Shown here: in pieces, positions 1 to 28,610 of the stretch
Position numbering within the stretch: the stretch's first letter is position 1
Layout: the number at the start of each line of letters is the position of its first letter
NCBI GenBank assembly: GCA_019307165.1
Contig: JAFDKD010000043.1
Location: 1-28,610 of the forward strand
From: Deltaproteobacteria bacterium
Lineage (GTDB): Bacteria > Desulfobacterota > DSM-4660 > Desulfatiglandales > Desulfatiglandaceae
Reading direction: 5' to 3'
DNA length: 28,610 nucleotides
Made by a program: the position numbers and the translations under genes
The notes under the pieces: generated by a model
What the model was told of the DNA's origin: nothing
Database searches by the model: none
Seen by the model: only the letters and a program-made list of their open reading frames with translations

Positions 1-1273
1 AGGCCTCGTAAGCAGCCATGTCCACCAGGCCGTGCCCGCTCCAATTAAACAGGATAACCTTTTCCTTGCCTTCCTCCTTGGCTTTCAGGGCCTCGCGGAT
101 GACCACCGCAACGGCATGGTTGGTTTCCGGCGCGCTGATAAACCCTTCGGTCCTGGCAAAGGTGATTCCGGCCTGAAATGTTTCGAGCTGCGCGACGGCA
201 ACCGGTCTGATGAGGTTGTCCAAAAGCAGCTGGCTGATAACGGGCGCCATGCCGTGATATCGCAGACCGCCGGCATGGATGGGTTCGGGTATGAAGCCAT
301 GCCCCAGTGTGTACATGGGAAGCAGCGGCGTCATCTGAACCGTGTCCCCGAAGTCATAGGCGAACGGCCCTCTGGTCATGGTGGGGCACGATGTGGGTTC
401 AACGCCGATGATATCGATATCCTTGCCGTGGATCTTGTCACAGACGAACGGGAGGCAATGCCCCGCGAAATTGCTGCCCCCTCCGGCGCAGCCGATCACC
501 ACATCGGGATAGTCTCCGGCAATGGCCATCTGTTTCTGGGTTTCAAGACCGTTGACGGTCTGATGAAGCATGACGTGATTCAGGACGCTTCCCAGGGAGT
601 ACTTGCTGTTTTCACCCGTGACCGCCGCCTCCACCGCCTCGCTGATGGCAATGCCCAGGCTTCCCGGGGAATCGGGATTCTGCGCCAGGATGGTCTGGCC
701 CGCCTTGGTTTCGGTGCTCGGGCTCGCCACGCAGGTGGCCCCCCAGGTCTCCATCATCATGCGGCGGTAAGGCTTCTGCTGAAAGCTCACCTTGACCATA
801 TAGACCTTGCATTCCAGGCCGAAAAGGGCGCAGGAAAAGGCCAGGGCGCTACCCCACTGGCCCGCGCCTGTCTCGGTGCAGATGCGTTTGGTGCCCGAAA
901 TCTTGTTGTAGTATGCCTGCGCAATGGCGGTATTGGGCTTGTGGCTGCCGGCGGGGCTCACGCCCTCGTTCTTGAAATAGATCTTGGCCGGTGTCTCCAG
1001 ATGTTTTTCAAGTGCATACGCCCTGTAGAGAGGCGTAGGACGCCACATCAGATATTTTTCCAGGATTTCTTCCGGAATATCGATCCATCTTTCCTGGCTC
1101 ATTTCCTGCTCGATCAGCGGCATGGGGAAGATGGGGGCCAGGTCGTCCGGGCCTGCGGGTTGACCGGTCCCCGGATGAAGCGGCGGCTCCATCGGCGTGG
1201 GCATGTCGGCTGCGATATTGTACCACTGACGGGGCAATTCCGACTCGGGAAGAACAATCTTTTTGACGTCCAT
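1..1273 (-). CDS. trpB: TrpB2-type tryptophan synthase beta chain (TrpB-like PLP enzyme), 3' end beyond window edge
   Basis: Manual minus-strand translation from ATG 1273 (RBS AAGGAGG): [25 protein letters not shown]...[27 protein letters not shown]...[12 protein letters not shown]...[18 protein letters not shown]. The SHKPN PLP-lysine and ETGAGQWG motifs are TrpB2 hallmarks. Absent from the ORF track because no stop lies in the window. Confidence 0.95.
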
Positions 1274-1616
1274 AACGCCTCCTTTTCTCGAATGTGATTG
1301 CGGTTTTCACCCGAGAACTCCTCAGCCTCGAGCACCTGTAACCCGTTGATGCAACCGGAAAACGCCAATCATCAGCACGCCTGGTCGCGGCCTTTGCCTG
1401 CAAAGAAAATTTACTGCAAAAACCACAAGAATTGAGGTTTTCCGGCTGTTATAAAATTACTTGAGAAGGCTCTGCGATAAAAAGCCAAAATTGCACTAAA
1501 TCCCAATATTGATAAAGTCGAGGATGCGTTGGCGTTACAACCATTGGGGAATGCGGCCCGAATCGTGAGTGAGGGTAATGCTTTTACCGGTTAAAGTCAA
1601 ATGGTAAAGGCGAAAT

Positions 1617-1634
1617 CGGGGCTGACCAGCCCCG
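1617..1634 (-). terminator. GC-rich hairpin just downstream of the 118-aa gene, possible weak terminator
   Basis: CGGGGCT-GACC-AGCCCCG perfect 7-bp stem 12 nt past the stop; only a short AUUUC tail on the minus strand. Confidence 0.35.
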
Positions 1635-1645
1635 GGGCGTCAGTC

Positions 1646-2002
1646 TCAGTCTTTCTTGTCCCAATCGAGGCTGATTTTAAAGATTTTCTCTTCGCCCGTA
1701 GACAGTACTCTACCCAGCCACTGCCCGTCTTTCCTGCAGATTACCTCCACACGCTCTCCCTGCCTGGCCGTCTTGAACCCGAGATCGGCCATTCTGCAGG
1801 GCTCCGCCACCGTCCCGCCGAAACTCGTCTCAACAAAGGCTTCATTCTGCTCAAAGGTATCCATGTCCGGTACTATGCCCATCTGGTAAGCGAATGCATC
1901 CACCTGCTCAGGTGGGATAACATCCCCCAGTGTAACGGTCGGGGAAAACGCCGCCAGGAAGATCAGCCATGCGGCTGAGTGCGCGATGGTCGAAATTTTC
2001 AT
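1646..2002 (-). CDS. Hypothetical exported protein (118 aa)
   Basis: N-terminal signal-peptide-like segment (MKISTIAHSAAWLIFLAAFSPTVTLG); co-oriented with neighbouring genes. Confidence 0.7.
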   Translation of the reverse strand: MKISTIAHSAAWLIFLAAFSPTVTLGDVIPPEQVDAFAYQMGIVPDMDTFEQNEAFVETSFGGTVAEPCRMADLGFKTARQGERVEVICRKDGQWLGRVLSTGEEKIFKISLDWDKKD

Positions 2003-2072
2003 GAATTCATTAACTCCGTTCGATTTCCAACAAATAGTATTCGGTCACGGCATTAGAGTGCCAACCGGCGTG

Positions 2073-2633
2073 TCATCGGTACCATGTGGACGGGTATGGA
2101 CTGTCCCACACGTCCTGTTGACCATAACCGGAATGAAGGGGGACCTGCATGGGGTCCCTTATTTCCCTGGGCCTGATATAGATTTCCCGGCTCTTGAGGA
2201 GCAAGCAGGGTTCCGGGCACTTGCCGAATCCCTCCGGCGCAAGCCCTTCGACAACGCCCGCGACCGTAACGGGTCGATTTTCCTCATACGCTTCCGCCCC
2301 GAGCGGGCCTTTGTGCCAGACAACAAAAGTCCCTTGGGAAAGGGTCTTGGATTTCGGCTCGTCCAAATTGTTCAACGGCGCCTGGAGCACGGTAATGTAA
2401 ATCTCGTCCTTCACCGCCTTGACCCCTCTGGTATACCCCCCCAGGATCACGGTCCGGCCTTTGTATGCATCAAGGTTTCCGACGATCTCAGGGTAGGGCA
2501 CGGGCGGGATGGCCTCTCTTGTCACTTCGGGAGAGAGCGGGGAGCACGCGGCCGCACAAATTGCCGCCATCAAAAGAAATGGAATTACTTTTAGCTTAAT
2601 TACTTCTAGCTTAATCACTTCTAGCTTAATCAT
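2073..2633 (-). CDS. Slp-family outer membrane lipoprotein (186 aa, start moved to ATG 2633)
   Basis: Lipobox-like AAAC-S, then VILGG, FVVWHKGPLGAEAYEENRPVTVAGVVEG pattern typical of Slp/YeaY. ATG 2633 overlaps the cysC stop (CATGATTAA). Confidence 0.85.
   Translation of the reverse strand: MIKLEVIKLEVIKLKVIPFLLMAAICAAACSPLSPEVTREAIPPVPYPEIVGNLDAYKGRTVILGGYTRGVKAVKDEIYITVLQAPLNNLDEPKSKTLSQGTFVVWHKGPLGAEAYEENRPVTVAGVVEGLAPEGFGKCPEPCLLLKSREIYIRPREIRDPMQVPLHSGYGQQDVWDSPYPSTWYR
2583..2633. repeat. 15-bp tandem repeat x3.4 at the Slp start
   Basis: aattacttttagctt / aattacttctagctt / aatcacttctagctt / aatcat; encodes [16 protein letters not shown] on the minus strand. Confidence 0.9.
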
Positions 2634-3291
2634 GGTCTTCGACAGCCTCCCGGGAAACGCCGATAATGTGCCGCTGCTTAATGAGATCGTATACCCGCCG
2701 CGCCGCGGTATCGGCGTCTTCATCGCTGGAATGGATCGTCAAATCGGGATCGGCGGGCTCTTCATAGGGGGCCGAAACGCCGGTAAATTCCTTTATTTCT
2801 CCTCGTTGCGCCCTTTCATACAGGCCCTTGGGGTCCCTGGCCGCGCAGACTTCAGGCGGGCACTGCACGAAAATCTCCAGGAACGAAGCATCGCCGACCA
2901 AGCGGCGTACGCTGTCCCTGTCTTCCTTGTACGGCGAAATAAATGCCGTTACGGCAATAACGCCCGCATCGACGAAAAGCTTCGTCATTTCGCCGATTCG
3001 CCGGATGTTCTCGCTTCGATGTTCGGGCGTAAAGCTCAGGTCGGCGCAAAGCCCATGGCGAACGTTGTCCCCGTCGAATACATAGGTGGAGCAGCCGGCC
3101 TCGTAAAGCAGTCTCTCAAGATGGTGGGCAATGGTGGATTTCCCGGAGGCGGATAATCCGGTAAACCATATGACCGCGCCTTTGTGACCGTGAAGGTTTT
3201 CGCGTTTTTCACGGGAGACGGCGCCGTTAAACCAGGTGACGTTGTTTTTCTCCCGCACCTCTTGAATGTCGGTTTCAATGGGTTTGCTCAC
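2626..3291 (-). CDS. cysC: Adenylyl-sulfate (APS) kinase
   Basis: [15 protein letters not shown]-loop, [33 protein letters not shown] motifs; GTGA overlap with the upstream gene. Confidence 0.97.
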
Positions 3292-4262
3292 GTCGTGCCG
3301 CCGTTCCCTGCCGGATCTCTCATCTTCTTCTTGAAGTAATCGATGGTCTTTTCCAGTCCCTGCGCCAACTGAATTGTCGGCTGCCAGTTCAGACGTTGTT
3401 GCGCCAGGCCGATGTCCGGCTTTCTCTGCAGAGGGTCATCCTGGGGCAGCGGCCTCGAAACGATGGCGGATTGACTGTCTGTCAACCGAATGATCGTTTC
3501 GGCCAGTTCCCTAATGCTGAACTCCCCCGGATTTCCCAGATTCACCGGGCCGACAAAGTCGTCCGGCCCGCTCATCATTCGAATGACCCCCTCCACCATG
3601 TCGTCTACATAGCAGAACGACCGCGTCTGGGACCCATCGCCATACAGGGTCAAATCCTTCCCGGTAAGGGCTTGGATAATGAAGTTGCTCACCACTCGGC
3701 CGTCGTTGGGGTGCATTCTGGGTCCGTAGGTGTTGAAAATCCGGACCACCCTGATATTGACGCGGTTCTGTCGGTGATAATCGAAGAACAGGGTCTCGGC
3801 GCATCGCTTACCCTCGTCATAACAGGACCTGGGGCCGATGGTGTTGACGTTTCCCCAATAATCTTCCTTTTGAGGATGAACCGTCGGGTTTCCATATATT
3901 TCGCTGGTTGAAGCCTGGAGAATTTTGGCCCCGACCCGCTTTGCCATCCCGAGCATGTTGATGGCGCCCATGACGCTGGTCTTCGTTGTCTTGACCGGGT
4001 TGTATTGATAATGGATGGGAGACGCGGGGCAGGCCAAATTGTAAATCTGATCCACTTCCAGAAAAATGGGCGCCACGAGATCGTGCCGTATCAACTCAAA
4101 ATTGGGCTTTCCCAGCAGATGCCCGATATTCTCTTTTGTCCCCGTAAAAAAATTATCCAGGCACAGGACATCATGCCCCTCCGCCACGAGGCGCTCACAC
4201 AGATGGGAGCCGAGAAAACCGGCGCCGCCGGTGACCAAAATGCGCGTTTTAAGATGAATCAC
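3288..4262 (-). CDS. UDP-glucuronate decarboxylase (UDP-xylose synthase, SDR family)
   Basis: [73 protein letters not shown]. Confidence 0.95.
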
Positions 4263-4281
4263 GGTGTCGTAACGTCCTTAT

Positions 4282-4493
4282 ATGAAACTTCGTAGGGTTC
4301 AAAGGTTCAGGGTTCAAGGTTCAGGGTTGCGGGTTACTTTGTACGCTCCCCCCTTCGAAAAAGGGGGACCTAAAAAACCCCGAGACTACTGCCGTCTTCA
4401 TGAAGCTTCCTGTTCGATCAGACTTGTCGGAGCGTAGCGGAGATCCCGCCGCCCTTGGGCGGGGCCGACCCCCAGGCCAAAAGCAGCGCTTAC
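4282..4493 (-). repeat. Modular intergenic repeat element, copy E1
   Basis: Contains ATGAAACTTCGTA plus a GGTTCA(A/G)G array, a CCCCCCTT..AAGGGGG hairpin, a 29-bp block identical (reverse complement) to 25754-25782, and the GGCCGACCCCCAGGCCA..GCGCT core shared with 18003-18030 and 22820-22849. Confidence 0.85.
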
Positions 4494-4500
4494 CGATGAG

Positions 4501-5880
4501 TTAGAAATGAGTCAATGCCACCTTCCCGATGGGGAACACATTAAACCCGATCTCATGAAGCCGCTTATGATCGAGAATATTTCGACCGTCAAATATATAT
4601 GCCGGTTTGCTCATGGAGCGAAATATGGCGCTATAATCGAGTTCCCGGTACACATCCCACTCCGTCATGACGGCAACGGCGTCACACCCCGATGCGGCGG
4701 CATAGGGATCTTCCTCATAGGAGACCTTTCCCGGAATCCCTTTCAGGTCCGCCCTCGCATTTTCCAGGGCCTTGGGATCGCTTATGACCAGTTCCGCCCG
4801 CTCCTCCAGCAGTCTTCCGGCAATGCCGATGGCGGGACTCTCCCGCGTATCTCCCGTATTGGCCTTAAAGGCAAAACCGAACATGCAGATCCGCTTTCCC
4901 GCCAGGGTATTGAACATGGCGGCAAGCATCTCCAGGATGAAGCGTCTTTTTTGATAATCGTTGATCCGCAGAACACCGTCCCAGTAGTCGGCCACTTCCT
5001 CAAGTCCGTAATGGCGGCAGAGATACACCAGGTTTAAAATATCCTTCTTAAAACAGGAGCCGCCGAAACCCACGCTGGCGTTGAGGAATTTGTGGCCCAC
5101 GCGGCTGTCCATGCCCACGGCCCTGGAAACCTCCGTAACGTCCGCGTCGGTCTTCTCGCACAAAGCAGAAATCGAGTTGATGGATGAGATGCGCTGGGCC
5201 AGAAACGCATTGGACACGAGCTTGGACAACTCGCTGCTCCAAATATTGGTGGTCAGTATGCGGTCCTTCGGGACCCAGTTGGCATATATTTCAACCAACT
5301 GATCCCGGGCTTTCAGGCCGGCGGGCGTTTCCCGCGAGCCCACCAGCACCCGGTCCGGGTCCTCGAGGTCTTTTATGGCGGAACCTTCGGCCAGGAATTC
5401 GGGATTGGACAGAACATCGAAATTAATGCCGTTGTTCTCAGCGGTGAGGATCTTTTCCATGGCCAGGGCGGTCCTCACCGGCAGCGTGCTCTTTTCCACG
5501 ATAATCTTGGGGGAGTCCGAGCATTCCCGTATCTCCCGGGCGGTTCGCTCCCAGTACTGGAGATCCGCCGCCATACCAGCGCCTGCGCCGAACGTTTTGG
5601 TAGGGGTGTTTACGCTCACGAAAATAATATCCGCCCGGCGTATGCCGCCCTTGATGTCCGCGCTGAAAAAAAGGTTTCTTCCCCTTGCCGCTTCGACGAT
5701 CTCATCCAGCCCCGGTTCGTAAATTGGGAGATTCCCCGAGTTCCACCGGCTGATCCGGTTCTCGTTGATATCGACCACCGTAACCTTGTACTGGGGGCAC
5801 TTAAAGGCGATCATCGCCATGGTGGGACCGCCTACGTACCCCGCACCGATACACAGTATATCCTTTTCAAACTCAGACAC
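4501..5880 (-). CDS. ugd: UDP-glucose 6-dehydrogenase (start taken as GTG 5880)
   Basis: ILCIGAGYVGGPT, FVSVNTPTK, IVEKSTLPV, LSNPEFLAEG, GFGGSCFKKD, FAFKANTGDTRESP, FDGRNIL motifs. Confidence 0.95.
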   Translation of the reverse strand: MSEFEKDILCIGAGYVGGPTMAMIAFKCPQYKVTVVDINENRISRWNSGNLPIYEPGLDEIVEAARGRNLFFSADIKGGIRRADIIFVSVNTPTKTFGAGAGMAADLQYWERTAREIRECSDSPKIIVEKSTLPVRTALAMEKILTAENNGINFDVLSNPEFLAEGSAIKDLEDPDRVLVGSRETPAGLKARDQLVEIYANWVPKDRILTTNIWSSELSKLVSNAFLAQRISSINSISALCEKTDADVTEVSRAVGMDSRVGHKFLNASVGFGGSCFKKDILNLVYLCRHYGLEEVADYWDGVLRINDYQKRRFILEMLAAMFNTLAGKRICMFGFAFKANTGDTRESPAIGIAGRLLEERAELVISDPKALENARADLKGIPGKVSYEEDPYAAASGCDAVAVMTEWDVYRELDYSAIFRSMSKPAYIFDGRNILDHKRLHEIGFNVFPIGKVALTHF

Positions 5881-5972
5881 GAAAAATCCATCCTCGGACC
5901 GTATGACCGTGATCAGCCATATTTTCAGGACTTGCCCGCAAACCACGCGGTACCGACATTTAACATTTTGAT

Positions 5973-6004
5973 ATAATTTAAATTATTTTTCGACGGCGCG
6001 TCAA
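5973..6004 (-). promoter_or_regulatory. Putative sigma70 promoter of the ugd operon overlapping a 14-bp perfect palindrome
   Basis: Minus-strand TTGACG (6004-5999), 18-nt spacer, TAAATT (5980-5975); ATAATTTAAATTAT palindrome at 5973-5986. Confidence 0.45.
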
Positions 6005-6266
6005 GTGAAAGCGCGTTCGCCCCCGCCGAAACTACCGGTAAATCACGGAATAAGCGCGTTGATGACGGAAGAACTTGCCGACCGTCCCGGCAGCCATCGA
6101 CATATAGGATGCAACCCTTTGCTCTGTCAACGGTTTTTTCCCAGAGAAACCGCCGGGGGCGGCAAGAGATAGAGACTCCTTCACGGCCTGTTTACCCGGC
6201 TGGAACCATCGGGAGTTGCCGGGACCTGCGACCGATATCCAAAAAGACAAGAGAGAGGTGAATACC

Positions 6267-6359
6267 GTGGACAAGCGAATGTCGAGCGTCAGTTACAAAC
6301 TCATGACCGTCATACTCAGGATGCGTGATTTCATCAGGCCGCGTAGAAATCCTTCGTGA
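6267..6359 (+). pseudogene. 30-codon N-terminal stub of a class I SAM methyltransferase fused to a CTTCGTG repeat
   Basis: RBS GAGAGGTGA, then GTG: MDKRMSSVSYKLMTVILRMRDFIRPRRNPS*. Resembles, from recall, the N-terminus of deltaproteobacterial methyltransferases, ending before any SAM-binding motif. Confidence 0.55.
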
Positions 6360-6378
6360 TGTTCGTGCGCTTCGTGGT
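6352..6378 (+). repeat. Short (C/G)TTCGTG tandem array
   Basis: cttcgtg-at-gttcgtg-cg-cttcgtg. Confidence 0.7.
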
Positions 6379-6459
6379 AAAATTAAGGGCATCCAAATCG
6401 GCTGACCCTAAAATCGCGAAACAGTGCACTTTGCACATGCAAAACAGCAGCGATTGAGC

Positions 6460-7014
6460 ATGAAAACGAAACGGCGGATATTTGCCTTACTCATCTCGAG
6501 CGTATTTGCTTTTTCAGCTGCTTGCCCGGTCAATGCGGGTGAGGGAGGGCGTATGACCAAAAAGGATGTTATCGATGCACAACAGGCCTGGGGCGATGCC
6601 ATGGTGTCCATTGGCAGCGCATATTCCGACAAACGGGACTACAAAGCCTTGGCAGCGCAACTTGTTGAAACGCTATATGGGTATGAAAAAGGCCCGGTTT
6701 TATTTAAACCCACAAAGGCGGCGAAAAAGCAGTTTCGGCTTACGGAAAAAGAGGCTGTTTCATACTTCGTCACCGGCGTGGCGCCTGAGGACCATGGCTT
6801 CGCCCTTCAGCCATGGCGCAAGGTGAGATTCGAAAACACCGGGATAATCCTTCATGCCGACGCCGCCATTGCCATGGGAAATTACTATTTTACCGATGCC
6901 GAAACGGGAAAGGAAACAAAAGCCGAGTTTACTTTCGGGTATGTCAAAGATGAGAATGGACGGGTTGTTATCAACGTACACCACTCATCTTTCCCATATA
7001 GTCCGATCCATTGA
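6460..7014 (+). CDS. Exported NTF2-like protein, candidate COG4337-type iota carbonic anhydrase
   Basis: Signal peptide; AQQAWGDA, VLFKPTKA, SYFV, GFAL.PW..VRFEN, AMGNYYFTD and terminal VHHSSFPY motifs. Confidence 0.75.
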   Translation: MKTKRRIFALLISSVFAFSAACPVNAGEGGRMTKKDVIDAQQAWGDAMVSIGSAYSDKRDYKALAAQLVETLYGYEKGPVLFKPTKAAKKQFRLTEKEAVSYFVTGVAPEDHGFALQPWRKVRFENTGIILHADAAIAMGNYYFTDAETGKETKAEFTFGYVKDENGRVVINVHHSSFPYSPIH

Positions 7015-7042
7015 ATTCACTTGGGCGTGAAAGGATGACAAG

Positions 7043-7684
7043 ATGCTGACACAAGAGAACAACCTGACGGTAATTTCTATTCCTTCGGCTTTCAAAATGG
7101 TGGGCATCATCGCAGGGACATGGGCGCTACTGGTCGTGCTGAGTTCAACCCTGGCCTATCTCCCTGGACATCCCGACTTCTCGCTGTTCACCACTTACCT
7201 GAGCGATATCGGTGACACTGCCGGGTGCGGCACGCTTATGGCCGCACCCATGCGGTACCTTGTCGTCGTGCTGCTGGTCTTGCGCCTTTTGCAGTTGGGC
7301 GCCGGCCGTGCCTTTGCCGTAGCGGCCCTGATAATCGGATTGATTTCAACCGCCGGCACTGTATTCATGACCGCCGTTCCTTTCAGCGTATCGCCGGCAA
7401 TCCATAAATCGGGCATCCCGCTGTATTTTCTCGGCGTCGTCGTTCTCCAGACGTTAATCGGCATCCGTGAATGGTCGCTGAGAAACGTTCCCAAAATCCT
7501 GCCGGTGTTGTGCTTCCTGATGGTATCTGTGTATTTCATATTTGCCACATTGGTCATTCTCCACGAGCAAGGTACGGTTGGCCGGAGCACGCCCGTGATC
7601 TGGGAATGGCTGGCTTTCTTCTCGTCCGTGGCTTGGGTATTCGCGCAGAGCATTTTGTTGGGAGGGAAGGAAGCCGCCCGGTAA
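7043..7684 (+). CDS. Polytopic membrane protein (DUF998/Frag1-like)
   Basis: About 5-6 hydrophobic segments; YLSDIG, H-containing SPAIHKSG and terminal WEW motifs. Confidence 0.65.
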   Translation: MLTQENNLTVISIPSAFKMVGIIAGTWALLVVLSSTLAYLPGHPDFSLFTTYLSDIGDTAGCGTLMAAPMRYLVVVLLVLRLLQLGAGRAFAVAALIIGLISTAGTVFMTAVPFSVSPAIHKSGIPLYFLGVVVLQTLIGIREWSLRNVPKILPVLCFLMVSVYFIFATLVILHEQGTVGRSTPVIWEWLAFFSSVAWVFAQSILLGGKEAAR

Positions 7685-7714
7685 TCATCAGCACCCTTCC
7701 TATCTCACCAGCGC

Positions 7715-7759
7715 TTTTTTTTGGGATGACGCTGAACAGCGTAGGCATCTCCAAAAAAA
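7715..7759. repeat. Long imperfect inverted repeat immediately upstream of the 7764 promoter
   Basis: ttttttttgggatg-acgctg-aa-cagcgt-agg-catctccaaaaaaa. Confidence 0.6.
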
Positions 7760-7763
7760 TTCC

Positions 7764-7806
7764 TTGACAAAATTATTTGGTATGCCAAATATTGGTATGC
7801 CAAATA
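7764..7806 (+). promoter_or_regulatory. Promoter with tandem palindromic operator (likely MarR-type)
   Basis: Perfect TTGACA at 7764-7769; exact 15-bp direct repeat TTGGTATGCCAAATA at 7777-7791 and 7792-7806, each quasi-palindromic (TTGG-TATG-CCAA), covering the expected -10 region. Confidence 0.8.
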
Positions 7807-7828
7807 AATCATGGAAAGGAGTGCCGCT

Positions 7829-8581
7829 ATGAACGACATCGCTCAAAGGATTCAAGGGATCATGGAAGAAAACCATGTGCCCGTTTTCGGCATGGCCCCG
7901 TCGCATGCCCTCGAAGACGCGCCTTCCGGGAACAGGCCGACGGAGACGCTCACTGGCACCAAGAGTGTCTTTTGCATGGGCATTCCCATGCCCAGGGGCT
8001 TGTTCTTGTGCGGATCGCGGTCCCTGGCGACCTATTGGCGGGCGGCCGCCGTAACCTACCGGCAGATGGACTGGACCCTTCTTCAGGTGGCCCGCGCCGT
8101 TGAGGAAGATGGAGGGTCGGCCGTTCCCCTTTATGGGTGATTCCCCTATGACGTCCGGGGTCCGGGCGACTTTTGTGGATATGTGTCCCTTGTGAGCATG
8201 GCCGAGACCGTTGGAATCGGCAAGCGAGGCAAAAACAGCCTGATATTACACTCCAAGTATGGCCCGAGACTTATGCTGGGAGGGCTGCTCACCACCTCGG
8301 AACTGCCCACCGGCTGTTGGCCCGAAAAGGACGATACAGGGTGCCCGGAGGATTGCGATGTTTGTATGAAGGTCTGCCCCGTGGGCGCAATCGGAGAAAA
8401 TGGCGATGTAGATCGGTTGGCCTGCATTCGGCATTCCATGAAAAGCCCCCTCTTTTCTTTTCTGATGAAAACCAAGGCATTTGATCCACAGGACGCGGCT
8501 ATGATAAATCATGTCACAGCGGTTGATGACCATTCCTGGTATACCTGCATCAAGTGTGTGTCCGAGTGCCCCCTCCTGTAG
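7829..8581 (+). CDS. Candidate selenoprotein (Sec104): QueG/reductive-dehalogenase-like 2x[4Fe-4S] protein, 250 aa with TGA read-through
   Basis: RBS AAGGAG, ATG 7829. In-frame TGA 8138-8140 in ...AVPLYG-U-FPYDVRGPGDFCGYVSLVSMAETVGIGKRGKNSLILHSKYGPRLMLGGLLTT..., then CPEDCDVCMKVCP, AC and CIKCVSECP (8 Cys). SECIS-like hairpin follows; selB is in the window. Confidence 0.85.
8152..8168 (+). promoter_or_regulatory. Bacterial SECIS-like hairpin
   Basis: CGUCCGG-GGU-CCGGGCG: 7-bp stem (one G-U) starting 11 nt after UGA, apical loop GGU 18 nt after UGA; similar spacing and GGUC apex to the E. coli fdhF SECIS. Confidence 0.75.
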
Positions 8582-8608
8582 GGGCATAACAAATAGAGGC
8601 AGGATTTC

Positions 8609-9040
8609 ATGGCAACTGACGAACGCATTATATTCCCCCTGTTTCTAGCACAGCAAAGGCTGCGAACCCATATGCAGAAGGTCCTGCGGGACCAAGGCAT
8701 CCGGGTCACCGTGGCGCAGGCGGGCATCCTCTTCCTTCTGGAAAAGAGGGACGATCGGAACATGAGCGATCTGAGCCATGCCGTGGGCATGGACAACTCC
8801 ACACTGACCGGCTCGGTGGACCGTCTGGAAAAGGCCGGCTTTGTGACGCGGAAGACCAGCAGTCGGGACCGGCGCCGGCAACAGGTCCGGCTCACGGACC
8901 TGGGCCGGGAAGAGGCCGCGCTGGCCCGTCCGGTGATACGGGGGGTCAATAAGTCGATCAAGGACCGGTTCACCCGGAAGGAAATGGATGTCCTCCTGAA
9001 GGTGCTGTATGACTTGATTCATCATTTAAAGCCATATTAA
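8609..9040 (+). CDS. MarR-family transcriptional regulator
   Basis: VTVAQAGILFLL, MSDLSHAVGMDNSTLTGSVDRLEKAGFVTR, DRRRQQVRLTDLGR winged-helix pattern. Confidence 0.93.
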   Translation: MATDERIIFPLFLAQQRLRTHMQKVLRDQGIRVTVAQAGILFLLEKRDDRNMSDLSHAVGMDNSTLTGSVDRLEKAGFVTRKTSSRDRRRQQVRLTDLGREEAALARPVIRGVNKSIKDRFTRKEMDVLLKVLYDLIHHLKPY

Positions 9041-9051
9041 TTGGAAATTCA

Positions 9052-9603
9052 ATGAATTCACTGGCGTATATTCACAGATTCCGTTCAGCTTTACCCGCCA
9101 TACGAGAATGGATTGAAACGACATTGGCAGAACATGAAGCGCAGGCGGTTGCCGTAAACGAATTCGATTTTCCCCGTCTTCAAAAGGCATTTTCCGGTGA
9201 CGTCCTGAAAAGAGCAAAATCGGTGGTTATCAAGGGAAAAGTACCTTTCCCGCCATTAACCCGAATGGGATTAGGTGAGTTGGCGACATTTGAGCGTATG
9301 TCCATAGCGGGCATAACTTACAAGGATACATTTTTCGTCAGCCGCCCTCATCAAACGGAAAGCCTGTATTTTCACGAAATGGTTCATGTCCTCCAATGGG
9401 AAAGACTGGGCATTGATGATTTCCTGCTCACATATGCAACCGGACTGATTAAATTCGGGTATAGGGACTGCCCATTGGAGCAAATCGCTTATTCCCTGGA
9501 AGAAAAGTTCGAGCGGGGTACCCTGCCTGATGGCGTTGTTGACCTTATCTGGCAAAAAATCGATGCCGTTCAGATGAATTGGCTGACACCATCTCCGGTG
9601 TAG
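9052..9603 (+). CDS. Hypothetical protein with HExxH metallopeptidase-like motif
   Basis: AGITYKDTFFV...LYFHEMVHVLQWERLG...YRDCPLEQIAY. Confidence 0.7.
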   Translation: MNSLAYIHRFRSALPAIREWIETTLAEHEAQAVAVNEFDFPRLQKAFSGDVLKRAKSVVIKGKVPFPPLTRMGLGELATFERMSIAGITYKDTFFVSRPHQTESLYFHEMVHVLQWERLGIDDFLLTYATGLIKFGYRDCPLEQIAYSLEEKFERGTLPDGVVDLIWQKIDAVQMNWLTPSPV

Positions 9604-9623
9604 CAATGCAAGCAGCGAAAACC

Positions 9624-10097
9624 ATGTTTAAGGAACTGGAAGAAATCAATGCCCGCCCCGAACCATTTGAGTTTTACACGGCAAGTGACTTGTGGACGGA
9701 CGAGCATACATCAAAGCAGATGCTTGCATTCCACCTGAACGGGGAAGTCGATGTTTCATCACGCAAGGCCGCATTTATCGACCGATCGGTCGAATGGATA
9801 GCGTCCCATTTCAGCGTCGGATCAAAAACGAAGATTGCCGACTTCGGCTGCGGTCCGGGGCTTTATGCGACCACGCTGGCGCAAAGGCAGGCGGATGTAA
9901 CCGGCATAGACTTCTCCAAGAGGTCGATTCAGTACGCGCGGGAAGCCGCTATCAGGAAAAATCTGTCGATCAACTATGTCCATCAGAACTACCTGGAATT
10001 CGGGTTTTCAATTGAAAGCTCTTTTTCAGATGTAGCAGGCTCTTCATTCAACCCGGAAACCGAGGAATTTGCAGTTGTTGCAAAGAGACTGATATGA
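9624..10097 (+). pseudogene. Class I SAM methyltransferase with apparent large in-frame internal deletion
   Basis: Motif I (IADFGCGPGLY), GIDFSKRSI and YVHQNYLEF are followed directly by a C-terminal-like GFSIESSFSDVAGSSFNPETEEFAVVAKR; the central beta4-beta6 region is absent. Confidence 0.7.
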
Positions 10098-10666
10098 AAA
10101 AAAGGTGCGAATGGTGCGGCACTGATCCCCTTTACATGGCATACCACGATGACGAATGGGGTGTCCCTGTCCGTGACGACCGCCGCTTGTTCGAAAAGCT
10201 GATCCTGGAGGGGGCGCAGGCGGGCCTGAGCTGGTTGACGATCCTGAGAAAACGGGAAAACTACCGACGGGCGTTTCACGGCTTCGACCCGGAGCGAATC
10301 GCGGCCTATTCGCAAGATGATATTCATCGCCTGCTGGCCGATCCGGGCATCGTACGGAACCGTCTGAAAATAGGATCCGCCGTAAAGAACGCGAGAGCTA
10401 CACTCAAGATCATTGAGGAGTTCGGGTCGTTTAGTTCGTTTCTATGGCGTTACGTCGATCGCAAACCGAAGCAAAATGCCTGGCCGTCATTAAATGAAGT
10501 ACCGGCACGGACCGAGCAGTCGGACAAAATGAGCAAGGATCTCAAGAAGCGGGGATTCACTTTCGTCGGTCCCACCATCTGTTACGCGTTCATGCAATCC
10601 ATGGGAATGGTGAACGACCACACGGTGAATTGCTTTCGCTACGCCCAAGTAAAGGAACTGGCCTAG
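10094..10666 (+). CDS. tag: DNA-3-methyladenine glycosylase I
   Basis: RCEWC...YHDDEWGVP, LFEKLILEGAQAGLSWLTILRKRENYR, IVRNRLKI, SKDLKKRGFTFVGPTICYAFMQSMGMVNDHTVNCF; ATGA overlap with the upstream gene. Confidence 0.97.
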   Translation: MKKRCEWCGTDPLYMAYHDDEWGVPVRDDRRLFEKLILEGAQAGLSWLTILRKRENYRRAFHGFDPERIAAYSQDDIHRLLADPGIVRNRLKIGSAVKNARATLKIIEEFGSFSSFLWRYVDRKPKQNAWPSLNEVPARTEQSDKMSKDLKKRGFTFVGPTICYAFMQSMGMVNDHTVNCFRYAQVKELA

Positions 10667-10711
10667 CGCGCACAGGTATTAGCGGATAGGAGGATTTTAA
10701 CGCGGTTATAA

Positions 10712-10734
10712 CTCCCCCCTTTACAAATGGGGGA
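10712..10734. repeat. CCCCCCTTTACAAATGGGGG hairpin (REP-like module) between convergent genes
   Basis: The core CCCCTTTACAAA also occurs at 18036-18047 and 25863-25874. Confidence 0.7.
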
Positions 10735-10777
10735 TCGTGCAAAAAACCCGGCGGATACGTTGGCGCCTTGATGGTGA

Positions 10778-12256
10778 TCAGGCAACCCCCATCCGCCCGA
10801 CGTATTTACCGTAACGGGTCAAGGCGTCCAGAACGGCAACGGCGCGGTGGGGCATGCTGTAACAGACGGAGTTGCTCTGTCCCAACGCATGGACGATCCG
10901 AGATTCAAGGATCGCGTCCGCGAACATGTGTTCGGTGGCGACAATAACCGGTTTTTCATATTGTTCCGCCATGCCGTTAAACCGTTCCATGACGTCCACC
11001 ACCCCCTGAGTCAATTCGGCTCCCCAGCGTGTCCTGCCGTCTTTGTCCGAAGCGGTGGGATGCCTTTTGCCGGCCAGGGCGGTCATGATCCCCATCACCA
11101 TGGCGGCGTCCACGGATTCGGAGCGCAAGAGCGCGTCGACACATTTGAAAATCGGTTCGCCCATGCTCCCGGCCACCAGATCGACCGGGTTACCCCGGTT
11201 CCACCATGCGGGCAGAAAACCGTCAAGCTCCTTGAGGACCTCATCGGGTAACGGGATCACATCGAAACCCCGTTCGTTGCTCGCATCGGCCGCCAGAACG
11301 CCCCAGCCCCCGCCTGACGTAACCACGCCCACCCGACGGCCCTTCGGCAGGGGCTGCCTTAGAAAGGCAAGCCCGATGTCCAGCAGATCATCGAGGCCTT
11401 CGGCCCTGATAACGCCCGCCTGTCGGCAAGCGGCTTCGAAAACCGAGTCGGCGCCTGCAATGGAAGCGGTATGGGACATGGCGGCCCTGGCGCCGGCCCG
11501 CGTCTTTCCCACCTTAAGCATAACGATGGGTTTTTTTCGACTGACTTCCCCGGCCACCTCAAGGAACCGCCTGCCGTCTTTGAACCCTTCGATGTAGCTC
11601 AGGATGACCTTGGTGTCAGGATCCTGCGCCAGGTATCGGAGATAATCCTCCGTGTGAAGTACGGCCTCGTTGCCGGTGCTCACGCACTTGCTGCATCCGA
11701 AGCCCCGCAGCATGATCTGGCGTGCCAGGGAATCCACTACATTGCCGCTCTGGGAGACGACGGCAATGGGGCCGGGCGGCGCCAGAAACGGGGGAAACTG
11801 AATATGGACCTTGGCCCGGGGGTTCATGGCGCCGTTGCAGTTGGGCCCCACCAATACCATTCCCCCCTCCCGCGCGGCGTCGGCCAGTTCCTGCTGAAGA
11901 CCGCCGGACCTCTCCCCCAGTTCCGCAAACCCTGCGGTAATGACAATCCCCGCCCGGATGCCTTTTTCGCCGCACGCCCTTACCGCCGGGACCACACTCG
12001 GGGGCGGCACCACGATGACGGCCAGATCCGGCACTTCGGGAAGCGCTTCAACGCTTCTGTAGACTTTCCGCCCCAGTATCTCGTTCGCTTTCGGGTTTAT
12101 GGGGTAAATCGGTCCGCCGAATCCCGCTGCGATCAAATTGCTCAGGGTAATATACCCCCATTTTCCGGGATTCCCGGAAGCCCCCACATAAGCCACCGAA
12201 CGGGGATTGAAGATATGGTCGATTTTCTTTATTGTTTCATCGGTGCGATGATCCAA
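10778..12256 (-). CDS. NDP-forming acyl-CoA synthetase, alpha (CoA-binding) subunit
   Basis: FNPRSVAYVGAS, IYPINP, VLVGPNCNG, SQSG, STGNEA, KVGKT..GARAAMSHTAS (phospho-His), GGGWGVLAAD, NPVDL; TTG start with AGGAGG RBS; no ATP-grasp domain. Confidence 0.9.
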   Translation of the reverse strand: MDHRTDETIKKIDHIFNPRSVAYVGASGNPGKWGYITLSNLIAAGFGGPIYPINPKANEILGRKVYRSVEALPEVPDLAVIVVPPPSVVPAVRACGEKGIRAGIVITAGFAELGERSGGLQQELADAAREGGMVLVGPNCNGAMNPRAKVHIQFPPFLAPPGPIAVVSQSGNVVDSLARQIMLRGFGCSKCVSTGNEAVLHTEDYLRYLAQDPDTKVILSYIEGFKDGRRFLEVAGEVSRKKPIVMLKVGKTRAGARAAMSHTASIAGADSVFEAACRQAGVIRAEGLDDLLDIGLAFLRQPLPKGRRVGVVTSGGGWGVLAADASNERGFDVIPLPDEVLKELDGFLPAWWNRGNPVDLVAGSMGEPIFKCVDALLRSESVDAAMVMGIMTALAGKRHPTASDKDGRTRWGAELTQGVVDVMERFNGMAEQYEKPVIVATEHMFADAILESRIVHALGQSNSVCYSMPHRAVAVLDALTRYGKYVGRMGVA

Positions 12257-12399
12257 TTATTCCTCCTGCTCAGATGCGCACATATTCATCGAATGACACA
12301 ATGCATGCCCGGAGGCGGACGCAAAGCATCTTCCCTCTGCGAATCGAAATATAGGGGCAACCGTTTGGCACGTCAAAGTTTTTTCGAAAAAAAAGCCCT

Positions 12400-12427
12400 T
12401 TGACTTGAGCCCACGATCCTTTAGACT
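12400..12427 (+). promoter_or_regulatory. Putative sigma70 promoter for ada/ogt
   Basis: TTGACT (12400-12405), 16-nt spacer, TAGACT (12422-12427). Confidence 0.45.
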
Positions 12428-12499
12428 GACGCATACTTCGAATTGGAAAACGCGCCCACCCCCCCGAGGCCTGCCACGGGCGATCCGGAGGAAGACACC

Positions 12500-13177
12500 A
12501 TGCCATCATCCATTCCCATAAGCGGCTGCCGGACCACAAAGATCTACTGCCGGCCGGGGTGCCCGCCCGGGAGGCGGACCAAACCTGAAAACCGGGTTTA
12601 TTTCAGCTCGGAGGCGGAGGCAAAGGCAATGGGCTACCGGGCCTGCAAGGTCTGTCGGCCGGATGTCCCCCGCTCCGAGACCTTTCTCCTGTCCGAGTAT
12701 CAAAGCCCTGTCGGTCCCTACCTCCTCGCCGGCTCTCGGTGGGGCGTCGTGGGCATCAAGAGCGGCAGCCGGTCTCAACGCTATATCGAACGTTGGAAAA
12801 AAGAGGCCATTTCATTGAAATTTGACCCGGATGCCAACGGAGAATTGAAGCAACAACTGGATGCCTACTTTACCGGGGAACTGCACCGGTTCACCCTCCC
12901 CCTGGACCTGCGGGGCACGCCGTTTCAACGCATGGTATGGGACGTTCTCAACACAATTCCGTGGGGGAAAGCCATGAGCTACGGCCAGGTGGCAAACGAC
13001 TTGGGACGCCCGAAAGCGGCCAGGGCCGTGGGGCGCGCCGTGGGGACAAACCCCGTGGCCATCGTGGTCCCGTGCCATCGCGTGCTGGGATCGGACCACT
13101 CGTTGACCGGATACGGCGGCGGCCTGGACATAAAGACGGCCCTGTTGCGGCTGGAAAAGATTGCTTACAAAAAATAA
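12500..13177 (+). CDS. ogt: Methylated-DNA-protein-cysteine methyltransferase with N-terminal Ada Zn-binding domain
   Basis: GCRTTKIYCRPGC...GYRACKVCRP (Ada Zn site); GTPFQRMVW, SYGQVA, ARAVG, NPVAIVVPCHRV, LTGYGGGL; RBS GGAGG before ATG 12500. Confidence 0.93.
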   Translation: MPSSIPISGCRTTKIYCRPGCPPGRRTKPENRVYFSSEAEAKAMGYRACKVCRPDVPRSETFLLSEYQSPVGPYLLAGSRWGVVGIKSGSRSQRYIERWKKEAISLKFDPDANGELKQQLDAYFTGELHRFTLPLDLRGTPFQRMVWDVLNTIPWGKAMSYGQVANDLGRPKAARAVGRAVGTNPVAIVVPCHRVLGSDHSLTGYGGGLDIKTALLRLEKIAYKK

Positions 13178-13282
13178 AGAAGCCTGCCGAACTCCAGTTC
13201 ACTTCATGGCATAAACCCAAAGCAGACCAATTCGAATTGCGCTTTAGCGAACGTGTCACCAACGACTCAGGGGAGGATCAAA

Positions 13283-13804
13283 ATGGTGCAGCAGATGGGA
13301 TTTTGGAATCGTCGTTCTTGTTTCGGGGCTTTGGTACTTGGTGTTGTCGCCTTTCTGCTGCTTGGGATACCCGCGTCCGGGTTGCCGGCACAGTCAAAGA
13401 CCGCCCCTGACTGGACGTGGCAAAACCCCCTTCCCACGGGGAACAGCCTGTTGCAGGTCTGGGGCGGTTCCGGGAGCGACGTGTTCGCCGTGGGGCATAG
13501 CGGAACCATCCTGCCCTACAACGGCACGTCCTGGTCCGCCATGAGCAGCATATCCGGAAACGATGCGGAGGCGATGGCCGGGTGGTCCGGGGGGCTGGCT
13601 GTGGATTTTGGCGCACTGGGGCTCTGGAACTGGAACGGCGCCGTCTTGACCCAACTCACTCCCGGCACCCCCGACACCATGGCCGGGTGGTCCGGAGGCC
13701 TTGCCGCGGACTTCGACGCACTGGGCCTTTGGAACACCAACGGTTCGAACTGGACGCAGCTCACGGGCGGGAATGCCGACGGGCTGGCAGGCGTTAACTT
13801 TTAG
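13283..13804 (+). CDS. Small secreted repeat protein, possibly an internally collapsed surface protein
   Basis: RBS GGAGG; signal peptide; one VWGGSGSDVFAVGHSGTILPYNGTSW unit, then 35-aa repeats MAGWSGGLA(V/A)DF(G/D)ALGLWN (DNA period 105 nt, 13574 and 13679). Confidence 0.7.
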   Translation: MVQQMGFWNRRSCFGALVLGVVAFLLLGIPASGLPAQSKTAPDWTWQNPLPTGNSLLQVWGGSGSDVFAVGHSGTILPYNGTSWSAMSSISGNDAEAMAGWSGGLAVDFGALGLWNWNGAVLTQLTPGTPDTMAGWSGGLAADFDALGLWNTNGSNWTQLTGGNADGLAGVNF

Positions 13805-13907
13805 CCAAGTGTCTAAATGATGATTCTTCATATTCAAGGTGGTATAAGGTCGAATAATCAATGCCCCGTGTAATGAACTGACGGGATCTTAAAAAGAGCC
13901 TTAAAGA

Positions 13908-15980
<2,073 letters not shown>

Positions 15981-16221
15981 CGGCTTTAGCCCTTCCAATT
16001 AAAGCCAACGATCGACACCACCAAATCAAATTGAGTATCACTCGTTAGAATTTGCCGCTATCGTCTTGTTTTTTTATGGTGAAAAAGTGAATCCAGCCTG
16101 ATAAACTGGATAATAAATGACAGCGACATTATGTCGATTTCCCCGAATAAAAAACAGGCATGGGGCCTTTATATTTTCAAGGACCAAATCATTTTCTTGA
16201 CGCAAAAATGGAGCCAAAAAC

Positions 16222-17919
16222 ATGAGCAAAACCGAATTCACACCGCCCCCCAACTTCATCCGAAACATCATCGATGACGACATAAAGACCAACAAGTGGG
16301 AAGGTCGCCTTATGACGCGCTTTCCACCCGAGCCCAACGGCTACCTGCATATCGGACATGCCAAGTCCATCTGCCTCAATTTCGGTCTGGCCAGGGATTA
16401 CGGCGGTCTCTGCAATCTCCGTTTCGACGACACCAACCCGACCAAGGAAGAGGTCGAATATGTCAATTCCATCAAGGAGGATGTGCGGTGGCTGGGATTT
16501 GACTGGGAAGACAGAGAGTTTTACGCATCCGATTACTTCGAACAGCTCTATGAATTCGCCCTTAAATTGGTGAGGGACGGCAAGGCGTTTGTCTGCGATC
16601 AGACCGCTGAAGAAATCCGTGAGTTCAGGGGGACCCTTACCCGGCCCGGCAAAGACAGCCCCTTTCGAAACCGCACGGTGGAAGAAAACCTGGACCTTTT
16701 CCAGCGCATGAAGGCCGGCGAGTTTCCCGACGGCGCCCGTGTGCTCCGAGCCAAGGTCGACATGACTTCCCCCAACCTCAATATGCGCGATCCCGTGATG
16801 TATCGGATCCTTCATGCGAGCCATCACCGTACCGGAGATGCGTGGTGCATCTATCCCACATATGACTTCACCCATGGTCAGTCCGACTCCATCGAAGGGG
16901 TCACCCATTCTATCTGCACCCTTGAATTCGAGGATCACCGCCCCCTGTACGACTGGTACCTGGAAAACCTGGAGGTGTACCATCCCCGGCAGATTGAGTT
17001 TGCCAGGCTTAATCTGGCTTATACCGTCATGAGCAAGCGCATGCTCCTGCAACTGGTGCAGGAAAACTTCGTCTCCGGTTGGGACGACCCCAGGATGCCC
17101 ACCATGGTCGGGTTGCGCAGGCGGGGATATACGCCGAAAGCGTTGCGGAACTTCTGCGACCGCATCGGCGTGGCAAAAAAAGACAGCATGGTGGATCTGG
17201 CGCTGCTGGAATTCTGTGTCCGTGAAGATCTCAACAAAAAAGCGCCCCGGGTGATGGGGGTGCTCCGCCCCCTCCGCGTGGTCATCGAGAACTATCCCGA
17301 GGACCAGGATGAAGAGTTGGATGCGGTCAACAACCCCGAAGACCCTGATGCCGGCACCCGCAAGGTCCCCTTTTCCCGTGTGATCTATATTGAAAAAGAA
17401 GACTTCATGGAAGATCCGCCCAAGAAATTTTTCCGACTGGCGCCGGGACGTGAAGTCCGGTTGAGATACGCCTATTTCATCACTTGCGTGGGTGTGGTTA
17501 AGGATGAAAACACGGGCGAAATAGTTGAGTTGCGCTGCACCTACGACCCGGCCACGCGCGGCGGCGACGCCCCTGACGGCCGAAAAGTCAAGGCCACGCT
17601 TCACTGGGTTTCGGCGGATCGGTCCATCCCCGCGGAAGTCCGCCTCTATGATCGCATGTTCACGGTGCCCGACCCCGCAGGAGACAAGGAAGGGCGCAGT
17701 TTCAAGGAATTTCTCAATTCCGAGTCGCTGGTCACGCTCACCGATTGCCGTGTGGAACCCGGTTTAAAAGGGGCGGAACCGGGGGCCAAAGTCCAGTTTG
17801 AACGGGTGGGCTATTTCTGCGTCGATGCCCTGGACAGTTCGCCGGAAGCCCTGGTGTTCAACAGGACCGTGGCCCTCAGGGATCAGTGGGCCAAGGTCCG
17901 GAAAGGGCAAAAAGGCTGA
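16222..17919 (+). CDS. glnS: Glutamine--tRNA ligase
   Basis: [54 protein letters not shown]. Confidence 0.98.
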
Positions 17920-18002
17920 TTGTCCATATTAATCCGGCGATTAAACAAATGATACTTTCTACTTGGAAATACAATATGCGAAGGGTTTTTTAGATACTTA
18001 TG

Positions 18003-18112
18003 AGCGCCGCCTCTGGCCTGGGGGTCGGCCCCGCCCCCCTTTACAAAGGGGGGAGAGTGCAAAGCAACCCGCAACCCTGAACCTTGAACCTCTGAACCAT
18101 ACGAAGTTTCAT
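18003..18112 (+). repeat. Modular intergenic repeat element, internally deleted copy E2
   Basis: AGCGCCGCCTCTGGCCTGGGGGTCGGCCCCGCC joined directly to the CCCCTTTACAAAGGGGG hairpin, then a (C/T)CTGAAC array and TACGAAGTTTCAT. Confidence 0.85.
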
Positions 18113-18138
18113 ATGAGTATTTAGTTGCCGGATTAATA

Positions 18139-18569
18139 ATGGATGAAGGAAAAAGGGCGTTCATGAGAAAGGGGCTTGTCGGGACCCTTTACGCCGTCGC
18201 GGCAGCGGTGTTCGCCGTCCCGATTTTCTCTTTTATCACCTTCAGAAAGATCGACAGGAGGACCGTTCGCTTCAGTGTCGACGAGCAACGCGCGTCGGTG
18301 AATTTAAAGGACAACGTGTTCCTGGTAAAGAAAAAGGCCGGTGATGCGGAAAGAAAAAGGCCGGTGATGCGGCCTTTTCCGCGCGTTGCCCCCATCTGGG
18401 CTGCACGCTGCGCTTTGATGACGTGTCGCGGGAGTTTCGGTGCCCCTGCCACGGGAGCGTTTTTGACCGGTCGGGGAAGTGGTTGTCCGGTCCGGCAAAA
18501 AAAGACCTCCAGCAGATCCCCCTGGACCGGAAAGAGGAGGGGGACGTGATTGTTACGGTCACCCTTTAG
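18139..18569 (+). pseudogene. Rieske [2Fe-2S] subunit frameshifted by an exact 23-bp tandem duplication
   Basis: AAAGAAAAAGGCCGGTGATGCGG at 18327-18349 and 18350-18372. Removing one copy gives a 135-aa ORF with KRAFMR (TAT-like), a TM helix, ARCPHLGC and FRCPCHGSVFD ending at TAG 18567-18569. Confidence 0.92.
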
Positions 18570-18591
18570 CGATCAGCACTAACCCTTCGGG

Positions 18592-18715
18592 AAAGCCGAG
18601 GACACCCTATCTCCTGCGTTGCTAAGGGTTTGCAGTAATGACTACAGTTTCACCCTTGGCGCCTTAGAACTCCCCGCCAAGGGCGGCGGGATCTTCGAGG
18701 GGCATCCTCGGCTTT
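18592..18715. mobile_element. MITE-like 124-bp element with 16-bp imperfect terminal inverted repeats
   Basis: AAAGCCGAGGACACCC (18592-18607) vs GGGCATCCTCGGCTTT (18700-18715), 14/16 complementary; includes a GGCGGCGGGATCT module shared with E1/E4. Confidence 0.55.
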
Positions 18716-18735
18716 TGCAACATTAGGGTCAAACC

Positions 18736-19641
18736 ATGCATTTGCCACACGCGGCGACCTTTACGGACCCGGGCCCCCGGGGCCTATCCGGCGGGATATC
18801 TCACGCGATCCCCCGCCTCGGCCTCTCCTGCCTTGTTCTCTGCCTTCTGTCCGGTATTGTCCTCTCATTCTACTTTCGCCCCATGGGGGACGTCTTCCAA
18901 AACGTGGAAGAGATCACCACGCTGGCGCCCTATGGTTGGTTTTTCCGACAGTTTCATTATGTTTCGGGCCAGATGTTCGTCATCCTTATGTTCATTCACA
19001 CCATGGATCATCTGCTGAAACGCCGGTACCGCATGTTTACTCCAGGCGGGTGGGCCTTGCTGGTGCTGTCCCTCGGCCTCTGTTTTTTCACCCTGTTCAC
19101 CGGGTTTATACTGAAGGGAGACAAGGAAGGTTTTTTTGCCGGGCAGATTTTCAACAGCCTGCTTCTGGCCGTCCCCGGCGTGGGCCCGAAGTTGTCGAAC
19201 CTCTTCATTGTCCCCGGTGAGAGTTTCTTTTTTCTCCCCTATCTCTATCACTGTTTTTTTCTTCCGTTACTCGTCGTTTACCTGTTGCGATCCCACATTC
19301 GTGCGTGGCTGCCAAATCGGACCTATCTGTTGGTTTCCTTTCTGGGTCTTTTCATCTATGCCTGCATTGTAAAGCTCCATCCGGACATTCCCCCGGATGC
19401 GGAAGTCGCCGTTGTAAAAGGGCCCTGGTTTTTTCTGGGCATACAAACGCTTCTCAAAACCGTGGACGCCCGCCTGGCCGGACTGGTTATACCACTAGCC
19501 TTTCTGGCAATTCTGCTTGCGCTGCCGCTGGTCAAAACGTCGGCGGGCGGCGCGGCCCCGATAAGCGCGTTTCTGTACTTTCTGGTGCTTTCAGCACTTG
19601 TCCTATATGCTGCGTTGACCCTATGGGCCGCGTTTGGGTAG
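18736..19641 (+). CDS. Cytochrome b/b6-like membrane subunit of a Rieske/cytb complex
   Basis: Heme-ligand His pairs in RQFHYVSGQMFVILMFIH and LYHCFFLPLLVVYLLRSH; FTGFILKGD; PEWY-like KGPWFFLG. Confidence 0.9.
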   Translation: MHLPHAATFTDPGPRGLSGGISHAIPRLGLSCLVLCLLSGIVLSFYFRPMGDVFQNVEEITTLAPYGWFFRQFHYVSGQMFVILMFIHTMDHLLKRRYRMFTPGGWALLVLSLGLCFFTLFTGFILKGDKEGFFAGQIFNSLLLAVPGVGPKLSNLFIVPGESFFFLPYLYHCFFLPLLVVYLLRSHIRAWLPNRTYLLVSFLGLFIYACIVKLHPDIPPDAEVAVVKGPWFFLGIQTLLKTVDARLAGLVIPLAFLAILLALPLVKTSAGGAAPISAFLYFLVLSALVLYAALTLWAAFG

Positions 19642-19667
19642 GCGTTCCTTGATAGTCATTTTTTGAA

Positions 19668-20234
19668 GTGCTGGTGCTTGTTTCCGTAACGTTAAATTTT
19701 CCTCTCGCCAAGATCGCCAAGGACGCCAAGGACGCCAATATCGTGGAAGGGGACATCACCAAATTGGAGGTGGATGCCATAGTCAACGCCGCAAACACCT
19801 CGCTTCTGGGCGGCGGGGGCGTGGACGGGGCCATTCACCGGGCCGCGGGGCCCGAACTCCTGGAGGAGACCCGCCGGATCGGCGGCTGCCCCACGGGTGA
19901 GGCCAGGGTGAGCAAGGGCTACCGACTGCCGGCCAGGTGGGTGATCCATACGGTGGGCCCGGTATGGAAAGGGGGTCACGGGAACGAAGACGGCCTCCTG
20001 GCCGGTTGCTACCGAAACAGCCTTTTGGAAGCGGTAAGAATCGGAGCGAAATCCGCCGCTTTTCCGTCCATCAGCACCGGGGCCTACGGGTTTCCGCTGG
20101 AGAGGGCCTCGGAGATCGCATTAACGGAAACCCGTAAGTTCCTGGAAACCGACGACACCCTGAAGCAAGTAATATTCGTCTGTTTCGGGCAAACGGCGAG
20201 TGGTTCGTTGTATCCTCGACCTCAATACGAATGA
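19668..20234 (+). CDS. Macrodomain (YmdB-like O-acetyl-ADP-ribose deacetylase / ADP-ribosylhydrolase); start uncertain (GTG 19668 or GTG 19743)
   Basis: GDIT, DAIVNAAN.SLLGGGGVDGAIHRAAG, VIHTVGPVW, AFPSISTGAYGFP. Confidence 0.88.
   Translation: MLVLVSVTLNFPLAKIAKDAKDANIVEGDITKLEVDAIVNAANTSLLGGGGVDGAIHRAAGPELLEETRRIGGCPTGEARVSKGYRLPARWVIHTVGPVWKGGHGNEDGLLAGCYRNSLLEAVRIGAKSAAFPSISTGAYGFPLERASEIALTETRKFLETDDTLKQVIFVCFGQTASGSLYPRPQYE
19706..19741 (+). repeat. 9-bp tandem repeat CGCCAAG(A/G)(T/A) x4 abutting the macrodomain core
   Basis: cgccaagat cgccaagga cgccaagga cgccaatat. Confidence 0.85.
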
Positions 20235-20302
20235 AATATCCATCCCGAGAGATCGAAGATTTGAACCAAAACAGTTGGATTCCAGGACATTCTACATTCC
20301 TT

Positions 20303-20327
20303 GTTCGTTATTCGATATTCGATATTC
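20303..20327. repeat. ATTCGAT heptamer array between convergent genes
   Basis: gttcgtt attcgat attcgat attc. Confidence 0.7.
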
Positions 20328-20371
20328 TTTCTTAACTTTGGATTTTCCGTTTCAGCGCCGCACTCGGCCTA

Positions 20372-20626
20372 TTATTCCTCATCCCCTAAAAAATACCGAT
20401 GATACTCCGCCTCCGACAGGTACTGTTTCAGGAGCCGGGAGATCATCTCGAACAGGGCTTCCATGTCCTCTTCTGAGAGGCGGCTCCTGATCAGGGCCAT
20501 GAGTCGGTCATCCGAAAATTTCTGCAGGTAGCAGATCAGGGTCGCCTCGTCCACCTCCCGTTCGAAGCCGAAACCGACGTACCCGTCATATTCCTCCACA
20601 AAGTTGTGCCTGTGTTTGGTCATCAC
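20372..20626 (-). CDS. Small acidic hypothetical protein (84 aa)
   Basis: GTGA/ATGA-style overlap with the LUD gene stop; plausible globular sequence (YLQKFSDD.LM..I..RLS.E). Confidence 0.75.
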   Translation of the reverse strand: MMTKHRHNFVEEYDGYVGFGFEREVDEATLICYLQKFSDDRLMALIRSRLSEEDMEALFEMISRLLKQYLSEAEYHRYFLGDEE

Positions 20627-21285
20627 ATTCCCATGGCTTGGTTGATCAGGACCACGGATATGTCCGTGAGCACGGGCTTGCGGTGAAGGATGACGGTCAC
20701 CCGGCAGATGCGCTGCGGCGAATTGCAGTCATTGCACACGCCCGTCTCGGCGCACGGCGTCTCCATGTTGAGACTCTTGGCCCGCATGGGTCCGGCCACT
20801 TCCCTGACACGATTCAGAGCAGACTCCAGGTCAGGTCTCACCTTGTTCATGCCGGCTACGATGACGACCTTTTTGGGGCCGAATGTCATGCCGTTGGTGC
20901 GATTTCCCATTCCGTCCACGTTCACGATCTCGCCGGAGGCGGAGACTGCGTTGGCGCTGCACAGGAAACAATCGGCAAGCATCTGGTTTTTCCGGATCGC
21001 CAGGTTCTCTTCGCCGCTGAGCCCCTCCACCCAGTGATCGTAGACGGTTTTTCCCTTTCCCTTGAGGGCATCCACCAGGCCCAGAGCGCGGGTGGTATCC
21101 GATCCGCCGAAGCCGAACGTGTCGTAACCTGAAATCATGTCCAGGATAAATTTCCGCGCCTCGTCCACGTTCGGCATTGCATGGGCGTCAAATGCGTGTT
21201 TCTTGAGGTTCTTCACGCATTTCTCCCCCAACTTTTCCCACAGCCACGTCTGATAATTCGCGTTCACCGCGTAGTCATTTCCCAT
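20623..21285 (-). CDS. LUD-domain (lactate-utilization LutC-like) protein with Cys cluster
   Basis: ATG 21285 with GGAGG RBS; GFGGSDT, FLCSANA, NVDGMGNR, VAGMNK, PCAETGVCNDCNSPQRIC. Confidence 0.88.
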   Translation of the reverse strand: MGNDYAVNANYQTWLWEKLGEKCVKNLKKHAFDAHAMPNVDEARKFILDMISGYDTFGFGGSDTTRALGLVDALKGKGKTVYDHWVEGLSGEENLAIRKNQMLADCFLCSANAVSASGEIVNVDGMGNRTNGMTFGPKKVVIVAGMNKVRPDLESALNRVREVAGPMRAKSLNMETPCAETGVCNDCNSPQRICRVTVILHRKPVLTDISVVLINQAMGM

Positions 21286-21299
21286 CGTCAATCCTCCGT

Positions 21300-21348
21300 C
21301 AATTTTCAATCTTCAATGTTCAATTCTCACTGCTCACTGCCCAATTTC
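21300..21348. repeat. Seven-unit heptamer array spanning the xdhC stop and LUD 5' region
   Basis: caatttt caatctt caatgtt caattct cactgct cactgcc caatttc. Confidence 0.8.
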
Positions 21349-22415
21349 CCCCCTCCCGCCCTTTTCAATATCAACTCGGCCACAACGCTTACGGCTATTT
21401 CAGCGGGCGTCTCCGCCCCGATATCAAGGCCAATGGGGGAATGGACTCTTTCCAGATCGGCCTTTGTGAAACCCTCTTCCAGGAGCTTCTCATAGATGAT
21501 GTTTCGCTTCCGGCGGCTCCCGATCATCCCGATGTAACGGGCATCGGTCCTGAGGGCCTGGGCGAGGACATGTTTGTCGTGCAGATGCCCCCGAGTGACG
21601 ATCACGAGAAAAGACGACGAAACGACCGGAAGGGTTTCCATAACATGTTTGAATTCAAGCAGTCGCACCTCCTTTGCATCGGGAAAATTCCGCGTGTCCG
21701 CGAACTCCGGCCGGTCGTCGATCACCACCGTTGGAAATCCCACACCACCGGCCAGGGGGACGATTTGCGAAGACACATGCCCGCCGCCGAACACGTAGAG
21801 GACCGGGTCGGATATGAACGGCTCCACGAACAGCGGCACGCCGGCGCCCGAATCGTCCGTCATTGACACGATGGCGGGCTGTCCTTTTTCTACGGTGCCG
21901 TCCATTTGCTCCCGTAGCGCATCCTCGGCCCGCTGCCCGATTTGCAGGCTGCCGACCGCCTCGCCCCCCTGTTCGAAAAAAGCCCGGCCCGGCGGGCCTT
22001 TCCGCCACCGGGCCTCATCCACAACCGTCGCCAGCAGGCCGGTCCCCCCGCGCCGCGCAAGGCCGGCGACCTTTTTGTACAACTTCATGCCGTCAGGATC
22101 ATCGGGTAAAACGGGTTCCAGGAAGATTTCCACGTTGCCGCCGCAAAGCATATCGGTGTCGGCCACATCCGATCCCTTCAGAGAAAACTGCAGGCGCAGC
22201 GGCAGTCCCGTCTCCAGGACGCGCCCGGCAGCCTCAATGGTTTGCGCCTCCAGGAGCCCGCCGCCAATGGTGCCGACAATGGACCCGTCATCGAGAACGA
22301 GGCACTTGGTGCCCAGGTGTCGAGGAGAGGGTCCTGCCTGTTTGATCATGGTTGCCAGGACCGCGCCGCGGCCCTGTTCGAGTAATTTAACCATATGTTC
22401 ATATAAGGCGTTCAT
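21327..22415 (-). CDS. xdhC: XdhC/CoxI-family molybdenum hydroxylase maturation factor
   Basis: GTIGGGLLE, MLCGGNVEIFLEP, VFGGGHV, VIDDRPEFA, IVTRGHLHD, YIGMIGSRRK, PIGLDIGAETPAEIAVSVVAELI. Confidence 0.92.
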   Translation of the reverse strand: MNALYEHMVKLLEQGRGAVLATMIKQAGPSPRHLGTKCLVLDDGSIVGTIGGGLLEAQTIEAAGRVLETGLPLRLQFSLKGSDVADTDMLCGGNVEIFLEPVLPDDPDGMKLYKKVAGLARRGGTGLLATVVDEARWRKGPPGRAFFEQGGEAVGSLQIGQRAEDALREQMDGTVEKGQPAIVSMTDDSGAGVPLFVEPFISDPVLYVFGGGHVSSQIVPLAGGVGFPTVVIDDRPEFADTRNFPDAKEVRLLEFKHVMETLPVVSSSFLVIVTRGHLHDKHVLAQALRTDARYIGMIGSRRKRNIIYEKLLEEGFTKADLERVHSPIGLDIGAETPAEIAVSVVAELILKRAGGGKLGSEQ

Positions 22416-22429
22416 GATACCTTCCTCAG

Positions 22430-22849
22430 ATGAAACTTCGTAAGGTTCAAGGTTCAGGGTTCAGAGGTTCAGGGTTTCGTGTTACGCGTTGCGGGTTACA
22501 GGCTGCGGGATAAAGGACATTGACAACCGATTATTGATGATTGGCGATTGAAAAAGATTATTCTTCCGCCTGCCGATTTCTGACTTCCGCCCTCTGACCT
22601 CCGATTTCCGACCTCTGTTTTTTATCTCGCAAAGAACGCAAAGGTCGCCAAGATAAGGGCATTCGTTGTCGTTGTCGTAATCGCCGTAGGGCGCCCAACG
22701 CTCTCTTGAAAAAACGGAAGCGCCTTTTCCAAAGGGGCGCCTGTCCGCCGGTTTCGGGCGGGACTTAATCGAGCCTGCGGTTATTGCCGTTGTCATGAAC
22801 TTTCACGGTCGATTAGACCGGCCGACCCCGGGCCGGAGGCGGCGCTGAC
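22430..22849 (-). repeat. Modular repeat element, expanded copy E3 (heptamer mosaic)
   Basis: Same termini as E1/E2 (GTCAGCGCCGCC... and ...TACGAAGTTTCAT); interior filled with GGTTCA(A/G)G, CGxGTTx, xxGATTG, C(C/T)GA(C/T)(C/T)T (22573-22621), CGCAAAG and CGTTGT arrays. Confidence 0.85.
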
Positions 22850-23644
22850 TAATGGATATGTTCCGTTTCGCAATGAACCGGCCACCACGCGCGCTACGCC
22901 GCCGGCCGCCGGCTTCGTGAGAAGCTCGACCAGTGTCATCGCAAGGCTCGGGTCCTTCAACAAATCCAGCTTGTTCAAAAAAATAGCCCGCCTCGCCGAA
23001 CCGGGAGCGCCCTTGAAAAGGCCCCCGCTTTCCTGAAAAACGCTTACCAGAACCCGTGGGGTCAATCGCTCTCCGGGTTGCAGCCCGGTCAGGGCCGCGA
23101 ATTCATCCCCCCTGAAGACCGTATCCCGGTCGAAATGCCTTTCCAGCGCCTCCAGACCCATCATGGCCACCACCAGTGTGGCGCTCTCGGGAATCACCGG
23201 TTCATGGTCGGCCGGGACTTTCACCGGCCTGCCGGCAGCCCCGTCCGCTTCCACGACCAAGCAGTCAGGGGAAGCGTCATTGAAAAGTCTGTCCGCGGCG
23301 GAGGGCGAAATCCCTATAATTTTCCCAAAAGGCCCGCGCTTTTCCCCGACAAACGCCCATCCTTCCGCTGCCAGGACTGTTGCCAGATGGGACTGCCGGC
23401 CGGGACCCGTTTCGGACCTCATGACGACCGGAAACCGCAGTGCCTCTTCGTGCCGGATTTTGGTGGTGGTGCTTACCAGGACTCGCCGACCAAGGGACTT
23501 GAATTCTTCTGCCAGGACCGTCATAAGCGTGGTTTTTCCGCCGCCGCCCACAATGGCGATGTGCTCCCTCGATTTCAGGGCCAACGCGTCTATTAAACCC
23601 TGTTGATTTTTCTCCAAGGCAGACGTCCGATCTTCGCGGCTCAA
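22793..23644 (-). CDS. yqeC: Selenium cofactor biosynthesis protein YqeC
   Basis: IAIVGGGGKTTLM, VLVSTTTKI, VVEADGAAGRPVKVPADHEPVIP, GLFKG, FLNKLD. Confidence 0.9.
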   Translation of the reverse strand: MSREDRTSALEKNQQGLIDALALKSREHIAIVGGGGKTTLMTVLAEEFKSLGRRVLVSTTTKIRHEEALRFPVVMRSETGPGRQSHLATVLAAEGWAFVGEKRGPFGKIIGISPSAADRLFNDASPDCLVVEADGAAGRPVKVPADHEPVIPESATLVVAMMGLEALERHFDRDTVFRGDEFAALTGLQPGERLTPRVLVSVFQESGGLFKGAPGSARRAIFLNKLDLLKDPSLAMTLVELLTKPAAGGVARVVAGSLRNGTYPLVSAASGPGSAGLIDRESS

Positions 23645-23720
23645 AGCATCAGTTGCATGGCCCTAAGTAAAACCATTCGGGATAACCCGAACGCCTGAGG
23701 CTGAACCCCGGCAGCGTTTC

Positions 23721-25625
23721 TTATTTTTTTCTCAAGACCCGGTTGTCTCCCACCCGAACGGTGATCTGCGACTTGTCAAAGTACTCGATCAAAGGTATGG
23801 CGTACTTACGTGAGACGCCGGTCATGTCCTTGAACTGAGGCGTGGTTATTTCCCCGTTCGCCTTCAAAAAATCGATCATTCGGTCTTTGAGCGCTTCGAT
23901 GGCCTTCCCGTAGAAGTAGAGGTCTTCTTTGACCTTGATGACGATGCCTTCTTCAAGCATGACGGCCAAAACCTCCTTCGCAGTCTTTCCCGGGAATTCC
24001 CCTGAGATCTCCTTCAAATAGGGCGGCTGAAGCCCCTTTTCCCGATATATCTTCTCAAGCCGATCGCGCGCCTTTTCCTGGTCCTGTGCCAGGGTTACCT
24101 GGTGCTCCTTAAGCCGAACCAGTTCCTTTTCCTGGACCACCACATCTTCTTTTGTCAGCTGATTCATGACGTAATTGAACAGCTTGACGTTTTTTGCGCC
24201 TTCGGTCCTGGATCGCAATTCCTCTTTGGGAAGCCCGATTTTGAGGGGAAATTCTCCGTGGTAACGGCTGATGGTCTCGACGACCTGGTCCCTGGCCGCG
24301 GCAAAAAAATCCGCATGGATCAGGGCCCCCCGCTCTTTGTCATAGGCAATGACCCGCTTGCGGGCCTTCAACCCTTTAAGAACGTCATCAAGCCTTTTCC
24401 TGCGGGTGTTCGTCAGAAAGGAAAGCTCCCCTTCCTCCACGCCGCGGTATCGACCCATCAGTACAAACAACTCGCATGTTTCAGCCGGGTCCCCGTCAGC
24501 CAGTAGTTTCATCTGCGAAGCCGCTTTTTCCGAAAACCGCTTCATTTTCCCCGGCAGCGCATTGAGGATATCGCCACCCCCTATGGTCCTCACCGGCGAG
24601 TAGCTCCTCAGCACATAACGGTCGCCCCGCAGTACGGCCACGGGCGCTTCGAGCCGCATCTGCGCGAAACAACCTTCGCCGGGTTTCAGTTCATCCCGAT
24701 CCGACAGAACAACCGTGGCGATAACTTCCGAAGTTCCGGTGTGAAACCGGGCCTTGGCCCTGTTTTTGAGCTTCCGTGGCGAACTCTTGAGCAGATCCAG
24801 CCGGACATCCACCATGAAGCTCGGCCGAAGGGCATCCTTTGTGGCCAGCACATCGCCCCTGCGGATGGTCGTCCGCTCGATGCCCTGGAGGTTGATGGCG
24901 GTCCGCAGCCCGGCCCGAACATCCCGGACCTCCTTGTTGTGAACCTGGATGCCCCTGATCCGGGACTCGATTTCCTGGGGATAAATCGTGATCTCGCCGC
25001 CGGTGGAAGCCATACCGGACACGGTGGTCCCGGTGATGACGGTGCCGAACCCCTTCATGCTGAAGACCCGGTCGATGGGCAGTCTGAAAATGTGACCCAG
25101 GTCCCGGTCGGGAATGTTCGCCACCAGTTGGTCCAGGGTCTGGATCAACTCCGGAATCCCCTGTCCGTTGAGCGAGGAGACTTCCACGATGGGCGACTCC
25201 CCCAAAAAGGTGTTGGCGAGATAGTCGCTCACATCTTCCCGAACCAGTTCCAGCCATTCCTGTTCGACCATGTCGATCTTGGTCAGGACCACAAGCCCGT
25301 GCCGCACCTTCAGCAGTTCGCAGATCTCCAGGTGCTCTCTGGTCTGGGGCATGACGCCTTCGTCCGCGGCGATCACCAGCGCCACAAGGTCGATGCCCGT
25401 GGCGCCGGCCACCATGTTCTTGACAAATTTCTCGTGGCCCGGCACGTCCACGATCCCCAACAGTTTGCCGCCGGGCAGTTCCAGGTGGGCGAATCCCAGC
25501 TCGATGGTGATGCCGCGCAGTTTTTCCTCTTTCAACCGGTCCGTGTCGATGCCGGTAAGGGCCCTGATGAGGGAGGTCTTGCCATGGTCGATGTGTCCCG
25601 CCGTACCCAGTACAATCTGTTTCAT
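23721..25625 (-). CDS. selB: Selenocysteine-specific translation elongation factor
   Basis: [41 protein letters not shown]-terminal winged helices ending [15 protein letters not shown]...RVGDNR. Confidence 0.97.
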
Positions 25626-25727
25626 AAAGGCTTCCTTCGATCTCTCTAATAACGATAAGTTATTCTTTTAGGTGGAATATTGGGGGGTGTCAAGAGCGGA
25701 GGGTGAAACCAACGCCACCAGCAAGGT

Positions 25728-25882
25728 GTCAGCGCCGCCTCTGGCCTGAAGGACGGCGGGATCTCCGCTACGCTCCGACAAGCCTAATCGATCGGATAAC
25801 TTCAAGAAAAGGGCAATAACCGTAGACTCGGTTACGTTCCGCCACAAAACGGCGGACAGGCTCCCCTTTACAAAGGGGGATT
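25728..25882 (+). repeat. Modular repeat element, copy E4
   Basis: Aligns by eye with the reverse complement of 22722-22849 (GTCAGCGCCGCCTC..., CTAATCGA..., GGCAATAACCG..., CGGCGGACAGGC.CCCCTTT) and carries the 29-bp block identical to 4423-4451. Confidence 0.85.
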
Positions 25883-25930
25883 TGCCAACGGTATTAAATC
25901 CCCCCCGGGAGGCTGTCCGATGACTCATTT

Positions 25931-25975
25931 CCCCTCCCCCCGGATCAGGTCCGGGGCAGGCTCTCGTGGGAGGGG
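25931..25975. repeat. Nested REP-like hairpin
   Basis: CCCCTCCC...GGGAGGGG enclosing CCCCGGA-TCAGG-TCCGGGG. Confidence 0.65.
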
Positions 25976-26062
25976 ATTAAGGTTAATTTGTTCTTGATTA
26001 AATCCGAATACAAGTCTATATTCAGTGTTAAAATAAACCCGAATTAATAAATAGGTGCCACA

Positions 26063-26320
26063 ATGAAGCCGATAAACGTTTCTAAAAACATCGTTTCCCT
26101 GTCGGATTTTAAAATCAAGGCGTCCCAAATGCTTCATGACGTCAAGCGTTCGCATCACCCCCTTGTCATCACCCAAAACGGCAAGGCAGCGGCCGTCCTT
26201 ATTTCTCCGTCTGATTTTGACTTTCTCACGGAGCGGATCCGCTTCATCGACGCTGTACAAATGGGGTTGACGGATGTTCAATATGGCCGGATCGTGCCGG
26301 ATGAAGATCTGGATATATAA
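26063..26320 (+). CDS. Phd/YefM-family antitoxin
   Basis: IVSLSDFKIKASQML...PLVITQNGKAAAVLIS pattern; directly upstream of a RelE-like toxin. Confidence 0.9.
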   Translation: MKPINVSKNIVSLSDFKIKASQMLHDVKRSHHPLVITQNGKAAAVLISPSDFDFLTERIRFIDAVQMGLTDVQYGRIVPDEDLDI

Positions 26321-26322
26321 CC

Positions 26323-26631
26323 ATGAAGCTCCTTTGGACCGAAACAGCCAAACAGGATCTCTTGGATATCCACAGCTATGTTGGCGCCGATAACCCGACT
26401 GCAGCCAAACGATGGATCGAGAGATTGAGAGATCGTGCCAGAAGCGCTCTCCATGCACCGCTCGCAGGCCGCACAGTCACCGAATTTTCGCGTGACGATA
26501 TCCGGGAACTGATCGAGGGGAATTACCGTATCGTATATCAGGTGTTTTCAGATCGTCTCGTGATATTGACCGTTTTCGAAGGTCACGCTCTTTTCCCTTT
26601 GGAAAAAGTGGGCGATTCAACTGTTGAGTAA
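26323..26631 (+). CDS. RelE/ParE-family toxin
   Basis: LLWTETAKQDLLDI...DNPTAAKRWI...P.AGR.V.E....IRELIEGNYRIVY.V....VILTVFEG. Confidence 0.9.
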   Translation: MKLLWTETAKQDLLDIHSYVGADNPTAAKRWIERLRDRARSALHAPLAGRTVTEFSRDDIRELIEGNYRIVYQVFSDRLVILTVFEGHALFPLEKVGDSTVE

Positions 26632-26699
26632 TCCGCTTTTGCCCCCCCCTGGTCCGGCTCCAGGTAGATGCCTAAAAGCACACCAGCCGGTTGTCCCTC

Positions 26700-28046
26700 T
26701 CATCTGCGCTTCGATTTTCTTGGCCAGCGTGCTTTTGCGCGTTCCAGAAAGGGCGGCTCGACATGCTTGGGTGCACCGGAAACGATATCCTCGAACCCGG
26801 TCATGAATCCCTTCTTGCGAAAGTGTCTCTCGCGCACGTCGGCAACCACCACCTGCCAGTCGGCATCGAGTCCGGCCTTGGCGTAGCATTTCTTGGCATG
26901 CTCAATGTTGTCGAGCGCCGCGTCGTAGTACTTGCTCTTGCCGGCATTGACGATCCGCATGCAGAGAGCGTGGTACACTCTGGCTGAAATATCAGGATGA
27001 GAGCGCTCCAGTTTGCGCGCCAATGGCTCGATCCGGTAGTGGCTAAGATCTTCCAGTTCCTTATCCGTAGCCCGGCGCAGGCGCGCTACAAGCCGGTCGA
27101 TCTCTTTATTATCGAGCCAGAGTTCAATCAGAGAGGACAAATCACCCTTTTCTGATGCCGCCATGGCCTTTTGGCGCCATGCCATTTTCTCTTTGGCCGG
27201 CACGTAGCGCATCAACTCCTTGTATGTGAACGTGGAGGGGTCTGACTCAAACTCGGACCAGGCTGACTTGAGCGCATCTTCTGGCCGACCGATCTTGGCC
27301 AGCAGCGCCCGTTTTAACTCGCCCAATTCGTATTCTTCATAGGATTTTCGGCTGTCCGTCCGTGCGATCTTCAAGCCTCGCTCGACCCAGGACAGCGCGT
27401 CTTCAGGGTGTCTCCGGTTCCTGTATATTTTGGCGATGGCCATGCAGTCTTTGACTTCCAGCTCGGTCTGCTCGCAAAGCGCGATGTAGGCGTCAACGTT
27501 GCGTTGGCCCGCGAGCAGGGTCTTCAGCGCTCCGCCCCACCTCCGGCGTGCGTATCCGGGAGAACGCTTTTCCTTGTCACCCTGGGTCAGAGTGGATTCG
27601 AACTTGCAGCGAATTTGCTGAACGAATGCATCCAGCCCCTTCTTGTCGAGCACTTTGACAACCTCGCGATCAAGGTCATGGCAAAATCCGTAGGGATCGT
27701 CCTCCATCCAGAAAAGCAGCGACTTTGCGGTCTCGTCCGGGTCATGGTTCGCGGCCTGGCGGGCTTTGATCCAATCCCGAAACAGGTCCTCAACCAACAT
27801 GCCTAAATTGCCGCTCGAGTCGTCGATTTCATCGGCTTTTTCGTGGCAAGCGGCGATAAAGGTCTCAAACAGATGCGCTGCTCGTTCCGGCTCTTTCTTG
27901 ATGATCTTCCCAATGTCATTCGCAACATCCTGAACATCGTCCACGAACGACCAGGCGGCTTTGTAGGAGATGAAACTTCCGGGAGACAGCGCCGCTTCGA
28001 TGGCCTGCTCGAGCGGATCGATCTGTTTTCGCTTTCCGGGGCTCAC
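26700..28046 (-). CDS. Helical hypothetical protein (DUF6880-like)
   Basis: RBS AAGGAG plus GTG; KADEIDDSSGNLGM, WMEDDPYG, ALSWVERGL, NAGKSKYYDAAL segments. Confidence 0.75.
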   Translation of the reverse strand: MSPGKRKQIDPLEQAIEAALSPGSFISYKAAWSFVDDVQDVANDIGKIIKKEPERAAHLFETFIAACHEKADEIDDSSGNLGMLVEDLFRDWIKARQAANHDPDETAKSLLFWMEDDPYGFCHDLDREVVKVLDKKGLDAFVQQIRCKFESTLTQGDKEKRSPGYARRRWGGALKTLLAGQRNVDAYIALCEQTELEVKDCMAIAKIYRNRRHPEDALSWVERGLKIARTDSRKSYEEYELGELKRALLAKIGRPEDALKSAWSEFESDPSTFTYKELMRYVPAKEKMAWRQKAMAASEKGDLSSLIELWLDNKEIDRLVARLRRATDKELEDLSHYRIEPLARKLERSHPDISARVYHALCMRIVNAGKSKYYDAALDNIEHAKKCYAKAGLDADWQVVVADVRERHFRKKGFMTGFEDIVSGAPKHVEPPFLERAKARWPRKSKRR

Positions 28047-28058
28047 GATACTCCTTTC

Positions 28059-28610
28059 TCAGTGGACATACCCGCCGTCATCGTCGTCATCGAAATCATC
28101 ACGCAACGGGTCTTCGGCCATGGCCTCGGCCATATAAATAGCTTCATGGGCTGCCTCGGCGATGTCCTCATCGTCGGAATCGGTCAGGTCCACCAGAATC
28201 ATGCCTGCTTCCTGGGGGCGAATACCGGCTACGGCATCAATGGCGGCCAGCAGTATCGGTTTGTCGGTCACTTGCTCGCTGACGAGTTTTGATACGTGTG
28301 ACCAGGCCGCGTCCACCTCCCAATTGCCGGCCGCACAAATGGCCTGGTAATGGATATCCTGGTTGTTGTTATCAAGCGCTTCGAGGATCTGGTTATCGAA
28401 CCCGCGGACCCAGCGCATCGAAAAGACCGCTGTCAGCCGCCAATCCTCATCATCACTGGAATAAGCCGCCCGAATAGCGTCTTGATGCCAGTCCCGGGGG
28501 GCGCGAACCGATGCCTCCAGTATGCGTCGATGCACGTATTTGGGCACGGCTGCGTCCAGGTAAAGCCTGCGGAGCGATTCCTGGATTTTACGAAACGTGT
28601 CATCGGAAAT
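28059..28610 (-). CDS. HEAT-repeat-like protein, 5' end beyond window edge
   Basis: Frame stays open to 28610 (ISDDTFRKIQESLRRLYLDAAVPKYVHRRILEASVRAP...); repeated AICAAGNW/AAIDAVAG helices; acidic tail. Confidence 0.8.
   Translation of the reverse strand: MSDDTFRKIQESLRRLYLDAAVPKYVHRRILEASVRAPRDWHQDAIRAAYSSDDEDWRLTAVFSMRWVRGFDNQILEALDNNNQDIHYQAICAAGNWEVDAAWSHVSKLVSEQVTDKPILLAAIDAVAGIRPQEAGMILVDLTDSDDEDIAEAAHEAIYMAEAMAEDPLRDDFDDDDDGGYVH

Follow-up and report, generated by a model that had tools for sequence, protein, structure and literature searches.

The window, which here means the whole stretch of 28,610 nucleotides that was analysed, harbors a run of five co-directional genes. It begins with a gene for a selenocysteine-containing (Sec) reductase-like protein, continues with a MarR-family regulator gene, a gene for an HExxH protein and the remnant of a methyltransferase gene, and ends with tag (Table 1). 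A gap of 27 nt separates the Sec gene from marR, the HExxH gene and the methyltransferase remnant lie 2-20 nt apart, and the remnant and tag overlap by 4 nt, which agrees with the gene order and the tight spacing of the original prediction.

Table 1. Coordinates of the promoter, operator and gene features of the run
Feature	Position	Strand	Remarks
A/T-rich tract, possible UP-like element	7750-7763	+	from the sequence, just 5' of -35; function inferred
-35 hexamer TTGACA	7764-7769	+	sigma70-like promoter match; conserved among relatives
Operator site 1 (predicted), TTGGTATGCCAA	7777-7788	+	12-bp near-palindrome between -35 and -10
Predicted -10 hexamer AATATT	7788-7793	+	consensus match only; spacer 18 nt
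Operator site 2 (predicted), TTGGTATGCCAA	7792-7803	+	covers inferred transcription start
Ribosome-binding site GGAAAGGAG	7813-7821	+	GGAG core ends 7 nt before ATG at 7829
QueG/RdhA-like Fe-S protein, 250 aa, selenocysteine 104	7829-8581	+	TGA at 8138-8140
SECIS candidate, 7-bp G+C-rich hairpin	8152-8168	+	begins 11 nt after UGA
MarR-family repressor gene, 143 aa	8609-9040	+	candidate operator binder; PF01047, PF12802
HExxH (HEMVH) hypothetical protein	9052-9603	+	11-nt gap after marR; no conserved partner of the pair
Class I SAM methyltransferase remnant	9606-10097	+	true start probably ATG at 9624
tag, DNA-3-methyladenine glycosylase I	10094-10666	+	intact; last gene of the co-directional run

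Upstream of the Sec gene, an exact 15-bp tandem had been predicted, quasi-palindromic in each copy and placed on the -10 region behind a perfect TTGACA, and the coordinates, the TRF result and the promoter match all bear this out. TRF reports a period of 15, 2.0 copies and 100% matches at 7777-7806 with the unit TTGGTATGCCAAATA, and such a tandem is expected by chance only about 3e-5 times per 28.6 kb (arithmetic). Each unit contains TTGG-TATG-CCAA, in which 5 of the 6 symmetric pairs match, and the two units with their flanks make up a 35-bp near-palindrome (7773-7807) whose 16-nt arms are 88% complementary. The sole sigma70-like promoter match in 6300-11000 spans 7764-7793 with 10 of 12 matching positions, so that the predicted -10 falls on the junction of the two copies; this hexamer itself is a weak match (4/6), and the sigma70 consensus may not describe an uncultured lineage of the Desulfobacterota. 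Transcription would start near 7800, inside site 2, so that a transcript would include the palindromes only in part. The possibility of a leader RNA element was also rejected, as Rfam gave no match in 7600-10800 at E <= 1 and two chance matches elsewhere.

The operator motif with at most three mismatches occurs four times in the window against 0.6 expected, a count reached in none of 100 shuffles. When the scan was extended to the whole genome of 5.07 Mb, as the original prediction had proposed, the paired pattern TTRG-N4-CYAA-N3-TTRG-N4-CYAA was found once, at this promoter, where about 0.02 occurrences are expected (arithmetic), and the exact operator 12-mer likewise occurs nowhere else. Two other matches to TTTGG-N4-CCAAA fall within long open frames. 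A wider regulon in the source genome was consequently dismissed, because neither the exact 12-mer nor the degenerate pattern of the pair occurs away from this promoter.

The first gene encodes a protein whose homologues start at equivalent MN(D/E)I residues. Its residue U104 aligns, inside the motif YG(C/U)FPY, with a Cys present without exception in 120 Cys-form homologues, and codon 104 reads TGA in 17 or more relatives, the others having TGT or TGC. In addition, selB is located at 23730-25616 on the minus strand (368 bits, cut-off 242), and ARAGORN finds one tRNA-SeC with the anticodon tca in the genome; hence a UGA on a conserved Cys, Sec/Cys homologue pairs and the decoding machinery, by which bacterial selenoproteins are recognized, are all present. 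The hairpin after the UGA stays a SECIS candidate, since its fold energy is no better than that of shuffles (z = 0.18). Gene callers split the reductase gene in two whenever selenocysteine is used. Structurally, the ferredoxin-type motifs CxxxCxxCxxxCP and CxxCxxxCP are invariant in the homologues. A model built from 121 sequences reached a pLDDT of 82.6, an earlier one from 26 sequences (pLDDT 57) being too poor, and all 46 Foldseek matches of the reductase model at E <= 0.001 are QueG, PceA-type or NpRdhA chains, with a probability of 1.0 and a TM of about 0.55-0.6 on the query; the profile also matches 5d6s (4e-8) and 8q4h. The predicted fold and the cluster motifs thus assign the protein to the QueG/RdhA cobalamin-[4Fe-4S] superfamily. 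It scores 45.9 bits on TIGR00276 (QueG, cut-off 200) and 24.5 bits on TIGR02486 (RDH, cut-off 160.35), and the public label "epoxyqueuosine reductase" is, by these sequence measures, an over-annotation. A keyword search of a 2026 review of prokaryotic selenoproteomes did not find this family, which could appear there under another name.

The second gene matches PF01047 (49.9 bits, cut-off 24.6) and, over residues 33-90, PF12802 (41.7 bits, cut-off 27). The models of narrower MarR groups score far below their cut-offs, namely 42.5 bits against 200 for OhrR, 18 bits against 240 for the MarR equivalog and 38.1 bits against 120 for the SlyA model NF002926, so that a likeness to SlyA lies in the operator type only. 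The source genome holds no close paralogue, the next-best MarR being 29% identical. The translation of 143 residues contains no cysteine, which excludes a thiol switch for this protein, and the original suggestion that oxidation might release it is thereby withdrawn.

Conservation of the Sec gene together with marR had been proposed as a check, and the pair proved to be conserved: at 36 of the 45 GTDB loci the reductase gene has a co-directional MarR neighbour, in three arrangements, while at least four loci with full flanks have a reductase gene with no adjacent MarR. The pair also recurs at three further loci, L010 in a same-family genome with the Sec form and L057 and L058 in the two closest metagenomic relatives. 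The conserved functional unit appears from these comparisons to be a two-gene core of reductase and marR, sharing one promoter.

The promoter itself is shared as well. In about 25 related loci, whose proteins are only 50-73% identical, the same layout is found, comprising TTGACA, 7-8 nt, a 12-bp palindrome TTRG-N4-CYAA, 3 nt and a second site, and the block always lies 5' of the first gene of the pair, which is the reductase gene in type A and marR in type B. In over 20 relatives, all of the genomes compared being metagenome bins, TTGACA or a one-letter variant keeps a constant spacing to the operator, and a T-rich run occupies the position equivalent to 7750-7763. Site 1 is the best conserved element, site 2 is more degenerate, and the information content drops outside the block of TTGACA and the two sites. 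The closest relative, L057, reads TTGACA-aaattat-TTGGCGTGCCAA-ata-TTGGCATGTCAA. Compared with the type B consensus, the window agrees letter for letter from the -35 through site 1 except for TTAG to TTGG and CTAA to CCAA; its site 2 has the TTAG to TTGG change too, plus further interior differences. Different palindromes are found at the ten type C loci, which have a closely related MarR. The two-site design is old and common to the relatives, and what is peculiar to the source genome is only that its two copies are exactly identical, the second site differing from the first in every relative.

The letters of the operator change together with the recognition helix of the regulator. Helices starting with DNST pair with TTGG/CCAA operators (the window, L057, L019 and L012), and NPT helices pair with TTAG/CTAA operators (a type A subclade and the type B clade), each pairing being seen in two distinct regions of the MarR tree; this correlation comprises few independent transitions, and the deep branches of the tree are weak. 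Members of the MarR subfamily with no reductase gene in the fetched 1.5-kb flanks have DNST helices and are accompanied by an acyl-CoA dehydrogenase or a 4HBT thioesterase gene instead. TTGACA-N7-TTGG..CCAA is retained in L066, two TTGG-type sites are present in L069, and in L068 the promoter is preserved with CCAA halves only. The operator design thus seems to follow the regulator rather than the cargo gene, and the adjacent MarR very probably has its operator in the 15-bp repeat, as originally predicted, on the strength of the conserved layout and of letters that follow the recognition helix.

In the model that these data suggest, which we consider quite probable as a whole, MarR represses its own synthesis through the two-site operator, controls the Sec reductase and is released by a small ligand. 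The segment 7764-7806 would act as a sigma70-type promoter with a built-in two-site operator, and MarR dimers would bind the two TTGG-N4-CCAA palindromes, site 1 between the -35 and -10 hexamers and site 2 over the start, so that bound MarR would block RNA polymerase and thereby repress marR itself and the reductase gene, the first gene of the transcript. Release would be brought about by a small ligand and not by thiol oxidation. The centres of the two sites are separated by 15 bp, or about 1.4 turns of the helix, which would put two MarR dimers on nearly opposite faces of the DNA with their footprints overlapping, so that occupancy of both sites at once is not assured. The anatomy of the sequence, its conservation and the agreement of the operator letters with the recognition helix are shown directly, whereas binding, repression, a ligand and co-transcription are predictions. 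The regulation itself would be that of an ordinary autoregulated MarR switch, since dozens of related bacteria have the same switch.

The original prediction went further and regarded all five genes as one inducible detoxification module, a reading that shares its MarR-controlled, promoter-sharing reductase-marR core with the present model and is now unlikely beyond that core. In its favour is the arrangement of the run. Because the genes are tightly spaced and co-directional, no second promoter-like site exists in 6300-11000 and terminator-like matches there are no commoner than in shuffles, read-through transcription is likely; the downstream genes, which are packed too closely to leave space for a promoter or terminator, are probably transcribed in this way. 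The HExxH gene, the methyltransferase gene and tag are, however, found beside the pair in 0 of the 45 GTDB loci and in none of the closer relatives. The HExxH protein has no match in Pfam, NCBIfam, PADLOC or PHROGs, and its homologues sit in toxin-antitoxin, restriction-modification and defence (SIR2/HerA) islands of other genomes. The methyltransferase has suffered an in-frame loss of about 120 residues (about 127-246) of a 279-aa family fold, and tag is intact (TIGR00624, 266 bits, cut-off 232.5; PF03352, E = 3e-85). Moreover, the G+C content falls from 0.55-0.65 to 0.44-0.49 across 8950-9850, the HExxH gene itself having 0.44-0.49, which suggests a later insertion. The three genes therefore look like lineage-specific additions outside the conserved module, and since they are not conserved partners, the five-gene detoxification module is unsupported.

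Other readings concern the operator. Several winged-helix families recognise palindromes of the TTAG..CTAA type, and another regulator might bind here, the neighbouring MarR having its target elsewhere or being inactive; this is very improbable, given that the operator accompanies MarRs of this subfamily also where the cargo differs, that its letters follow the MarR recognition helix, and that a paired site unique in the genome stands beside a MarR lacking close paralogues. Slimmer still are the chances that MarR serves as an activator or anti-silencer at this promoter. SlyA/RovA-type MarRs with similar 12-bp sites can indeed counter silencing (PMC6401476), but the sites here lie between the -35 and the transcription start and not 5' of the -35, a position that would occlude RNA polymerase, and SlyA and RovA themselves autorepress from comparable promoter positions. 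The least credible proposal, to which we attach almost no weight, is that the exact tandem is a functionless product of recent slippage or an assembly artefact. The perfect identity of the copies, seen here and in no relative, and a second exact tandem in the window (23 bp x2, 18327-18372) could be read that way; a recent duplication or artefact is nevertheless rejected, because the 12 + 3 + 12 geometry is common to distant relatives, and the loss of one copy would break a conserved two-site design. The word "duplicated" in the original prediction should hence not be taken as a recent event. Repression by the adjacent MarR through both sites remains the preferred reading.

Several known systems resemble this arrangement. 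The marRAB operon of Escherichia coli is autoregulated, with marR inside the operon and two palindromic marO sites, one at the -35/-10 region and the other downstream, and repression is achieved by promoter occlusion; copper or oxidation sensing has been proposed for E. coli MarR. By analogy, the window would share a regulator gene within the operon and two palindromic sites at the promoter, whereas its regulator gene comes second (first in the type B relatives) and its two sites adjoin each other, unlike those of marO. A protein that has no cysteine cannot sense copper or oxidation in the manner proposed for E. coli MarR.

MarR-family proteins are typically autorepressors that small aromatic acids release, and the 12-bp SlyA/RovA site TTAGCAAGCTAA belongs to the same palindrome type, TTAG..CTAA (PMC2156107, PMC5797941, PMC6401476). 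Relatives of the window carry TTAGCATGCTAA, one letter off the SlyA consensus. The likeness would extend to winged-helix MarR proteins, autorepression from a promoter site and release by a small aromatic compound, the last two being inferred for the window. In contrast with SlyA/RovA, the window has the TTGG..CCAA variant, a single promoter with two sites spaced by 15 bp, no H-NS counter-silencing context and a B12-type reductase gene as cargo.

At the level of the whole system, the closest analogue appears to be RdhR (Rdh2R), a MarR-type protein encoded beside reductive dehalogenase genes of Dehalococcoides mccartyi (Krasper et al. 2016, as cited in PMC12961961), where a MarR-type gene is likewise linked to a gene for a cobalamin/[4Fe-4S] reductase. 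In that account the rdhR genes are inverse to rdhAB, whereas the marR of the window is predicted to lie in the same operon as its reductase. The D. mccartyi enzymes are respiratory dehalogenases of 450-500 aa with Tat signals and RdhB anchors, while the window enzyme is a cytoplasmic minimal form of 250 aa with Sec or Cys at position 104. With QueG (5d6s, 5d08), PceA and NpRdhA it shares the fold of the model and the two ferredoxin-type Cys motifs; it differs by the invariant Cys/Sec of its YG(C/U)FPY motif, by scores far under the QueG and RDH cut-offs and, in comparison with QueG, by being about 130 residues shorter.

For annotation, only the reductase-marR core should be treated as a module. 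The value of the switch lies in the handle that it offers on its cargo, a widespread 250-aa relative of QueG and RdhA mislabelled as epoxyqueuosine reductase. By analogy with known MarR systems, it is reasonable to expect that the MarR ligand could point to the substrate of the enzyme, and since sister operons carry an acyl-CoA dehydrogenase or a hotdog thioesterase gene, a ligand shared by the subfamily may be a carboxylic acid or a CoA thioester. A more specific and only tentative proposal, which we think rather doubtful, is that the MarR subfamily senses the substrate, or a close precursor of it, of a third branch of B12/[4Fe-4S] reductases with Cys/Sec 104. A defined operator and a helix-to-operator code (DNST with TTGG, NPT with TTAG) make a simple in vitro ligand assay feasible and thereby open a route to the substrate, and if this proposal is true, the identity of the ligand would reveal what the reductase family as a whole does.

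Comparative evidence lends good support to the original prediction that the selenoprotein belongs to a MarR-repressed operon, and the tandem behind TTGACA was recovered with the repeat and -10 overlap originally described. A 12-bp near-palindrome, TTGG-TATG-CCAA, in which five of the six symmetric pairs match, lies inside each 15-bp unit, and the two units with their flanks compose a 35-bp near-palindrome (7773-7807). The tandem motif was enriched in the window (4 matches against 0.6 expected, a count reached in none of 100 shuffles), and an exact 15-bp tandem in 28.6 kb is not due to chance. The sole sigma70-like match in a consensus scan of 6300-11000 was found at 7764-7793 (TTGACA, 18 nt, AATATT), which puts the predicted -10 hexamer on the junction of the tandem copies; transcription would start near 7800, within copy 2. 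Other repeats in the window comprise a 15-bp unit in 3.2 copies (2583-2630), an exact 23-bp tandem of two copies (18327-18372), and the heptamer A(A/G)GGTTC, present in about five copies in each of two separate arrays (4294-4328 and 22442-22476).

Features of the promoter, the reductase-marR pair and the genes that follow
Feature	Position	Description
-35 hexamer	7764-7769	TTGACA
Exact tandem	7777-7806	period 15, 2 copies, 100% identical, unit TTGGTATGCCAAATA (Tandem Repeats Finder)
Ribosome site	5' of ATG at 7829	GGAAAGGAG
QueG/RdhA-like gene	7829-8581	TGA at 8138-8140 read as selenocysteine, 250-aa protein
marR	8609-9040	143-aa MarR-family protein without cysteine
HEMVH-containing hypothetical protein	9052-9603	no match in any library
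Class I methyltransferase remnant	9606/9624-10097	about residues 127-246 of a 279-aa family lost, in frame
tag	10094-10666	3-methyladenine glycosylase I

The selenoprotein reading of the first gene is sound. An invariant Cys occupies position 104 in 120 homologues, and at least 17 related loci have TGA at this codon, the others TGT or TGC; selB is encoded within the window with a score over its cut-off, and tRNA-SeC is present in the genome. A hairpin starting 11 nt past the UGA, not statistically distinguished from shuffles, is a plausible SECIS candidate. The family alternates Sec and Cys at this single invariant position of a YG(C/U)FPY motif (the window gene and loci L010, L019, L022, L025, L026, L029, L031, L032, L036, L037, L041, L043, L048, L050 and L053 of related genomes), and gene callers split its Sec forms. 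The protein scored 45.9 bits with the QueG model TIGR00276 against a cut-off of 200, a weak but specific match, so that the public name "epoxyqueuosine reductase QueG" is an over-annotation; its homologues, about 250 aa long, number over 200, and many carry the JGI label "epoxyqueuosine reductase". The reductive dehalogenase model TIGR02486 gave 24.5 bits, likewise a weak but specific match far under the curated cut-off. A structure model built from 121 sequences (pLDDT 82.6, pTM 0.85) matched exclusively QueG, PceA-type dehalogenases and NpRdhA in the PDB, and the sequence profile matched 5d6s and 8q4h. A keyword-only literature search returned no paper on this family as a selenoprotein or on its link to MarR.

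The proposed coupling of the Sec gene to MarR was upheld by a survey of 45 loci of GTDB species representatives encoding a reductase relative, 36 of which carry a homologue of the window MarR on the same strand. Three arrangements were distinguished: the reductase gene first and then marR, as in the window (type A, MarR identity 42-49%); marR directly 5' of the reductase gene (type B, 33-37%); and marR upstream, either adjacent or with one gene between (type C, 43-50%); at L032, where this was checked, the intervening gene codes for a protein with a ferredoxin domain. The nine remaining loci are without a MarR gene, some being cut by a contig end or holding distant paralogues and at least four having full flanks. 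A genome of the same family encodes a Sec form followed by marR; in the closest relative from metagenomes, a Cys form of 73% identity, marR lies directly 3' of the reductase gene, and in the second-closest a ferredoxin gene stands after the reductase gene and before marR. Where the reductase gene and marR are so separated (L032:2864-3952, L058:932-2017 and other type C loci), the protein encoded between them has about 362 aa. It combines an N-terminal winged-helix-like region with a 2x[4Fe-4S] ferredoxin domain, by which it may be the electron donor; no counterpart adjoins the pair in the window.

Whichever gene comes first, the pair is preceded by a shared block consisting of a T-rich run, TTGACA, 7-8 nt and a 12-bp palindrome, TTRG-N4-CYAA, after which 3 nt and a second, more degenerate site follow in the relatives. 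Information content is high at the -35 element and site 1, moderate at site 2 and low beyond. Since the relatives share this two-site layout, the "duplication" of the original prediction is an old two-site design and its reading as a recent event is unsupported; only the letter-perfect identity of both copies is peculiar to the window's genome. The majority form among the relatives is TTAG..CTAA, and two of them have the perfect palindrome TTAGCATGCTAA, one letter off the SlyA consensus TTAGCAAGCTAA. The window shares the TTGG..CCAA form with L012, L019 and L057; in L057, its closest relative, the promoter reads TTGACA-aaattat-TTGGCGTGCCAA-ata-TTGGCATGTCAA. Over the -35 element and onward to the end of site 1, the window promoter is identical to the type B consensus save for symmetric substitutions (left arm A-to-G, right arm T-to-C), and site 2 bears the same TTAG-to-TTGG change. 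As judged from sequence, substitutions of this kind mark a bound palindrome that has changed in step with the protein binding it.

Four lines of evidence assign the palindromes to the adjacent MarR as its probable operator: helix co-variation, subfamily members with other cargo, the operator design kept by these members, and uniqueness in the genome. Recognition helix and operator co-vary: helices whose N-terminus is DNST accompany TTGG/CCAA and those with (E/x)NPT accompany TTAG/CTAA, each pairing being present at two distinct places in the MarR tree. When 400 genomes of the phylum were sampled with the MarR protein as query and 1.5-kb flanks were fetched, some subfamily marR genes had no reductase gene inside these flanks and instead an acyl-CoA dehydrogenase or 4HBT thioesterase as cargo, and their regulators possess DNST helices. 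The L066 promoter reads TTGACA-N7-TTGGTGTGCCAA; two TTGG-type sites are present in L069, and in L068 the promoter is retained but, of the operator, only the CCAA halves. The switch tracks the regulator, not the cargo. In the genome scan the paired pattern occurs once in the window's genome, where the exact 12-mer is confined to this site and the nearest other MarR paralogue is 29% identical. The sister operons of like design (L066:1946-3103, L068:1938-3065 and L069:1933-2397) carry acyl-CoA dehydrogenase or 4HBT (hotdog) thioesterase genes in place of the reductase, a cargo that hints at a carboxylic acid or CoA thioester as the ligand class.

MarR dimers would occupy site 1 (7777-7788), between -35 and -10, and site 2 (7792-7803), over the transcription start, perhaps not both at once, since the 15-bp spacing sets the dimers on nearly opposite sides of the helix and their footprints overlap. 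Bound MarR would block RNA polymerase and so repress both the reductase and itself, the operator position favouring repression over activation, until a small ligand frees it from the operator. Release by oxidation, also considered originally, is excluded as a thiol switch because the protein has no cysteine.

The five-gene detoxification module first envisaged was not supported by the comparison. Homologues of the HExxH, methyltransferase, tag and two upstream genes occur in none of the 45 surveyed loci, and by this distribution the downstream genes are outside the conserved module, while tight gene spacing and the lack of another promoter match make read-through into them likely. The HExxH family is found elsewhere in toxin-antitoxin, restriction-modification and SIR2/HerA islands (L059, L062, L063), G+C falls to 0.44-0.49 across the downstream stretch, and the methyltransferase is crippled (83% identity to residues 1-126 of its family, rejoining at about residue 247), all of which leave "detoxification" unsupported. 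A weak hairpin with a T-run (10002-10026) lies at the deletion junction. The HEMVH family is widespread, of about 184 aa and without a Pfam model, although one UniRef record names it DUF4157. An Ada-Zn/MGMT fusion gene (Ada_Zn_binding plus DNA_binding_1; 12443-13177) lies 1.8 kb from tag, making two alkylation-repair genes, with a convergent NDP-forming acyl-CoA synthetase-like gene between them (10778-12256, minus strand). An exported protein (6424-7014) scored 135 bits with the metal-independent carbonic anhydrase model NF047901, under its cut-off of 350.

By its likeness to marRAB and slyA, the switch would work as a classical autoregulated MarR operon with a SlyA-type operator; no named equivalog cut-off was reached by the window MarR. 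In Dehalococcoides, MarR-type RdhR regulators are encoded beside reductive dehalogenase genes (PMC12961961), and these are the nearest system-level analogue. The window's pair differs in its enzyme, a minimal cytoplasmic form, and in its regulator, predicted to lie within the enzyme's own operon. The regulation is of an ordinary kind, and its value is as a handle on an unstudied B12-type reductase family.

Follow-up and report, generated by a model that had tools for sequence, protein, structure and literature searches.

A hairpin at positions 8152-8168 of the window, by which we mean the whole 28,610-nucleotide stretch of DNA analysed here, is very probably the functional upper stem-loop of a SECIS element lying within coding sequence, to which we infer that SelB binds and through which selenocysteine (Sec) would be inserted at the UGA immediately upstream. 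At the column of this UGA (8138-8140, + strand), which we read as Sec (U110), 80 orthologues have Cys and 33 have TGA, and the frame downstream of it is conserved. Read as Sec, the TGA fuses two open reading frames (7811-8140 and 8183-8581) into a single 256-aa frame at 7811-8581 (+), a predicted selenoprotein gene with Sec at residue 110 and two [4Fe-4S] motifs, whose product resembles QueG and RdhA. The assignment draws on the frame being open if UGA encodes Sec, on profile and structure matches, and on an orthologue column that holds either Cys or TGA. What looked like a stop codon, and led gene callers to split the gene, becomes with the hairpin good evidence that a full-length selenoprotein is encoded.

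The split made by the gene callers (into products of 109 aa and 132 aa) is also what would be seen if the TGA were a true stop, the locus being a pseudogene or two separate genes and the hairpin a relic or irrelevant. The genome is, moreover, a MAG of 987 contigs, 92% complete with 7.7% contamination, such that the Sec machinery and the gene could come from different organisms. We regard a true stop as very unlikely, however, given that selB and the gene share a contig, that the 14 codons from the TGA to the next start are open and conserved, and that the 33 TGA-bearing orthologues, which come from many samples, all have it in precisely this column and keep the frame before and after it, 80 others having Cys there. 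Identity between the window protein and Sec-type orthologues, which reaches 68%, extends across the junction and likewise argues against a stop. We accordingly proceed with the Sec reading of the UGA.

Counting the U of the UGA as nucleotide (nt) 1, an 11-nt spacer (8141-8151), read directly from the sequence and equal to the spacing of the 17-nt fdhF upper stem-loop, separates the UGA from the hairpin. The 5′ arm, CGUCCGG (nt 15-21, 8152-8158), as defined by folding, pairs with the 3′ arm, CCGGGCG (nt 25-31, 8162-8168), as defined by folding and by the pairing in register R described below, to give seven base pairs (15-31 to 21-25), including one U·G pair. Between them lies the apical loop GGU (nt 22-24, 8159-8161), the presumed contact of SelB, which occupies the same nucleotides in E. 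coli fdhF and in FdhA SECIS elements of this genome; the distance from UGA to loop is 18 nt (8141-8158). All of these elements are on the + strand. The sequence at 8138-8170 reads as it had been described in the sequence-only reading, with the hairpin beginning 11 nt after the UGA and encoding the DVRGPGD segment. More exactly, it overlaps codons D114-D120, running from the last base of the D114 codon to the first base of the D120 codon.

The 17-mer has a minimum free energy (MFE) of -10.0 kcal/mol (RNAfold), and its pair probabilities are 0.96-0.99 in a 60-nt context. Equilibrium folds of 200-450 nt lower the pair probability to 0.06-0.18, a drop that does not discriminate: accepted SECIS hairpins elsewhere in this genome, folded in the same way, give values anywhere from 0.0 to 0.99. 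A possible lower helix, pairing nt 3-8 with nt 38-43 around the hairpin (8140-8180, +), was indicated by RNAalifold on a nine-sequence subset, and five of its six pairs form in the window. This helix (8140-8145 with 8175-8180) includes the A of the UGA and recalls the lower stem of fdhF; it is left out of the argument, since it arises from F-P and W-G/C-G codons that are conserved in the protein and would pair in Cys types too. Rfam gave no match at the gathering threshold across the window, and none at E up to 10 over 8080-8260.

The window sequence on its own is weak, suggestive evidence for a SECIS, and codon choice in this single gene is not significant. An equally stable hairpin starts 8-20 nt downstream of 1.4% of window positions. 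Under a null conditioned on the peptide, in which synonymous codons were re-drawn from the window's own codon usage with the peptide held fixed, a bSECIS-conforming hairpin of ≤ -10 kcal/mol arose in 16% of recodings and one of ≤ -7.5 kcal/mol in 40%. Such frequencies would be expected if the hairpin were a by-product of G+C-rich Arg-Gly-Pro-Gly-Asp codons, in which case Sec insertion, if any, would depend on another element, for example a larger, two-tier structure or the register that its relatives use further downstream. Two further observations lean the same way: a related R-G-P clade uses a register at nt 18-38, and the 71-nt region has no extra stability over shuffles (z = -0.09). The shuffle z-score of the whole region was dropped as a test, since in G+C-rich coding sequence it is uninformative for an element as short as 17 nt. 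The peptide is prone to hairpins in its own right, and the weight of the evidence for a SECIS therefore comes from the comparison of orthologues rather than from the window alone; the earlier proposal that the hairpin independently supports Sec decoding stands by way of that comparison, but is weak from this one sequence, considering the 16% of recodings that do equally well.

Other UGA triplets in the window, in any frame, are also followed at 8-20 nt by a hairpin of ≤ -10 kcal/mol, at 7213, 7765, 18001, 22343, 22707, 22796 and 25921 on the + strand and at 22938, 22236, 22087 and 18803 on the - strand; in a screen of the window, none of these sites joins two long open frames. A second UGA with a hairpin of ≤ -10 kcal/mol and an open frame, at 5300 (+), was rejected as probably spurious, being antisense to a well-supported UDP-glucose/GDP-mannose dehydrogenase gene (4501-5946, -).

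Orthologues were collected from 209 genomes belonging to the same class, which yielded two Cys-type close relatives and one TGA type, and by scans of genome and metagenome contigs, which returned 119 further loci. Among 113 orthologues, the aligned column holds TGA in 33 and TGT or TGC in 80, and each was scored for its best single hairpin starting at nt 12-24 with a loop centre at nt 19-32. The median best hairpin was -10.0 kcal/mol in Sec types and -1.6 kcal/mol in Cys types (Mann-Whitney p = 9e-14, not corrected for relatedness). Hairpins of SECIS geometry were present at ≤ -5 kcal/mol in 33/33 Sec types and at ≤ -6 kcal/mol in 32/33, in agreement with the expectation that the hairpin be conserved in TGA-bearing orthologues; the exact hairpin, however, is not conserved and takes three registers. 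At the latter threshold only 8 of the 80 Cys types had such a hairpin, and the converse concern raised with the original observation, that the hairpin might be equally present in Cys-type orthologues, is not borne out by this set.

Six of these eight Cys exceptions (L062, L081, L107, L115, L129 and L134) are nested within Sec clades and keep the hairpin of the neighbouring Sec forms. They look like relic SECIS elements, and these recent Sec-to-Cys converts would still carry a fossil hairpin. Remnant SECIS-like structures have been described in Cys homologues derived from selenoproteins (PMC1794560, Fig. 4); the six nested orthologues resemble those remnants in a different protein family, and the likeness concerns the orthologues, not the window. 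On the protein tree, the Sec/Cys state changes at least six times on well-supported branches and 14 times by parsimony. In the six independent Sec/Cys contrasts, the hairpin favours the Sec side in 4.5 and the Cys side in 0.1, with no difference in 1.4 (averages; median p = 0.06), and the sign test on independent pairs cannot reach significance because there are only six well-supported contrasts.

The same comparison bears on whether the hairpin could act outside Sec decoding, for instance by pausing translation, affecting mRNA stability or serving in attenuation. Local hairpins within genes are able to do such things, and we found nothing specific that favours one here; on the other side, the hairpin follows the TGA state through the family, most Cys forms having lost it, and its spacing and loop content match SECIS rules. 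We therefore hold a role apart from Sec decoding to be extremely improbable and retain the SECIS assignment.

Among Sec types, the hairpin occurs in three registers, and neither its sequence nor its register is conserved. Register R, at nt 15-31 with loop GGU, GGC or CGGGU, is used by the window, the L-G-K group and the P-G-W group; register C, at nt 16-33 with a 6-nt loop, is used by the A-G-W group; and register D, at nt 18-38 with loop CGGGU or GGG, belongs to the R-G-P clade. Pairing within each group is 94-100% in its own register, compared with 53-78% in the other registers. Within register R (n=9), 94% of the cells for pairs 15-31 to 21-25 are paired, a share that drops to 51-67% on shifting the 3′ partners by 1-3 columns, and no shuffle reached the observed covariation score. 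Pair 20-26 illustrates the compensation, being G-C in the window (Arg CGG/Pro CCG), U-A where the codons are Leu CUU and Lys AAG, and C-G where they are Pro CCC and Trp UGG. RNAalifold recovered the hairpin on the nine register-R sequences but found no single consensus structure over all 29 distinct Sec sequences, a lack that follows from the registers being different. The check by folding and covariation that had been suggested gave a stable local fold and compensatory pairs within register R, but no consensus across the whole Sec set.

Although the protein tree places the window in the R-G-P clade, its hairpin is in register R; the closest Sec relatives of the window use register D, 5 nt further downstream. 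Register R is strong (-10.0 kcal/mol) and register D weak in the window because Arg is encoded there by CGG in place of AGA or AGG. On the sequences compared, the exact hairpin structure is lineage-specific. These observations also weigh on the by-product explanation. In the window, register D reaches only -1.9 to -3.2 kcal/mol with a pair probability of 0.0, and consequently no other candidate element is at hand. Register R recurs in two other Sec lineages with compensatory pairs, and the position of the GGU is identical to that in the genome's own FdhA SECIS elements. Furthermore, the peptide is itself the selected trait, in that Sec types carry hairpin-capable pairs and the Cys-type K-G-K is incapable of forming one. 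We consequently judge it unlikely that the hairpin is an incidental product of its codons, and a SECIS remains the reading that we adopt.

The constraint on codons and peptide was evident across the family. Synonymous diversity at codons +4 to +12 was 0.37 in Sec types, compared with 0.58 elsewhere in the gene, whereas the corresponding values in Cys types were 0.50 and 0.54; the comparison of synonymous conservation between the two types, proposed beforehand as a check, accordingly revealed suppression over the hairpin codons in Sec types only. Individual codons followed the same pattern, with synonymous diversity of 0.07 in Sec against 0.67 in Cys types at Val+5 (nearly always GUC in Sec types), 0.0 against 0.37 at codon +8, and 0.21 against 0.46 at Phe+11. 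Changes at residues +6 and +8 go together and preserve the stem, as R..P, L..K, P..W and A..W in Sec types, versus K..K in Cys types, which bears out the suggestion that RNA structure constrains the DVRGPGD segment. K-G-K, the prevailing peptide of Cys types, gave a hairpin of SECIS geometry at ≤ -6 kcal/mol in 0/500 recodings, whereas the RGP, PGW, AGW and LGK peptides were hairpin-capable in 25-74% of recodings. Since K-G-K cannot encode the hairpin and the Sec-type peptides can, the residues flanking the Gly appear to be chosen in Sec forms to allow the stem.

The orthologues thus offer a view of a coding-region SECIS shaping a protein, with Sec forms needing hairpin-capable pairs and Cys forms relaxing to K-G-K. 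We lean slightly towards a more specific account, in which the SECIS was rebuilt or re-registered several times (loop centres at about nt 23, 24.5 and 28) by swapping the pair that flanks the invariant Gly. In that case RNA pairing, and not protein function, would set two positions beside the putative catalytic Asp, and the 5-nt jump in the window would stem mainly from one synonymous change of the Arg codon. If this is true, the family would be a natural mutational scan of SelB tolerance, and of how Cys-to-Sec conversions become possible.

We compared the hairpin with the bacterial SECIS consensus of bSECISearch (Zhang and Gladyshev 2005, per PMC13188914), which describes a loop of 3-9 nt, a stem of 4-16 bp, at least one G among the two nucleotides that open the loop (as a rule G, then G or U), a spacing of 16-37 nt and an MFE of ≤ -7.5 kcal/mol (PMC13188914). 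The window hairpin conforms on every point, with a 3-nt loop and a 7-bp stem, GGU as its loop, 18 nt of spacing, and -10.0 against the -7.5 kcal/mol threshold; we found no geometric difference from the model. The comparative part of the model is likewise satisfied, with the in-frame UGA aligned with Cys and UGA orthologues existing (80 Cys, 33 TGA), and with the hairpin in UGA orthologues and lost in Cys ones (32/33 vs 8/80), albeit as three registers and not as one structure. The mechanism is a standard coding-region bacterial SECIS, already known, and register shifts, paired residue changes and fossil hairpins are all expected from known constraints on such elements.

The likeness to E. coli fdhF is partial; the fdhF sequence used for the comparison is present, annotated as fdhF, in 5,419 of 5,426 E. 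coli genomes. The window hairpin shares with the fdhF mini-SECIS a 17-nt upper stem-loop at nt 15-31, an 11-nt spacer, GGU at nt 22-24 and a location within the coding sequence, and its G23 and U24 are exposed in the apical loop, a feature of the fdhF type. The bulged U of the fdhF upper stem (U17/U18), on the other hand, is absent from the window hairpin, which forms a continuous 7-bp helix. In E. coli, the bulged U is needed for SelB binding. The loop has 3 nt, compared with the larger AGGUCU of fdhF, and the 17-mer is more stable (-10.0 vs -4.2 kcal/mol). The description of the element as fdhF-like is consequently apt for the spacing and the position of the GGU, but not for the bulge or the loop size. 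The host also differs, being a MAG with its own SelB.

The gene for this SelB, the elongation factor expected to bind the hairpin, lies within the window at 23721-25625 (-) and matches TIGR00475 above the cut-off (368 bits, model positions 1-580 of 581). The genome also encodes a tRNA-Sec with anticodon UCA, SelA (618 bits) and selD, the frame of which itself contains a TGA; SelA, SelB, SelD and tRNA-Sec are thus present as a complete set. More than ten other UGA-containing selenoprotein genes with similar small GG-loops were found in this genome, with one in-frame TGA each in at least five FdhA-like genes and six MvhD/FlpD genes. The selenoprotein genes (SelD, FdhA-like and MvhD/FlpD) are located on contigs C585, C270, C620, C507, C126, C320, C766, C639 and C535 of this assembly (G000).

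The SECIS elements of the SelD gene, four FdhA genes and six MvhD genes are mostly compact, with loops of 3-5 nt (GGA, GGG or GGUCU) located 18-23 nt after the UGA, and the GGU occupies nt 22-24 in three FdhA genes. Relative to the SelD, FdhA and MvhD/FlpD elements of the same genome, the window hairpin has the same loop style and distance, whereas the stem sequences are unrelated. Seven core hairpins from these genes were re-folded and gave -4.6 to -9.5 kcal/mol, and the window hairpin (-10.0 kcal/mol) is at least as stable as all seven. The three registers, together with this house style of SECIS within one genome, could improve SECIS-aware annotation of Desulfobacterota MAGs.

As a model of decoding, the ribosome would pause with the UGA at 8138-8140 in its A site and the hairpin at the mRNA entrance. 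SelB, in complex with GTP and Sec-tRNA(Sec), would bind the GG(U) apical loop through its C-terminal winged-helix domain, and selenocysteine would be delivered in competition with release factor 2. The ribosome would then melt the hairpin and translate D-V-R-G-P-G-D, a loop that in our alignment would correspond to the catalytic-Asp loop of QueG.

The host protein falls below the whole-protein thresholds of both families that it resembles, scoring 45.8 bits against QueG TIGR00276 (cut-off 200) and 24.4 bits against RdhA TIGR02486 (cut-off 160); it also matches Fer4_16. A profile built from four orthologues matches QueG and PceA chains in the PDB. The AlphaFold model of the protein (pLDDT 82.4, pTM 0.82) has QueG and PceA as its best Foldseek matches (E 1e-8 to 1e-6; TM about 0.6, query-normalised). 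In this model, the DVRGPGD segment is a lower-confidence loop between a strand (104-107) and a helix (127-134). The protein is like QueG (epoxyqueuosine reductase) and RdhA/PceA in fold, in a G-x-G-K-N motif and in two 4Fe-4S motifs. It differs in length, with 256 aa against about 370-450 in QueG and RdhA/PceA, only the fold being common. The invariant Asp that ends DVRGPGD would align with the Asp of the QueG V-D-T catalytic loop, and the protein would then be unlike QueG and RdhA/PceA in having Sec or Cys 10 residues before the Asp that putatively matches this catalytic-loop residue.

The family is absent from the table of 119 prokaryotic selenoprotein families or subfamilies in a 2026 review (PMC13188914). 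The protein matches no NCBIfam selenoprotein model, and a text search of the literature for selenoprotein together with QueG returned nothing relevant. For this family, which has a B12-reductase fold with two 4Fe-4S clusters and which the 2026 inventory lacks, the hairpin would add an argument at the RNA level that its members are selenoproteins.

Two loci related to the window gene deserve separate mention. The named relative with the highest local identity (81%), in contig CACVKW010001507.1 of an Olavius-associated Delta 1 symbiont MAG (L085, 338-634), is internally deleted; residues 3-66 are joined almost directly to residues 218-254, and the Sec/SECIS region is missing, which makes this locus uninformative. 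A TGA-type locus (L082, 1501-2419) diverges completely a few codons past the TGA (FPYN, followed by unrelated sequence), and its match spans 919 nt as compared with about 750. An insertion or a disruption of the gene is the probable cause, and the locus was excluded from the statistics.

The window gene is flanked on the same strand by a gene for a membrane protein upstream and by genes for a MarR regulator, an unknown protein, a methyltransferase and a methyladenine glycosylase downstream. An Ada/Ogt-type methylated-DNA-protein-cysteine methyltransferase is encoded at 12443-13177 (+) in a frame without TGA, presumably as the Cys form; its family is counted as a selenoprotein family in the literature on Olavius symbionts.
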